Shown piece after piece: positions 1 to 64,000 of a DNA stretch of 64,000 nt. The stretch's first letter is position 1, and each line of letters begins with the position of its first letter. Both the position numbers and the translations under genes were made by a program. The notes beneath the pieces were generated by a model. That model did not search any database. It was not told where the DNA came from and was given only the letters and a program-made list of their open reading frames with translations. Source of the DNA: Terriglobia bacterium (lineage in GTDB: Bacteria; Acidobacteriota; Terriglobia; Acidiferrales; UBA7541); contig CAWBTO010000002.1 of assembly GCA_963791705.1 (NCBI GenBank), positions 85,885-149,884 of the forward strand, read 5' to 3'.

Positions 1-1029
1 CCGCTGGCGCGCAAGCTGGCGGAGTGGTCGGGACTGGACCGCGTGTTCTTCGCCAATAGCGGCTCGGAGGCCGTCGAGGGCGCGCTGAAACTGGCGCGTG
101 CGCACGCGCACGGGAAGGTTTCCGCAAGCGGCGCGCCGAAGACGCGCATCCTGGCGCTGGAAAATTCCTTTCACGGGCGCACCATGGGAGCGCTTTCCAT
201 CACGCACACGCAGAAATACCGCGAGCCGTTCGCCCCGCTCATCCCCGGCGTGGAATTTGTCCGTTTCAACGACGTGGCCGATCTCGAAGCGAAGTTTGAC
301 GACACGGTCTGCGCCGTGGTGGTCGAAGTGATTCAAGGAGAGGGCGGCGTTGTTCCGCTGAGCGAGGCATTCTGGCAGCGCGCGCGCGCCCTGGCCACCC
401 AACACGATGCCGCGCTGATTGCGGACGAAATCCAGAGCGGCCTGGGGCGCACGGGCCGGAAGTTCGCCTATCAGAAATTCGGCTCGCTTCCGGATGTGGT
501 CACCATTGCGAAGCCGCTGGCGGCGGGCCTTCCGCTCGGCGCGTTCCTCGCGAGCGAGCGGTTCGCCTCCGCGCTGACGCCGGGGCTGCACGGCTCAACG
601 TTCGGCGGCGGGCCGCTGGTCTGCGCGGTGGCGCTCGAATTCCTGACTGTGGTCGAGGAAGAGGGTTTGCTGGCAAACGTGCGCGCCCGCGGCGCGGAGC
701 TTCGCGCCGGGCTCGAGAAGCTCGCGGCGCGGCATGAGTTCATCCGCGAGGTGCGCGGCGAGGGACTGATCCTGGGCATCGACCTGTCCATCGAAGGCGC
801 GCCGTTCGTCAAGGAAGCGCTGCGCCGCAGCCTGCTGATCAACTGCACGCACGACCATATTTTGCGGCTGCTCCCGCCGTTTATCATCCGTTCGCGGGAC
901 GTGGCCGAGTTCCTGAAGAAATTCGAGGCCGTGCTGAAGCGCGCGGCCAAGTCCGCGGCCGCCGCCTCTTCGCGGGGCGCCCAGTCCGCGGCGCAGGCGC
1001 AGCCCATCGCTCGGGCTGCGGCGAGGTGA
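1..1029 (+). CDS. argD: acetylornithine aminotransferase (class III PLP aminotransferase); 5' end lies outside the window
   Basis: Frame 1 is open from nt 1 (PLARKLAEWSGLDRVFFANSGSEAVEGALKLAR...). Motifs DEIQSGLGRTG and TFGGGPL are present. Followed directly by argF/argG/argH. Confidence 0.9.
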   Translation, partial: PLARKLAEWSGLDRVFFANSGSEAVEGALKLARAHAHGKVSASGAPKTRILALENSFHGRTMGALSITHTQKYREPFAPLIPGVEFVRFNDVADLEAKFDDTVCAVVVEVIQGEGGVVPLSEAFWQRARALATQHDAALIADEIQSGLGRTGRKFAYQKFGSLPDVVTIAKPLAAGLPLGAFLASERFASALTPGLHGSTFGGGPLVCAVALEFLTVVEEEGLLANVRARGAELRAGLEKLAARHEFIREVRGEGLILGIDLSIEGAPFVKEALRRSLLINCTHDHILRLLPPFIIRSRDVAEFLKKFEAVLKRAAKSAAAASSRGAQSAAQAQPIARAAAR

Positions 1030-1031
1030 TT

Positions 1032-1973
1032 ATGAACGCCGTAGCGACACCCACGGCCTTGAAACACGATCTGCTCACCGGCGCGGAGTGGACTCCCGCG
1101 CAATTGCGCGGCTTTTTCCAACTGGCGGCGCAGATCAAGACGCATCCGGACCGGTACCGCAGCGCGCTGGCCGGCCGCGTGCTGACCATGATCTTCGAAA
1201 AGCCCTCGCTGCGCACGCGCGTGACGTTCGAGACCGGCATCGCCAATCTGGGCGGCACGTCCATCTTTCTCGACCACACGGCCTCGCGGCTGGGCGAGCG
1301 CGAACCCATTCGCGACATCGCCAAGAATATGGAACGCTGGGTGCAGGGCATCATCGCGCGCGTGTTTGCCCAGGAAGCGCTCGACGAGCTGGCGCGCAAC
1401 GCCAACGTTCCGGTGATCAATGCGCTGTCGGACAAGTTTCATCCCTGCCAGGCGCTGGCGGATTTCTTCACGCTCGAGGAGCGCTTCGGCGGGCTCCGCG
1501 GGCTCAAACTGGCCTACGTGGGCGACGGCAACAATATGTGCCACTCGCTTCTGGTCACGGGCGCGCGCTGCGGAGCGCACGTGCGCGTGGCCACGCCCGA
1601 AGGCTACGAGCCGGACGCCGCGATTGTGGCCGAGGCCAAGCGCGTCGCGCGCGAAACCCGCGGCAAGATCGAAATTCTGCGCGCGCCGGAAGAGGCCGTG
1701 GCCGGGGCGCAAGCGGTCTATACCGACGTCTGGGCGAGCATGGGACAGGAGAGCGAAACCGCCAAGCGCGAGGTTACCTTCGCCGCCTATCAGGTGAATA
1801 AAGCGCTGTTCGCGCAGGCCGCCCGGGATGCGGTCTTCCTGCACTGCCTGCCCGCGCACCGGGGACTGGAAGTCACGGCGGGCGTCATCGACTCGCCCCA
1901 CTCGATTATTTACGACCAAGCGGAGAATCGCCTGCACGTGCAGAAGGCGATCCTGCACACCCTGCTCACTTAA
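1032..1973 (+). CDS. argF: ornithine carbamoyltransferase
   Basis: ATG 1032 follows GAGG (1023-1026); GTG 1026 is an alternative start. Carbamoyltransferase motifs [17 protein letters not shown] and HCLPAHRG. Start region overlaps the argD stop. Confidence 0.92.
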
Positions 1974-1983
1974 GGAGAAGCCG

Positions 1984-3180
1984 TTGCCCAAGAAAGTGGT
2001 TTTGGCATATTCGGGAGGGCTGGACACCTCCATCATCATTCCGTGGCTCAAGGAAAACTACGGCGGCTGCGAAGTGATCGCCATGATCGGCGATCTCGGC
2101 CAGCGCGAGGACCTCGAGGCCGCGAACAGGAAAGCCCTGGCCACCGGCGCCAGCGCCTCTTACATCGAGGATCTGCGCGAGGAATTCGTCACGGGGTATA
2201 TCTGGCCGACGCTGCGCGCCGGCGCCGTCTACGAGCACAAATATCTGCTCGGCACTTCCTTTGCGCGCCCGCTGCTGGCCAAGCGGCAGGTCGAGCTGGC
2301 GAAAAAAGTCGGGGCCGATGCGCTGGCCCACGGCTGCACGGGGAAAGGCAACGACCAGGTGCGGTTCGAGCTGGCCGCCAAGGCCCTGGGGCCCGAACTG
2401 ACCATCATCGCGCCGTGGCGCGAATGGAAAATTTCCTCGCGGGAAGAGGCCATCGCCTACGCCCAGTCGCACCACATCCCGGTCGAGCAGACCAAGAAGA
2501 ATATTTACAGCCGCGACCGCAACGTGTGGCACTTGAGCCATGAAGGCGGCGTTCTGGAAGATCCCGCGAACGCCCCGGATGAGGCCATGTGGCAATGGGT
2601 CACTTCGCCCGCCAAGGCGCCCGATCAGCCCGCGACGGTCGAGATCGGCTTCGAAGCGGGAACTCCCATATCGGTGAACGGCAAGAAGCTGGCTCCGCTG
2701 GCGCTGCTGGAGCAGTTGAACGACGTCGCGGCGGCCAACGGCGTGGGGCGCATGGACATTGTCGAGAACCGCCTCGTGGGGATCAAATCGCGCGGCGCCT
2801 ACGAGACGCCCGGCGGAACGCTGCTCGTCGCCGCGCACCGCGAGCTGGAATCGCTGTGCCTGGACCGCGAGACGGCGCATTACCAGCAGATGCTTTCGCT
2901 GCGCTACGCGGAGATGGTGTACTACGGCATGTGGTTCACGCCGCTGCGCGAATCGCTCGACGCGTTCTTCACCCATTCGCAGCGCCGCGTCACCGGCTCG
3001 GTCACGCTTTCGCTGTTCAAGGGCAACGTCAATGTGGCGTCGCGCCAGTCGCCCTACTCGCTCTACCGCACCAACCTGGCCAGCTTCAGCATGGCCGGCT
3101 ACAACCCCAAGGACGCCGAAGGCTTCATCAATCTCTTCGCGCTTCCCATCACCGTGCCCATCGAGGCAACCCCGCGATGA
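1984..3180 (+). CDS. argG: argininosuccinate synthase
   Basis: TTG 1984 is preceded by AAGGAG (1972-1977). PP-loop AYSGGLDTS and a full-length ArgG-like translation. The upstream part of ORF 1828 overlaps argF and was discarded. Confidence 0.92.
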
Positions 3181-4583
3181 CCACAGGCGGCGCAAAAATG
3201 TGGGGCGGCCGTTTCGAACGCCCCCCCGACGCTTCGTTCTACGAGTTCGAGCGTTCGTGGCAATACGATCGCCGGCTTCTGCCGCAGGAGCTGGCGCTGG
3301 ACCGCGCCTGGGCGCGCGCCATTGCCGCCGCGGGAATTCTGACGCAGGAGGAGTGCCGGCGCATTGTGGCCGCGCTCGACGAGATCGAGACCCGTGCGCA
3401 GTCGGACGCCGCCTGGCTTGACGCCTCGGACGCGGAAGACGTTCATCATTTCGCCGAAACCGCGCTGATCGAGAAGCTCGGCCCGCTCGGCGCGAAGCTG
3501 CACACGGGGCGCAGCCGCAACGAAATGGTGGCCACCGAATTCCGGATGTACGTCAAGGAAGCGGCGGGCGAGATGCGCCGCGCCGTCGCCACGCTGATGC
3601 GCGCCGTCGCCTCGCAAGCCGAGCGCCATCTCGGCGTGCCCATGCCCGGCACCACCCATATGCAGCATGCCCAGCCGCTGCTGCTGTCCCACTGGATTCT
3701 CGCGCATGGCCACGCCTTTGAACGCGATGCAGAACGCCTGGCGGCCGCGGCGGCGCGTGCCGATGTCTGCCCGCTGGGCTCGGGCGCGCTGACGGGCTGC
3801 GCGTTTCCCATCGACCGGAAGGCGCTGGCGCGCGACCTCGGCTTTTCGCGGATCTCGGCCAATAGCGTTGATGCCGTCAGCGACCGCGACTTCGCCCTCG
3901 AGGCGCTGTTCGCCCTGGCGACGCTCGCCACGCACTTGTCGCGGCTGGCCGAGGACATGGTTCTGTTCGCCACGCCCGAATTCGGATTTATCGATCTGCC
4001 CGACGAATATTCCACGGGCAGCAGCCTGATGCCGCAGAAAAAGAATCCCGATGCCTGGGAATTGATTCGCGGCAAGACGGGCCGGATGTACGGCGCGCTG
4101 GTTTCGGTGTTCACCACCTGCAAGGGACTGCCGACCAGTTACCAGCGCGACCTGCAGGAAGACAAGGAACCGTTTTTCGCGGCCTACGATCAGGCCCTGG
4201 CGATGACGCAGATTGCCGCGGCGACGCTGGCGGCCACCGGCTTCCGCGTGGAACGGCTTCGCGAGGCGGCGCAAGATCCCGCACTGGTGGCTACCGAAGT
4301 CGCCGATTATCTGGTGGCGCAGGATATTCCTTTCCGCGAGGCGCATGAGATCGTCGGGAAGCTGCTGCGCGCGGCCGAGCAGGATGGAAAATCCCTTCGC
4401 GAGCTGCCGCTGGAGCGGTTGCGGGAGTTTTCGCCCGTGTTCGGCCGGGAAGTCGAAACCGTGCTGACGCTGGAATCGGCGCTGGCCCGGCGCGGCATTG
4501 CCGGCGGAACGGCTCCCGGGGCGGTGCGTGCCGCGCTCAAGGAGTTTCAGTCCCGGTTGGCGAAGCTCGAGGAGAACCCATGA
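3177..4583 (+). CDS. argH: argininosuccinate lyase
   Basis: ATG 3177 overlaps the argG stop (ATGA). N-terminus [13 protein letters not shown]. Fumarate-lyase signature [12 protein letters not shown]. Confidence 0.93.
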
Positions 4584-5092
4584 GGGCGCGCAAAGCCAGA
4601 AGGGCGGACGCCGGCGCGATTCACCGGCTGATCACGCACTATGCGGCGCAAGGGCTGCTGTTGCCGCGCGGGGAAGAGGAGATTCGCCGGGACATCGGCC
4701 ATTTTCTGGTCGTCGAGGAAAAGGGCCAGGTGACCAGTTGCGTGGCGCTGGAAAGCTATGGCCCCACGCTCGCCGAAGTTCGCTCGCTGGCCGTGGAGCC
4801 CGGGAATCACGGGCGCGGCGCCGGCTCGCAACTGATCGAATTTGCGTTTGCCGAGGCGCGCCGCCGGGGCATTGCTCAGCTCTTCGCCCTCACGCACGCT
4901 CCGGAGTTTTTCCAGCGCCACGGGTTTGAGACCGTGCGGCGCCAGTCGCTCACGCAAAAGACCGAGCGCGATTGCCGCGCGTGCCCCAAGCGGCGGGCGT
5001 GCAAACTCGTGGCCGTCATCGCCACGGTTATTCCCGAGTGCGTCGCGGCGTCGGCGGTGGGCGCTCCGGCAAGACATGCGGTGGCCGTATGA
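4580..5092 (+). CDS. GNAT family N-acetyltransferase, short-form N-acetylglutamate synthase-like
   Basis: ATGA overlaps with argH upstream and argJ downstream. GNAT core LAVEPGNHGRGAGSQLIEFAFAEARRRG...FFQRHGF. Size (170 aa) and layout resemble single-domain NAGS enzymes as I recall them. Confidence 0.7.
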   Translation: MRARKARRADAGAIHRLITHYAAQGLLLPRGEEEIRRDIGHFLVVEEKGQVTSCVALESYGPTLAEVRSLAVEPGNHGRGAGSQLIEFAFAEARRRGIAQLFALTHAPEFFQRHGFETVRRQSLTQKTERDCRACPKRRACKLVAVIATVIPECVAASAVGAPARHAVAV

Positions 5093-6307
5093 ACTCGCAC
5101 CTTTCCGCTTCGGATGTCCCCCGGGGATTCACTTTTGCCGCCACGCACTGCGGCTTGAAGAGGTCGCGGCTCGATCTGGGCATTCTGATCAGCGAGACGC
5201 CCGCGGCGGCCGCCGCGGTCTTCACGACGAACCGCGTGGTGGCGGCGCCGGTGATCGCCTCGCGCGAACATTTGCGGAAGGCGCGGCACAAGATGCGCGG
5301 CGTGATCGTCAACTCCGGCAACGCGAACTGCTGCACCCGCGAGGACGGCTATCCCGCTTCGGTGGCCACCGCCAGCAAGCTGGCCGCGGAGATGGGAGGC
5401 CTGGACCGCACGCAGTTTCTGGTCTGTTCGACCGGGGTGATCGGCGCGCCGCTGCGCGTCGAGAAGATTCTGCGAGGCCGTTCCGGATTTGGTGGGCGCG
5501 CGCAGCGCGGATTCGGGCGCGTTCGAGGAATTCGCCCGCGCCATCATGACCACGGATACGCGCCCGAAGTGGGCCAAGGCGCAGTGCCGCATCGGCGGAA
5601 AACCGGTGCGGGTGCTTGGATGCGCCAAAGGCTCGGGGATGATTCATCCGAACATGGCCACGATGCTGGCGTTTCTGGCCACCGATGCCGCCATCTCGCC
5701 CGCGCTGCTTTCGCGCGCGCTGCGCGCGGCGGTGGGGCCGACGTTCAATTCCATCACCGTCGATGGCGACACCTCGACCAACGACACCGTGACGGTGCTG
5801 GCCAACGGCCAATCCGGCGCGCCGGCCATCGAGGGCGTGAAAAGCGCCGGCTACAAAAGTTTTTGCGCCGCGCTGCAAGAGGTCTGCCGCTCGCTGGCGC
5901 TGGCGATTGTCGAGGATGGCGAAGGCGCGCAGCGCGTGATTGAGATCGAAGTCCACGGGGCGCCTTCGGACCGCGCCGCCAGCCAGCTGGCCCGCACGGT
6001 GGCGAATTCGCCGCTGGTGAAGACCGCGTTTGCCGGCGCGGACCCCAACTGGGGACGCATCCTGGCGGCCGCGGGGCGTTCCGGAGTACACTTCGATCCG
6101 GCGCGCACCAACATCTCCATCGCGGGGATTCCCGTATGCCGTGGCGGCCGCGAGCACACCTTCGACGAAGCCGCCACGCACGAAAAGATGCTCGAGAAAT
6201 ACGTGACCGTCCGCCTCGATCTGCATTCCGGCCGCGGCTCGGCCCGCGTCTGGACCTGCGACTTCACGCAGGAATACATCCACATCAACGCCAGCTACCG
6301 GACCTAG
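5089..6307 (+). pseudogene. argJ: bifunctional ornithine acetyltransferase/N-acetylglutamate synthase ArgJ; frame interrupted by one extra base near nt 5473 (true frameshift or assembly error)
   Basis: Frame 1 gives MNSHLSASDVPRGFTFAATHCGLK...VIGAPLRVEKIL. Frame 2 continues EAVPDLVGARSADSGAFEEFARAIMTTDTRPK...HPNMATMLAFLATDA...INASYRT. The junction reads att ctg C gag gcc. Confidence 0.85.
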
Positions 6308-6576
6308 CGCGGCGGATCGAGTTCCGCTCGAAGGACAATTACCCTTCCGTGAAGATGTGTCTGAGCAAATCTCCGGACGGGCGCGCGTTCTTGCGGGAAC
6401 GACACGGTACGAACGGCAAGGTTGACTGCGGGGGCCAGTTGCAGCAAGATGCTCGTGAGCTGCTGGAGCGCGCGCTTCAGCCTCGAGTGGCCGGCGCATT
6501 GCTGACTGCCCGCGGCCGGGATCCTGCCTCTTCAGCCTCGCAGACGCGCCCTCATGCAAATGGGGGCGCAAGGAGC

Positions 6577-6966
6577 ATGACCGTGAAGAAACTGTACGTC
6601 GGTAATCTTTCGTTCAAGGCTACGGAAGAGCAGGTGCAGGCTTTGTTTACGGAAATCGGGTCACAGCCGGATTCTCTCACTCTGCTGCGCGATCGCTTTA
6701 CCGGGCAACCGCGCGGCTTCGGATTCGCGGAGTTCCACGACGATGCGGAAGCGGAAAAGGCGATTGCCGCTCTCAACGGCAAGGACTTTCTCGGCCGCGC
6801 CCTGGTGGTCAACGAAGCGCGGCCGCAGCGTGAAGGCGGTGGAGCGGGCGGTGGTGGCGGACGCGGAGGCCGGGGCGGGGGCGGTGGAGGCGGCGGACGC
6901 GGCGGCCATGGTGGCGGTGGCGGGCGCGGCGGGCGCGGCGATTACGGCGGCGGGCGCGATCGGTAA
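6577..6966 (+). CDS. RRM-type RNA-binding protein with Gly/Arg-rich C-terminal tail
   Basis: ATG 6577 follows AAGGAG (6570-6575). RNP motifs KLYVGNLSF and RGFGFAEF. The tail is GGGAGGGGGRGGRGGGGGGGGRGGHGGGGGRGGRGDYGGGRDR. Confidence 0.85.
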   Translation: MTVKKLYVGNLSFKATEEQVQALFTEIGSQPDSLTLLRDRFTGQPRGFGFAEFHDDAEAEKAIAALNGKDFLGRALVVNEARPQREGGGAGGGGGRGGRGGGGGGGGRGGHGGGGGRGGRGDYGGGRDR

Positions 6967-7087
6967 GCTCTCCTTCCTACTTCTCACCGTATTGTAACGG
7001 CGCAGAGCCTTGTTTGGCGGGGCTATGCGGGGTCATGCGCACGGCTGCAAAGAGCCGCAGGCGCGTGGGCGTGTGTGGGCTGCGCGT

Positions 7088-8341
7088 TCACGCTATGGCG
7101 GTGTGCTGCCGATCGGCCCGCACCAGCGGCTTCGGCTCGGTGGCTTCCACTCGCCCTTCCGCGTAAGAAAACCTCTCGATGGTGGTTCCGCGAAGACCCA
7201 GCTGGATCAGCGAGGCGACGTCGAGCTGGGCTTCGGCTTCCGCGAGTTCGGCCGGGCGCGCTGAAAGTTCGGGCGTGCGCGGCATAAACACGGGACAGCA
7301 ATCGTGGAAGGGCTCCGAGGAAATATCGTACGTCCCGATTTTGCGCGCCGTTTCGATAATGTCCATTTTATCGGCGCCGATCAGCGGGCGAAACACGGGC
7401 ATGCGCGCGGCGGCATCCACGGCCACCAGATTGCGCAGGGTCTGCGAAGCTACCTGCCCCAGGCTGTCTCCGGTGACCAGCGCCAGGGCGTGATCGCGCC
7501 CCGCCAGGACTTCGGCGATACGCAGCATCATCCTGCGGTAGAGCAAAATACGCACGCCTTCCGGCGCGAACTGGACGATATTGCGCTGAATGGCCTCGAA
7601 GGGCACGCGGTAGAGCTTGGCGCGGAATTGATAGGGCACTAGCGCGCGCACCAGGCCGCTGGCCACGTGCAGCGAGGATTCTCCCGGCTCGGCGCCCGTA
7701 CCGTAAAAGTGGATGAAGCTCAGATGCGCGCCGCGCTTCATCATGTGATAGGCCGCCACGGCGGAATCGTACCCGCCTGAGAGCAGGCAGGCCAGACGCC
7801 CGGCGGTGTTGGCCGGCAAACCTCCCGGCCCCGGGATTTTCCGCGCGTAGACCAGCAGCGGCCCGGGGGTGACTTCGATGCGGCAGGTCAGCTCGGGGTC
7901 TTTCAATTGCACGCGGACGTCGCGGCCCTGCGCGCGGAGCTGTTCCAGCAGGTGGCGCCCCACGGTGGATTCGATTTCGGTGACCGGGTGGGGGAAGGAT
8001 TTGTCGCTGCGCTTGGCGCGCACGGCGAAGTTGGCGAAGCGCAGCGGGGAGACTTCGTCCCAGGCGGCGCGGCAGAGCGATTCCATATCGCGCGCGACGG
8101 GATGGGCCACGGCGTAGTAGGCCACGCCGAGCACGCGCTGGACGCGCCGGACGGCCTCTTCGACTGAGGCGCCCTCGCCCAGGCGCACCACGAAGCGGTC
8201 GCCGGGCTGCTCGATGCGCTCGACGGGAACTCCGCCGAGGCTCTGGCGCAGCGCGGTGAACAGCTTGCCGAGAAAAAATCTGCGGTTGCCGCCCTTGAGC
8301 CACAGCTCGTGGTAGTGGACGACGATGACCGGATTGCTCAT
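7088..8341 (-). CDS. thiI: tRNA 4-thiouridine synthase ThiI (THUMP + PP-loop ATPase)
   Basis: 417-aa ORF. N-terminus VVHYHELWLKGGNRRFF. PP-loop LLSGGYDSAVAA. Confidence 0.85.
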   Translation of the reverse strand: MSNPVIVVHYHELWLKGGNRRFFLGKLFTALRQSLGGVPVERIEQPGDRFVVRLGEGASVEEAVRRVQRVLGVAYYAVAHPVARDMESLCRAAWDEVSPLRFANFAVRAKRSDKSFPHPVTEIESTVGRHLLEQLRAQGRDVRVQLKDPELTCRIEVTPGPLLVYARKIPGPGGLPANTAGRLACLLSGGYDSAVAAYHMMKRGAHLSFIHFYGTGAEPGESSLHVASGLVRALVPYQFRAKLYRVPFEAIQRNIVQFAPEGVRILLYRRMMLRIAEVLAGRDHALALVTGDSLGQVASQTLRNLVAVDAAARMPVFRPLIGADKMDIIETARKIGTYDISSEPFHDCCPVFMPRTPELSARPAELAEAEAQLDVASLIQLGLRGTTIERFSYAEGRVEATEPKPLVRADRQHTAIA

Positions 8342-8671
8342 GCGGATTTCTCGCGGTTCACATAGCCTCGTAACATGCGGTCCCTACGATCTGGATCGGC
8401 TTTCAGAAAGTATAGCAGCCGCGCGCCGGGGCGCGTAGCGCGTTCGAGTTGGTAAGGGCCCGGCGGCGAGGCGCGGCGCGCGGTGGCAGGAAGGACAGGA
8501 CCGGTACTGACTGGATACACGCGCGGTACGACAGCGACTTTTGCTTGCCTCCGGGGTTACAATCGGCACCGTTCCTGTACGGAGCGCAGTGGGGCCCCCG
8601 GCAAGCGGATTTCTTGCTACCCGAATCGCTTTGGGCGCATCCAATGGGCTCAGGGCGCAGGGGAGGACACG

Positions 8672-8938
8672 ATGTGGAGCCGGCGAGACTGGCACAGTTT
8701 TTTCGATGTGGTGAGGAAGCGGCACATGCCGCGTCCGCTGCGCCCGGTGGACCGTTCGTGGCGCAATCGCCTGGAACCCGCCGAAGGCTACAGCCTTGCT
8801 GAGCTCGATGATGCCGGCCTGACCATCGAACAAGCCGAAAACCTCGGCTTGCCCGTGGACGCCGGACGCGTGGGAGCCTACGGCCCGAACGTTTCCGCGT
8901 TGCGGCAATACATCCGCGCCACGCGCTCGCGCTTCTAG
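8672..8938 (+). CDS. small hypothetical protein with eL13 (ribosomal protein L13e)-like segment
   Basis: ATG 8672 lies 5 nt after GGAGG (8662-8666). GYSLAELDDAGLTIEQAENLGLPVDAGRVGAYGPNVSALRQYI parallels the eL13 core G-F-S-L-E-E-L..A-G-I....A..I-G-I-.-V-D...NV..L..Y recalled from memory. Confidence 0.5.
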   Translation: MWSRRDWHSFFDVVRKRHMPRPLRPVDRSWRNRLEPAEGYSLAELDDAGLTIEQAENLGLPVDAGRVGAYGPNVSALRQYIRATRSRF

Positions 8939-9103
8939 GTTGGTTTTTGTCGCGCCGCGCTCCGCGGCGCTTTTGCGCCGAACCGGCCTTTCGCCGAATT
9001 CCCTCCGATGGCCGGCCCCTTTTCGTGGGGCCTCCCAAAACCGGTTGCACTCCGCGAGAGAAGGCTTTAATTTAGGGTTTCTCTCCAGCGCAAGGAAGGC
9101 AGC

Positions 9104-10119
9104 GTGAAGAAAAAGATTCGCGTGGTGCAATTTGGAGTGGGGCCGATCGGCGCCTCGATTGTCCGCTTGCTGCGGCAGAAGTCCTCGGTGGAGATTGCGG
9201 GGGCCATTGACCGCGATCCGGGCAAGGCCGGGCGGGACCTGGGCGAAGTCGTGGGCGCGCCGGACGCCCCGTGGGGCATCGCGCTTTCGGCGCGGGCGCC
9301 CGCCGTGCTGGACAAGCAGGTGGACGTCGTCATCCACACGACTTCCTCGCATCTCCCGCATGTCATGGACGAGCTGCTCGCGTGCCTCGCGGCGGGTTGC
9401 TGCGTGGTTTCGACCTGCGAGGAGCTGGCCTACCCGTTCCGCAAGTATCCCGAGCTTTCCGCGCAGCTCGACGCCGCCGCCAAGGAGGAAGGCGTGGCGC
9501 TGGTGGGCACGGGCGTCAATCCGGGATTCGTCATGGACAAGCTGGTGCTGGTGCTCTCGGCCGCGACGCAGCGCGTCGACTCGGTCCGGGCGGTGCGCAT
9601 CGTGGACGCTTCGAAGCGCCGCCTGCCGTTGCAGAAGAAGATCGGCGCGGGCATGACGCCCGAGGAATTCCGCGAGCAGGTCGCCGCCGGCATCATCAAG
9701 CATCACGGCTTGCCGGAATCGGTGGCGATGGTTGCCGATAGCCTCGGCTTCGGCGGTCGACGACATTTCCGAGACCATCGAGCCGGTGATCGCCGAGGAG
9801 AAGATCAAGACGCCGTTCCTCGAGGTCGCGCCGGGGCGCGTCGCCGGCGTGCATCAGATCGCGCGCGGCACCGCCGCCGGAGAAGAGAAGATTTTCATGG
9901 AGCTGCAGATGTACGTCGGCGCGAAGAATCCCGCCGACACGGTCGAGTTGCGCGGCGAGCCCAATCTCGACGCTCACCATCCCCGGAGGCACGCACGGAG
10001 ACATCGCCACCGCCGCCATCGCCGTCAACGCCATTCCGTCCATCCTCGCTGCCCCCGCCGGCCTGCGCACGGTGCGCGATCTCCCGCTGGCGCTGTTCCC
10101 GCCCGGCCCGCTCGCCTGA
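9104..10119 (+). pseudogene. DapB-N-like NAD(P)-binding oxidoreductase (2,4-diaminopentanoate / amine dehydrogenase-like family); frame broken twice by single extra bases (about nt 9752-9755 and 9972)
   Basis: Rossmann N-terminus KIRVVQFGVGPIGASIVRLL. The translation continues across three frames: ...ESVAMVADSLGF / VDDISETIEPVIAEEKIKTPFLEVAPGRVAGVHQIARG...RGEPNLD / LTIPGGTHGDIATAAIAVNAIPSILAAPAGLRTVRDLP, ending at TGA 10117-10119. Confidence 0.7.
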
Positions 10120-10175
10120 GGGCCGGGAAAGTAGAAAATAGAAAAGGGAAAATGGTGGACGGCCAGCTGCCGATA

Positions 10176-10210
10176 GCCAACAGCCAACAGCCAACAGCCA
10201 ACAGCCAACA
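10176..10210. repeat. tandem heptamer repeat (GCCAACA) x5
   Basis: Five perfect head-to-tail units read directly from the sequence. They lie in the convergent intergenic region 10120-10336. Confidence 0.9.
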
Positions 10211-10336
10211 GCAGATCCCTCACCCCCATCCGCAAACAACGCGGCTGGGTTCGGGATGACATCTCTCGTTTTGTCGGCACGTTCCGATGGAGCAACGACT
10301 GCGCCCGCCTGAAGGCGTCCCCTACAGGACAGTGGG

Positions 10337-11233
10337 CTATGCGGGGCGGGGCTTGCGCCAGAAGCGGGCGATGGCGGCGAAGTCGGGGTCGTCGGTAGAG
10401 GCGTCCTTGACGGCGGTGAAGGTCGTATAGGCGGCTGCGGCGGCGGGGAGCGGCGTCCCGAGCTGCCGGGCCAATTCGAGGGCGAGGCGCAGGTCCTTGT
10501 GCATCAGTCGCAGCGGGAAGCTGGCCGGGAAGTCGTTTTTAAGGATGAGCGGGGCTTTCACGTCGAGCAGCGGCGAGCGCCCCATGCTCGACTGCATCAC
10601 TTCGATCAGGCGCTCGGCAGGGACTCCGGCGGCGGTGACGAGCGCCAGGGCTTCGACCAGCGCATCCACTTCGAGCGCCAGCAGCAGATTCATGCCGAGC
10701 TTGACGGTCTGGCCCGCGCCGTTGGGCCCGAGGAGGAAGAATCTCTGGCCCATGGCGGCGAGCACCGGCCGGACGCGTTCGAGCACTTCGGCCCTGCCGC
10801 CGACCATAAAGACGAGTTCGCCTTTTTCCGCGCCCCAGGTGCCGCCGGTCACAGGCGCGTCGAGAAAGTCGACGCCGCGTTCGGCGCAGGCGCCGGCGAC
10901 GCGGCGGGCGAGATCCGGCGAGACGGTGCTCGAATCGACGAGCACGCTGCCCGGACGAAGGCCGTCGAGCGCGCCGGTTTTTTCCGCGGCGCCTTGGGGG
11001 CCCCACAGGACCTGTTCGAGGGCGGGGGGATCGCTGACGATGGTGATGAGGACGTCGGCTTGGGTGGCTGCCTCGCGCGGGCTGCCGGCGAGCGTGGCGC
11101 CGGCGCGGACGAGTTCCGCGGCTTTCTTCTGTGAGCGGTTCCACACCACGAGGGGAAAGCCCGCGCGGAGCAGATTGTGTCCCATGGGCCGGCCCATCAG
11201 CCCCAATCCGATCAAACCGACACTCGGCTTCAT
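10337..11233 (-). CDS. NAD(P)-dependent oxidoreductase, 3-hydroxyisobutyrate dehydrogenase family
   Basis: Start MKPSVGLIGLGLMGRPMGHNL (dinucleotide-binding fold). Family-typical GAGQTVKLGMNLLLA. ATG 11233 chosen over the longer ORF start at 11251. Confidence 0.85.
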   Translation of the reverse strand: MKPSVGLIGLGLMGRPMGHNLLRAGFPLVVWNRSQKKAAELVRAGATLAGSPREAATQADVLITIVSDPPALEQVLWGPQGAAEKTGALDGLRPGSVLVDSSTVSPDLARRVAGACAERGVDFLDAPVTGGTWGAEKGELVFMVGGRAEVLERVRPVLAAMGQRFFLLGPNGAGQTVKLGMNLLLALEVDALVEALALVTAAGVPAERLIEVMQSSMGRSPLLDVKAPLILKNDFPASFPLRLMHKDLRLALELARQLGTPLPAAAAAYTTFTAVKDASTDDPDFAAIARFWRKPRPA

Positions 11234-11372
11234 GCGCGCCTCCCGCGGCACAACTATTCTTACTATACCTGCGGGGCGCGGGGGATTGCGCGGCGAACTT
11301 TTGCTGGGCAGGCACGGGGCTGAAACACAGAGGAAACAGAGAAGGCGCAGAGAGCACGGAGAAAGACAGACT

Positions 11373-11408
11373 CACCGCAGAGGCGCAGAGGACGCAGAGA
11401 AGAACACG
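11373..11408 (+). repeat. GCAGAG-rich dispersed intergenic repeat, copy a
   Basis: caccgcagaggcgcagaggacgcagagaagaacacg matches the copies at 16957-17003 and 21079-21123. Confidence 0.75.
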
Positions 11409-11546
11409 TTGAAGGCATAAGGCGTGCCCCTACGGATGGATGGGACCGTGGCAGGGTGTTGCCGGAGTCAGGGGACGAGATTGTGCCGATCACGGCACCG
11501 GATACGAATCCGTTTCAAGAACGTTCATGAGAGATGCAGGTTGGAA

Positions 11547-11798
11547 CTACTTCAGGGTGGGCTTGGTGGATGGGGCGGGGGCCAGCGGTTTTGCGCCGAC
11601 CTTCAGGACGCGGATGACGTAGTCGTAGGGGATTTCGACGCGCATGGCCTTGTCCCGGCCGTCCTGGGAAAAGGTTTCTTCGATGGAAATGGCGTGGCCG
11701 CTGTCGGAGACCAGGGTGCCGGAAACGGTCAGATAAATATCGCCGGTGCGATAGCGTGCCTCAACGTGTTGTCCGAGCAAGGAGGAATACCGCGCCAT
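11547..11798 (-). CDS. hypothetical small protein (83 aa)
   Basis: ORF with balanced amino-acid composition (MARYSSLLGQHVEARYRTGDIYLTVSGTLVSDSGHAISIEE...) and GC-rich third positions. Only a weak SD is present. No family recognised. Confidence 0.45.
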   Translation of the reverse strand: MARYSSLLGQHVEARYRTGDIYLTVSGTLVSDSGHAISIEETFSQDGRDKAMRVEIPYDYVIRVLKVGAKPLAPAPSTKPTLK

Positions 11799-11918
11799 AT
11801 CGCCCCGGTGTTGCTTTTCGAACGCAGGGCCATCGTATCATCAGCGGTGGCGGGCGGCATAATTAACTGCAAAAAGTACTTATGAGATAACGGTCAGAAG
11901 ATCCCGTGGCGCGCGAGG

Positions 11919-14450
11919 CTAGACGAGGGAAAACTCGACGCGATGGCGGAGGGGATCGATGCGTTCGGCGCGGACGCGGACGCGGTCGCCGAGGCGGAAC
12001 AGTTGCTTCTCGGTGGCAGCGCGCGCGCCACGGCCGCCGCGGTGCGGCTCGGTCGCGATGGAGTGGTCGCGGTCGCGGTACAGGCATCGCTGTCCGGTGG
12101 ATTCCTCGAGCCGGTCGATGCTCACCAGGCCTTCGACGAAAATCTCGAGCAGCTCGACGAAGAAACCGAATTTCTGCACGGAAATGATCAGGGCGTCGTA
12201 TTCCTCGCCGAGATGCTGCTCCATGAACTGCGCGGTCTTCCAGTCCATCAACTCGCGTTCGGCGGTGTCGGCGCGGCGCTCGGCTTCCGAGCTTTCGGCG
12301 GCGACCTCCTCGAGTTCGATCCGGCGATACGGCCCGAGAGTGGCGGCCGGCCGCTCGGCGCCGGCGCGCGCGTGGGAGGGCGGGGCGTGCGGGGGTTTGG
12401 CTTCCGGGTTTTCGAGCGCCCATTTGAGGGCGCGGTGGACGATGAGGTCGGGATAGCGGCGAATGGGCGAAGTGAAGTGGGTGTATTCCTCGGTGGCGAG
12501 CGCGAAGTGCCCGAGAACGTCGGCGGCGTAGCGCGCTTGCTTGAGCGAGCGCAGCATCAGGTAGGAAAGGATGCGCTCCTCCGGCTTGCCGGCGATGATC
12601 TTGGTGAGGTGCTGATAATGCTGGGGATGGATGTCGATGTCGGCGGCGCCGGGCAGGAGGACGGCCATGGGCCGCTGGCGTCCTCGGCCGGAGTGGCCGC
12701 CGCGGGCGGGAGGAGGGACGCGGCCGTGGCGGACGGGCACGCGGCGCTCGCTGAGGTCCTCGACGCCGAGCGAGTAGCCGAAGGCCTGGGCGAGTTCCTC
12801 GAACTCGAGGACTTTCTTCGGGTCGGGTTTTTCGTGGACGCGGTGCAGCGAAGCGATGCCACGGCCTTCGAGATATTGGGCCACGGCTTCGTTGGCCGCG
12901 AGCATGAATTCCTCGATGAGGCGGTGGGCGATATTGCGTTCGCTGCGGAGGATGGCGGTCATGCGGCCGACTTCGTCGAATTCGATCACCGGCTCGGGGA
13001 GATCGAAGTCAATCGAGCCGCGGGCGTGGCGGCGGGCGCTGAGCAGCAGGGCCAGTTCTTTCATGCGGCGGAATTCGCCGGCGAGCGAGGCGTAGCGGCG
13101 GCTCATCTCGGGATCGCCCTCGAGAACTTTGTTGACGTTGGTGTAGGTCATGCGCTCGGCCGAACGGATGACGCCGGGAGTGAATTCGGCGCGCAGCATT
13201 TTTCCCTGTGCGTCCATCTCCATGAGCGCGCTCATCACCAGGCGGTCGACGTGGGGATTGAGCGAGCAGATGCCGTTGGAAAGCTCCTCGGGGAGCATGG
13301 GCACGGCGCGGTTGGGGAAATAGACGGAATTGCCGCGGAGGCGCGCTTCACGGTCCAGGGGCGAAGCGGGCCGGACGTAGTGGGCCACATCGGCGATGTG
13401 CACCTGGAGTTCGTAATGACCGCCGGGCAGCGGGCGGACGCACACGGCGTCGTCAAAATCGCGCGCGGTTTCCCCGTCGATGGTCACGATGGGCAGGTCG
13501 CGGAAATCGCGGCGTCCGGTGAGGTGCCAGGCGGGGACGTCCTGGAGCGTGCCGCGGGCCTCGGACAGTGCTTCGTCGGGAAAAATGTGGGGCAGATGAT
13601 GTTTGCGGATGATGATGGCGACGTCGACGCCGATATCGCCGGGGCGCCCGAGAATTTCAATGACGCGCCCGCGGGGCGCCAGGCCGCCCTTGGGGAAGCG
13701 CAGGATTTCGGCGTTGACGACCGCGCCGTCCAGTTCGGGAAGGCGCAGGGAGCGGCCGGGCGCGGGAGCGGCGGCGTGCCGCGCGCGGAGGGTCTCCTGG
13801 AGTTCGGCGGTGAGTTCGTCGCCCGGGGAAATCAGAACCTCGTGCAAGATGCGCGGGTCGTAGGGCAGGACGTGGTTGGCGTGCGGGCCATAGCGGAACA
13901 GGCCAACCACGGTGGGATGTTCGCGCTGGACAACTTCGACGACGCGGCCTTCTGCGCGGCCGTCGGGGCGGCGCCGCACGACGCGGGCGAGCACGCGGTC
14001 GCCGTGCATGGCGTCTTCGATATTGTCGCGGCCGATGAAGAGATCGCCTTCGACCCGGGGGATGGGTTTGTCCGGGACGACGAAACCGTAGCCGTCGCGA
14101 TGGGCCACCAGGCGTCCGGAGATGAGATTGGGGTCGCGAGAATGGGCCGGCGCAGCGGTGCGCGCCGCGGGTCTTTCCGCCGCTGCTGCGGGCGCAGTTT
14201 CGCGCGCGGCCGTCTTCTGGCCCGCCAGACGATAACGTCCGCCGCGCACCTCCTCGATCTCCCCGCGCTGGCGAAGTTGATGGATGACTCTGGGCAGGAA
14301 ACGCCGGCCCGTGTGCTGGAGTTCCATGCCGTGGGCGATCTCGCGGATGCTGGCGGGGCGGGAAAGCGTGGCCAGATGAGCCAGCACCTGATCGGCGCCG
14401 ATGTCGCTCGGGCTGGGTACTTTCTTCGGGTGTGTGAATTTACGCTTCAC
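11919..14450 (-). CDS. rnr: ribonuclease R (RNB family 3'-5' exoribonuclease with C-terminal S1 domain)
   Basis: RNB-domain translation (DLPIVTIDGETARDFDDAV..., SPIRRYPDLIVHR). S1-like C-terminus. GTG 14450 chosen; the longer ORF to 14732 adds an Arg/Pro-rich extension judged non-coding. Confidence 0.88.
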   Translation of the reverse strand: MKRKFTHPKKVPSPSDIGADQVLAHLATLSRPASIREIAHGMELQHTGRRFLPRVIHQLRQRGEIEEVRGGRYRLAGQKTAARETAPAAAAERPAARTAAPAHSRDPNLISGRLVAHRDGYGFVVPDKPIPRVEGDLFIGRDNIEDAMHGDRVLARVVRRRPDGRAEGRVVEVVQREHPTVVGLFRYGPHANHVLPYDPRILHEVLISPGDELTAELQETLRARHAAAPAPGRSLRLPELDGAVVNAEILRFPKGGLAPRGRVIEILGRPGDIGVDVAIIIRKHHLPHIFPDEALSEARGTLQDVPAWHLTGRRDFRDLPIVTIDGETARDFDDAVCVRPLPGGHYELQVHIADVAHYVRPASPLDREARLRGNSVYFPNRAVPMLPEELSNGICSLNPHVDRLVMSALMEMDAQGKMLRAEFTPGVIRSAERMTYTNVNKVLEGDPEMSRRYASLAGEFRRMKELALLLSARRHARGSIDFDLPEPVIEFDEVGRMTAILRSERNIAHRLIEEFMLAANEAVAQYLEGRGIASLHRVHEKPDPKKVLEFEELAQAFGYSLGVEDLSERRVPVRHGRVPPPARGGHSGRGRQRPMAVLLPGAADIDIHPQHYQHLTKIIAGKPEERILSYLMLRSLKQARYAADVLGHFALATEEYTHFTSPIRRYPDLIVHRALKWALENPEAKPPHAPPSHARAGAERPAATLGPYRRIELEEVAAESSEAERRADTAERELMDWKTAQFMEQHLGEEYDALIISVQKFGFFVELLEIFVEGLVSIDRLEESTGQRCLYRDRDHSIATEPHRGGRGARAATEKQLFRLGDRVRVRAERIDPLRHRVEFSLV

Positions 14451-14626
14451 GGGGCTGGTCCACGACCCACAGGCTACTGGAATTTTCGTGTCGAGGCAAA
14501 GTTTGTATTGCGGGTGAGCGTTCGGTGAATGGCCGGCGGAGAGTCTGGCCGGTCCCGATTCGCGGGACCGGCCGCTACAAAATCGGTCTCTTCCGCGGGC
14601 TCTGTGCCTGCTCTGTGGAATCACTT

Positions 14627-16240
14627 CTAGCGCGGAGGCGTGGAAGGGGCGGGAAGACCGAGGATGGCGATTTTGCCGTCGGGCTGGATTTCCAGGGCGG
14701 GCGCGTATTCGCCCAGGAGTTCCCGCCGCCACCAGGCGCCTTCATAGCGCTTGGTGCCGGCATCGGTAAACCAGTAGCGATAGAGGACGGTGCGGACGCG
14801 GAGCGGCGGCGTCTGGGCAAACGGGTTGCCGGCAAACAGCGCGAGCACGTCGGGCTCGTTCTCCAGGAGGCGCTCCTCGGTCCAGATCACGAAGCGATGG
14901 TGGGGCCACGACTCCAGGGAGGCGAACCAGAGGTTCCATTCGAAGCGCGGCTGGTAGGGAGCGTAGATGCCGGGAGCCTTGTAGGGGTCCTGCGGCTTGT
15001 AACGGAAGGGGTAGGCGGTCCATGTGTGTCCGTCGAGGGAGCCTTGGAATTCGATTTCGTAGCGCGCGTGGGTCATGACGGCGAATAGGCCGTAGGTGTT
15101 GGCGATGCGGAAGGGCGCGAGCAGGCGCACCGGCTTTTCCATCCACGGTGACTCGAGTTGCGGGAATATTTCCCAAGCGAGTTGCACGGTGCTGGCGTAA
15201 AAGATCGTGGCGAAGCAGAGGCCGGCGACGGCCATGCGCACCGGCGCCCACTGCCGGCGCCACAGCGCGCGCGGCCCGGCGGGCGCTTCCGCGGCCTCGT
15301 CCGGCCGCCCGGCGATCAAGCTCTGGATCGAGCGCGGCAAGATCCATTCGAGCAGGCGATCGTCGAGCAACAGGAAGCCGAGGGAGAGGACCAGATAGTT
15401 CAGAAAGGTGTAGTTGGCGCTGAGAATGATGGCGATTTGAAACGGCGTCAGGATACAGAAGCAGGCGATGCGGAATCGCCGCGGAAGCAAAAACATCCAG
15501 GCCAGCACGAGTTCGACGGCGAGGGTGAGGAACACGGTGGAGGCATGGAACCAGTGCGGGAAGTGCTGCACGTACCAGCCGATCCAGGTAGGTAGCGGGC
15601 CGTTCTGGTAGTAGTCGTCCATGGCCGTGAAGTGGCGCCAGGAAAAATCGTGGCTGGCGAGTTTTACCACGCCGGATGCGAAATAGATTCGAAACCATTC
15701 CCATTGCAGCAGGAAGCGGCTGGCGCGCGAGGGCGGGTTGGCGCGCCCCAGCGCGGGCCGCCATCCCGGAGGGGCGAAGAAAAGCGCGAGGAAGCCGGCT
15801 TCCAACAGCATGCCGTCGGATTGGTAGTTGGAAAAATCCTGGCCGACGCTGACGAAGGAAAGAAAACAGACGAAAGAAACCACCAGCGCCGCGCGCGGCC
15901 AGACGTTGAGCACCAGCAGCAGGGACGCCACCATGCCGGCCCAGCAGAGCAAGGCCATGGCGTGGTCACTCGCGCCCAGCCACAGGAGCGTGGGCGCGTA
16001 CCAGAATCGCAGGGAGTGCATGGCCGCCGAGACGGCCTGGAGGTAATCATCGGCGGGAAGAATTCCGCCGGGCCCGATCAGGCCCTTGATTTGAAACACC
16101 AGGGAATAGAACGCGGAAAAGTAGATGAGCCCGAGGGCGCGGAGGAAAATCCAGCGCGGCCAGAGATGAGCGGGCCGCTGGGTGCCGGTGGGCTCAGGCC
16201 CCAGCAGCCATCGAACGGCGGTTTCCAGCCATTGTTCCAT
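14627..16240 (-). CDS. lipase maturation factor (LMF1-like) family integral membrane protein
   Basis: 537-aa polytopic protein. N-terminal pattern WPRWIFLRALGLIYFSAFYSLVFQIKGLIGPGGILP and a C-terminal soluble part (RFEWNLWFASL...) resemble the LMF family as I recall it. Confidence 0.7.
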   Translation of the reverse strand: MEQWLETAVRWLLGPEPTGTQRPAHLWPRWIFLRALGLIYFSAFYSLVFQIKGLIGPGGILPADDYLQAVSAAMHSLRFWYAPTLLWLGASDHAMALLCWAGMVASLLLVLNVWPRAALVVSFVCFLSFVSVGQDFSNYQSDGMLLEAGFLALFFAPPGWRPALGRANPPSRASRFLLQWEWFRIYFASGVVKLASHDFSWRHFTAMDDYYQNGPLPTWIGWYVQHFPHWFHASTVFLTLAVELVLAWMFLLPRRFRIACFCILTPFQIAIILSANYTFLNYLVLSLGFLLLDDRLLEWILPRSIQSLIAGRPDEAAEAPAGPRALWRRQWAPVRMAVAGLCFATIFYASTVQLAWEIFPQLESPWMEKPVRLLAPFRIANTYGLFAVMTHARYEIEFQGSLDGHTWTAYPFRYKPQDPYKAPGIYAPYQPRFEWNLWFASLESWPHHRFVIWTEERLLENEPDVLALFAGNPFAQTPPLRVRTVLYRYWFTDAGTKRYEGAWWRRELLGEYAPALEIQPDGKIAILGLPAPSTPPR

Positions 16241-16321
16241 CGGCCGCGATTATACAGAGAGCGCCGCGCGAATGCCTTCGGATTTGCGACCCGGGCTTGC
16301 GATGCCGGCTGCCGCCGTGGG

Positions 16322-16801
16322 CTACTGTTGCGGGTACGAGCCCGGCAGGGAGCGGAGATAGGCGATGATGGCCTGGGCGTCCGCGTGATTCATGTGATAG
16401 ATGTGCATGGGCGGCTGGATGGACAGGCCGTTGGGCCCGATGCCGCGTTCGAGAATTTCCTCACCCTGTTCCTCGGTGTATCCCTGAAAGCCGGCCAGGC
16501 CCGGAGCGCGCATGGCCCACTTGGTGGTGGGGTGCACGGGCATGATCCAGATGGAGGCGCCTTGCAGCCAGCGGGACTTGTCGATTTCGCCGCTGGCGTC
16601 GCGCGGGGTGTGGCATTCCTGGCACATGGCCACGTTTTCGACCAGGTAACGTCCGCGCTCGATCTGGCTTTGCTGAGCCGGGGCGCTGGAAGTTTTCTGA
16701 GCGGGCGGGGCGGAACGTTCGCGCGAAGACAGGCGCGCGGCCCCCGCGGCGAAGGCGACCAAAATGAGCAGACCGAACATCCATCGAAAACGTGCGTTCA
16801 T
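16322..16801 (-). CDS. c-type cytochrome (single haem-binding CxxCH), secreted or membrane-anchored
   Basis: Signal/anchor MNARFRWMFGLLILVAFAAGAA. Haem motif CQECH. Confidence 0.75.
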   Translation of the reverse strand: MNARFRWMFGLLILVAFAAGAARLSSRERSAPPAQKTSSAPAQQSQIERGRYLVENVAMCQECHTPRDASGEIDKSRWLQGASIWIMPVHPTTKWAMRAPGLAGFQGYTEEQGEEILERGIGPNGLSIQPPMHIYHMNHADAQAIIAYLRSLPGSYPQQ

Positions 16802-16956
16802 AAAGTTTCGATCCTGGGTTGCATGGGATGCGGCGCTCCGCCGGAACAACGGCGGGCCACCGCTCGAACGCCGAAGTATCGCAAAAAGGGCGTTTCGCTG
16901 TCCATGATGTTTTTCGGCCCCTGTGCGCGGTTGGAGTAAGCGGGGGAAGGGGATCG

Positions 16957-17003
16957 CACTGCGGAGGCGCAGAGAACGCAGAGAGAATCGAGAAGAAACG
17001 ACC
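16957..17003 (+). repeat. GCAGAG-rich dispersed intergenic repeat, copy b
   Basis: cactgcggaggcgcagagaacgcagagagaatcgagaagaaacgacc is near-identical to 21079-21123. Confidence 0.8.
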
Positions 17004-17025
17004 GTGCTTGGAAGGCCCTATTTCA

Positions 17026-18225
17026 TCAGTGCGAAAGGCGCGCCAGGGCCCAGCGGGCGTGCTCCGCGATCAAGGCATCGTCGGATGCGGCGAGGCCTTC
17101 GAGGAGGCGGGCGATGCGCGGATAGCCGGCATGCCCGCGCGGGACGCCGGAATTGCCCAGCGCCACGCAGGCATTGCGGACCACGCCGCGCCACTTGGCC
17201 CGTTTGACGGCGCTGCGGCGGAAGGTGGCGCTGAATTGCTGCGACGAAAGCGAGGCGAGCCATTCCAGCTCCGGGGCGAAGAGAGAAGACCGCGGCGCAT
17301 CCGCGGGCGTCTCAGCGTTTCCCATGTCGGATTGCGACTGGGCGAGCGCGGCCAGTTCCCTGGGCTGCAACGCGGCGAGGGTTGTGACGGGGGCCTTGCG
17401 ATTCCAGGGGCAGACGTCCTGGCAGATATCGCAGCCGATGACCGCGCGGCCCATCTGGGGGCGCAGCTCTTCGGGAATCGCGCCCCGCAGCTCGATCGTG
17501 AGGTAGGAGATGCAGCGGCGGGCGTCGAGCACGTAGGGTGCCGGGAAGGCCTGCGTGGGGCAGGCGTCGAGGCAGCGCGTGCACGTGCCGCAGAGGTCGG
17601 GCGGAGGGGATTGGGCGGGGCCGAGGGAGGGCTCGAGCTCGAGCGTCGTGACGATGACGCCCAGGAAAAGCCACGAGCCGAGGCGCGGGTGGATCAGGCA
17701 TGTATTCTTCGCCAGCCAGCCGAGGCCGGCGTATTTCGCGGCCACGCGTTCGAGGATGGGTCCGGTGTCGGTGTAGGCGCGGGCGTCGAAGCTTTCGGCG
17801 AATTGCGCGCGCATTTCGGCGAGCAGGGCCTGCAACTTTTCCTGGATCACCTCGTGGTAATCGTCCCCCCAGGCGTAGCGGGAAATCCAGCCGCGCGGCG
17901 GCGCATCCGCGGTGGCCGGGGGCAATTCCGTCGAGCGGGAGTGCGGCGCGTTGTAATTGAGCGCCACGACGATGAGGTTCCGCGCGCCTTTGAGCACGAG
18001 CCGCGGGTGCGCGCGGCGCGGGTCGTGAAGGTACTTCATCTCCCCGGCGTAGCCTCGCGCCAGCCATTCCGGCAGGTGGCGGAGTTCGTCGAAAGCCGCC
18101 AGAGCGCTAGCCGGTGGTAGTGTCGAGGGGTTGAGTTCTTCCGGCACGGCCACGACGCCGCACAGTTCGAACCCGGCGGCGCGGGCCTGCTTGGTGATCC
18201 AGAGCGTGCGCTCGGCCGGCGTCAT
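17026..18225 (-). CDS. queG: epoxyqueuosine reductase
   Basis: Two 4Fe-4S ferredoxin motifs, CGTCTRCLDACPT and CDICQDVCPWN. The C-terminal region looks HEAT-like. Start ATG 18225 chosen by similarity of the N-terminus to QueG proteins. Confidence 0.85.
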   Translation of the reverse strand: MTPAERTLWITKQARAAGFELCGVVAVPEELNPSTLPPASALAAFDELRHLPEWLARGYAGEMKYLHDPRRAHPRLVLKGARNLIVVALNYNAPHSRSTELPPATADAPPRGWISRYAWGDDYHEVIQEKLQALLAEMRAQFAESFDARAYTDTGPILERVAAKYAGLGWLAKNTCLIHPRLGSWLFLGVIVTTLELEPSLGPAQSPPPDLCGTCTRCLDACPTQAFPAPYVLDARRCISYLTIELRGAIPEELRPQMGRAVIGCDICQDVCPWNRKAPVTTLAALQPRELAALAQSQSDMGNAETPADAPRSSLFAPELEWLASLSSQQFSATFRRSAVKRAKWRGVVRNACVALGNSGVPRGHAGYPRIARLLEGLAASDDALIAEHARWALARLSH

Positions 18226-18468
18226 GCCTCCATGATGCCTCAGCGGGCCCCGGTAGAAAAACGGTTCCGCCTGGACTTTTACCCGATCGCTACAATTCTG
18301 GTGCGGTGCCACAGGTGGGCACGGCGTGCCGTGCCCCTACGGAGCCAGTTGGTTAGCGATTCGATCGACGATGATTTGCACTCGGGCGGGGCCACCTGTG
18401 TTTTGCTTGTCACCGCAGCGTGGGATTGCATACAATCACGGGCTGCTCTCATAACAGAGGAGAAGTAG

Positions 18469-19467
18469 ATGAGTCGACGGATCGCCGCAAAAATCACGGG
18501 TGTGGCCGGGTACGTGCCGCCGCACGTGGTCACCAACGCCGAGCTGGAAAAGAGGGTGGACACGACGGACGAGTGGATTCGCAGCCGCACGGGGATTCGC
18601 CAGCGTCACTACGCCGATCCGGGCATGGGAACGTCGCAGCTGGGGACGGAGGCTGCGAAGAAAGTGTTGGCCGCCACGGGCACGCGGCCCGAGGAAATCG
18701 AGATGATCGTGGTGGCCACGGTCACGCCGGACATGATGTTTCCCGCCACGGCCTGCCTGATTCAGGACCGCATCGGGGCGACCAAGGCCTGGGGATTCGA
18801 TCTTTCGGCGGCCTGCTCGGGATTTGCGTACGCCCTGACGGTCGGCGCGCAATTCGTCGGCGCGGGGACGCACAAGAAGGTTCTGGTGGTGGGCAGCGAC
18901 GTGATGACGTCGATTCTGGATTTCAAGGACCGCGCCACCTGTGTGCTGTTCGGCGACGGAGCTGGCGCGGTGCTGCTGGAGCCCGCCACGTCGCCGGCCG
19001 AAGGCATTCTGGATTTCGCGCACGATGTGGACGGGTCGGGCGGGACGAATCTGTACATGCCCGCCGGGGGTTCGCTCCATCCGGCATCGCACGAGACCGT
19101 GGACCAGCGCATGCACTACGTCCATCAGGAAGGGGCGCAGGTCTTCAAATACGCGGTGCGGCGCATGGCCGACATGGCGTGCTCGATTTTGGAGCGCAAC
19201 GGGTATACCAGCAGCGATCTGGCGCTGGTAGTGCCGCATCAGGCGAATCTGCGCATCATCCGCGCGATGCAGGAGCGGCTGGGCGTGGACGATTCGAAGA
19301 TTCTGATCAACATCGATCATTACGGCAATACGACCGCGGCAACGATTCCGCTGGGGCTGGTCGATGCCATCGAGCAGAAGCGCGTGCGCAAGGGCGACCT
19401 GATCCTGCTGATTTCGGTGGGCGCGGGATATACCGCAGGCGCCATCCTCATGCGCTGGGCCTACTGA
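18469..19467 (+). CDS. fabH: 3-oxoacyl-ACP synthase III
   Basis: Active-site context [10 protein letters not shown], plus HQANLRI and GNTTAATIP. 332 aa. Confidence 0.92.
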
Positions 19468-19523
19468 GAATTCCGAAGCAGAGGGCGGCTCGGCGGGATG
19501 CCGGAGCCGCTCCAGATGGCGCG

Positions 19524-19949
19524 CTACGGCCGCCGGGGCCACCAGAGCAGCATGAGAGCAATGCCGGTGATGTAGAACGGCGCGGCTTGCGCGGGCGTAG
19601 CCCCCAGGAATCGTTGCGCAAATCCGAACAACACCACGCATTCCACCATGACATCGGTCAGAACCGTCCCGCTTTTCCAGCTTCCCAGTGCGTCGCGATC
19701 ATCGGGTTTGGCCTGAAGCGCGTCGAGCGCCGGCCGAATCTTTTTCGTCCTCACGAACAGAGCGAATCCGATGGCCGACAAGCTGAAGAACCCGAAGGCG
19801 AGGGGGAATACTGGGTTGAGAACCCGGGGCGGATGCGGGACGACCTTCTCCGCGACACCGATGTAGAGAACCATTGAAAGCAGGATGGCAGAGTGCAAGA
19901 CGTGCAGATTCCGAAGAGTGCCCTCGATAGTATTGGCGGGTTGCTGCAC
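19524..19949 (-). CDS. hypothetical membrane protein (about 4 predicted TM helices)
   Basis: Hydrophobic segments LHSAILLSMVLYIGV, FPLAFGFFSLSAIGFALFV, VMVECVVLFGFA and FYITGIALMLLWW. No family recognised. Confidence 0.5.
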   Translation of the reverse strand: MQQPANTIEGTLRNLHVLHSAILLSMVLYIGVAEKVVPHPPRVLNPVFPLAFGFFSLSAIGFALFVRTKKIRPALDALQAKPDDRDALGSWKSGTVLTDVMVECVVLFGFAQRFLGATPAQAAPFYITGIALMLLWWPRRP

Positions 19950-20107
19950 GGGCGCGGCCTCCTTGAACTCGCGGGCATTGTGCCGCGCGCGGCGTGAAAT
20001 GACAAGGGCGCGGCCGCCAGTTGGGTTCGCGGAATTGTGCTTTCAGCGGACAATTTCAGGGATAATGGTCGGCCAGGAGCGAAATCCTCGAAACAGGAGC
20101 GACGAAT

Positions 20108-21061
20108 TTGCGCGTAGTCATCACGGGCGGTGCCGGGTTTCTGGGTTCCCATTTGTGCGATTTGCTGATCGGGAAGGGCTGGGACGTGCTGTGCCTGGAT
20201 AATCTCATCACCGGCGCGGAGTCCAATATCGCGCACCTGCGGCAGCATCCGAGCTTCCGGGTGCAACCGCAGGATGTTTCCCAGCATATCGAGGTGGCGG
20301 GGGCCGTGGATGCGGTGCTGCATTTTGCCTCGCCCGCCAGCCCGCCCGACTACCTGAAATTTCCGATTCAGACGCTGAAGGTGGGAGCGCTCGGAACGCA
20401 TAACGCGCTGGGGCTGGCGATGGCGAAGAAGGCGAAGTTCCTGCTGGCGTCGACGTCGGAATGTTACGGCGATCCGGAGGTCAACCCGCAGCCGGAGAGC
20501 TACTGGGGCCATGTGAACCCGATCGGGCCGCGGGGCGTCTACGATGAGGCCAAGCGATTCGCCGAAGCCATCACCATGGCGTATCACCGCTACCACGGCG
20601 TGGACACGCGCATCGTGCGCATCTTCAATACCTATGGGCCGCGCATGCGTTTGAACGACGGCCGCGCGCTGCCCAATTTTCTTTATCAGGCGCTGGCGGG
20701 AGAGCCGATCACGGTCTATGGCGACGGCAAACAGACGCGGAGTTTCTGCTACGTCTCGGATTTGATCGAAGGCATTTTCAAACTGCTGGAATCGGGCGAG
20801 CACGAGCCGGTGAACATCGGCAATCCCCGGGAAATTACGATTCTGGAGTTTGCCGAGCGCGTGCGGGCGCTGGCGGGGGCCGACGTGCCCATCGTCTTCC
20901 GGCCGCTGCCGCAGGACGATCCCAAGCAGCGCTGCCCGGACATCACCAAGGCGCGCCGGATTCTGAATTGGGAGCCGAAGGTGGATCTGGAGGACGGCTT
21001 GCGGCGTACCTACGAGTTCTTCAGGAAGCAGATGGGCACGACAGGGGCGAAGCCGGAGTAA
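20108..21061 (+). CDS. UDP-glucuronate decarboxylase (UDP-xylose synthase), SDR family
   Basis: TTG 20108. GGAGFLGSH Rossmann motif, YDEAKR catalytic motif, STSECYGDP. 317 aa. Confidence 0.9.
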
Positions 21062-21078
21062 ACGGAACCAAGCCAGGA

Positions 21079-21123
21079 CACCGCAGAGGCGCAGAGAACG
21101 CAGAGAGAATCCAGACGAGACGA
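21079..21123 (+). repeat. GCAGAG-rich dispersed intergenic repeat, copy c
   Basis: caccgcagaggcgcagagaacgcagagagaatccagacgagacgac. Confidence 0.8.
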
Positions 21124-21215
21124 CATCCCCGGAAATCCATCCGGCCGTGGCCCCGCAGGAAGAAACCCGAAATCCTCTGCACGCGGAGTAGCAGGGTGCT
21201 GCAAAAGACGCCTCA

Positions 21216-21287
21216 GGGAACTTCAGGGGCTAAAGCCCCATCACATGTGCAGCACCTATGTCGCGGCTGAAGCCGCGACCCACAAAG
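21216..21287 (+). repeat. 72-nt double-hairpin dispersed repeat, copy 1
   Basis: gggaacttcaggggctaaagcccc...atgtcgcggctgaagccgcgacccacaaag. It contains hairpins GGGGC-TAAA-GCCCC and GTCGCGGC-TGAA-GCCGCGAC. The reverse complement of 47077-47148 matches both ends. Confidence 0.85.
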
Positions 21288-21331
21288 CTGTCCGGATTCT
21301 TCAGCACCCTGTTAGAGGCCCGGCCGCGTCT

Positions 21332-22684
21332 TCAGTCGGGCCGGCCCAGGGAGCGGTACTCGAAGCCGTGGCGTTTCATTTCGGCGGGGGACAGGAGGTT
21401 GCGGCCGTCGAGAATGAGCGGCCGGGCCATGGCCTGGTGGACGCGGGGCCAGTCGAGGCTGCGGAACTGATCCCATTCGGTGGCGATCAGCAGCGCTTCG
21501 GAACCCTCGGCGGCTTCGTACTCCGATTTGGCATATTCGATGTTGGGCAGCACGGCGCGCGCCTTGTCCATGGCTTCGGGATCGTAGGCGCGGACGCGGG
21601 CACCTTCTTCGATCAGGCGATGAATGAGATCGATGGCCGGCGCGAAGCGGATATCGTCGGTATTAGGTTTGAAGGCCAGGCCCAGCACTCCAATCTGCTT
21701 GCCGCGGACCACCCAGAGCGACTCGCGCAGCTTTCCGCAGAAATGGTCGATGCGCCGGCGATTGATTTTTTCCGCCTCGCGGAGCATGGAGAAATCCACG
21801 CCCGAGCGCTCCGCCAGATGCGCGAAGGCCTGCAGGTCTTTCGGCAGGCAGAAGCCTCCGAAGCCCAGGCCCGCGGAGAGGAAGCTGGGCCCGATGCGCG
21901 GGTCCAGGCCCATCGCGCGCACGACTTCCTGAATATCGGCGCCCAGGCGCTCGGCGAGGTCGGCGACCATGTTGGCGTAGGAAATTTTCAGCGCGAGAAA
22001 CGAATTGGAGGCGTGCTTGATGAGTTCGGCGCTGTTGATGGTGGTGACGAGCCATGCGGGTGCGGGACGCTCCGGGCAAGCGGGCGCGTGGACAGGGCAC
22101 TGGAAGGCGCGGTCGAGAACCGGGAGGTAGATCTCCCGGAGTTGGCGCTCGGCGATTTCGTCATCCACGCCCACGACGATGCGGTCGGGATGCAGGAAAT
22201 CCGCGACGGCGGTTCCCTCGCGGAGGAATTCGGGATTGGAGGCCACGTGAAACGCCACCTGGCTATTGCGGGCGTAGACCGAAAGGGCGCGTTTCAATTC
22301 CTGGCCTGTGCGCGCCGGGACGGTGCTCTTCTCGACCACGAGCTTGGGAGAGCGGGCTTCGGTGGCGATCAGGCGGGCGACATGGTCGATGGCGCTCAGG
22401 TCGGCGTCGCCGTCGGGCAACGGCGGCGTGCCCACGCAGATGAAGATGGCATCGCCGGCGGCCACGGCGTCGGCAGGATTGGAGCAGAAGCGCAGCCGGC
22501 CTTCCTGGCGCGCCTTGGAGATCAGCTTCTCTAGCCCGGGTTCGTAGATGGGAAGCCCGCCGGATTCCAGGATGCGGATCTTCTCGCCGTCGTTGTCCGT
22601 ACAGATGACGTCGTGACCGATCTCCGCCAGACATGCGCCGGTGACCAGACCCACATACCCCGTGCCGATCACTGCAATCTTCAA
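21332..22684 (-). CDS. ugd: UDP-glucose 6-dehydrogenase
   Basis: MKIAVIGTGYVGLVTGACLAEIGHDV. Catalytic-Cys context GFGGFCLPKD. 450 aa. Confidence 0.92.
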   Translation of the reverse strand: MKIAVIGTGYVGLVTGACLAEIGHDVICTDNDGEKIRILESGGLPIYEPGLEKLISKARQEGRLRFCSNPADAVAAGDAIFICVGTPPLPDGDADLSAIDHVARLIATEARSPKLVVEKSTVPARTGQELKRALSVYARNSQVAFHVASNPEFLREGTAVADFLHPDRIVVGVDDEIAERQLREIYLPVLDRAFQCPVHAPACPERPAPAWLVTTINSAELIKHASNSFLALKISYANMVADLAERLGADIQEVVRAMGLDPRIGPSFLSAGLGFGGFCLPKDLQAFAHLAERSGVDFSMLREAEKINRRRIDHFCGKLRESLWVVRGKQIGVLGLAFKPNTDDIRFAPAIDLIHRLIEEGARVRAYDPEAMDKARAVLPNIEYAKSEYEAAEGSEALLIATEWDQFRSLDWPRVHQAMARPLILDGRNLLSPAEMKRHGFEYRSLGRPD

Positions 22685-22894
22685 TGGAATTCCCCTGTCC
22701 GCCGAGCGTGCCCAGTCCCGCCCGCGCGCCCCTTCATTCTGATATAGGCGGATGCACCCGCCAAGCCGATTCTCCGGCCGTACTGCAGGATGGCAGGTTC
22801 GTCGGAACGTTCGTACCGGATACTCTTTCCTAACATCGCCTCGGCGATCTTTCCTGCATGGGGCCGTTCTCCCCTATTCTAAGTGAGTCGGCCC

Positions 22895-24628
22895 ATGTCT
22901 CAACGCCCCAATCCGGAACTGTCTCCGCCGCCCCCGAAGGGTGGGCGCGGCCCCACCGAGCGCCAGGACACGCTATTGCTGAGCGATGTTCCGGAGGCTA
23001 CGGCTCTGATGCAGGAGGGAGTTGTGCCGCCGGTCGTCAGCGCGCAGCTTAGCTCGGCGGCGCTGGAGGCCCTGGCCCAGCGTTACGACATCCTGGGCGA
23101 AGCGGGCAGCGGGAGCATGGGCAATGTGTACAAGGCCCGGGATCGCGAGACTGGCGAAACGGTAGCCTTGAAGCTGTTAAAGCCGGAAATCGCTTCCGAC
23201 CAGGCGATGATGGACCGGTTCAAGAACGAACTGTTGTTTGCGCGCAAGATCACGCACAAGAACGTCTGCCGGGTCTACGAGTTCAACCGCCTAGGCGGGA
23301 TCTCCTACACATCCATGGAGTTTGTCGAGGGCGAGAGCCTGCGCTCGGTGCTGAACCGTTTCGGGGGCCTGCCCTTGCGCAAGGGGATCGATCTGGTGCT
23401 GCAGGTGTGTTCGGGGCTGAAGGAAGCGCATGTCCAGGGAATCGTTCACCGGGACCTGAAGCCCGAGAACGTGATGATTGACGCACAGGGCAACGTGAAG
23501 ATCATGGATTTCGGCATCGCGCGGTCGATGGAGGCGCTCACGCGGATGACCGGCTCGATGGCCGGCACGCCGGCGTATATGGCTCCGGAGCAAGTCGCGG
23601 GCAAGCCCGTGGACTACCGCACCGATATCTACTCTTTGGGATTGATCATGTACGAAGTCTTCACGGGGAAACAGGCGTTTGCAGCGGACAACGCCGTGGC
23701 GGTGGCCTTGAAGCAGCTGCGCGAATCGCCGCCGCCGCCGCACGAACTCGAACCGAGCATTCCCGTGCCGGTCGAGCGGGTGATTTTGAAGTGTCTGGAG
23801 AAGGAGCCGCCCAAGCGTTTCCAATCCATCGGACAACTGGAAAGCGCGCTGCACGCTTCTCCGGCGGTGCCGGCGATTCGAACCACGGTCATGAGCGTCC
23901 CGGCGGACCCGTCGGTCGTGGTCCGGCCGCGCCCGCACTTGGAGTTGCCGCCAGCCGAGCCGGAAGAGCAGAAGAAGCGTGTCGCACCAGTGGTGTGGAT
24001 TTTGCTGGGGGCCTGTCTGGTGATGGGGTCGCTGGCGGGATGGCATTGGGCGCAGCGCGCGAAATTGTTTGACGGGGTAGCTCCGCCGGACCGCGTGTCC
24101 GCGCCGAAGCCGCCGGAATTTGCCTTCGAGGTTCCCGCCCCGCCACCGGCCACCGACGCAGCCCCCGCCGAGGATTCGCCGGCGCCCGCCGCGAATGCGG
24201 CCGCGGAGCCTGCGGAAAAGAGTTCGCCGGCGCCCGCCGGTGCGGGGAGCCGGCAGGAAACGGCGCCGGTGAAGAAACAACCCGCGGCAGCGTTGAAACC
24301 GGCATTGCCAGTAGTGACGCGGCCGCGCGCGGCGCGACCGTCGAGCGAGACGGCTTTGGCCGTTCCATCGCTGGCCGTGGACGACGCTCCGAGCTATCTG
24401 CGCGTGGGACGGTTCGAGTTCGAGGAGCGCGCGGATACAGCGGCGGAGAAAATCAAGGGGCTGGGTTTGCCGGCCGTCGTGGTGCCCCGGCGCAATCTGA
24501 AAGGCGGACGCTTCTGGGTGATCTTGACAGGACCGCTGGACCCCGACCGGGTGCAGAGCACGAAGGAGTGGCTGCAGACGCAAGGTTTCGAGGACGTCCA
24601 GCAAATGAAGCTTCCCACGGTCAATTAG
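22895..24628 (+). CDS. Ser/Thr protein kinase with TM helix, Pro/Ala-rich linker and SPOR-like C-terminal domain
   Basis: Hanks kinase motifs HRDLKPENVMID, DFGIARS and GTPAYMAPEQ. TM helix VVWILLGACLVMGSLAGWHW. C-terminus YLRVGRFEFEERADTAAEKIKGLGLPAVVVP...RFWVILTGP. GTG 22883 is an alternative start. Confidence 0.88.
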   Translation: MSQRPNPELSPPPPKGGRGPTERQDTLLLSDVPEATALMQEGVVPPVVSAQLSSAALEALAQRYDILGEAGSGSMGNVYKARDRETGETVALKLLKPEIASDQAMMDRFKNELLFARKITHKNVCRVYEFNRLGGISYTSMEFVEGESLRSVLNRFGGLPLRKGIDLVLQVCSGLKEAHVQGIVHRDLKPENVMIDAQGNVKIMDFGIARSMEALTRMTGSMAGTPAYMAPEQVAGKPVDYRTDIYSLGLIMYEVFTGKQAFAADNAVAVALKQLRESPPPPHELEPSIPVPVERVILKCLEKEPPKRFQSIGQLESALHASPAVPAIRTTVMSVPADPSVVVRPRPHLELPPAEPEEQKKRVAPVVWILLGACLVMGSLAGWHWAQRAKLFDGVAPPDRVSAPKPPEFAFEVPAPPPATDAAPAEDSPAPAANAAAEPAEKSSPAPAGAGSRQETAPVKKQPAAALKPALPVVTRPRAARPSSETALAVPSLAVDDAPSYLRVGRFEFEERADTAAEKIKGLGLPAVVVPRRNLKGGRFWVILTGPLDPDRVQSTKEWLQTQGFEDVQQMKLPTVN

Positions 24629-24699
24629 AATCCGGGTGCTACGCCGAATCCGTGATGGGGCGCGGATCGGGGCAGTCAGCGGCGGTTCGAGGTAAAAGC

Positions 24700-25518
24700 A
24701 TGGAGATGGAATTCGGAGCCCACAGCGACACCGGTTGCGTGCGCGGGAACAATGAGGACTCCTACGGCGTGGCGCCGGAGATGAGCCTTTTCGTTCTCTC
24801 GGACGGTATGGGCGGTCTGGCGGCCGGGGAAGTGGCGAGCCGCCTGGCGGTGGACACGGTGCTGGCGCATTGCCGCGAGTCGGAAGCAAACCCTTTGTTG
24901 CCGCTCACCGGGGGATTCCTGGCCGGGGTGTCGGGCACGGCGAACCGGCTGGCCAGCGGAGTTCGCCTAGCGAACGAAGTGGTGCACCGCACCGCGCAAC
25001 AAAGCGCGGCCGGCGCGTCGGGCGGCATGGGTGCGACGATCGTGGCGGTTCGTTTTTGGGACGGGCGCATGAGCTTGGTGCACGTGGGAGACAGCCGCGC
25101 CTACCGGCTGCGGGACGGCCAGTTCGAGCAGTTGACGCAGGACCATTCCTTTGTGGCCGAGCAGGTTCGCCGGGGACGCATGACCCAGCAGGAAGCCGAC
25201 GACAGCGCGTTGCACAACGTGCTGATCCGCGCCCTGGGCGTGGATGCCGAGGTGGATGTGGATGTGCGGGAAGACATGGTGACGGAGAGCGACACCGTGT
25301 TGCTGTGCTCCGACGGGCTCACGCGCGAGCTTTCGGACGCGCAAATCGCCGCCGTGCTGGGAGAAATCGAGGAGGCCGAAGAGGCCGCCGGCCGCCTGGT
25401 GGAGCTGGCCAAGCAGGCGGGTGGCGGAGACAACGTCACCGCCATCGTGGTGCGTTCGGCGCTCCGGCCGGCCGGGGCGCTGGCGCGGATCGGGAAATGG
25501 TTTCGGGAGTTTGCGTAG
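24700..25518 (+). CDS. PP2C-family Ser/Thr phosphatase
   Basis: GCVRGNNEDSY, LSDGMGG, CSDGL and GGDNVTAIVV motifs. Confidence 0.88.
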   Translation: MEMEFGAHSDTGCVRGNNEDSYGVAPEMSLFVLSDGMGGLAAGEVASRLAVDTVLAHCRESEANPLLPLTGGFLAGVSGTANRLASGVRLANEVVHRTAQQSAAGASGGMGATIVAVRFWDGRMSLVHVGDSRAYRLRDGQFEQLTQDHSFVAEQVRRGRMTQQEADDSALHNVLIRALGVDAEVDVDVREDMVTESDTVLLCSDGLTRELSDAQIAAVLGEIEEAEEAAGRLVELAKQAGGGDNVTAIVVRSALRPAGALARIGKWFREFA

Positions 25519-25568
25519 AGCGGGGCTTTTGGTAAGGGGCGAATTGGATTTCGTGGAGGAGGGCTGAC

Positions 25569-26300
25569 ATGCCGACGCTGGTTCTGAAATTCGGAAACTC
25601 GGTGCTCCAGGAAGTGGCTGTGGGATCGCGGGAGGTGAGCATCGGGCGCTCGCCGGACAACGGGCTGGTGATCGACAATCCGGCGGTGTCGCACTATCAC
25701 GCGCGCGTGTTCCACGAGGAAGACCGGCTGATGCTGGAGGATTTCGGCAGCCTGAACGGGACGTTCGTCAACGGGCAGCGTGTGAAAATGGTGACGCTGC
25801 AACCGGGCGACGCCGTGGCGATCGGGAAACACACGATCGAGGTGTCGGATTCCGGCCAGGACGTGCTGGCCACCAGTCATGGAGAAGCCAAACCGGCGGC
25901 GCCGAAAATCAACGAGACGGTAATGCTCGACACCAAGGCGCGCCGCGATTTTTTGCAGAAGGTGGCGGCCGTGGGCGAAAGCGCGCAGGTGGCTCCCGCG
26001 CGGCTGAAGGTGCCTTCGCTGGTGGTGCGCAAGGGCAAAGCCAGCCGGCGCGAGTACACCCTGAGCGACAAGCTCACGGTGATCGGAAAATCGGCGATGG
26101 CCTCGGTGAAGCTGACGGGATGGTTTGCGCCGAAGGTGGCGGCTCAGGTCAGCCGCCGGGACGACCAGACCTACTACATCAGCGCGGGAGACAAGGTGCC
26201 CAGCGTCAACAGCTGGCCCATCACGCAGCCGAAAAAACTTTCCCCGGGCGACATCATTACCGTCGCCGGCGTCGAACTGGAATTCGTTTACCGCGACTGA
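25569..26300 (+). CDS. protein with two FHA domains
   Basis: N-terminal FHA (SIGRSPDNGLVIDNPAVSHYHARV...SLNGTFVNG). The second, C-terminal FHA-like module is (LTVIGKSAMASVKL...YYISAGDKVPSVNSWPI). Confidence 0.82.
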   Translation: MPTLVLKFGNSVLQEVAVGSREVSIGRSPDNGLVIDNPAVSHYHARVFHEEDRLMLEDFGSLNGTFVNGQRVKMVTLQPGDAVAIGKHTIEVSDSGQDVLATSHGEAKPAAPKINETVMLDTKARRDFLQKVAAVGESAQVAPARLKVPSLVVRKGKASRREYTLSDKLTVIGKSAMASVKLTGWFAPKVAAQVSRRDDQTYYISAGDKVPSVNSWPITQPKKLSPGDIITVAGVELEFVYRD

Positions 26301-27028
26301 GCGCGCGCGCCCTGCAGGTGGACGTCCAGGAACTGCAACGACAAATTCCACGCCAGGCGGGCCGCCGCCGGGTGATAGCTCGGGCGCGCATCGCAGAAAA
26401 ATCCGTGGTCCGCATTCGAAAAGTTCACGTTGACGTAGGGCTTTTGCGCCTTGATCAATGCATCCTCGACGGCGCGCGCGTGCTCGAGCGTGATGTGCTT
26501 GTCCAGGCCGCCCCAGAAGAACAGGATGGGCGCGCGCAGATCGCCCGCTCGCGGCAGCATCGTCTGCGCGATTCCGCCTCCGTAAAAGGAAATACAGGCC
26601 TGCAGCGGCACGGTGGCCGACGCCAAAAACGACGTGCGCCCGCCCATGCAGAATCCGATGCTGGCGATGCGGTCGGGCGAGACCTGCGGCTGGCCGCACA
26701 GCCAGTCGTAGGCCGCGCGAAGGTCCGCGGCCTGGCCTGCTTCGGTCAGCGCCTGGAGATGCTGCATGGCCGAGGGAAAATCGTCGTAGCGTCCCTCGAA
26801 GCCGGGCGCAGTGCGGTGAAACAGTTCCGGGGCAATCGCCACGTATCCCTCGCGCGCGAAGCGTTCGGTGATGTCGCGGATGTGGGCGTTGACTCCGAAC
26901 GCCTCCTGAAACACCAGCATCCCCGGGAATTTTCCGTCTCCGGCCGGCCGCGCCACGTAGGCCGCCAGGGACGTGCCGTCCGCCACCTGCAGGGTGATCT
27001 TCTCGGTCGCGATGTTCGCCATTTCCAT
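26288..27028 (-). CDS. dienelactone hydrolase family protein
   Basis: ATG 27028 is preceded by GGAGG. Nucleophile context SIGFCMGG and the full alpha/beta-hydrolase DLH pattern. The longer ORF to 27448 was rejected. Confidence 0.85.
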   Translation of the reverse strand: MEMANIATEKITLQVADGTSLAAYVARPAGDGKFPGMLVFQEAFGVNAHIRDITERFAREGYVAIAPELFHRTAPGFEGRYDDFPSAMQHLQALTEAGQAADLRAAYDWLCGQPQVSPDRIASIGFCMGGRTSFLASATVPLQACISFYGGGIAQTMLPRAGDLRAPILFFWGGLDKHITLEHARAVEDALIKAQKPYVNVNFSNADHGFFCDARPSYHPAAARLAWNLSLQFLDVHLQGARAQSR

Positions 27029-27039
27029 CCTCCGGCTGC

Positions 27040-27288
27040 CTAGTCCTTCTGCTTCAATTTGAGGCGGCTCTTGTTCTCTTCCAGGAAGGCGCGCAGAGTG
27101 TCGGCGGTGTCCAGCAGGCGCACCCACTGCTCGTAATACAGCGTCACGGGGAAGCGGCCGAGGCCGTAGACGCTGACCCCTCCCTTTTCGCCGACGCGGA
27201 ATTCCAGGCTGCCCTTGGGCCTTCCGCCGGCTTGCTTTTCGAGTTCGGCAATGCGCGCGAGCAGTTCTTCTTTGGTGGGTTCGGCCAT
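27040..27288 (-). CDS. hypothetical small protein (82 aa)
   Basis: MAEPTKEELLARIAELEKQAGG...VYGLGRFPVTLYYEQWVRLLD. It ends 11 nt upstream of the dienelactone hydrolase gene. No family recognised. Confidence 0.5.
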   Translation of the reverse strand: MAEPTKEELLARIAELEKQAGGRPKGSLEFRVGEKGGVSVYGLGRFPVTLYYEQWVRLLDTADTLRAFLEENKSRLKLKQKD

Positions 27289-27420
27289 ATGTGCGTCTCC
27301 GTCCGGGAATTGAGCGCCGGGGGAAATCATAGCAGGTTGGGGCGTTGGGGACGAGGGGCGAGGGATGAGGGATGAAAAGAGCAAAACCTGCGGCAACGGT
27401 TCGCGCTGGGCGGCTGGAGC

Positions 27421-27459
27421 CGGAAGAAAAATCCCTCACCCGGGTCACCGGGTGAGGGA
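27421..27459 (-). terminator. rho-independent terminator downstream of typA
   Basis: The minus strand reads TCCCTCACCCGG-TGAC-CCGGGTGAGGGA (12-bp perfect stem) followed by TTTTTCTT. It begins about 20 nt after the typA stop. Confidence 0.75.
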
Positions 27460-27479
27460 GGACGAACCTCGTTGGATCG

Positions 27480-29311
<1,832 letters not shown>

Positions 29312-29603
29312 TTTGGTTGTGTGCGTTGAACTGCGGCCCAATCAGAAAGGGTTACCGTTGCGGTCCGGCAACCCCGGTCTCTTCTGGAAACGCGGTGGAG
29401 CAACAAACGCACTAGTAGTTTAGCACGGGCGCGTCGCGCCCGCCATCGCGCAGGGGGTGAAACCAGCCCTTGTGCGCGAAGCCAGGTTGCGTCCGTTGCG
29501 GGGAAGAGCGGAAAAGGCTTGGCGCGCTAGCGCACCCGGCGTATGGTTCATGGGGTTCGCGGGGACACTCGCGCGGCATTAGGCGGCGCCAAGGAGCGTG
29601 GCT

Positions 29604-30572
29604 ATGACATCGGATGGGTTGTCGGACGGCGGGCTACCACCGGCGGGAGATGCCGGTGGGCTGGGGGCGTTTCATCGACGGATGCACTGGGTCTTTCTGG
29701 GGCCTCAGGGAATCCGTTCGGGCTGGCGGCTGCTGATTTTCCTCGGGATTTACGCGGCGTTGGGCGCAGCTCTTTCGGCGGCGATCAGGCATATCCCCGC
29801 CATTCACGCCTGGTCGATGGCCCATCGGCTGGGCGCGGGCGTGATCACGCCCGGGGGCTTGCTGTTCACCGAGGGACTGACCGTGGCCGTGCTGCTGCTG
29901 AGCGCGGCGGGGATGACCTTGATCGAGCAGCGGTCGTTTGCGGAATACGGCCTGCCGGCCGCGGGCGCTTTCGGGAAGCGTTTCTGGCAGGGCACTGCCC
30001 TGGGCTTCCTCATGGTGAGCCTGCTGATGGGGTTGATTGGCGCGCTGCACGGCTTCCAGATCAGCGGCTGGGCGGTGAGCCGAGGCGAGGCCGTGCGCTA
30101 CGCCTTGCTCTACGCTCTGGGATTTGTGCTGGTGGGCGTCTCGGAGGAGTTTTCGTTCCGAGGGTATTTGCAGGCGACGCTGTCGCAGGGGATCGGATTT
30201 TGGCCCGCAGCCGGTGCCCTGGCGCTTCTGTTTGGCGCCCTGCATCTGGGAAACCCGGGCGAAGCAAAGTTCGGCGCGCTGATGGCCGGGGGGTTCGGTC
30301 TGGTGGCCGCCTTTTCCCTGCGGCGCACAGGGAGCCTGTGGTTCGCGATTGGCATGCACGCCGCCTGGGATTGGGGACAGACCTATTTTTACTCCGTGCC
30401 GGACAGCGGCCTGCTGGCCACTGGGCATCTGATGAATTCGTCGTTTCACGGCCCGGCGTGGCTGACGGGAGGAAGCGTGGGGCCGGAGGGCAGCGTGCTG
30501 GTGTTCGCGGTGCTGGCGCTGTGGGCTGCGATCCTGCACTTCCTGTTTCCGGCCAAGCGCGCCGCGCTCTGA
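29604..30572 (+). CDS. CPBP family intramembrane glutamic endopeptidase (CAAX protease-like)
   Basis: ATG 29604 lies 7 nt after AAGGAG. Motifs EEFSFRGYLQ, FGALHLGN and HAAWDW in a polytopic membrane protein. Confidence 0.8.
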   Translation: MTSDGLSDGGLPPAGDAGGLGAFHRRMHWVFLGPQGIRSGWRLLIFLGIYAALGAALSAAIRHIPAIHAWSMAHRLGAGVITPGGLLFTEGLTVAVLLLSAAGMTLIEQRSFAEYGLPAAGAFGKRFWQGTALGFLMVSLLMGLIGALHGFQISGWAVSRGEAVRYALLYALGFVLVGVSEEFSFRGYLQATLSQGIGFWPAAGALALLFGALHLGNPGEAKFGALMAGGFGLVAAFSLRRTGSLWFAIGMHAAWDWGQTYFYSVPDSGLLATGHLMNSSFHGPAWLTGGSVGPEGSVLVFAVLALWAAILHFLFPAKRAAL

Positions 30573-30753
30573 AGTTCGCATGGCCGAATCCTTTTGCCAG
30601 GTCGCCGCATCTATTCGACACTGCGGTGGTCTTGAACGCGCCGGGGTGACGAAGCCGAACGCCGGGCCCGGCGCCGGTTTGACACGCGCCGGTGTTGCCA
30701 GTAGAATCGCGGGATTTGAGTGGGGCTGCGGGCCTCGCCATAGGAACCGACGA

Positions 30754-31107
30754 ATGGATAAGAAGCGGCTGGAATATTACAAAAAGAAACTGGTCACGCG
30801 GCGGGAGGAACTGCTGCGCGATATCGCACGCACGCAGCGGGAAGGCCGCGAAGCCGACGAAGATCCCACCGTGGACCTGGCCGACAAGGCGGCCAATTCC
30901 TACACCAAGGAATTCCTGTTCGGCCAGACGCACGTCGACCGGTCGCTGCTGCAACTGGTGAACGACGCGCTGTCCCGCATCCGGACCAACTCGTTCGGAG
31001 AATGCATTTCCTGCCACGAGGAGCTCCAGCAGAAGCGCCTGGAGGCCGTGCCCTGGACCCGCTATTGCCTGGCCTGCCAGGAAAAGCAGGAGCGCGGAGC
31101 CCTGTGA
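30754..31107 (+). CDS. DksA/TraR family C4-type zinc-finger protein
   Basis: Coiled-coil N-terminus and CISCHEELQQKRLEAVPWTRYCLAC. Confidence 0.8.
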   Translation: MDKKRLEYYKKKLVTRREELLRDIARTQREGREADEDPTVDLADKAANSYTKEFLFGQTHVDRSLLQLVNDALSRIRTNSFGECISCHEELQQKRLEAVPWTRYCLACQEKQERGAL

Positions 31108-31189
31108 GCCCGCGCCCGGCCATGCCCCTTTTCTCGCCGCTGAATTTAAAGTAAGGTGTCACGGTACCCGTTCGGTAAACGGCGCCTCC

Positions 31190-32002
31190 GTGATCCTCAA
31201 GAGCACGCTCAACGCACTGGCCTCGGTGATGTTCGCGGCGCCCTGCCGCGTCTGCGGCGGGGCGCTGCGCAATGCCAGCCGCATTCCCATCTGCACGGAC
31301 TGCTTGGAGGGGTTCCACCGCATCACCGGACCGGTGTGCCTGGGGTGCGGCCGGCCGATCACTTCGCCGGTGGCGGCGGAGGCGGGCCATCCGCTGTGCC
31401 GGCTGTGCCGCGCGGGCTTCTACGCCTTCGAGCGGGCGCGCAGCTTCGCCGCCTACGATGACGCGCTGTCCGAAGCGATCTCCCTGTTGAAGTACGAAGA
31501 GGTGACGCGCCTGGGGCAGTGGTTTGCGGCGCGGCTGGCGGAGACCGTGGCGCGCGAAGGCCTGGAATGGCGCGCCGACGTGGTGGTGCCCGTCCCGTTG
31601 CATCCGGAGCGGCAGCGCGAGCGCGGCTACAACCAGGCCGAGCTGATCGCGCGGCCTCTGGCGCGGCGTCTGGGGCTGCGGTTCGACCCGCATCTGTTGG
31701 TGCGCACCAAGCCGCGCCCGCCCCGCCTGCTGCTGTCGCGCCGCGAGCGCTGGGAATCGGTGCGTGGCGCCTACGCCACACGCCCCGGGCGGGAAGTTGA
31801 CAACCTGCGGGTGCTGCTGGTAGATGATGTAATGACGACCGGTGCGACGCTTGATTCCTGCGCGCGCGCCCTGAAGGATGCGGGGGCCGCCGCGGTAGCC
31901 GGGTTGACCGTCGCGCGGGTCCGCTCCTGGCAGGTTGCCCCGGGCCCCCTCGCAGGCCGAGAACCCCGAAGCAAACCGGACGGGCGTCACAAGCATCCAT
32001 AG
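31190..32002 (+). CDS. comF: ComF family protein (phosphoribosyltransferase domain)
   Basis: N-terminal Cys clusters CRVCGG...CTDC...CLGCG. PRTase motif VLLVDDVMTTGATL. Confidence 0.8.
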   Translation: MILKSTLNALASVMFAAPCRVCGGALRNASRIPICTDCLEGFHRITGPVCLGCGRPITSPVAAEAGHPLCRLCRAGFYAFERARSFAAYDDALSEAISLLKYEEVTRLGQWFAARLAETVAREGLEWRADVVVPVPLHPERQRERGYNQAELIARPLARRLGLRFDPHLLVRTKPRPPRLLLSRRERWESVRGAYATRPGREVDNLRVLLVDDVMTTGATLDSCARALKDAGAAAVAGLTVARVRSWQVAPGPLAGREPRSKPDGRHKHP

Positions 32003-32158
32003 CAGGGAAGGAGAGTTGCCTGGGCGAGCCCAGGTGGCCCCATGGAGAACCGGCACAAGAGCGGTCTGCGGCCCCGGCCGGACATCGGCCTGAGCGGGGT
32101 TGTGCTCGCTCCGCCGGCGGTCCGGCTCCCGGTTTCCGCGCCCAAGCGGATTTCCGTG

Positions 32159-32668
32159 ATGCAGGAACCGGTGCTGGTCCTGAACGCCACGTTCGAGCCC
32201 ATCAACGTCACGGCGGTGCGCCGCGCCCTGATCCTGATGCTGAAGGGTGTGGCCCAGGCCGAGGAAACCAACCACGCCGAGGTGCACTCGGCTTCGAAGT
32301 CGGTCCTGGTGCCGTCGGTGATCCGCCTGTTGAGCTACCGCCACATTCCCCAGCAGAGCCGGGCGCTTTCGCGCAAGAACATCCTGCTGCGCGACCGCAA
32401 CATGTGCCAGTTCTGCGGCCGGATTTTTCCCGCGTCGGAGCTGACGCTGGACCACGTGATGCCGCGTTCGCGGGGCGGCCGGTCGTCGTGGGAGAATCTG
32501 GTGGCGTGCTGCTACGCCTGCAACAACCGCAAGGGCGACCGCACCCCGGAAGAGGCCGGACTCAAGCTGCAGCGCCGGCCGCGTCCGTTCACCCTGCACA
32601 CCTCGCGGCAGCTGATGCGCCTGATCGGGCATCGCGACGAGAAGTGGCGCAAGTACCTGTTCTACTGA
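32159..32668 (+). CDS. HNH endonuclease
   Basis: [37 protein letters not shown] 32159 ([17 protein letters not shown]) chosen over the longer ORF. Confidence 0.8.
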
Positions 32669-32847
32669 CCGCGGCGGCCGGCCGGAAAATAGCGAAACAC
32701 CCTTTTCGGTCTTCCAGCGTCTAAGTAAGTAAGCAAGCACATCCAGGACACACCCCGGGAAGCGCGGCCGAAATTTCTGGCCCGCTTCCCTTTCCCTTTT
32801 TTGCGCCCCCGGCGGGCCGGAGGGCCCCCGCGCCTTCGGGGGCGGGT

Positions 32848-33669
32848 CTAGTGCAGCCGCGGCCGCAGTCCTTCGGCGAACGTCTCGATGCGGCTAAGCG
32901 GGACGATGGCAATGCCCTGGTCCTCGAACAGCCGCGCGACGAACTGGTGGCGGGGGTTGTCGCGCGACGGCTCCACCTCGGTGATGGCGGTGAACTCGGC
33001 GTGCGCGGTGCGCAGGCGGATGCGCTCGGCGGTGTAGGCGAGCACTTTGGCCTGGGCGGGATCGCGGCCCAGGGCGACGGCGTGCAGGTAGCCGCGCGTG
33101 CCGTTGTAGCGGCAGGCGTAGTCCAGGCGCAGGGGATCGCCCGGGTGGGTGAACTCGTCGACGCGGATGCTGCGTTCGAGATGGCGGAGAATGCGATGCC
33201 GCCGGAACACGTCGTTGAGGCGGGCGCGGATCCAGGCCCGCGTGTTTTCGACGATCCCGCCGCGGGCCCACGCCGGCGGCGCGACGTGGTCGCGGAACAG
33301 GCGGTCCATTTCGGCGTCGAAATCCCCGGCCAGCAGGGCCCTCTGCGGGCTGAATTGCAGGACGTTGGACAGCGTCTGGCCCAGCTTTTCCAGATAGGCG
33401 GCCACTTCGTTCTCGGGGGCGCGCAGCCGCGCGTCGAATTCGGCCGGCAAGGCGCGCAGCAGTTCCTCATCGGCGCCGGGGTGAAGCCGCCGCACGCGGG
33501 CGATTTCGCCGGGCTCTTCGACCAGGCGCAGGGCGCGGCGCGGCCGGGCCGGATTTCCGGAGCCGGGGATTTCCTCCAGCAGCACGCCGATGTTGACCCA
33601 CTCGTCGCGGACGAGGTTGGGGGTGTAACGCAGGACCCGGTAGCGGAGCGTCGTGTATGGTTCCGGCAT
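32848..33669 (-). CDS. DUF3037 domain-containing protein
   Basis: N-terminus LRYRVLRYTPNLVRDEWVNIGVLLEE matches my recollection of the DUF3037 signature. The ATG lies 3 nt after the stop of the upstream kinase gene. Confidence 0.7.
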   Translation of the reverse strand: MPEPYTTLRYRVLRYTPNLVRDEWVNIGVLLEEIPGSGNPARPRRALRLVEEPGEIARVRRLHPGADEELLRALPAEFDARLRAPENEVAAYLEKLGQTLSNVLQFSPQRALLAGDFDAEMDRLFRDHVAPPAWARGGIVENTRAWIRARLNDVFRRHRILRHLERSIRVDEFTHPGDPLRLDYACRYNGTRGYLHAVALGRDPAQAKVLAYTAERIRLRTAHAEFTAITEVEPSRDNPRHQFVARLFEDQGIAIVPLSRIETFAEGLRPRLH

Positions 33670-33672
33670 GGT

Positions 33673-34470
33673 TCACGTCCAGTGGGGAAAGGGTTGGGCC
33701 GACGACTTCCAGGCCGCGCGGATCAGTTCGCGGACCAGCTTGCGCCGCCGCAGGAGTTGTTCGAGCAACTGTTCCAGCGCGTCCATCTGGAAATCGTACC
33801 ACTCGGGGGGAATCTCGCTGGCGGCCTGTTCGAGCACGCTTGCGGTCATTCGTTCCTCCAGGCGCACGAGCCAGGGCTCAAACGACTCGATCCCGCGCAC
33901 CGATTCGTAGACGCGGTGGCGCGCGTAGAGCCCGCGCAGGGGCGCGTCGGGAAAATTCCATTCCCCGGCGTTGAAGCAGAAGCCATGGTCGATCAGCTGG
34001 GCCTGGTAGCGTGGCTCGCCCCGGGCGCGAAAGAAGATCGCCTGGCGGCCGTTGGTGTTGCAGGTCCATTTGTCGAAGACCAGCGCGCCGCAGAAATCGG
34101 CGAGGTTCACCACCTCCCGCAGCTGCTCGTCGGGAAGAAAATCGTAGGCCACGGTCTGCGCCGGCGAGCCCGGATAGCGCGAGCCGAACTGCTGTCCCGG
34201 CCGGCAGCGCGCCGTGTGCCGCCCGAGCTGCATCACCAGGTCTTCGGTGTGCTCGATCAAGCTGGCCTGCACCTCCACGACGGCGGCGGCCGGCGTGGGC
34301 AGTCCGAGGCGGGCCGCCAGGCGTGTTCCCAGCAATTCATTCACCAGAATGCGCGGGCCCTGCGGGTTGTTCTGGAATTTGACCACGTAGTAGCCCTCGT
34401 CCTCGCAACGCATCAGTTGCGACTGGGCTCCTCCGCGCATTCTCCGGATCTGCTCGATGGCCCGCGGCAT
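33673..34470 (-). CDS. HipA-like / PI3-PI4-like small kinase
   Basis: Ordered motifs RGGAQSQL, YVVKF, FDKWTCNTNGRQ (D-x4-N) and LIDHGFCF. 265 aa, with no HipA N-terminal domain. Confidence 0.68.
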   Translation of the reverse strand: MPRAIEQIRRMRGGAQSQLMRCEDEGYYVVKFQNNPQGPRILVNELLGTRLAARLGLPTPAAAVVEVQASLIEHTEDLVMQLGRHTARCRPGQQFGSRYPGSPAQTVAYDFLPDEQLREVVNLADFCGALVFDKWTCNTNGRQAIFFRARGEPRYQAQLIDHGFCFNAGEWNFPDAPLRGLYARHRVYESVRGIESFEPWLVRLEERMTASVLEQAASEIPPEWYDFQMDALEQLLEQLLRRRKLVRELIRAAWKSSAQPFPHWT

Positions 34471-34478
34471 TGGGCCGT

Positions 34479-34508
34479 ATGCTAGCTATCGAAAGGGGAT
34501 TACTGCAA
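34479..34508 (-). promoter_or_regulatory. candidate sigma70-type promoter (TTGCAG-N18-TAGCAT) for the kinase/DUF3037 operon, possibly giving a leaderless mRNA
   Basis: The hexamers were read on the minus strand. The -10 element ends 8 nt before ATG 34470, and no SD lies in between. Confidence 0.3.
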
Positions 34509-34707
34509 GGGGAACATTTCAAATCGGGAAATGGCCGCCGGGCCGCCCCGCGTGGCGCGAGGGCCCCAGGCGATGGCCCACCGCCCGAAAAACGACCGAA
34601 AAACAACGCCGGCCCGGAGATCCAAGCAGGAAAGCGCGCCGCCCCACCCGGGCGCCAAGCCGCCGCCAAGCCAGCCGCGCGCCCGTCACTCCGCATGCCG
34701 GGGTGCC

Positions 34708-35031
34708 TCAGCGCCTCTTTCGACGGCCGCCCTTTTTCGCGCGCGCCTTCTTGGCCTTGCGTTTCGGCCTGGCCTTGGCTTTTTTCTTCCGGGGAGCTGC
34801 CTTCTTGGGCTTCTTGGCCTTCTTGGCTTTTTTGGCCTTCCGTGCGGGCGCGGATTTGCGGCGAGCTGGCGCCGCCGGAGCAGGGGCTTCCTCCTCGGCG
34901 GGCTCTTCCTCGACGATCACCTCTTCGACTTCTTCTTCTACCAAATCCTGCCCCTGTTCCAGCCCTTCTTCTTCCTCTTCGTAGCGGGGCAATTCGTCGT
35001 CTTCCTCATCGTGCATCTTGGCGTAAAACAT
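34708..35031 (-). CDS. hypothetical highly charged protein: acidic N-terminal half, Lys/Arg/Ala-rich histone H1-like C-terminal half
   Basis: ATG 35031 lies 5 nt after GGAGGA. Translation MFYAKMHDEEDDELPRYEEEEEGLEQGQDLVEEEVEEVIVEEEPAEEE...ARKAKKAKKAKKPKKAAPRKKKAKARPKRKAKKARAKKGGRRKRR. Confidence 0.7.
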   Translation of the reverse strand: MFYAKMHDEEDDELPRYEEEEEGLEQGQDLVEEEVEEVIVEEEPAEEEAPAPAAPARRKSAPARKAKKAKKAKKPKKAAPRKKKAKARPKRKAKKARAKKGGRRKRR

Positions 35032-35242
35032 TTCGATCCTCCGTAAGGGCTCTCGGGAAAGGGTTGCACTCCTCGCGCTTATAAACGGAGTGTTGGAAGC
35101 TTGTCAAGGTACAAAGAGCCGAAAATTCAGATGGTTACCTGTTGGGCAGGGCATCGGGAGCAGTCGGCAGGACGGCCCCGGCACCCCGTATCTTGTATAG
35201 GCTACGTCGGTTAAACCCGTAATCCGAGCGAAAAACCCCCGT

Positions 35243-37150
35243 TCAGCGCCGGATCGTCAGCACGTCGCCGGCCTGCAGGTCGCGATCGGCCAGAAAGGCG
35301 TTCCACTGCCGCAGGGCCGAGACCGTCGTCTGGTACTGACGCGCGATCGAATACAGCGTCTCGCCCGGCTTGACGCGATATTCCAGCGTGGAGGATTCTT
35401 CCGATCCGCGCTCGGCCACGCTTTTCATCGCCAAGTGCCCGCGAGAGGCCGGCTTCGCCTCGCCGCGGGAAGCGCCCGGGGGAACACCCCCGGCGTAGAT
35501 GCGTAGCCGCGAGCCACGCGCCACGTGGCCGCCGCGGATATGATTCCAGCGCTTCAGTTCCTCCACGGTGACGTCGAAGCGGTCCGCAATTCCTTCCAGG
35601 CTGTCGTCCCGCTGCACGCGGTAGCGCACCAGCCGCGCCGCCGGAGGCGGGGTCGGCACATTCAGCAGGGAACCGGCCGCCACCGTGGCGTGCGCGTCCA
35701 GATGATTGGCCGCCGCCAAGGCCGCGACGGTCACGCGATACTGCCGCGCAATCTCCCCCAGCGTCTCCCCCGAGGCGACGGCATGGAGCCGCCAGCTCGT
35801 CCATTTCTCCTCGGGAACCTGCGCGATGTTCTGCTGGAACGTCTTGGCCGCGCCCGCCGGCAGCCGCAATTCAAAGCCCGATTCCTTGGGCGTGAGGCCG
35901 TGCAGCAATTGCGGGTTCAGAAGTTGCAGGTCGTCGACGTCGGCGCCCGAGGCATCGGCGGCCAGACGCAGGCTGACCGGATGCAACAGCTGGATGGTCT
36001 CGGCCGCCGGCGGCTTCTCCGGATCGATCTGGACTCCGTACAGCGCCGGGTCCTTGGCCACCAGGGCCAGCGCCAGAATAATGGGCACGTAGTTCTGGGT
36101 TTGCTTCGGCAGGGCCTTGCGTTTCTGCAGCTCCCAGAAATCGGCGTAGCCGGTGCGCTGCACCGCCTTCACCACCGTTCCGGGCCCCGAATTGTAGGCC
36201 GCCATCACCAGATACCAGTCGCCGAACATGGCGTAGAGGTCGCGCATATGGCGGGCCGCGGCGCGCGTCGCTTTTTCCGGATCGCTGCGCTCGTCCACCC
36301 AGTAGCTCCGCTCCAGATCGTACTGCTCGCCGCGGAACGGCATGAACTGCCAGATGCCGCGCGCCCCGGAGTGGGAAACCGCCCGCGGCTGAAACGCGCT
36401 CTCGGCCTGTGCCAGATAGATCAGGTCCTGCGGCACGCCTTCTTCCTGGAGCACGCGCCGGATCATCTCGCTGTAGCGGCCGGCGCGTTCCAGTCCGTGT
36501 TCGACAATGGCCCGGCCGCGCGGGGTGCTGAAAAAACTCAAATACTGCAGGACCGATTGATTCACCGTCAGCGGCAGATCGTGGCGGACGCTGATCAGTT
36601 CCTTTTGGGCCTTGCGCGCCAGCACCGGATCGCCCTCCGGCAGATCGATGTCGGCGATTTCATCAATCACCGCGGGTTCGGCCGGCGGCGCCAATTCGTC
36701 CTCGCTCTCCGCCGCCACGCTCAGCTCGTCGGAATGCAGCTCCTCGCCCAGCTGATCGAATAATTTCGAAAGCCGCGGGTCGGAGTCGGCCTGAAAGCCG
36801 CTCTTCAGGATCAAATCGAGGGCGTGATCGAAATCGGCGGCGGCCTTGGCCGGGTTGCCGGCCTGTTCTTCCTGTTGCCCGGCGTCGAAGCTGGCCTGCA
36901 CCTTCTCCACCAGGATGTCGATGGCCGGCCGGGGACCCCGCGACGGGGACGCATTCGAGACATGGCGCTCGGGCAGGGGAAGAGGTGGCCTCGCCGCGGC
37001 CGGTGGTTGTGCCGCAGCCGGCGTCGGCGCGGCTGCAGGCGGCTGCACGCGTACCTGCTTTGAACCGGTTTCCTGGCAGCCCACCAACAGAAAAATCCCG
37101 GCTGCCAGCAGGACCGAACTGGTACCCCTACGCTTCATCAATGGCCTCAC
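35243..37150 (-). CDS. lytic murein transglycosylase (SLT domain) with three C-terminal LysM domains, lipoprotein signal
   Basis: Lipobox LLVGC. SLT motifs AESAFQPRAVSHSGARGIWQFMP and AYNSGPG. LysM repeats (GETLGEIARQYRVTV, DDSLEGIADRFDVTV, GETLYSIARQYQTTV). Confidence 0.85.
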   Translation of the reverse strand: MRPLMKRRGTSSVLLAAGIFLLVGCQETGSKQVRVQPPAAAPTPAAAQPPAAARPPLPLPERHVSNASPSRGPRPAIDILVEKVQASFDAGQQEEQAGNPAKAAADFDHALDLILKSGFQADSDPRLSKLFDQLGEELHSDELSVAAESEDELAPPAEPAVIDEIADIDLPEGDPVLARKAQKELISVRHDLPLTVNQSVLQYLSFFSTPRGRAIVEHGLERAGRYSEMIRRVLQEEGVPQDLIYLAQAESAFQPRAVSHSGARGIWQFMPFRGEQYDLERSYWVDERSDPEKATRAAARHMRDLYAMFGDWYLVMAAYNSGPGTVVKAVQRTGYADFWELQKRKALPKQTQNYVPIILALALVAKDPALYGVQIDPEKPPAAETIQLLHPVSLRLAADASGADVDDLQLLNPQLLHGLTPKESGFELRLPAGAAKTFQQNIAQVPEEKWTSWRLHAVASGETLGEIARQYRVTVAALAAANHLDAHATVAAGSLLNVPTPPPAARLVRYRVQRDDSLEGIADRFDVTVEELKRWNHIRGGHVARGSRLRIYAGGVPPGASRGEAKPASRGHLAMKSVAERGSEESSTLEYRVKPGETLYSIARQYQTTVSALRQWNAFLADRDLQAGDVLTIRR

Positions 37151-37436
37151 GCCCCCACAGGGAATCCTGTACGTTGGAGGCCGGAGGGCAGTTTCTGGTG
37201 CCCGCCTGGTGCCCCCGCGTCTGCTTGCAGGATAACGGAAATCTTACGAGGTACTTACGGGCAGCGTCAATGCCCGTGCCGAACCTGCCGTTAACGATAT
37301 CAGGACATCCAGTACTATTCAGTTTTCGACCACGGTGAGCAGTCTCGTGCCCTTGCGGGGCACGCGGCGTGTACAGCCTTATAGCACTGCGCAAACGGTC
37401 CCGCCAAGTCCCCGAAAAGCGGCTTGGACTGGAGAC

Positions 37437-38621
37437 CTAGCGGAGGGCCTGCCGGAGGTCTTCGATGAGGTCCTGGGGATCCTCGAGGCCCACCGAGACG
37501 CGCACTGTGCCGGGCTCGATGCCGACCTCGCGGAGTTCCGCAGCCGACATGCGGTGATGTGACGTGTAGATCGGCAATACCACCAGTGACTCGGTTCCTC
37601 CCAGGCTGGCTGCCAGGAGAAAGACGCGCACGCGGTCGCAGAAACGCCGCGCGCCCGCCAGGCCGCCCTTGTGGTCGAAGGCCAGCATCCCGCCGAAACC
37701 GGTCATCTGGCGCCGCGCCAGGCGGTGATCGGGATGGGATGCCAGGCCCGGGTAGTGAACGCGCGCGACCTTCGGATGTTTTTCCAAAAACTTCGCCACC
37801 GCCAGCGCCGAGGAGCAGTGGCGCGCCACACGGACCTCCAGAGTCTTCATCCCCCGGATCATCAGGAAGGCCGCCTCAGGGTCCATCGACCCGCCCAGTT
37901 GCACGACGTATTGCCGCACCTTGCGGATCAGCTCGGCGCTTCCGGCCGCCGCGCCCGCCACCACGTCGGAATGCCCGGATAGATACTTCGACGCGCTGTG
38001 CACGACGATGTTGAAGCCCATCTGCAGCGGCTTCTGCAGCACCGGCGTGGCAAACGTGTTGTCCACCACCGAGACCAAGCCCCATTCCTGCGCGAACGCC
38101 GCGGCCTTCTTCAAATCCACCAGGCGCAGCGCTGGATTGGTGGGCGTCTCGACGTACAGCGCCTTGGTCCGCGGGCTCACCAGCTGTTCGATCCCCGCCA
38201 GGTCGGCTTCGACGTGGCGCACGCCGATGCCGTAGCGGGGAAGGATGTCGCGCATCAGGCGGTAGCTGCCGCCGTAGAGCTGCCGCGTGGCGATCAGTTC
38301 GTCGCCGGCGCGCAGCAGCGAAAACAGCGCCGCCGAAATCGCGGCCGAACCCGAGGCCGTGACCACGGCGGCTTCGGCCCCTTCCAGCGCCGCAAGTTTT
38401 TTCTCCGCCACGGCCAGCGTCGGATTGCCGTAGCGCGTGTAGATGTACGCCGAACTCTTTCCCTCGGCCCAGCGCTTCATCTCCTCCGTGCTGGCGAAGG
38501 TGAAGGTCGAGGTGCGCGCAATCGAGACGCCCACCGGCGCGCCTACGTGAGAGCGTTCTTCTCCCGCGTGGATGGCGAGTGTCGCATCGCCCAGGCGTTT
38601 TGTTTTCGAAGTTTTCTTCAT
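37437..38621 (-). CDS. Cys/Met metabolism PLP-dependent enzyme (cystathionine gamma-synthase / beta-lyase / gamma-lyase family)
   Basis: PLP-lysine context SASKYLSGHSDVVAG. Family-wide similarity throughout. ATG 38621 chosen. Confidence 0.85.
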   Translation of the reverse strand: MKKTSKTKRLGDATLAIHAGEERSHVGAPVGVSIARTSTFTFASTEEMKRWAEGKSSAYIYTRYGNPTLAVAEKKLAALEGAEAAVVTASGSAAISAALFSLLRAGDELIATRQLYGGSYRLMRDILPRYGIGVRHVEADLAGIEQLVSPRTKALYVETPTNPALRLVDLKKAAAFAQEWGLVSVVDNTFATPVLQKPLQMGFNIVVHSASKYLSGHSDVVAGAAAGSAELIRKVRQYVVQLGGSMDPEAAFLMIRGMKTLEVRVARHCSSALAVAKFLEKHPKVARVHYPGLASHPDHRLARRQMTGFGGMLAFDHKGGLAGARRFCDRVRVFLLAASLGGTESLVVLPIYTSHHRMSAAELREVGIEPGTVRVSVGLEDPQDLIEDLRQALR

Positions 38622-38893
38622 GGCCTCAGCAGGTTTACGCAATTTCCGCGCCACCGCAAGCGCCAATTTGGAAGGGGGGGCGGGAGCCCGGAAAGGTGGT
38701 AGGTCGTAGGGGGTAGGGTTTAGGGGAAAGGGGTGAAGCCGCCACGAAGTAGAAGTGATCCAGACGGACGGCTACAATTATGGCTTTGGACATGAGTTCG
38801 GGGCGTGCCGTGCCCCAGAGACCCCGCAGCAGAACTACAAACTGCAGCCAATTCGTACCTACACACTAATCCCTACGACCTACGACCTTTCTC

Positions 38894-41026
38894 TCACGCC
38901 GAAACCGCCTCGCCCTCCTCCTCGGCGCGGTGCGGCTTGTGCGCGGCGATCACTTTTTCGGCCAGTTCATTGGGGACGAAGTCGTAGTGCGAGAACTCCA
39001 TCGAGTAGCTCCCGCGCCCCTGGGTCATGGAGATGAGTTCGTTGGCGTAGCTCAGCATTTCCGCCAGCGGGACCTGCGCCTTCACCACCACCGATCCGCC
39101 GCGGGTTTCGCTGCCGCTGATCTTTCCGCGCCGGCTGCTCAGATGGCCCATCAGGTCGCCCGAGTATTGTTCGGGCGCGTAGACCTCCACGTGCATGATG
39201 GGCTCGAGCAGCGCCGGCCGCGCCTGCTTCATCGCCTCGCGGAAGGCCAGCGAGCCCGCGATCTTGAAGGCCATATCCGACGAGTCCACATCGTGATACT
39301 TGCCGTCGTACAGGCTCACGCGGATATCCACCACCGGGAATCCCGCCAGATAGCCGCGCTCGGCCGCGTCGCGGATGCCCTTTTCCACCGAGGGAATCCA
39401 ATTGTGCGGGATGGCGCCGCCGAAAATATCGTCGACGAACTCCACGCCCTTGCCGCGGGGCAGCGGCTCCATGCGAATCCGGCAGACGCCGAACTGCCCG
39501 TGGCCGCCGGTCTGCTTCTTGTGCTTGCCCTCGGCGTCAGCCTTGCCGCGAATCGTTTCGCGGTAGGGAACCTTGGGAGGCTTCAGCGTCAGCTCGACGT
39601 GATACCGCTTGCGCAGCTTGGCCACGACGACTTCGATGTGCTGCTGCCCGGCGCCCGAAAGCAGAAACTCCTTGGTCTGCGGATCGCGCCCGAACCGCAG
39701 CGCCAGATCCTCTTCGAGAATTTTGTGAATGGCCTGGCCGATGCGGTCTTCATCCGCGCGGGTCTTCGGCTCGATGGCGAAGGTGATCGAGGGTTCGGGG
39801 ACGCGCGCCGGGGGATAAAAGATCGGCGCGTTCTTGTCGCCCAGCGTTTCGCCCGTGGTGGTGTCCTTTAATTTGCTGACCGTGCCGATGTCGCCGGCAT
39901 GAAGTTCCGGGACGGCCGCGGCCACCTTCCCCTGCATCACCTGGACGTGCTGCAGCCGCTCCTGCGTGCCGCGATTGAAGTTCTGCAGAGTGGCGTCGTT
40001 TTTCAATACGCCGGACATCACCTTGAAATAGCTCACTCGGCCGGCGAACGGGTCGGCGACGGTCTTGAAGACCAGAAGCGAGACAGGCTCGGCGTCGGCG
40101 ATTTTGCGCTCCATCGTTTCGCCCTTGTGATCGGGCGTCGCGTGGCCCGTGGCTTTTCCGCGGATCGCGGGGGAGGGGAATATATCGACCAGAAAATTCA
40201 GGATGGCGTCGCTGCCGATATTGTGCAGGGCGGAGCTCAGGAGGACGGGAAAGATCCGCTTGCCGAGGACCGCTTCCCGCAGGCCCTTGATCAGGTCCGG
40301 CACCGGGAGCGTGCCCTCGTCAAAAAATTCCTGCATCAGGGCGTCGTCGCCCTCGGCCACCATCTCGACCAGCTTTTCGTGCGCGGTGCGAGCCTCCTCG
40401 GCAAGCTCGGCCGGAATCTCCTCGACCTTGGCCTTGCCGTCGCCATCGGGCGTGTAGAGCAGCGCCTTCATGGCCACCAGGTCGATCACGCCGCGGAAAC
40501 TCTTTTCGGCGCCCAGGGGCAGCTGGACCGGCACGACGCCGCGCCCGAACACCTGCTCGATCGAGGCCAACCCGCGCTCGAAGCTCGCCAGCTCGCGGTC
40601 CATCCAGTTCAGCAGGAAGGCGCGCGGCTGGTCGTATTCGGTGGCGTAATCCCACACCTTTTCGGTCACCACCTGCACGCCTGCCACCGGGTCCACCACG
40701 ATCAGCGTCGCGTCGGCGGCGATCAGCGAAGTCTTGGTCTCGTTGACGAACGTGGAGTAGCCGGGCGTGTCGAGGAAATTGATTTTGGTCTTTTCGGCTT
40801 GGCCCGGCGCCTGCCATTCCGCGTAGGCCAGCCCGGTCTGGATGGTGATTTTGCGCGCGATCTCTTCTTCGTCCCAGTCGGTCGTGGCCGTGCCCTCGGC
40901 GACCTTTCCCAGCCGAGGAGTCATCCCCGCCGTGAACAGCAACGACGACACGAGCTGGGTCTTCCCCGTGTCGCCGTGGCCTGCAATGCCCACGTTGCGT
41001 ATCCATTCCGTGCCATAGGATTTCAT
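38894..41026 (-). CDS. elongation factor G-like translational GTPase paralogue with atypical G motifs
   Basis: Five-domain EF-G-length protein (710 aa). G1 AGHGDTGKT, G3 DTPGYSTF, G4 NWMD. It is not in a str-operon context. Confidence 0.85.
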   Translation of the reverse strand: MKSYGTEWIRNVGIAGHGDTGKTQLVSSLLFTAGMTPRLGKVAEGTATTDWDEEEIARKITIQTGLAYAEWQAPGQAEKTKINFLDTPGYSTFVNETKTSLIAADATLIVVDPVAGVQVVTEKVWDYATEYDQPRAFLLNWMDRELASFERGLASIEQVFGRGVVPVQLPLGAEKSFRGVIDLVAMKALLYTPDGDGKAKVEEIPAELAEEARTAHEKLVEMVAEGDDALMQEFFDEGTLPVPDLIKGLREAVLGKRIFPVLLSSALHNIGSDAILNFLVDIFPSPAIRGKATGHATPDHKGETMERKIADAEPVSLLVFKTVADPFAGRVSYFKVMSGVLKNDATLQNFNRGTQERLQHVQVMQGKVAAAVPELHAGDIGTVSKLKDTTTGETLGDKNAPIFYPPARVPEPSITFAIEPKTRADEDRIGQAIHKILEEDLALRFGRDPQTKEFLLSGAGQQHIEVVVAKLRKRYHVELTLKPPKVPYRETIRGKADAEGKHKKQTGGHGQFGVCRIRMEPLPRGKGVEFVDDIFGGAIPHNWIPSVEKGIRDAAERGYLAGFPVVDIRVSLYDGKYHDVDSSDMAFKIAGSLAFREAMKQARPALLEPIMHVEVYAPEQYSGDLMGHLSSRRGKISGSETRGGSVVVKAQVPLAEMLSYANELISMTQGRGSYSMEFSHYDFVPNELAEKVIAAHKPHRAEEEGEAVSA

Positions 41027-41366
41027 GGTTCACCTCGATGAAGGATGGAAGTTGGAAATGCGAAAACAGAAAATGGAACATGGGAGACGCGGCCGAAGGG
41101 TCGCCGCGCGGGTGGGGTTGCGGCAACGTCCGGGACAGGCATTTCGTGAGGGGATACCGCGGCGTACGATTTCGCGCTGTGCGATGGGACCAGGATCACG
41201 ACCCCGCCTCCCGGCGGCTGCGTGCGATCGCCCTGCGGAAAACCGGGATGCTAGCACACGGAAGCAGCGCGCTTCAACCTCCCGATGGTGTTCGCACCCG
41301 TGCGTCCGGCGCTCTCGCCAATTGCCAATTCTGGCGGAGCGGCCCGGCGCTGTATGACCGCGCCGG

Positions 41367-42284
41367 CTACTCTTCGCGCGTGATCAGGAGCTGGCGGTAG
41401 GCTTCCCGGCGGGTGAGGCCGCGTTCGCGCGCGGCCAGCTTCAGCGCGGCTTTGCGGTCGATCCCGCGTTCGCCCATGATTTCCTCGACGCGCCGCGCCA
41501 GCGGCACCGCGCCCGCGGCGCTCCCCGCGTGCAAGGCTTCGCCATCGGGCGGGCCGATCAGCACGACAATCTCGCCGCGCGGCGGTTTCTTCCGCACGGC
41601 ATCGAGCAGCGTCTCGAGGTGTCCGCGCAGGAATTCCTCGTACAGTTTGGTGATTTCGCGCGCGACCACCGCCGGACGGTTGCCGAGAATTTCCAGCGCA
41701 TCTTCCAGAGTGTCGAGCAGGCGATGCGGCGCCTCGTAGATGGCCAGGGTGCGGGTTTCGGCGGCCAGCGCCCGCAGCGCCTTGCGCCGCGCGGTGGGCC
41801 GCGACGCCAGGAATCCCAGGAACACGAATTCGTCCACGGGCATGCCCGAGGCCGCCAGCGCCGCCAGAAACGCCGACGCGCCCGGCACCGGCACCACGCG
41901 AATCCCGTGCCGCACGCACAGGTGCACCAGGCGGTAGCCGGGATCGGAAATGGTCGGGGTTCCCGCGTCGCTCACCAGCGCGACCTGCGCGCCCTGCTCG
42001 AGCTCAATCATGATCTCGGGCGCGCGCGTCATTTCGTTGTGCTCGTGGTAGCTCACCAGGCGCTTGGAGATGTCGTAGTGCGACAGCAGCTTCGAGGTCT
42101 CGCGCGTGTCCTCGCAGGCGATCAAGTCCACTTCCTTCAGAATGCGCAGGGCGCGCAGGGAAATGTCCTCGAGGTTGCCGATGGGCGTCGCCACCACGTA
42201 GAGGCAGCCTTGCCCCGCCTCGCTGGTCGCTGCTTTTGTCTTCGTCTTCGTGGCCATGGTGTCCGGCGGTAGAAAGTCCGCCAC
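41367..42284 (-). CDS. rsmI: 16S rRNA (cytidine1402-2'-O)-methyltransferase
   Basis: LYVVATPIGNLEDISLRALRILKEVDLIACEDTR. The start is uncertain (GTG 42284 or ATG 42257). Confidence 0.87.
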   Translation of the reverse strand: MADFLPPDTMATKTKTKAATSEAGQGCLYVVATPIGNLEDISLRALRILKEVDLIACEDTRETSKLLSHYDISKRLVSYHEHNEMTRAPEIMIELEQGAQVALVSDAGTPTISDPGYRLVHLCVRHGIRVVPVPGASAFLAALAASGMPVDEFVFLGFLASRPTARRKALRALAAETRTLAIYEAPHRLLDTLEDALEILGNRPAVVAREITKLYEEFLRGHLETLLDAVRKKPPRGEIVVLIGPPDGEALHAGSAAGAVPLARRVEEIMGERGIDRKAALKLAARERGLTRREAYRQLLITREE

Positions 42285-42356
42285 TGAGCGTATGCCCTGC
42301 CGCGCCTTCTTGCAAGACGCAGCTGCGGGCGCGGCGAGGCCGGGCCCAGAGCCAAA

Positions 42357-42385
42357 TTGACAGCGGTGCCTGGGTCGGATAATCT
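42357..42385 (+). promoter_or_regulatory. sigma70-type promoter for rpsT (TTGACA-N17-TAATCT)
   Basis: Perfect -35 hexamer at 42357-42362, a 17-nt spacer and -10 TAATCT at 42380-42385. SD GAAGGAG lies at 42408-42414 before ATG 42420. Confidence 0.55.
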
Positions 42386-42419
42386 ATTCAATTCCAAGTC
42401 AATCGCGAAGGAGCGTTGA

Positions 42420-42719
42420 ATGGCTCAGGGTACGGCGGTAAAGCACAAGAAGAAATCGAAGTCGGTGTTGAAGAACATTCGCCAGACGGAGCGGCGCGCG
42501 GCGGTCAATCGCATGAACCGGACCCGCGTCCGCACTGCGGTGCGCCGCATGCGCGCGGCGCTCGCCGCCGGAGATGCCGCCGGCGCCGAAAAGCTGGCCT
42601 CGCCGACATTCTCCGAACTCGACCGGGCGATCCGCCGGCGCACGCTCACCGAGAACACGGCCAACCGCTACAAGTCGCGGCTGACGCTGGCGTTGAACGC
42701 GCTCAAAACGAAGAAGTAA
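42420..42719 (+). CDS. rpsT: 30S ribosomal protein S20
   Basis: KKSKSVLKNIRQTERRAAVNRMNRTRVRTAVRRMRAAL is a typical bS20 translation. 99 aa. Confidence 0.93.
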   Translation: MAQGTAVKHKKKSKSVLKNIRQTERRAAVNRMNRTRVRTAVRRMRAALAAGDAAGAEKLASPTFSELDRAIRRRTLTENTANRYKSRLTLALNALKTKK

Positions 42720-42750
42720 CGCGCCGCATCAATCATCAATGGTTTGACCG

Positions 42751-42784
42751 GGCGCCCCGAGGATTTCGGGGCGCCTTTTTTATT
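42751..42784 (+). terminator. rho-independent terminator of rpsT
   Basis: GGCGCCCCGA-GGATT-TCGGGGCGCC (10-bp perfect stem) followed by TTTTTTATT. Confidence 0.85.
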
Positions 42785-42873
42785 GCGGTGTCGAGATGCG
42801 GCTGAAGAAACAGCAAATTCCTCACTGCTTGGCCGAACGCCCCAGAAACCCGGGAATTCCGGCGGCTAGATCG

Positions 42874-43914
42874 CTACCGGAAGCGCGCCTCCGGCGACGG
42901 TGCGGGAGAGGTGAGGCGCGCAATCAGGAATTCGATCAGCGCGCGCGGATTCGGTTGCGACCACTTCAACTGGCTGTCGGCTTCGGCCAGCGCCACCAAA
43001 CCGGCCAGCAACTCCTTCTTCGGGATGCGATGCGCGTGGCGGACGGCCGCCTCGGCGCTTTCCGGCCGCATGCCTAGCTGCCGGGCTGCCTGAAAACCGC
43101 TGGTGTGCGCGGGCAGTTCGCGCGCTTCGATCAGCTTGCGGTACATCCATCCCAGCGCCCCGACGATTCCGGCGGGCTGCTCGCCTTCGCGCAGGAGATT
43201 GTCGAGGAAGGCGAAGGCGGCGTCGCGTTTGCGCCCCGCCAGCATGTCCGCGAGTTGCCACACGGTATTCTTGCGGGCCGCCACGACCAGGGCCTCGACG
43301 TCGGCGGCGGTGATGGGGCGGCCGAGCGCATAGGCGGCCAGTTTGTCCAGTTCGATGTGAATCCGCGCGGGCTCGCGATCCACGATGTCCGCGAGCAGCG
43401 CGGCGGCCTCGCGGCCGATTTCCGCGCCCAGATCCTTGGCCATCTGCTGCGCGAGCGCCGGGGCGGAGGCTGCGCCGATGGTCAGCTCCACGACCAGGGC
43501 CTTGTCCTGCAGCAGCTTGTAGAACTTCTGGCGGCGGTCCAGCGCGGAGGCTTCCAGCAGCAGCACGGTCAGCGGCGCCGGAGCGGCCAGGTATTTCTCG
43601 AGCGCTTTGAGAATCCCCTCGCGCGATTCATCGCCCAGTTTTTCGATCGACTCGGCGTCTTCCACCACGATCACCTGGCGCGGGGCCAGCATCGGCAGGG
43701 TTTGCGCGCGCCCCAGAATTTCGTCCCAGCCGTCGCCGCGCGCCGATAGCTGCGACACGCCCCATGCGCGCGCGCCCTCCGGCACGCAGGCTTCGATCAC
43801 TTTGCTGCGGCACATCTGGCGCAGGTAGGAGTCCGTGCCGACCAGCGTGATCGCCGGGACCGATTGCCCGCGCGCCAGGCGGTCCAGAAGTGTTTCCGGA
43901 GAGGCGTCCGCCAT
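42874..43914 (-). CDS. holA: DNA polymerase III subunit delta
   Basis: MADASPETLLDRLARGQSVPAITLVGTDSYL... is a 346-aa delta-like translation. The ATG overlaps the lptE stop by 1 nt. Confidence 0.8.
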   Translation of the reverse strand: MADASPETLLDRLARGQSVPAITLVGTDSYLRQMCRSKVIEACVPEGARAWGVSQLSARGDGWDEILGRAQTLPMLAPRQVIVVEDAESIEKLGDESREGILKALEKYLAAPAPLTVLLLEASALDRRQKFYKLLQDKALVVELTIGAASAPALAQQMAKDLGAEIGREAAALLADIVDREPARIHIELDKLAAYALGRPITAADVEALVVAARKNTVWQLADMLAGRKRDAAFAFLDNLLREGEQPAGIVGALGWMYRKLIEARELPAHTSGFQAARQLGMRPESAEAAVRHAHRIPKKELLAGLVALAEADSQLKWSQPNPRALIEFLIARLTSPAPSPEARFR

Positions 43915-44474
43915 CAGAAATTCTCCAGCACGTTGGAAACAATGTGCGAGGCCAGGTCGCGCGACATCCGCTCGAGCGCCGGGTCCTGCTGCTCGAAGAA
44001 GCTGTTCACGTCGGACGTGATCTGGTACTCCTGCCGGAAGATCATGTCCGGGTTCTGATAGACCGGCTTCTGCGTCTGGTTGTCGACGAGCGTGACCTTG
44101 GCGTGCACGGTGACCAGCATGGTCGCCACTTGCCCCGTGGTCGCGTTGAACAGTACGGGCGTGGTGTCGATGGAGAGCACTTCGCCGTGCAGCACGCCGT
44201 CGGCCGAGGTCGCCTCCGGCACGATGCGATATTTTGTCCGGGTGATGAATTCGCGGACCACTGCCTCGGTGAACCGCTGCTCGATTCGATAGCGCGTCGT
44301 GTCGTTCTGGAAGGCGGGGACGGCGATGGTCTTCCATTCCGACGGCAAATGCGCGGCGTGGCCGGCCACGTGGTAGCCGCAGCCTGCGGCCCCGAGTGCC
44401 GCCATCAGAACTCCGCACCCGAGCGCCAGGCGCGCCGCCCGCCTTCCCCCGGTCTTAGTTCGCCGCTTGTGCAA
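43914..44474 (-). CDS. lptE: LPS-assembly lipoprotein LptE
   Basis: TTG 44474 lies 5 nt after GGAGGA. Lipoprotein signal ...LALGCGVLMAALGAAGC. LptE-like core IAVPAFQNDTTRYRIEQRFTEAVVREF. Confidence 0.65.
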   Translation of the reverse strand: MHKRRTKTGGRRAARLALGCGVLMAALGAAGCGYHVAGHAAHLPSEWKTIAVPAFQNDTTRYRIEQRFTEAVVREFITRTKYRIVPEATSADGVLHGEVLSIDTTPVLFNATTGQVATMLVTVHAKVTLVDNQTQKPVYQNPDMIFRQEYQITSDVNSFFEQQDPALERMSRDLASHIVSNVLENF

Positions 44475-45519
44475 CCAGTTCCTCCGCAATGCGGACGGCG
44501 TTGGTGGCCGCCAGGCGCAAATTATCGGCGGCGCCCCAGATCCACACGCCCCGCGCGATGTTCGGGTCCGGCTCGATGCGCGCCAGATGGATCTCACTTT
44601 CACCCGCCACGCTGACGTTGGTCGGCGCGGCCTCACCCGGCCCGGCGATCTTCACGCCGAGCTTGCCGAACGCCGCTTCCAACTGCCCGGGCGGCACGCC
44701 GGCCTCGAATTCCGCGTACGCCGTGAAAGCATACCCGTAAAATACGGGCGCTTGCACCAAATGAATTGCCGGCAGAGGAGCGCGGCCTGCCAGGCAGTCG
44801 GCCACATCCCGTGCGACTCCGCTGCGAACCTCGTCCAGGCGGGGACGGCTCTCCGGACCGTAGCTCGCCAGCAGGTTAAACGCCACCTGCTCGTCGAAGA
44901 CCGGCCGGGCGATCTCGCGGAACGACAACAGACTGGCCGCCTGGCTTTCGAGTTCTTCGACACCGGCCTGATCGCGTTCGGAAACAGGAGGGAAAAGCGT
45001 GACAACGATTCGCTGCGGCGCAAATGGAGCGAGGCCCGCGGCAAGCGTGCAGGCAATGATCACCGGCGTGCCCGGCGAGGAATAGGCGACGCTCTTCGGC
45101 GATCCATTGCCGCCCGGCGCGGGGAGCAACGGCAGAACCGGGGCCAGCGAGGGGATCCAGGCCAGCACCGGCCCCACGGCGGGAGTGGCCGCGCGCCCGG
45201 CAACGGCCAGGGCGCCTGTAAGATCGATAATCGTCGCCCCGGCATGGTGCGCCGCAAGGAAACTCGGTCCAGCCAGGGAAGCGGCGCCGGTAAAGAATGC
45301 GAACCGCGCCTTCTCGAAGCTGTCCTGCTCGAGCGGGCGGATGAACGTGGGCTCGCCGCCGGCTTCCGCCAGCGTGCCGGCCACCACGCTCTCATCCAGC
45401 AGAAGAATATCCGTGGCGGGGAAATGACGGTCCTCGAGCACCTGCTTCAGCTCTTTGCCGAGGAGCGCGGAAGCGCCGGCAATCGCGACACGATGGGAAG
45501 TCCTGGGCCCGGTGGGCAT
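44455..45519 (-). CDS. aspartate-semialdehyde dehydrogenase family protein (divergent; catalytic residues apparently substituted)
   Basis: Rossmann N-terminus RVAIAGASALLGKELKQVL. C-terminal dimerisation-domain similarity, but QAPVFYGY stands where Asd has R-x6-H. Confidence 0.65.
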   Translation of the reverse strand: MPTGPRTSHRVAIAGASALLGKELKQVLEDRHFPATDILLLDESVVAGTLAEAGGEPTFIRPLEQDSFEKARFAFFTGAASLAGPSFLAAHHAGATIIDLTGALAVAGRAATPAVGPVLAWIPSLAPVLPLLPAPGGNGSPKSVAYSSPGTPVIIACTLAAGLAPFAPQRIVVTLFPPVSERDQAGVEELESQAASLLSFREIARPVFDEQVAFNLLASYGPESRPRLDEVRSGVARDVADCLAGRAPLPAIHLVQAPVFYGYAFTAYAEFEAGVPPGQLEAAFGKLGVKIAGPGEAAPTNVSVAGESEIHLARIEPDPNIARGVWIWGAADNLRLAATNAVRIAEELVAQAAN

Positions 45520-45522
45520 AGC

Positions 45523-46353
45523 TTAGGCGGGGCGGGAAGCGACGCGGCGGCGCACCACGCGCACCGTGTGCAGTCCGATGCCGTGCAGGGCGTAGGTGCC
45601 GGAGAGCAGCAGCAGCGTGGGGCCGGAAAACTTGACGATCGCGCCGATCAGCAGGGCAAACAAAATGACGACCAGCGACGGGCGGCGCCGCGTCCATTGA
45701 ATATCCTTGAAGCTGAAGTAGCGCACCGTGCTCGACATCAGGACGCCCAGGGCGATCAGCAACAGCAGCCACAGGACGGAGAGCCGCGCGTCGGAAATGG
45801 GGGTCTTAAAAAAGTGCACCGTGGCGGCCACCAGGCCCGCGGCGGCCGGCGTGGGCATGCCCACGAAGTAGCGGCTGCTGCCGGGCGCCATTCCCTGGAT
45901 GTTGAAACGCGCCAGCCGCCAGGCGCAGCAGCCCACGAAGAAGAAGCCGATCAGCCAGGCGAGTTGCGTCAGGTGGAGCGCTTCGGGCGCGCCGCCCGCC
46001 GCCAGCGCGCGGACACCCCAGGCGTACGCCAGGAAGGCGGGGGCCATTCCAAAGCTGATGACGTCGGCGAGCGAGTCGAATTCTCTTCCGAAGGAGCTTT
46101 CGGTGCGCATGGCGCGGGCCACCCGCCCGTCGAGCGAATCGAAAACGTAGGCGAAGCCGATGGCGATGGCGGCGTTGTCGAAATCGGCGGTACGTCCATC
46201 GAAAGTGGCCAGCACCGCGTAATAGCCGCACAGAAGATTCGCCACGGTGAGGGCGCTGGGAAGAAGATAGACGCCGCGGCGCAGGCGGTGGGCGCCGAAC
46301 AATCCCCGGGGTTCTTCCTCTGAGCCGATCGGATCTAGGCTGTCGAAGTCCAT
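45523..46353 (-). CDS. pssA: CDP-diacylglycerol--serine O-phosphatidyltransferase
   Basis: CDP-alcohol phosphotransferase motif DSLDGRVARAMRTESSFGREFDSLAD. Confidence 0.85.
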   Translation of the reverse strand: MDFDSLDPIGSEEEPRGLFGAHRLRRGVYLLPSALTVANLLCGYYAVLATFDGRTADFDNAAIAIGFAYVFDSLDGRVARAMRTESSFGREFDSLADVISFGMAPAFLAYAWGVRALAAGGAPEALHLTQLAWLIGFFFVGCCAWRLARFNIQGMAPGSSRYFVGMPTPAAAGLVAATVHFFKTPISDARLSVLWLLLLIALGVLMSSTVRYFSFKDIQWTRRRPSLVVILFALLIGAIVKFSGPTLLLLSGTYALHGIGLHTVRVVRRRVASRPA

Positions 46354-46955
46354 GTCGCCAGAATGCTCTCGCCGCCCTTCACCTTTTGTCCGCGCCGGAC
46401 GGTCACGTGCGCTTCCTGGGGCAGCCAGATGTCCACGCGGGAGCCGAAGCGAATCATCCCCACGCGCTCGCCGCGGGCCACCACGTCGCCCGCACGCTTC
46501 CAGCATAGCACGCGCCGCGCAATCGCTCCGGCGATTTGTTTGAAGACCAACGCGCCCTGCGGCGTTTCCAGCGAGATGATGTTCTGTTCGTTTTCACGCG
46601 AGGCCGCCGAGCGCCACGCGGCGTAGAACCGCCCGGGGTGATAGACCACCCCCGCGATGCGGCCCGCGACGGGCGCCCGCTGCACGTGGACATCCCAGAT
46701 CGACAGGAAGATGGTGACGCGGTGGCCCATCTTCGCGTCCAACGGCTCGTCCACGATCTCGATGATGTGGCCGTCGGCCGGCGAGACCACCGCCCCTGCT
46801 GCCGAAGGGATGGCGCGCTCCGGGTCGCGGAAAAAGTAGAATACGAAAAGACCGAGAAAAATCAGGATGCCCGCCGGCCATTTCCAGCCCAGCGCCAGGC
46901 ACACCGCCCCGGCCGCCAGCGGAGGGATTCCAAACTTGTAGGCTTCCTTGACCAT
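46335..46955 (-). CDS. psd: phosphatidylserine decarboxylase (short, archaetidylserine-decarboxylase-like type)
   Basis: FGSRVD self-cleavage context. N-terminal TM segments. Overlaps the pssA start by 19 nt. Confidence 0.85.
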   Translation of the reverse strand: MVKEAYKFGIPPLAAGAVCLALGWKWPAGILIFLGLFVFYFFRDPERAIPSAAGAVVSPADGHIIEIVDEPLDAKMGHRVTIFLSIWDVHVQRAPVAGRIAGVVYHPGRFYAAWRSAASRENEQNIISLETPQGALVFKQIAGAIARRVLCWKRAGDVVARGERVGMIRFGSRVDIWLPQEAHVTVRRGQKVKGGESILATWTSTA

Positions 46956-47076
46956 AAGGGCGCACGCCCGCTCTCCCTCGGGCAAAAACTGTCTCCGGCA
47001 CGGTCTCCAGATCGCGTGGCTCTCTCATTTTAATGTGAGCCGTGCTCCCAAAGAACGTGTGCGGCAAATCGAGATT

Positions 47077-47148
47077 CTTTGTAGGTCGCGGCTTCAGCCG
47101 CGACATCTAGCGCACAAACTGAGAACGGCTTTAGCCGCTGAAGTTCCC
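47077..47148 (-). repeat. 72-nt double-hairpin dispersed repeat, copy 2 (inverted relative to copy 1)
   Basis: The reverse complement gggaacttcagcggctaaagccg...gatgtcgcggctgaagccgcgacctacaaag matches 21216-21287 at both ends. Confidence 0.85.
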
Positions 47149-47265
47149 TACCGCGGCGTGCCACATAGACCCTGAAGCCGCACTGCATCCGCTACGGGAT
47201 GTTCGCGGACGCACCTGCTCGAAGACACCGCTATTGTACGATAGCTAGAAAGCTCCGGCGGGACC

Positions 47266-47499
47266 TCAGTGGCTTGCCATCTGATGATGGTGAGCGACCA
47301 TCCACTCCATGCGGTCTTTCAGCTGCAGCTTGCGTTTCTTGAGGGTGGCTTCCTGAACCAGATCGTCCAAGCTGCGGTAAGCCGACTCCAGAATCTGTTC
47401 GAGTTGGGACTCACAGCGGGAGTGCTCTTCTGCCAGACTGCGAAATTCCGGATCGTGTGCCAACAGCGACTGCCGCACATCCTCGTTTGAATTCGGCAT
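47266..47499 (-). CDS. DUF465 (YdcH-like) small protein
   Basis: SD GGAGAG. HDPEFRSLAEEHSRCESQLEQI...LKKRKLQLKDRM is the typical DUF465 pattern. Confidence 0.7.
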   Translation of the reverse strand: MPNSNEDVRQSLLAHDPEFRSLAEEHSRCESQLEQILESAYRSLDDLVQEATLKKRKLQLKDRMEWMVAHHHQMASH

Positions 47500-47604
47500 C
47501 CGTTCTCTCCTGGTTGGAGCGGGCGTTCACATGGCTGTAACAATTACCACAATCCGCTCCCGGAGCCAATAGGCCGGCGTGCCATTTTTGCCATGCTTCC
47601 CCCG

Positions 47605-48432
47605 TCACAGGTGCGGCGCCATCTCGGCGAAGCCGGCGGCCGCCGCCTTGCCGGATTTTCTTCCCCAAGTCCAGTAGAAACCCAGGTAGGCGTAATTCTC
47701 GGCTTGGCCAAAGGCCGTGTGGCCGTAGCTGAACAGCAATTGAAAGCCGGGATTGCGGAAATAGTAGTAGCCGCCCACATCGACCATGGTGGCGGATTTC
47801 GTTTGCGCGGTGGCCAGGCCTTCCCCGCCGTGCGAGAAAATCTCCGTTCCCAGCGTCAGTTTTTTGCCAATGTTCCGCTGGACGAGCCAGCCTCCGTAGG
47901 TGAAGTTCCGGAAGCCCGGCGCGTCGTTTACGTTTTCGCCGACTCCGCCGTAGGTCGTCCAGGGACCGAAGCTTTTCTGGAGCCAAACGGGCAGCTTCGC
48001 CCATCCCTTTCCGACCCCCAGGCCATTGTTGGGATTGCCGGTGGGCGCCTCGAACATCGGAAACACGCCGATCATCGGGCGATGCTTGGTTTCCTGGACG
48101 AAGCGGTACTTGACGCCCAGCTCCACGTCGCCCAGGCCAAACGCATTCGGGCCGGCTCCCAGAGGAAGGAGACTTGGATTATTGGCAGGCAAAACTCCGG
48201 CCGCCGGGATCACGATATGCAGGTGAACATTGGGGAGGGCGCCCCAGTTGAATTCAATGGCTGGTCCGGTCGTGCCCGTCCCGAGGGCCGTGCCGTCCGC
48301 GGCTCCAAACGCATAGAACTCGTAGTGATTGAAGTCGATCGGTTGAGGATCATCGGTTTGAAAGGGCGGCCCGGCCGACGCGACGGCCCCAGACAGCAGA
48401 GCCAGCAGCAACCCGCACGCCACCTTCTTCAT
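47605..48432 (-). CDS. outer-membrane beta-barrel transporter-like protein (MetA-pathway / phenol-degradation-like family)
   Basis: Signal peptide MKKVACGLLLALLSGAVASA. PFQTDDPQP start of the mature protein. Alternating beta-strand pattern and an aromatic C-terminal region. Confidence 0.65.
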   Translation of the reverse strand: MKKVACGLLLALLSGAVASAGPPFQTDDPQPIDFNHYEFYAFGAADGTALGTGTTGPAIEFNWGALPNVHLHIVIPAAGVLPANNPSLLPLGAGPNAFGLGDVELGVKYRFVQETKHRPMIGVFPMFEAPTGNPNNGLGVGKGWAKLPVWLQKSFGPWTTYGGVGENVNDAPGFRNFTYGGWLVQRNIGKKLTLGTEIFSHGGEGLATAQTKSATMVDVGGYYYFRNPGFQLLFSYGHTAFGQAENYAYLGFYWTWGRKSGKAAAAGFAEMAPHL

Positions 48433-48465
48433 GATTCGCCACTCCGGAGAAATATCGAACAGACG

Positions 48466-49062
48466 CTAGAAAGAAGCGATCAACTCCGCGGAGAGCAGCC
48501 GCGCCTTCTGCGCCAGATTCCGCGCGCGGGCCCAGTCGCCGTCCTTGCCCGCACTCTCCGACTGCGCCATAAAACTGTTAATCTTTTCGACGAGGTCCTG
48601 CTGGGCGGCGCTGAACTGCCTGCCGCTGGCCTCCTGCAGGTTCTTCTTGGCGACATAGATGTCTTCGTCGGTCTTGCGCTGGTAAGCGGCCTGATCGCTG
48701 GGCGACAGTTGTGGGGAAATCAGCGGCGCGGCCGGGTGCGCGGGCTCCAACGCCGTATCCACGGGAGCTTGTCCGGACGCGGGCTTGTGAAGCGCAGGAG
48801 GCTTCGCGGCCGGAAGGGGCACCTGCGCGGGCGTTGGGGTTTCCGCGAGAACCGGCGGCGCCGCGGCGGTTTCAACAGGCGGCGTGGCGTCGGTGTCCGG
48901 TGCCGTCGTCATGGGCCGGGCCGCTGTGTCCGCCGCCACAGGCGCCGCGGCCGGCACCGCTGCGTGCACATTCTTGTTCGTGCATCCTGGCGCGGCGAGC
49001 GAAACTCCGCAGGCCAACAGGACAACAACGGTGCGCGCGTGGATGAGAGGGTAGCTGCGCAT
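48466..49062 (-). CDS. hypothetical lipoprotein with Pro/Ala-rich linker
   Basis: Lipobox VVLLAC. The ATG directly abuts the stop of the upstream histidine kinase gene. Confidence 0.6.
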   Translation of the reverse strand: MRSYPLIHARTVVVLLACGVSLAAPGCTNKNVHAAVPAAAPVAADTAARPMTTAPDTDATPPVETAAAPPVLAETPTPAQVPLPAAKPPALHKPASGQAPVDTALEPAHPAAPLISPQLSPSDQAAYQRKTDEDIYVAKKNLQEASGRQFSAAQQDLVEKINSFMAQSESAGKDGDWARARNLAQKARLLSAELIASF

Positions 49063-50586
49063 TTATCCTTCTTTCGCCGCCGGCGGCTGGCCGAGGTCAC
49101 GCACCCTGGTGGTCCGTGCCTTTGACACCGGCGCCAGGGGAAGTTTGACGCGGAACGTGGTGCCGCGCCCGGGCTGCGACTCAAATTCTATCCGGCCGCT
49201 GTTCAATTGTACAAACCGGGATGTATTGGCCAGTCCGATGCCCGTTCCTCCCGGCCGGGTGGTGAAGAACAGCTGAAAAATCTTCTTCTGATCCTCGGGC
49301 GGAATTCCTCGTCCGGAATCTTCGACGGCGATGACCGCCTGTTCGCCGCTGCGCCGCAGGCGGACGGTGATGCTCCCGCCCGGATCGGTGAACTCGCTGG
49401 CGTTCAGCACCAGATTCAGGACCGCCTGATGAATGAGCTGGCCGTCCGCGCGCACCGGCGGACAATCGGCGGACAAATCGGCCCGCAGCTTCAGGCCCGC
49501 TTTGGTGACCGCCGGGCGCGCGGTCTCCAGAACGTCGCGCAACAGTTCCTGCAACCGCGTCTCCTCCAGCTTGAGTTCCACCGGCCGCGTGAAGTTGAGA
49601 AATGTCTTTACGGCGCGGTCCAGCCGCTCGATTTCGCTATCGAGCATCTTGACCGCCTGCTGGGGCTCGGGAGCCGCGGGCATGTTGCCTTTGAGGACTT
49701 CCAGCCACAGGCGCATCGAGTTGAGCGGATTCTTCACCTCGTGCGCGACGCCGGCCATTTGGTGTCCCAGCAGCCCCAGGCGCAGGATTTCCTGCACGTC
49801 GCGCATGCGTTTGCCGATGCCCGCGATCTTGGTGCTGACCGCCCCGAGTTCGTCGCCCCGCGCGACCGCCGGTTCGGCATCGAACTGGCCCGCGGAAATC
49901 CGGTCCAGCTGGTCGGAGATGCGGCTGACGGGCGCCAGCGATGCGCTGCTGACGGCAAACGCCAGCACCGTCGACAGCAGCACCGATCCCAGCGCCCAAT
50001 AGCCGGCCGACTGCAGCCCCGGCGTGATCTGCGCGCGGATGAATGTGGAGGACAGTCCCACGCGAATGTCTCCGAAGGGCGCCTCCTGCAGCTCGAAGGG
50101 CAGCGAGAATTCATAGATCTGCGACGGGCCATACAGCTCGCGCAATTGCTGGAAAAATCCCGCGCGCGCCAGGGAGTTGACCGGCAGCCGTGGGGCCATC
50201 TTCCGGTCTCGCAGCGACGCGTCGCTCGACATCAGCACCACACCCTGCGTATCGCTGATCGTGATTTCATAGATGGTGGGAGAGATTCCCATGTCCGATT
50301 CGATCAGGGAATTCAACGTGCTGCTGTTGTCGAACACATGCCGGACGTACTCGCGCATGTCGGCCGGGTCCGTCGAGGCGGGGGCTTCTCCTCGCTGGGC
50401 GGCTTCTTTCAGCGCATTCCCGCACGCATCGTACACCTGGTGGGCGATGAAATCCGCGTTGTCGCTCGATTGCCGCAGGGTCTGCCGCGTCAGCCGCGCC
50501 AGATACAATGTCGAGACCACCGCGACCACCGCAAGGACCAGCAGCGAGGTGGCCAGCGTGAATTTAGTTTTCAGGCTGAGACGCAT
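49063..50586 (-). CDS. sensor histidine kinase (TM-HAMP-HisKA-HATPase)
   Basis: H-box GVAHEVKNPLNSM. G boxes GGTGIGLA. Two TM segments. Confidence 0.88.
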   Translation of the reverse strand: MRLSLKTKFTLATSLLVLAVVAVVSTLYLARLTRQTLRQSSDNADFIAHQVYDACGNALKEAAQRGEAPASTDPADMREYVRHVFDNSSTLNSLIESDMGISPTIYEITISDTQGVVLMSSDASLRDRKMAPRLPVNSLARAGFFQQLRELYGPSQIYEFSLPFELQEAPFGDIRVGLSSTFIRAQITPGLQSAGYWALGSVLLSTVLAFAVSSASLAPVSRISDQLDRISAGQFDAEPAVARGDELGAVSTKIAGIGKRMRDVQEILRLGLLGHQMAGVAHEVKNPLNSMRLWLEVLKGNMPAAPEPQQAVKMLDSEIERLDRAVKTFLNFTRPVELKLEETRLQELLRDVLETARPAVTKAGLKLRADLSADCPPVRADGQLIHQAVLNLVLNASEFTDPGGSITVRLRRSGEQAVIAVEDSGRGIPPEDQKKIFQLFFTTRPGGTGIGLANTSRFVQLNSGRIEFESQPGRGTTFRVKLPLAPVSKARTTRVRDLGQPPAAKEG

Positions 50587-51970
50587 GGCTCCGCCCCGCC
50601 TCGTATTCTTTCAGCTTGTTGTGAAGGGTCTTCAAGCTGATGCCCAGCAGTTCGGCCGCGCGCGTCTTGTTCTGGCCCGTGCTCGCAAGCGTCTGCAGAA
50701 TCAGCTCGCGTTCGGCGTCGTCCACCGTGGTGCCGACCGGAAAGCGCAGGCCGGCGAGTCCCGCCGTGGCCACGGCCGGCGCGCGCCCGAATTCCGCGGG
50801 AAGATGTTGGCGCCCGATCGTGCCGCGTTCGGCGGCGATTGCCGCGCGCTCCAGCACGTTGCGCAGCTCGCGGATGTTGCCGGGCCAGGGGTAGGAGCGG
50901 AACATCTCCAGGACGTCCGCGGCGGCTCCGGAAACCTTCGTGCCATGTTTTTCCGAAATCTCGCCCAGCAGATGCTCCACCAGCAAAGGCAAATCGTCCT
51001 TGTGCTCCCGCAAGGGCGGCAGGTGAATGTGAAACACATTCAGCCGGAAGTAGAGATCCTGGCGGAGCTGGCCGGCGGCCACGGCCTGCTCGGGATTCTT
51101 GTTGGTCGCCGCCAGCAGGCGCACGTCCACGGGCGTCTCGACTTTGCTGCCCAACCGGCGGACCGTGCGATCCTCGAGCACGCGCAGCAGTTTGGCCTGC
51201 GTGGGAGCGGGCATCTCGCCAATTTCGTCCAGCAGCAGCGTGCCGCCGTGGGCCAGCTCAAAGCAGCCGATGCGCCGCTCGGCCGCGCCCGTGAACGCGC
51301 CCCGCTCGTGCCCGAAAATCTCGCTTTCCATCAGCGATTCCGGAATGGCCGAGCAGTTGATGGCGATGAACGGCCGGGCCGCGCGCGGCGACAGCATGTG
51401 GATCGAGCGCGCCACCATCTCTTTGCCCGAACCGGTTTCCCCGGTGATGAGAACCGACGCGGTGGACGGAGCCGCCATTTCCACCTGCCGCATCACCTCC
51501 TGCATCGCGCTCGACGAGCCGACCAGCGTCCCCAGCTTGCCCGCCTGGCGCAACTGCCGCGTCAGCGCGGCCACTTCCTGCTGGTCCCGCACGCGCCCGA
51601 ACGCCCGGTCGAGCAAGGCCCGCAGGACCGGCGGCTTGAGCGGCTTTTCGATGTACCAGTAAGCGCCCGCGTCGATGGCTTGCACCACGCGCTCGTCGCT
51701 GCCCCGCCCGGTGATGATGATCACCGGAATGCGCTGGATTTCTTCGCCCAGATGGCGCAACAGGTCGAGCCCGTTCATCCCCGGCAGTTCCACGTCGGCC
51801 AGTATCACATGCGGGTGAAATTCGGGAAACTTGGCCAGCGCCTCTTCCGCCGTGCCCACGCCGAGCACCTGGTAGCTCCACTTCTGGAGCAGGGCTTCGT
51901 AGCCCTTGCGGGCATTTTCCTCGTCTTCGACGATCAGGATGCGTTGCAGAAATGGAGCGTCAGGGGCCAT
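50564..51970 (-). CDS. sigma54-dependent response regulator (NtrC family: REC-AAA+-HTH)
   Basis: REC ILIVEDEE...ILADVELPGMNG. Walker A GETGSGKE. GAFTGA loop. Fis-type HTH RAAELLGISLKTLHNKL. Confidence 0.9.
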   Translation of the reverse strand: MAPDAPFLQRILIVEDEENARKGYEALLQKWSYQVLGVGTAEEALAKFPEFHPHVILADVELPGMNGLDLLRHLGEEIQRIPVIIITGRGSDERVVQAIDAGAYWYIEKPLKPPVLRALLDRAFGRVRDQQEVAALTRQLRQAGKLGTLVGSSSAMQEVMRQVEMAAPSTASVLITGETGSGKEMVARSIHMLSPRAARPFIAINCSAIPESLMESEIFGHERGAFTGAAERRIGCFELAHGGTLLLDEIGEMPAPTQAKLLRVLEDRTVRRLGSKVETPVDVRLLAATNKNPEQAVAAGQLRQDLYFRLNVFHIHLPPLREHKDDLPLLVEHLLGEISEKHGTKVSGAAADVLEMFRSYPWPGNIRELRNVLERAAIAAERGTIGRQHLPAEFGRAPAVATAGLAGLRFPVGTTVDDAERELILQTLASTGQNKTRAAELLGISLKTLHNKLKEYEAGRSHASQPEN

Positions 51971-52286
51971 CGAAAACTCAATCTACCAGCAGTCTGCGGG
52001 AATGCCAAGCGATTGCCCCGGCCCCGCGCGTCGCGCCGCCCAAGCCCAGACAGACGCAGGCGCATCTCATGCGGTCCTGACTAAGGATAGTTGGTTGCAA
52101 TCCCATTCCCGATTTGACTCCAGAATCTCTTCCCGATGTTGTACTGCGTTGAATTCACATATAGTTAAGCGCCTACGTAGTTTTACGATCTTGCCATGAG
52201 TTCCATTTCGGCACTAGATTGCCTCCTGTGAGGCTCGATTCCCGTACAGTAAGCTGTTTTGTTTCAACCGTTGACCTGTCCCCATT

Positions 52287-52302
52287 TGGTGCCTGTCTTG
52301 CA
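52287..52302 (+). promoter_or_regulatory. candidate sigma54 (-24/-12) promoter TGGTGC-N5-TTGCA
   Basis: TGGTGCCTGTCTTGCA has the exact GG-N10-GC spacing and a TTGCA -12 element. It lies 22 nt upstream of ATG 52324. Confidence 0.45.
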
Positions 52303-52323
52303 CGCTGATTTCTGAAAAGGGAA

Positions 52324-53742
52324 ATGAGGAGGAGCCATGGCTGCCAGCGGAGCGAGTACGGCCTTGGCGGTGGACGGCCGACGGCCGTCACCGTCCTGAT
52401 TGTCGACGACGAAGATGCCACGCGCAACTTGTGCCGCGAGGTGGTGGCCGAAGCGGGCCTGCGCCCGCGCGTGGCGGCTACTACGGAACAGGCCCTGGGA
52501 ATCCTCGAGCAGTATCCGGTCGACATTGTCCTGACCGACTTGCGCGTGCCGCAGCTCGGGGGCCTGGAGCTGCTCAAGCGCATCCGGGAAACCTATCCGC
52601 AGACCGCGGTGATCGTGCTGACGCAGTACGGCACCATCGAGAGCGCCGTGGAGGCCACGCGCATGGGCGCCGCCGATTACGTCACCAAACCGTTCCACGT
52701 CCCCGAGCTGCGCACCAAGCTGGAACGCGCCGTGCGTTCGCTCGAGATCGATCAGGAAAACCGCGTGCTGCGCGAACAGCTCCGCACCCGCCCCGGTTTC
52801 GGCGGCCTGATCGGAACTTCCGCCAAGATGCAGCGCGTCTACCGCCTCATCGAGAAGGTGAGCCAGCACAATTATCCCGTGCTCATTCTGGGCGAGAGCG
52901 GGACGGGGAAGGAACTGGTGGCGCGCTCGATTCATTTTATGGGGCCGCGGCGCACCAAGCCGTTCGTGCCGGTGGATTGCTCCACCCTGGTCCCCACGCT
53001 GATCGAGTCCGAGCTGTTCGGCTACGTGAAGGGCGCGTTTACCGGAGCGGTGCAGTCGAAGACGGGCCTGATGGAAGCGGCCGGCAGCGGCACGCTGTTC
53101 CTGGACGAAATCGGCGACCTGCCGGTGGACTTGCAGGCCAAGCTCCTGCGCGTGTTGCAGGAAAAGGAAGTCAAGCCCGTGGGTTCCACCGACCGCATCC
53201 CCATCTCGACGCGCATCATCGCCGCCACCAATCGCGACCTGGAGAGCAGCGTGCGCCAGGGACAATTCCGGCAGGACCTCTACTTCCGCCTCAACGTCGT
53301 GCAGCTCAAGCTGCCTCCGCTGCGCGAGCGCAAAAGCGACATTCCCCTGCTGGTGAACTCCTTTCTGGAAAAGTTCTCCGATTCGCACGGCAAGGTGCGC
53401 ACGATCTCCGAGGAGGCCATGGCGCGCCTGCTGGCCTACGATTGGCCGGGCAACGTCCGGGAGCTGGAAAACGCCATGGAGCGAGCCGTGGCGCTGGGCT
53501 CCGGGCCCATCCTGCACGCCGGCGATCTGCCCTCGAACCTCCAGTACGGCACCGGAGACCGCATGCCGCAGACCGACGAGCTGCTTCCCCTGGAAGAACT
53601 CGAGCGCCGCGCCATCTTCCGCGCCCTGCGCGACGCCGGTGGAGACAAGCTCGCCGCCGCCCGCCTGCTCGGCATCGGCAAAACCACCCTCTACCGCAAG
53701 CTCAAGCAGTACGAGGCCGAATCGCAGTCCCATTCCGGCTGA
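52324..53742 (+). CDS. sigma54-dependent response regulator (NtrC family), no adjacent cognate kinase
   Basis: REC VLIVDDEDATRN...VLTDLRVPQLGG. Walker A GESGTGKE. GAFTGA. HTH AAARLLGIGKTTLYRKL. Confidence 0.9.
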   Translation: MRRSHGCQRSEYGLGGGRPTAVTVLIVDDEDATRNLCREVVAEAGLRPRVAATTEQALGILEQYPVDIVLTDLRVPQLGGLELLKRIRETYPQTAVIVLTQYGTIESAVEATRMGAADYVTKPFHVPELRTKLERAVRSLEIDQENRVLREQLRTRPGFGGLIGTSAKMQRVYRLIEKVSQHNYPVLILGESGTGKELVARSIHFMGPRRTKPFVPVDCSTLVPTLIESELFGYVKGAFTGAVQSKTGLMEAAGSGTLFLDEIGDLPVDLQAKLLRVLQEKEVKPVGSTDRIPISTRIIAATNRDLESSVRQGQFRQDLYFRLNVVQLKLPPLRERKSDIPLLVNSFLEKFSDSHGKVRTISEEAMARLLAYDWPGNVRELENAMERAVALGSGPILHAGDLPSNLQYGTGDRMPQTDELLPLEELERRAIFRALRDAGGDKLAAARLLGIGKTTLYRKLKQYEAESQSHSG

Positions 53743-53986
53743 CGCCGGCGGGTGAATTTCCGGCTCGCCGGCTGGCCGGGTCGTGCGCCCATCACCATCA
53801 CCCAAAATCCGATCTCTCCCATTTCGCATCCGGAATAGTACCCACCGCCATTCTGTGCCCTATTCAACAATAGCTGCTACGAGAGCTTCTCCTCGTTTGC
53901 CGGATGGAACGCCGAAGGCCTGCCGCTACAATTAAGATTGCCGTCTCGCCCCGCAAATGGCAGGCGTTCACTACAGGAGGATCTCG

Positions 53987-54511
53987 ATGAAATCCCGGCA
54001 ACTGCTGGCCGCTTTGGCTGTTTTCGCACTGCTCTCAGCCCCGCTCTCCGCTCAGTGGGGCGTCCCTCGGAAGGTTCCCAAGGTATTGGAAGTCCGGTTC
54101 GTGAACGGCGAGCCTGCCTGGCGCGAACTCCCGGTTCGGGCGGACTTCCAGAAAAACTACGACAAGGTGTGGCAGACGGCCGTCAACACCATCCTCGAAC
54201 ATAACTTCGACATCGCCACGATGGATAAGGAATCCGGCTATTTCCGAACTCTTCCCAACTCCAAGATCGTCAACCTCCAGGGCAGCTGGACGTACAAGAT
54301 TCAGATCAGCATCAAGCTGGTGTCCACTCCCGCCGACCCCAAGGCCGATCCACCCGTGCCGGCCTTCGTCCAGAAGGTCCGGTTGCAGGTAAACGGCGAA
54401 GCGATCTGGCTGGACCGCCGGGGCGCGGTGGGCGCGGACTTTCTCGGCTACGACCAGGTGATGCTGCAGAACCTGTTTGACGACCTGCAAGCGAAACTCG
54501 GCGGCGCCTGA
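53987..54511 (+). CDS. hypothetical secreted protein
   Basis: ATG 53987 lies 5 nt after GGAGGA. Signal peptide MKSRQLLAALAVFALLSAPLSAQ. Confidence 0.6.
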   Translation: MKSRQLLAALAVFALLSAPLSAQWGVPRKVPKVLEVRFVNGEPAWRELPVRADFQKNYDKVWQTAVNTILEHNFDIATMDKESGYFRTLPNSKIVNLQGSWTYKIQISIKLVSTPADPKADPPVPAFVQKVRLQVNGEAIWLDRRGAVGADFLGYDQVMLQNLFDDLQAKLGGA

Positions 54512-54584
54512 GATCCTCGAGCGGCAATCCGCCGCAATTGGGAAGGCGTTTTCCCGCCGGGCCTGAAGCGGCCGGCGGGGCGCG

Positions 54585-55145
54585 CTACTTCTGTTTGGGC
54601 GGATACTTCTCGCAGGCTTTCTTGACCATGTCGCCGAGCTTGCCTTCGATCTTGGTGGCGTCGCTTTTTTCCTGGCTGGTGATGGTGCGCCAGACGAGCG
54701 AGCGGGTGCTGGGGTCCCGCAGGTCGATCACCAGAGTTCCCTCGGCGTACGGCACGCGCACCACGCGTGTGCCGCGGCCCCACCATCCGGCCGGGTACGT
54801 CTCGGTTTCCATTTTGCGCGCCGACCCGAGCCGGTAGACCACGTTGAGGTCGGACGGGCCGGAAACCATCACCAGGCCCCTGGCCGCGAGATCGCGTTCG
54901 ATGTCGGCCTCGATGCGTTTCTTCACCAGTTCGCTGTTCAGGGCGGGATTCTTGCTGTTCAACTGGCCGCTGCGGATGGCGAACGTCTTGTACTTGCTGA
55001 AGTCGGCGGCGCGGTCGAATTCGACGGTGACCTTCTGCGCCAGCGCCCCAGGCGAGGCCAGCAGGCTCAGCAGCAGCATTTTCATTCCGTGCGACCTAAG
55101 GCGTGTGAACAGTTTCCGTGTGTGCGCTCGTTTGAGGTTTCCCAT
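54585..55145 (-). CDS. DUF4136-like secreted/lipoprotein
   Basis: ATG 55145 lies 6 nt after GGAGG. Signal ...MKMLLLSLLASPGALAQ. VTVEFDRAADFSKYKTFAI...EGTLVIDLRDPSTRSLVWR resembles DUF4136. Confidence 0.62.
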   Translation of the reverse strand: MGNLKRAHTRKLFTRLRSHGMKMLLLSLLASPGALAQKVTVEFDRAADFSKYKTFAIRSGQLNSKNPALNSELVKKRIEADIERDLAARGLVMVSGPSDLNVVYRLGSARKMETETYPAGWWGRGTRVVRVPYAEGTLVIDLRDPSTRSLVWRTITSQEKSDATKIEGKLGDMVKKACEKYPPKQK

Positions 55146-55271
55146 CGGCGGCCTCCGGGCGTTGCGCCGGCAGTATAGCAAGACTGCTGAATGTTTCGCG
55201 CCATCTGCGTGCGGATTGTGAGGAGCAGGTCAGGGGTTAACGGGCGTTCTAGGTTGATTGTTCAGGTTCGC

Positions 55272-55862
55272 TTATTCAAGCGCCTTCAACTTCGCCAAGG
55301 TCGCATCCGCATTCTTCTTGATTACGGGGGCCGTCGTTTTGTCGCGCATCTCGGTCACGTAGCGGATCGCCGTATCCACAGTGATCCAGATCGCAGGTTC
55401 GCATTGTTTGATCCTCCACTCTAGCGGCCCCGTAACCTCTCTTGTTTGCCCGTTATGACCCAACTCCCAATGCTTGTCGGTAAGAACAAGGTCGTACCAA
55501 ATGCCCGCCTTGGGGGTCAACCCGGACGGAACAAGATGCAGTGTCGAGTCGAGCCGCCCCTCGGGTTCAATTCCCACTGTAACCCGGGCCGTGGTGCCTT
55601 TGATTTCCATTGGGCGATCCCAGACCGAAAAGTCTTTGTCGATGACAAAAATCTTCTTGTTCTGCGGTGGAGGAATAGGGCGTACGAAAAAATTGGCAGC
55701 TTTGTACCAACCCTCGGTGGTCAATCGCCCCCCACTCACCTCGAACTGGAAGTAGTCCTCGACCACATCCTTGGGAGACTTCGGTGGCCTGGTTGGTGCC
55801 TGAGCTTCCGCCGACACAAGCGTTGCCCCTAGAGCCAGTACGAATGCGAGTACGCACTTCAT
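55272..55862 (-). CDS. hypothetical secreted protein in a lower-GC segment
   Basis: AAGGAG SD. Signal MKCVLAFVLALGATLVSAEA. Local G+C is visibly lower (29 of 60 at 55441-55500). Confidence 0.6.
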   Translation of the reverse strand: MKCVLAFVLALGATLVSAEAQAPTRPPKSPKDVVEDYFQFEVSGGRLTTEGWYKAANFFVRPIPPPQNKKIFVIDKDFSVWDRPMEIKGTTARVTVGIEPEGRLDSTLHLVPSGLTPKAGIWYDLVLTDKHWELGHNGQTREVTGPLEWRIKQCEPAIWITVDTAIRYVTEMRDKTTAPVIKKNADATLAKLKALE

Positions 55863-56075
55863 CTCCGATTCTCCTTATCTCCCTCAGACGGGTGGCCAGC
55901 CCGTTTGCAATTGTGCTGTTGACGAACGCTCACGGCCGAATGGTACCACTGCTGTATGTCAACTCTGAGTGACGGGATTAGGTTTTTCGGGTGGCCGATC
56001 CTTCCGGTTTTCGGAAGGGTCGGGGTTTCGACTTCTTCTCTTCCTGCGACCAAAGGATTTTCGCGGCACCGTTTG

Positions 56076-56136
56076 CGACCTACGACCTACCACCTACCAC
56101 CTACGACCTACCACCTACCACCTACCACCTACGACC
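56076..56136. repeat. tandem heptamer repeat C(G/C)ACCTA, 8 full units plus a partial unit
   Basis: cgaccta cgaccta ccaccta ccaccta cgaccta ccaccta ccaccta ccaccta cgacc, read directly. It lies in the divergent intergenic region 55863-56430. Confidence 0.9.
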
Positions 56137-56430
56137 GTCCTCGAACCATTCCTAGACAGGGAAGGCCGAGCCTCCCTGCGTATCGAAACGGGAAGCCCGG
56201 CTTCGTCCCCCGCTCCGGACTAATTCCCAAGTCACTGAAATACAGGCACGTAACTGCATCCGCCCTGCTTGGCCAAGCTTATGCAATGTGATTTGCATGC
56301 GTGATTCACGCAGCCTCGCAGGAATGCCGCACGTCCCGAAAGGGATGCGCCGGGCCCTCGAATATGCGGTCGCTCTGGGAATCGCGCTGCTGTCCGCCTA
56401 CTGGATCGTGCAGGGGCATTGGTAGGGGCA

Positions 56431-58452
56431 ATGAAACATCTGGATAGCGTTGCCGCACCGCCGGTGGCGAATCCGATTCGCGGGTCGCGGGGTTCGCCCG
56501 GGCATGCGGCGGCGCGCGCCCCGGCCCTGGCTCCATTTCCCGGTGAGGCTGCGTTCCAGGCCGTCTTCGACTCCAGCGCGGAGGCCCTGCTGGTCATCGA
56601 CTCCGCCGGCGGCATCCAGCGGGCCAACCAGCGAGCGCGCGAATTGCTGCGCCTCCGGCAGGCGGATGCGCGGCGCGCCGGTCTGGAAGAGGTCCTACCC
56701 GGTTCCGCCGCTGCGCAACTGGCGCGATGGCCCGGCCGGCCCGCGGTTGTTCCGCAGAGCGTAGAGGTATCGCTGGCGAGCGGTTTCCCGATTCGCGTCA
56801 CCTTGCGCGCCGTCCTGCCCGGCACGCAGCACCTTCTGCTGTGTCTGGAAGACGGCTCGGTCGTGCAGCGCGCGGAGGCCATGTGGCGCCAGGTCGAAGC
56901 CGAACTCCGCGCCGTGCTCGATTCCGTGCATGCCGCCATCATTGTGTTCGACCCGTCGGGCCGGGTGCGATTTTCCAGCGTTCGGATTGGGCAGCTCTTT
57001 GGGCTCGAGGCGCGGCAGTTGGCCAAAATCACCCAGTACGAGGAGTTCCGCGAACTGGTAGCCAAGCGCTTCCACGACCCCGAAGCCTTTGCCGCGCCCT
57101 GGAAATCGTTCGCGCAGGGCGGCGGAGAGCCCGGACACGACGAACTGGAAATTCTGCGGCCGGCGCGCCGCGTGATCGAGCGGTTCACGCGGCCGGTGGT
57201 GGACTCCCGGAAACGTTCGGTAGGATGGCTCGAACTCTATTCCGATGTCACCGGCGAGCGGCGCCTCCAGTCGAAGATGCTGCACACCGAAAAGATGGCC
57301 GCGCTGGGACAGCTGGTCTCCGGCATTGCGCACGAACTGAATAATCCGCTCACCTCCATCATGGGTTATGCGCAACTCCTGCTCGGCCACGGCCTGGCCC
57401 CGGCCCAGCTCGCCAAGGCCCGCAAGGTATATCAGGAGGCCGAGCGGGCGCGCCGCATCGTGAAAAATCTGCTCTATTTCGCGCGCAAGAATAAACCCGA
57501 ACGCACCTGCGTGGACGTGAACGAAGTCGTCGAGCGCACCCTGGCCCTGCGCAGCTACGAACTCAAACTCGAAAACATCGTTGTCGAATGCGACCTGGCG
57601 AAGGCCCTGCCCCAGACCCTGGCCGATCCCTATCAACTGCAGCAGGTGATCCTGAACCTGGTGGTCAACGCCGAGCAGGCCCTGCTGGAGGGGCGCGGCC
57701 AGGGACACGTCTGGATCCGCACCAGCCACCGCGTCCTGGGCGCGCCCTATGGGCCCGGCGACCGCCTGCTGATCGAGGTTTCCGACGACGGCCCCGGCAT
57801 TCCATTCGGCATCACGTCCCGAATCTTCGACCCGTTCTTCACGACCAAGCCCCCGGGCGTGGGCACAGGGCTCGGCCTCTCCATCGTCTACGGGATCGTG
57901 CACGCGCACGGCGGGGAAGTGACGTTCGAAAGCCAGCCCGGCAAGGGCACGAAATTCCTGGTGGAACTGCCGGTGGTGGCTCTCCCCGCGGCGAAGGAGT
58001 CCGCCGCTGCGCCTTCGCCAGCCCGCCGGGCCCGAACCTCGCATCCAGGACGCATTCTGGTGGTGGAGGACGAGCCCACCGTCGCGCAGTTGATGGTGGA
58101 CGTACTCCGGGAGGAAGGACATCAGGTTGAAGCGGTTCTCGACAGCCAGGCAGGTTTGACCAAGCTGTCCCGCGACCGGTACGACCTGGTGATCTGCGAT
58201 CTGCGCATGCCGCGGCTGGACGGGATGGCGTTCTACGAGGCGCTGACGGTCGCGGGCAGCCCCATGCGCCACCGCATCTTGTTCACCACCGGCGATACGC
58301 TCGGCGCGCGCACGGTCGAATTCCTCGACTCCCGGCGCCTGCCGTATCTCGCCAAGCCCTTTCTGGTCGAGGAACTGAAACTTTCGGTGAACCATCAGCT
58401 GGATCGCGCCGGCAACCAAGCGCCCCAAGCGGATGCCGAAGCGAGGAGCTAA
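56431..58452 (+). CDS. hybrid sensor histidine kinase (PAS-PAS-HisKA-HATPase-REC)
   Basis: H-box GIAHELNNPLTSIMGYAQLL. G boxes GVGTGLGLS. C-terminal receiver ILVVEDEPTVAQL...VICDLRMPRLDG. TTG 56419 is an alternative start. Confidence 0.88.
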   Translation: MKHLDSVAAPPVANPIRGSRGSPGHAAARAPALAPFPGEAAFQAVFDSSAEALLVIDSAGGIQRANQRARELLRLRQADARRAGLEEVLPGSAAAQLARWPGRPAVVPQSVEVSLASGFPIRVTLRAVLPGTQHLLLCLEDGSVVQRAEAMWRQVEAELRAVLDSVHAAIIVFDPSGRVRFSSVRIGQLFGLEARQLAKITQYEEFRELVAKRFHDPEAFAAPWKSFAQGGGEPGHDELEILRPARRVIERFTRPVVDSRKRSVGWLELYSDVTGERRLQSKMLHTEKMAALGQLVSGIAHELNNPLTSIMGYAQLLLGHGLAPAQLAKARKVYQEAERARRIVKNLLYFARKNKPERTCVDVNEVVERTLALRSYELKLENIVVECDLAKALPQTLADPYQLQQVILNLVVNAEQALLEGRGQGHVWIRTSHRVLGAPYGPGDRLLIEVSDDGPGIPFGITSRIFDPFFTTKPPGVGTGLGLSIVYGIVHAHGGEVTFESQPGKGTKFLVELPVVALPAAKESAAAPSPARRARTSHPGRILVVEDEPTVAQLMVDVLREEGHQVEAVLDSQAGLTKLSRDRYDLVICDLRMPRLDGMAFYEALTVAGSPMRHRILFTTGDTLGARTVEFLDSRRLPYLAKPFLVEELKLSVNHQLDRAGNQAPQADAEARS

Positions 58453-58458
58453 ACGACC

Positions 58459-59118
58459 ATGGACGCTGCCGCAAAGAAAGTGGTGATCTGCGCCGGGGGG
58501 GGCGCGCTGCTGGGGGTCGCCGACACCGCGCTGGCACAGCGCATTGCCCGCGAGGTCGAGCGCCGGGTGGCAGCCTCGCCGGTCACGCTGGTGTCCAGCC
58601 TCGCGCGGGTGCGCGAGATGGCCGGCCGCATCGCGCCGGAAGCCATTCTGCTCGACGACGAACTCCTGAAGGGACAGCCGCTCGCCGAGGCGCTGCGCTA
58701 TTTCGCCGCCATTGCGGGGGTCATCTTGCTGGCGCCGCTCGAGCGGCAAGCGGAAGTGGCCAAGCTGCCGGCTGCCGGCGATGTCGAATTCGTGGCCCGC
58801 GCGGGAGACTTTGTCCCTATGGTGGCGGCGCTGATCGAGCGCCGCTTGCGGTGGGCAGAGAAGTCACAATCCATGTTCCGCCCGCCCTGGGTCCATGAGC
58901 CCGACGATCTCGGCGCGATCTTCCGCCACGAGATCAATAACCCGCTCACCGGAATCCTCGGCAACGCCGAACTGGTTCTGGCGCACCGCGAACGCCTCAC
59001 CGCCGTCGACACGCAGAGGCTCCAGACCGTCGTCGATCTCTCCGTCCGCCTGCGCGAGACCGTCCGCCGCCTCAGCAACGCCTGGGAACATCCCCAGGAC
59101 ACGCTGAAATCCGCGTAG
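58459..59118 (+). CDS. DHp (HisKA)-only protein with degenerate receiver-like N-terminal domain; no ATPase domain
   Basis: H-box FRHEINNPLTGILGNAELVL near the C-terminus. The ORF ends about 60 aa later without N/G boxes. The start lies 6 nt after the hybrid kinase stop. Confidence 0.68.
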   Translation: MDAAAKKVVICAGGGALLGVADTALAQRIAREVERRVAASPVTLVSSLARVREMAGRIAPEAILLDDELLKGQPLAEALRYFAAIAGVILLAPLERQAEVAKLPAAGDVEFVARAGDFVPMVAALIERRLRWAEKSQSMFRPPWVHEPDDLGAIFRHEINNPLTGILGNAELVLAHRERLTAVDTQRLQTVVDLSVRLRETVRRLSNAWEHPQDTLKSA

Positions 59119-59144
59119 CGGCGGCAACGGTACCGCCCTCCGGC

Positions 59145-62830
<3,686 letters not shown>

Positions 62831-62899
62831 ATCCGCGAGAGCGGTCCATGTGCGGCCGCCTGACGTCGCGGCGAAACCAAGGAACACCCGCGAAACTCC

Positions 62900-63952
62900 G
62901 TGAAACCATGCCCAGCGCGGCTTGAGCCCGTCTTCCACCCGCGTCCCTGGGGTGCGCTTTCGCTTGCGCCCCTGTTTCCTGATATGGGCAAACTCCCCGA
63001 GCCCGTCGGCGAGGCATGGATGACCGGCAGCGACTGCCGCTTCGCCGGTGGCCCCTTCGCCGGGAAGACGCTGGGCGAGGCGTGGCCCGCAATGCCGCCG
63101 GAATGGACCGGGACGCGGACCCCGCGCGGCGGGCCTTTTCCTCTGCTGGTGAAATTCATCTTTGCGGAGGCAAAACTGTCCGTGCAGGTCCATCCGGACG
63201 ACGACTACGCCGCGCGCCACGAGCAGGCCGCCGGCGGCCTCGGCAAGACCGAAATGTGGTACGCGCTCCGCGCCCGCCCCGGGGCGGAAGTGATGGCCGG
63301 GCTGAAGCCGGAGGTCACGCGCGACTCTTTTCAGCGCGCCATCGCCGAAGGCACCGCCGAAGATTGCCTCGAACACGTCCCGCTCTGCGAGGGCGAGGCC
63401 GTCTTCATCCCCTCCGGCACGGCGCACACGATCGGGCCGGGCCTGGTGCTCTGCGAAATCCAGCAGCACTCCGATCTCACCTACCGCGTCTACGATTACA
63501 ACCGCCGCGACGCCCAGGGCCGCACGCGCCCGCTGCACGTCGAAAAGGCGCTCGAGGTCATCCGCTTCGGCCCGCAGACCGGCGGGAAGATCGCGCCGCT
63601 GCGCATCGAGCGCGGCCCCGTCACGGAAACCTATTTTGTCTCCTGCCCCTATTTCGCCGCCGAGCGATGGGAATTCGCGGGACGCGTCGGCGCCTCCACC
63701 TCGCCCGAGCATTTCGAACTCCTGATTTTTCTCGAAGGGAAGGGAACCATTCTGTGGGGCAGCGAACGCGCCGCTTACGCCCCGGCGCAGGTCTGGATGC
63801 TGCCCGCGGCGCTCGACCGGTATTTGCTGGCGCCCGAGGCGCCCACGTCGCTATTGCGCACCTACGTTCCCGGCGATGCAGCCGAGTTCGCCCGCCGCCT
63901 AGCTGCTCAAGGCGTCTCCGAAGCCGAAGCGTCGCGCCTGGTGTACCGATGA
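62900..63952 (+). CDS. manA: type I mannose-6-phosphate isomerase
   Basis: LSVQVHPDD, KTEMWY and IPSGTAHTIG (cupin metal site). GTG 62900 start. Confidence 0.82.
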   Translation: MKPCPARLEPVFHPRPWGALSLAPLFPDMGKLPEPVGEAWMTGSDCRFAGGPFAGKTLGEAWPAMPPEWTGTRTPRGGPFPLLVKFIFAEAKLSVQVHPDDDYAARHEQAAGGLGKTEMWYALRARPGAEVMAGLKPEVTRDSFQRAIAEGTAEDCLEHVPLCEGEAVFIPSGTAHTIGPGLVLCEIQQHSDLTYRVYDYNRRDAQGRTRPLHVEKALEVIRFGPQTGGKIAPLRIERGPVTETYFVSCPYFAAERWEFAGRVGASTSPEHFELLIFLEGKGTILWGSERAAYAPAQVWMLPAALDRYLLAPEAPTSLLRTYVPGDAAEFARRLAAQGVSEAEASRLVYR

Positions 63953-63976
63953 ATACGGTGCTGAAAATGTTGAGAG

Positions 63977-64000
63977 CTTTGTGGGTCGCGGCTTTAGCCG
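63977..64000 (-). repeat. double-hairpin dispersed repeat, copy 3 (truncated by window end)
   Basis: ctttgtgggtcgcggctttagccg matches the first 24 nt of 47077-47148 apart from 2 mismatches. Confidence 0.6.

Follow-up and report, generated by a model that had tools for sequence, protein, structure and literature searches.

A pair of adjacent minus-strand genes in the window (the whole stretch of 64,000 nucleotides from a Terriglobia bacterium that we analysed) is, at a rough probability of 0.7, a HipA_2 kinase/DUF3037 module of the PDC-M66 family, a coupled toxin-antitoxin system that is non-mobile and vertically inherited here. Judged by sequence profiles, the pair is a member of this PADLOC family, also called DS-6 or HipAD: it matched both PDC-M66 models and no other PADLOC family, and those two models were also matched by DS-6A (6e-15) and DS-6B (3.8e-16). 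The kinase-toxin/antitoxin family DS-6/HipAD was validated as anti-phage in 2025-2026 (PMC12548924, PMC13092281). The initial annotation had described the pair as uncharacterised, a label that has to be withdrawn because homologous pairs were already validated as DS-6/HipAD and as a Retron-Sda1-linked system; a published function for such pairs, which the annotation had set beforehand as grounds for refuting its claim, does exist. The novelty of the kinase/DUF3037 combination was thus overtaken by the 2025-2026 work, and the window pair was rightly recognised and counts as a member of a defence or toxin-antitoxin family that has only recently been validated. Two things about it are unusual: it is passed on vertically among housekeeping genes, and its kinase carries Asn at a position occupied by an essential Asp in the validated kinase.

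The first gene (positions 33673 to 34470, minus strand, with an ATG start and a TGA stop at 33673-33675) encodes a 265-aa HipA_2-family kinase-like protein, identified using Pfam, PADLOC and hhalign. The second (32848-33669, minus strand, with its ATG at 33667-33669) was defined by ORF reading and encodes a DUF3037 partner of 273 aa. Read directly from the sequence, the junction at 33667..33675 on the minus strand is TGA-ACC-ATG, a spacer of 3 nt (ACC). The arrangement and the motifs quoted in the initial annotation were all found as described. The same TGA-NNN-ATG junction was seen again in at least 54 of 80 related genomes and is consistent with translational coupling of the two genes. The kinase lay immediately upstream of the partner in all 80 of these genomes and in 19 of 21 IMG/VR loci, which bears out the earlier view of the pair as a single, tightly linked unit. 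Both are real genes rather than chance ORFs: the pair has thousands of homologues, the kinase is 265 aa long in most of the 120 best matches, its relatives across Acidobacteriota MAGs are 73-85% identical, and dN/dS was 0.01-0.24 for the pair in ten closely related genome pairs. GC3 was 0.85 for the kinase and 0.89 for the partner, with similar values in neighbouring genes, and the G+C content of the pair (68.2%) compared with that of the window (65.1%) gives no compositional sign of recent acquisition, as had been proposed.

We compared the neighbourhood of the pair in the 80 related Acidobacteriota genomes, all of which have kept it, and found the order SLT/LysM gene, small acidic/basic ORF, kinase, DUF3037 gene in 68. 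In the window a 237-nt intergenic region lies upstream of the kinase, followed by the small acidic/basic ORF, in which a search for an HTH gave no match. Synteny with the SLT/LysM gene persisted where partner identity had fallen to 36% (loci L087 and L085), and at these two loci the divergence of the pair tracks that of SLT (43-46%) and EF-G (68%). With 76-79% identity, the pair shows conservation and dN/dS comparable to those of the Cys/Met enzyme and better than those of SLT. No defence or mobile genes were found near the pair, where the surroundings consist of housekeeping genes only; scanning the window for Rfam families and tRNAs gave no match, hence neither a retron ncRNA nor an integration-site tRNA, and the window has no retron or RT. 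The locus is a vertically inherited housekeeping block, not a defence island, and this mode of inheritance extends to hundreds of Acidobacteriota species. Its convergent HNH neighbour, previously read as a link to the pair, is incidental: just 12 of the 80 relatives have this gene, which moves together with ComF and DksA. The toxin-antitoxin or defence logic of the initial annotation stands in that it matches the experiments on homologous pairs (PMC12548924, PMC13092281); the housekeeping locus, which is no defence island, speaks against it. Core-like synteny, conservation at the level of housekeeping genes and surroundings free of defence or mobile genes are atypical for defence systems.

A possible reading of this neighbourhood, although we give it considerably less than even odds, is that the pair has been domesticated: instead of defending against phage it would now be a chromosomal switch for growth, stress or persistence, perhaps in connection with its neighbours, the cell-wall lytic transglycosylase and the small acidic/basic protein. 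The retained synteny, the constraint on the pair, the housekeeping-only surroundings and a promoter that is invariant across species (described below) would all fit such a role, as would a DSPc phosphatase gene directly upstream at one distant locus (L085). Against it, phage contigs carry relatives with kinases 52-58% identical, placed between the genes for terminase and portal; validated defence systems are known among the more distant homologues, and defence is itself compatible with chromosomal fixation. This reading also overlaps the toxin-antitoxin module that we prefer, because the mechanism of the pair would be the same in both. A tblastn search with the partner found nothing in GenBank phages, and a search of plasmids gave one match only.

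The family assignment of the kinase made in the initial annotation was confirmed by Pfam, where it matched PF20613 (HipA_2) with an E-value of 8.3e-15 and 55.1 bits (cut-off 27). It also matched the PADLOC model PDC-M66A (PDLC04766) with an E-value of 2.4e-11 and aligned to E. coli DS-6A in hhalign with a probability of 98.2% (E-value 5e-14). The match to Pfam HipA_C covered aa 14-69 only and, at 17.4 bits, fell under the cut-off of 30.5; an alignment to the E. coli HipA core was collinear but weak (probability 30%, E-value 5.5e-4). Pfam gave no match to the HipA N-terminal domain in the kinase (265 aa, against 440 aa for HipA), and no HipB-type HTH antitoxin adjoins the kinase upstream, its downstream partner being the DUF3037 protein; the canonical HipA features are thus absent, as had been claimed. 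NCBIfam searches gave no match for the kinase or the partner. PDB sequence searches using single sequences and profiles returned nothing significant, and a more diverse profile gave only sub-threshold matches to HipA and HipT (E-values 0.7-1.7). The AlphaFold2 (AF2) model of the kinase had a pLDDT of 51, too poor to confirm the fold, and a Foldseek search with it gave noise only.

Four motifs follow one another in the kinase: RGGAQSQL (aa 12-19), YVVKF (aa 27-31), FDKWTCNTNGRQ (aa 132-143) and LIDHGFCF (aa 159-166). The P-loop R12-G-G-A-Q16, Lys31 and Asp161 are essentially invariant among relatives and align to HipA 150-157, K181 and D332 in the alignment of 30% probability. The initial annotation had taken the D-x4-N element within the third motif (D133 and N138, invariant across the whole family) as the catalytic loop. 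This was not upheld, for it is Asn140 that aligns with the catalytic Asp, with DS-6A D139 and with HipA D309 (the HipA alignment being the weak one, probability 30%); D133/N138 more likely correspond, from the aligned motifs, to the stretch 'F-[ND]-x-h-h-x-N' that precedes the catalytic Asp in HipA. A counterpart of HipA N314 was sought in the same alignment (probability 30%) and none was found, as N314 falls in a gap. Asn140 is fixed in 77 of 77 genomes of the clade, and relative to DS-6A and the plasmid homologue the catalytic loop lacks 7 residues. Among relatives with the short loop Asp and Asn alternate at this position: L085 and L087 have Asp, and the 20 short-loop phage loci have Asp in 5 cases and Asn in 15. 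Canonical phosphotransfer by the kinase would thus not be assured, because Asn140 replaces DS-6A D139/HipA D309 and HipA N314 has no counterpart.

These residues lead to a second alternative, which we regard as doubtful, namely a pseudokinase or non-canonical enzyme that may bind ATP yet serve as a scaffold or switch, or else carry out another reaction; if this were true, 'kinase toxin' would be a wrong description for the Asn140 subfamily. The fixed Asn at a position whose substitution in DS-6A (D139A) is defence-dead and the shortened loop argue for it, and the Asp/Asn alternation is not expected of an indispensable catalytic base. On the other hand, the invariant P-loop, Lys31 and Asp161 are as expected for an ATP-using enzyme, the family-wide D133 and N138 could substitute for the missing Asp, the alignment to HipA is weak (probability 30%), and the structure model of the kinase is unreliable.

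The partner, which carries LRYRVLRYTPNLVRDEWVNIGVLLEE starting at aa 8, has two domains. Its N-terminal DUF3037 domain (aa 1-130; 33280..33669, minus strand), delimited using Pfam, PADLOC and hhalign, matched Pfam PF11236 over aa 10-129 with an E-value of 3.8e-13 and 50.1 bits (cut-off 22.6), so that the earlier DUF3037 call is well founded. The match to PADLOC PDC-M66B (PDLC04767) was weak (E-value 4.7e-5) and confined to this domain (aa 7-131), and hhalign aligned the domain to DS-6B over aa 5-135 with a probability of 98.4%. Full-length homologues about 30% identical extend the PDC-M66B match to profile position ~196. This domain is the part common to the validated antitoxins and presumably the kinase-binding module. 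The Foldseek matches included no structure of HipA, HipS or HipT, and for this reason we dropped the idea of DUF3037 as a HipS-like mimic of the HipA N-subdomain.

The C-terminal domain (aa 139-273 plus the stop codon; 32848..33255, minus strand) was delimited by AF2 topology, Foldseek and conservation. The AF2 model, with a mean pLDDT of 84 over the whole protein, places helices at residues 139-157 and 205-220 and strands at 165-169, 181-188, 191-198 and 224-230, an alpha-beta-beta-beta-alpha-beta topology that is the core order of PD-(D/E)xK proteins. Foldseek matches were Can2/Cdn1/Card1, restriction enzymes, XPF/Mus81 and XisH (E-values 3.5e-4 to 0.1), and a viral structure library gave nucleases and one DUF1828 protein; Foldseek returned no aligned query range, so the C-terminal placing of the similarity rests on topology. 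The model thus suggests a PD-(D/E)xK-like fold for this domain. Across 34 diverse homologues, conservation of residues D178 and D183 reaches at least 90%; the third strand contains no (D/E)xK, and both residues are missing from DS-6B-type proteins. In hhalign the C-terminal half aligned to DS-6B and the plasmid homologue with probabilities of 0.2-2% only, and Pfam searches of 34 diverse DUF3037 proteins at E-values up to 10 found no DUF1829 and no common second domain.

Reversed roles, with the DUF3037 protein as a nuclease effector through its PD-(D/E)xK-like domain and the kinase as its regulator or sensor, would suit the consistent Foldseek matches to nucleases and the conserved D178/D183, and we consider them very unlikely: the (D/E)xK triad is missing, neither DS-6B nor the plasmid homologue has the two Asp residues, the best Foldseek E-value is a modest 3.5e-4, and the Retron-Sda1 experiments show the opposite, loss of DUF3037 being toxic and loss of the kinase abolishing defence (PMC12548924). 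Chance ORFs or a decaying remnant, to which a split kinase frame beside an intact partner in about 5 of the 80 relatives might point, are refuted for the window by the profile matches of both proteins, the conserved 265-aa length of the kinase, a dN/dS far below 1 and the thousands of homologues. The split frames themselves (L010, L024, L055, L066 and L068) may be assembly errors.

Upstream of the kinase, a -10-like hexamer TAGCAT (34479..34484, minus strand) lies inside a near-invariant GCTAGCATA and ends 8 nt before the ATG. It was present in 73 of 75 relatives, at 9 nt from the start codon in 55 and at 8 nt in 18. A -35-like hexamer TTGCAG (34503..34508, minus strand) precedes it with an 18-nt spacer; TTGNNN occurs 17-18 nt upstream of TAGCAT in 63 of the 75 relatives, with CTTGC near-invariant. 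Generic sigma-70 and terminator scans called nothing relevant at the pair. The promoter, with matches at 8 of 12 positions, fell short of the sigma-70 threshold of 9 and was not called, and the argument for it, as for both hexamers, rests on conservation rather than on the generic scan. Sigma-54 was considered for the invariant GC-containing box and dropped, as no GG element lies at the required spacing. No Shine-Dalgarno sequence was found between TAGCAT and the kinase ATG. Given this near-universal placing of TAGCAT at 8-9 nt from the ATG (73 of 75 relatives), the mRNA is probably leaderless or has a leader of 1-3 nt, and the promoter and leaderless mRNA proposed in the initial annotation thereby gain strong phylogenetic support.

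Further upstream, at -61 to -42 from the ATG, we identified from conservation an A/T-rich block with the consensus TTTCCCAATTTGAAATGTTT (34512..34532, minus strand). Single positions of TTTCCCAATTTGAAATGTTT are conserved in 44-73 of 75 related genomes, and the remaining intergenic region is unalignable. The block contains a perfect inverted repeat, ATTTC-N7-GAAAT (34516-34532), upstream of the -35 box; the window contains just one further match to the repeat, 2 in all, which alone is not above chance. The block is a candidate UP element or operator. At the other end of the pair, 4 nt past the partner stop, sequence and predicted fold indicate a G+C-rich hairpin, GCCCCCG-AAGGCG-CGGGGGC (32824..32843, minus strand), which lies in a convergent intergenic region, has no U-tract and may mark the end of the transcript or stabilise it.

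In the toxin-antitoxin module that we favour, the conserved promoter would give a leaderless bicistronic mRNA from which the kinase-like protein would be made first, with coupled re-initiation 3 nt further on yielding the DUF3037 protein. The N-terminal DUF3037 domain would bind and neutralise the kinase; in homologues, deletion of the partner is toxic and AlphaFold3 (AF3) predicts a kinase-partner complex. The C-terminal PD-(D/E)xK-like domain would probably contact nucleic acid, serving autoregulation at the promoter block or a sensing function. On loss or displacement of the partner the kinase would phosphorylate an essential target (perhaps an aminoacyl-tRNA synthetase, if HipA and HipT are a guide) and growth would arrest. 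The module is non-mobile here and has passed vertically through an order-level Acidobacteriota clade (Terriglobia, 'Acidiferrales'-type MAGs), under purifying selection as strong as on its neighbours. Asn140, the unalignable C-domain of the partner, the weak PDC-M66B match, the low confidence of the kinase model and the core-like setting free of defence or mobile genes are the observations that speak against this explanation.

A more speculative scenario, to which we attach rather little probability, is that a HipAD-type module was fixed in the order-level clade, and more loosely in deeper relatives, and, with its invariant leaderless promoter, housekeeping rate of evolution and Asn at the catalytic-Asp position, was repurposed as a physiological switch or non-canonical enzyme. 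The paralogous pairs found between terminase and portal in phages, whose hosts are probably the same, would then serve to disturb the host module or in competition with other phages. A core-like pair of this kind bears on the debate about the role of chromosomal TA-like kinases, in defence or in physiological regulation. The fixed Asp-to-Asn replacement at the essential residue of DS-6A offers a sharp handle on whether the Asn140 subfamily transfers phosphate, and the promoter block and the PD-(D/E)xK-like domain offer handles on putative autoregulation or nucleic-acid sensing by DUF3037 proteins.

Compared with known systems, the kinase core is remotely homologous to that of E. coli HipBA and collinear with it (VAGAQEK/RGGAQS, Lys181/Lys31, Asp332/Asp161), and the toxin-antitoxin logic would, by analogy, be common to both. 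HipBA differs in having a ~100-aa N-terminal subdomain and the HipB HTH antitoxin, neither of which the window pair has, and in its reversed gene order, the putative toxin coming first in the window. The catalytic Asp309 of HipA is Asn in the window kinase, where no equivalent of Asn314 is seen. Core-only kinases that lack N-subdomain 1 are known from HipBST and from the hipIN, hipMP and hipJ modules, and several short Hip kinases have a putative downstream two-domain antitoxin that combines a neutralising with a nucleic-acid-related (HIRAN, resolvase-like) domain (Gerdes et al. 2021, PMC8262856). The window pair likewise joins a core-only kinase to a downstream two-domain, non-HTH partner. 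That classification kept only kinases with all four canonical motifs and is without DUF3037 partners, the paper being absent from full-text matches for DUF3037. PD-(D/E)xK nucleases (Can2/Card1/Cdn1, type II restriction enzymes, XPF/Mus81, XisH) resemble the partner C-domain at fold level, with identities of 8-16%, modest E-values and no canonical D...(D/E)xK.

The pair of the Retron-Sda1 operon, annotated by PADLOC as PDC-M66, combines the same two domain families as the window pair. Deletion of its HipA-like kinase abolishes defence against phage Bas51 and deletion of its DUF3037 gene is toxic (PMC12548924), which is genetic evidence for a kinase toxin and a DUF3037 antitoxin. It adjoins a type III-A1 retron RT and ncRNA, whereas the window contains neither a retron nor an RT nor any Rfam RNA. 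For the DUF3037 protein of the Retron-Sda1 operon, a C-terminal resemblance to a retron-associated protein is reported, named as the DNA-binding protein in the text and as the PRTase effector in a figure legend (PMC12548924).

DS-6 (DS-6A, WP_000389051.1; DS-6B, WP_000210934.1) is built like the window pair, with a short HipA_2-type kinase first and a DUF3037 protein of ~270 aa second. It defends against phage and loses defence with the kinase mutation D139A, its A-B complex reached an AF3 ipTM of 0.76-0.79, and HHpred assigned the DS-6B C-terminal domain to DUF1829 (probability 0.78 in the authors' table) (PMC13092281). The same paper cites Brenes & Laub 2025 for HipAD and describes DS-6 as independently found in an E. 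coli prophage study of the Laub lab (PMC13092281). A full-text literature search for 'HipAD' returned the DefensePredictor paper only, and the main text of the PDC preprint by Payne et al. 2024 does not name HipA or PDC-M systems. DS-6 and the P. syringae plasmid pair have the same gene order as the window pair, with a 4-nt overlap in place of the 3-nt spacer. The window kinase is only 33% identical to DS-6A over aligned columns, has Asn140 and a loop 7 residues shorter where DS-6A has its essential Asp139 and a longer loop, and the C-terminal domain of DS-6B is not alignable by sequence to that of the window partner. Finally, DS-6 is described as independently found in a study of E. coli prophages and the window pair lies in a vertically inherited housekeeping block, so that the PDC-M66/HipAD family is not only mobile and includes a core-like gene pair in the Acidobacteriota, a poorly studied, hard-to-culture soil phylum.

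From its sequence, we place the kinase/DUF3037 pair in the known HipA_2/DUF3037 family (the PADLOC candidate system PDC-M66; DS-6/HipAD of E. coli), in which it stands out by its evolutionary setting and by a substitution in the kinase active site. The two minus-strand ORFs described in the initial annotation, the kinase (ORF1, 33673-34470, 265 aa) and its partner (ORF2, 32848-33669, 273 aa), were present with their 3-nt spacer; the kinase's four motifs and an ORF2 N-terminus resembling DUF3037 were also where that annotation had put them. Both are real genes, since their GC3 (0.85 and 0.89) is like that of their neighbours, their dN/dS over ten close genome pairs (0.01-0.24) reflects purifying selection, and homologues of both proteins number in the thousands.

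Searching Pfam, we matched ORF1 to HipA_2 (PF20613; E 8.3e-15, 55 bits, cut-off 27) and ORF2 to DUF3037 (PF11236; E 3.8e-13, aa 10-129), the family predicted for the partner. HipA_C stayed under its cut-off on ORF1 with 17 bits, and NCBIfam profiles matched neither ORF. Each ORF hit a single PADLOC model, PDC-M66A for ORF1 (E 2.4e-11) and PDC-M66B for ORF2 (E 4.7e-5), which together make up a single candidate system. A HipA-like kinase/DUF3037 pair adjacent to Retron-Sda1, annotated as PDC-M66 by PADLOC, protects E. coli from phage Bas51 with no need for the retron RT or ncRNA; deleting its kinase abolishes defence and deleting its DUF3037 gene renders the construct toxic (PMC12548924). DS-6 of E. 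coli, since renamed HipAD and also discovered independently by Brenes & Laub 2025 (as cited in PMC13092281), comprises a HipA-related kinase (DS-6A) and a DUF3037(+DUF1829) protein (DS-6B), is predicted by AlphaFold3 to form an A2B2 complex (ipTM 0.76-0.79) and gives anti-phage protection that is abolished by the kinase mutation D139A (PMC13092281). DS-6A and DS-6B sequences were taken from the supplement of that paper and matched PDC-M66A (6e-15) and PDC-M66B (3.8e-16); in profile comparisons with the window's clade, the kinase aligned to DS-6A with 98.2% probability (33% identity over 199 columns) and the partner's DUF3037 domain (aa 5-135) to DS-6B with 98.4% probability. Because the DS-6/HipAD and Retron-Sda1 pairs match the same family, this type of pair already has a published functional assignment, the very outcome that the initial annotation had named as refuting its view of the module as uncharacterised (PMC12548924, PMC13092281). 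The 2021 classification of Hip kinases (PMC8262856) does not include the pair, as judged by full-text searching for DUF3037.

The best 120 homologues of each protein were full-length and came from Acidobacteriota MAGs (partner 68-93%, kinase 73-85% identical). Scanning one genome per GTDB species, we found relatives in 426 genomes and counted neighbourhoods in the best 80 of these, which were mostly labelled Acidobacteriota, Terriglobia or 'Acidiferrales', the closest being a Terriglobia MAG (93%). Among these best 80 of 426, the kinase was directly upstream of the partner in 80/80; the window's SLT/LysM lytic transglycosylase gene was likewise upstream of the pair in 68, and its Cys/Met-metabolism gene was nearby in 50. 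The convergent HNH nuclease gene, earlier counted with the module, occurred in only 12 of the 80 and travels with ComF and DksA, which argues that it is unlinked to the kinase pair. Its product (32042-32668, plus strand, 208 aa, HNH_5/HNH) is 80-97% conserved, with an HNH region resembling those of IscB and Cas9 far under family cut-offs, and a hairpin with a T-run 3' of the gene (32757-32802, plus strand) looks like its intrinsic terminator.

On two long contigs, identity to the window was 77% for the kinase, 77-79% for the partner, 81-82% for the Cys/Met enzyme and 66-68% for SLT. The order of SLT-like gene, small acidic/basic ORF, kinase and DUF3037 gene was kept at only 36% partner identity, in relatives where divergence follows the neighbours (SLT 43-46%, EF-G 68%, kinase 52-54%). 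The dN/dS range of the pair is that of the flanking Cys/Met enzyme and SLT genes; selection on the pair thus matches that on its neighbours. The 30 kb around it hold housekeeping functions only, with UDP-glucose dehydrogenase, a Hanks kinase/PP2C/FHA trio, BipA, a CAAX protease, DksA and ComF on the downstream side and EF-G, a TP_methylase-family protein, S20, LptE, a semialdehyde dehydrogenase-family protein, CDP-alcohol phosphatidyltransferase and Psd on the upstream side. G+C is unremarkable, as first noted. The pair is inherited vertically, in a stable block shared across relatives, and lies in no defence island.

Several features of this block were recorded alongside. The acidic/basic ORF between SLT/LysM and kinase (34708-35031, minus strand, 107 aa) is strongly acidic over its N-terminal half, has a basic tail rich in Lys, Ala and Pro (MFYAKMHDEEDDELP...KKAKKAKK...RRKRR), matches no Pfam family, and has counterparts at the same position in two relatives at 36% partner identity (L087, 4401-4790; L085, 3595-4020). 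In L085, a distant chromosomal relative, a dual-specificity phosphatase gene (DSPc, 4464-4982) directly upstream of the pair could encode a dedicated eraser of the kinase's mark. BipA/TypA is encoded in two minus-strand ORFs overlapping by 4 nt (27480-27968, BipA_C, 162 aa; 27965-29341, GTPase and domain 2, 458 aa), and a frameshift, an error in sequencing or a genuine split could each account for this. The Hanks-type Ser/Thr kinase (581 aa), PP2C phosphatase and FHA-domain protein (22883-26300, plus strand) are encoded about 7 kb away from the pair and form a phospho-signalling module of their own.

Outside this setting the wider family is mobile. A P. syringae conjugative plasmid (NZ_LT963406, 25467-27019) carries a HipA family kinase/DUF3037 pair whose genes overlap by 4 nt, with two IS91 transposases on one flank and a RelE/ParE toxin gene nearby; this pair is a mobile counterpart of the chromosomal one. 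Among 21 IMG/VR loci retrieved with the kinase profile, 19 had a DUF3037 gene downstream of the kinase, and the kinases were 52-58% identical to the window's. The pair lies between terminase large subunit and portal genes in L091 (4001-5626) and L100 (3992-5700), and likewise on a metagenome contig (L089, 5214-6807); further phage contigs with the pair are L092-L110. In L089, L091 and L100 the partners are only ~22-33% identical to the window's against 52-58% for the kinases, so that in phages the kinase diverges far more slowly than its partner.

The junction between the two genes reads TGA-ACC-ATG, and TGA-NNN-ATG recurs in at least 54 of 80 related genomes, consistent with coupled translation. 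One subclade (L053, L055, L066, L070, L071, L076, L080) has ~160-210 nt rather than 3 nt between kinase stop and DUF3037 homology, an insert reading as a partner N-terminal extension of Asn/Asp/Glu/Arg-rich repeats (e.g. MNDEWNDKESDERNEKGRDERNDEGNDQRK). In five genomes (L010, L024, L055, L066, L068) the kinase frame falls into two or three tblastn pieces (region ~5870-6995) beside an intact DUF3037 gene; the toxin could be decaying while its antitoxin is kept, or the MAG assemblies could contain indel errors.

Across 75 genomes we aligned the 260 nt that precede the kinase, resulting in an unalignable intergenic stretch followed by a sharp conserved footprint. This comprises an A/T-rich block (TTTCCCAATTTGAAATGTTT, -61 to -42; in the window an inverted repeat, ATTTC-N7-GAAAT), CTTGC at the -35 position and an essentially invariant GCTAGCATA. 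TAGCAT was found in 73/75 genomes, its end lying 8 or 9 nt from the kinase ATG, with a TTGNNN hexamer 17-18 nt upstream of it in 63/75. In the window, TTGCAG-N18-TAGCAT indeed ends 8 nt 5' of the ATG with no Shine-Dalgarno sequence. The first ten residues of the kinase are conserved, which argues for the upstream ATG as the true start codon. The footprint agrees with the leaderless mRNA suggested initially. A generic sigma-70 scan did not call the kinase promoter, so its support is phylogenetic rather than consensus-based. Invariance of all six -10 bases and a palindromic GCTAGC hint at an overlapping operator.

Using both hhalign and MAFFT, D139 of DS-6A (VFDKWILNAD139RT) aligned to Asn140 of the window kinase (VFDKWTCNTN140GRQ). 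A richer kinase profile was collinear with the E. coli HipA core at low confidence (probability 30%, E 5.5e-4), placing the P-loop at HipA 150-157, Lys31 at K181, Asn140 at the catalytic base D309 and Asp161 at D332, with no counterpart of N314. Asn140, RGGAQ and the Lys are fixed in 77/77 clade genomes, and of the short-loop relatives, L085, L087 and 5/20 phage loci carry Asp there and the rest Asn. Of the Asp-x4-Asn motif first read as the catalytic loop, D133 and N138 are invariant family-wide, but it is Asn140 that aligns to D139 and D309; by the HipA_C consensus, D133-x4-N138 would most likely correspond to the helix and 'N-x-D' lead-in before the catalytic Asp of HipA-type kinases. Asn140 at the presumed catalytic-Asp position is the main unexplained point of the pair. 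The subfamily may phosphorylate by a non-canonical arrangement, or it may be an attenuated or pseudo-kinase; the AF2 model of the kinase was too poor (pLDDT 51) to decide between these readings, and its Foldseek output was noise.

In its AF2 model (pLDDT 84) the partner consists of two domains with a low-confidence linker (133-140) between them, the second domain being ordered alpha-beta-beta-beta-alpha-beta. Foldseek matched the model to Can2/Cdn1/Card1, several type II restriction enzymes, XPF/Mus81, XisH and AF1548 in the PDB (best E 3.5e-4) and, among viral models, to A0A516KTX2 (a full-length match; TM 0.61, E 7e-11), to a DUF1828 protein and to numerous nucleases, the common denominator being a PD-(D/E)xK fold. 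As the output lacked aligned query residues, we placed this fold in the C-terminal half by topology. D178 and D183 were at least 90% conserved in a set of 34 homologues reaching down to 27% identity, with the plasmid homologue (19%) added, and no (D/E)xK motif was found; we regard this domain as a putative nuclease-fold module, more likely binding than cutting. Intermediate homologues extend the PDC-M66B match into the C-terminal region, and Pfam found no DUF1829 in partner homologues.

For the window pair itself this analysis showed family membership, conserved linkage, purifying selection and the conserved promoter footprint; the kinase as effector or toxin neutralised by the DUF3037 protein (PMC12548924) and the need for D139 in defence (PMC13092281) come from homologues only. 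A leaderless bicistronic mRNA would be translated with kinase and partner coupled, the N-terminal DUF3037 domain would act as the kinase-binding antitoxin module, and the C-terminal domain may contact DNA for autoregulation or sensing; upon removal of the partner, the kinase would phosphorylate an essential target and arrest growth. In Acidobacteriota this could be a domesticated growth switch, the core-like behaviour of the pair favouring some housekeeping value, or phage defence, as the paralogues carried by phages leave room for a role in defence or conflict. The Asp to Asn substitution is worth testing.

Compared with canonical HipBA, the pair lacks the HipA N-subdomain and HipB, as the initial annotation had it, its gene order is reversed and HipA_C is under threshold. 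Sequence profiles found no link between the C-terminal halves of window-type and DS-6B-type partners, and the latter lack D178 and D183. DS-6A and the plasmid homologue both have a catalytic loop 7 residues longer than that of the window kinase. The pair has three of the defining sequence features of the PDC-M66/DS-6/HipAD family, whereas its kinase carries Asn140 in place of the Asp tested in DS-6A.
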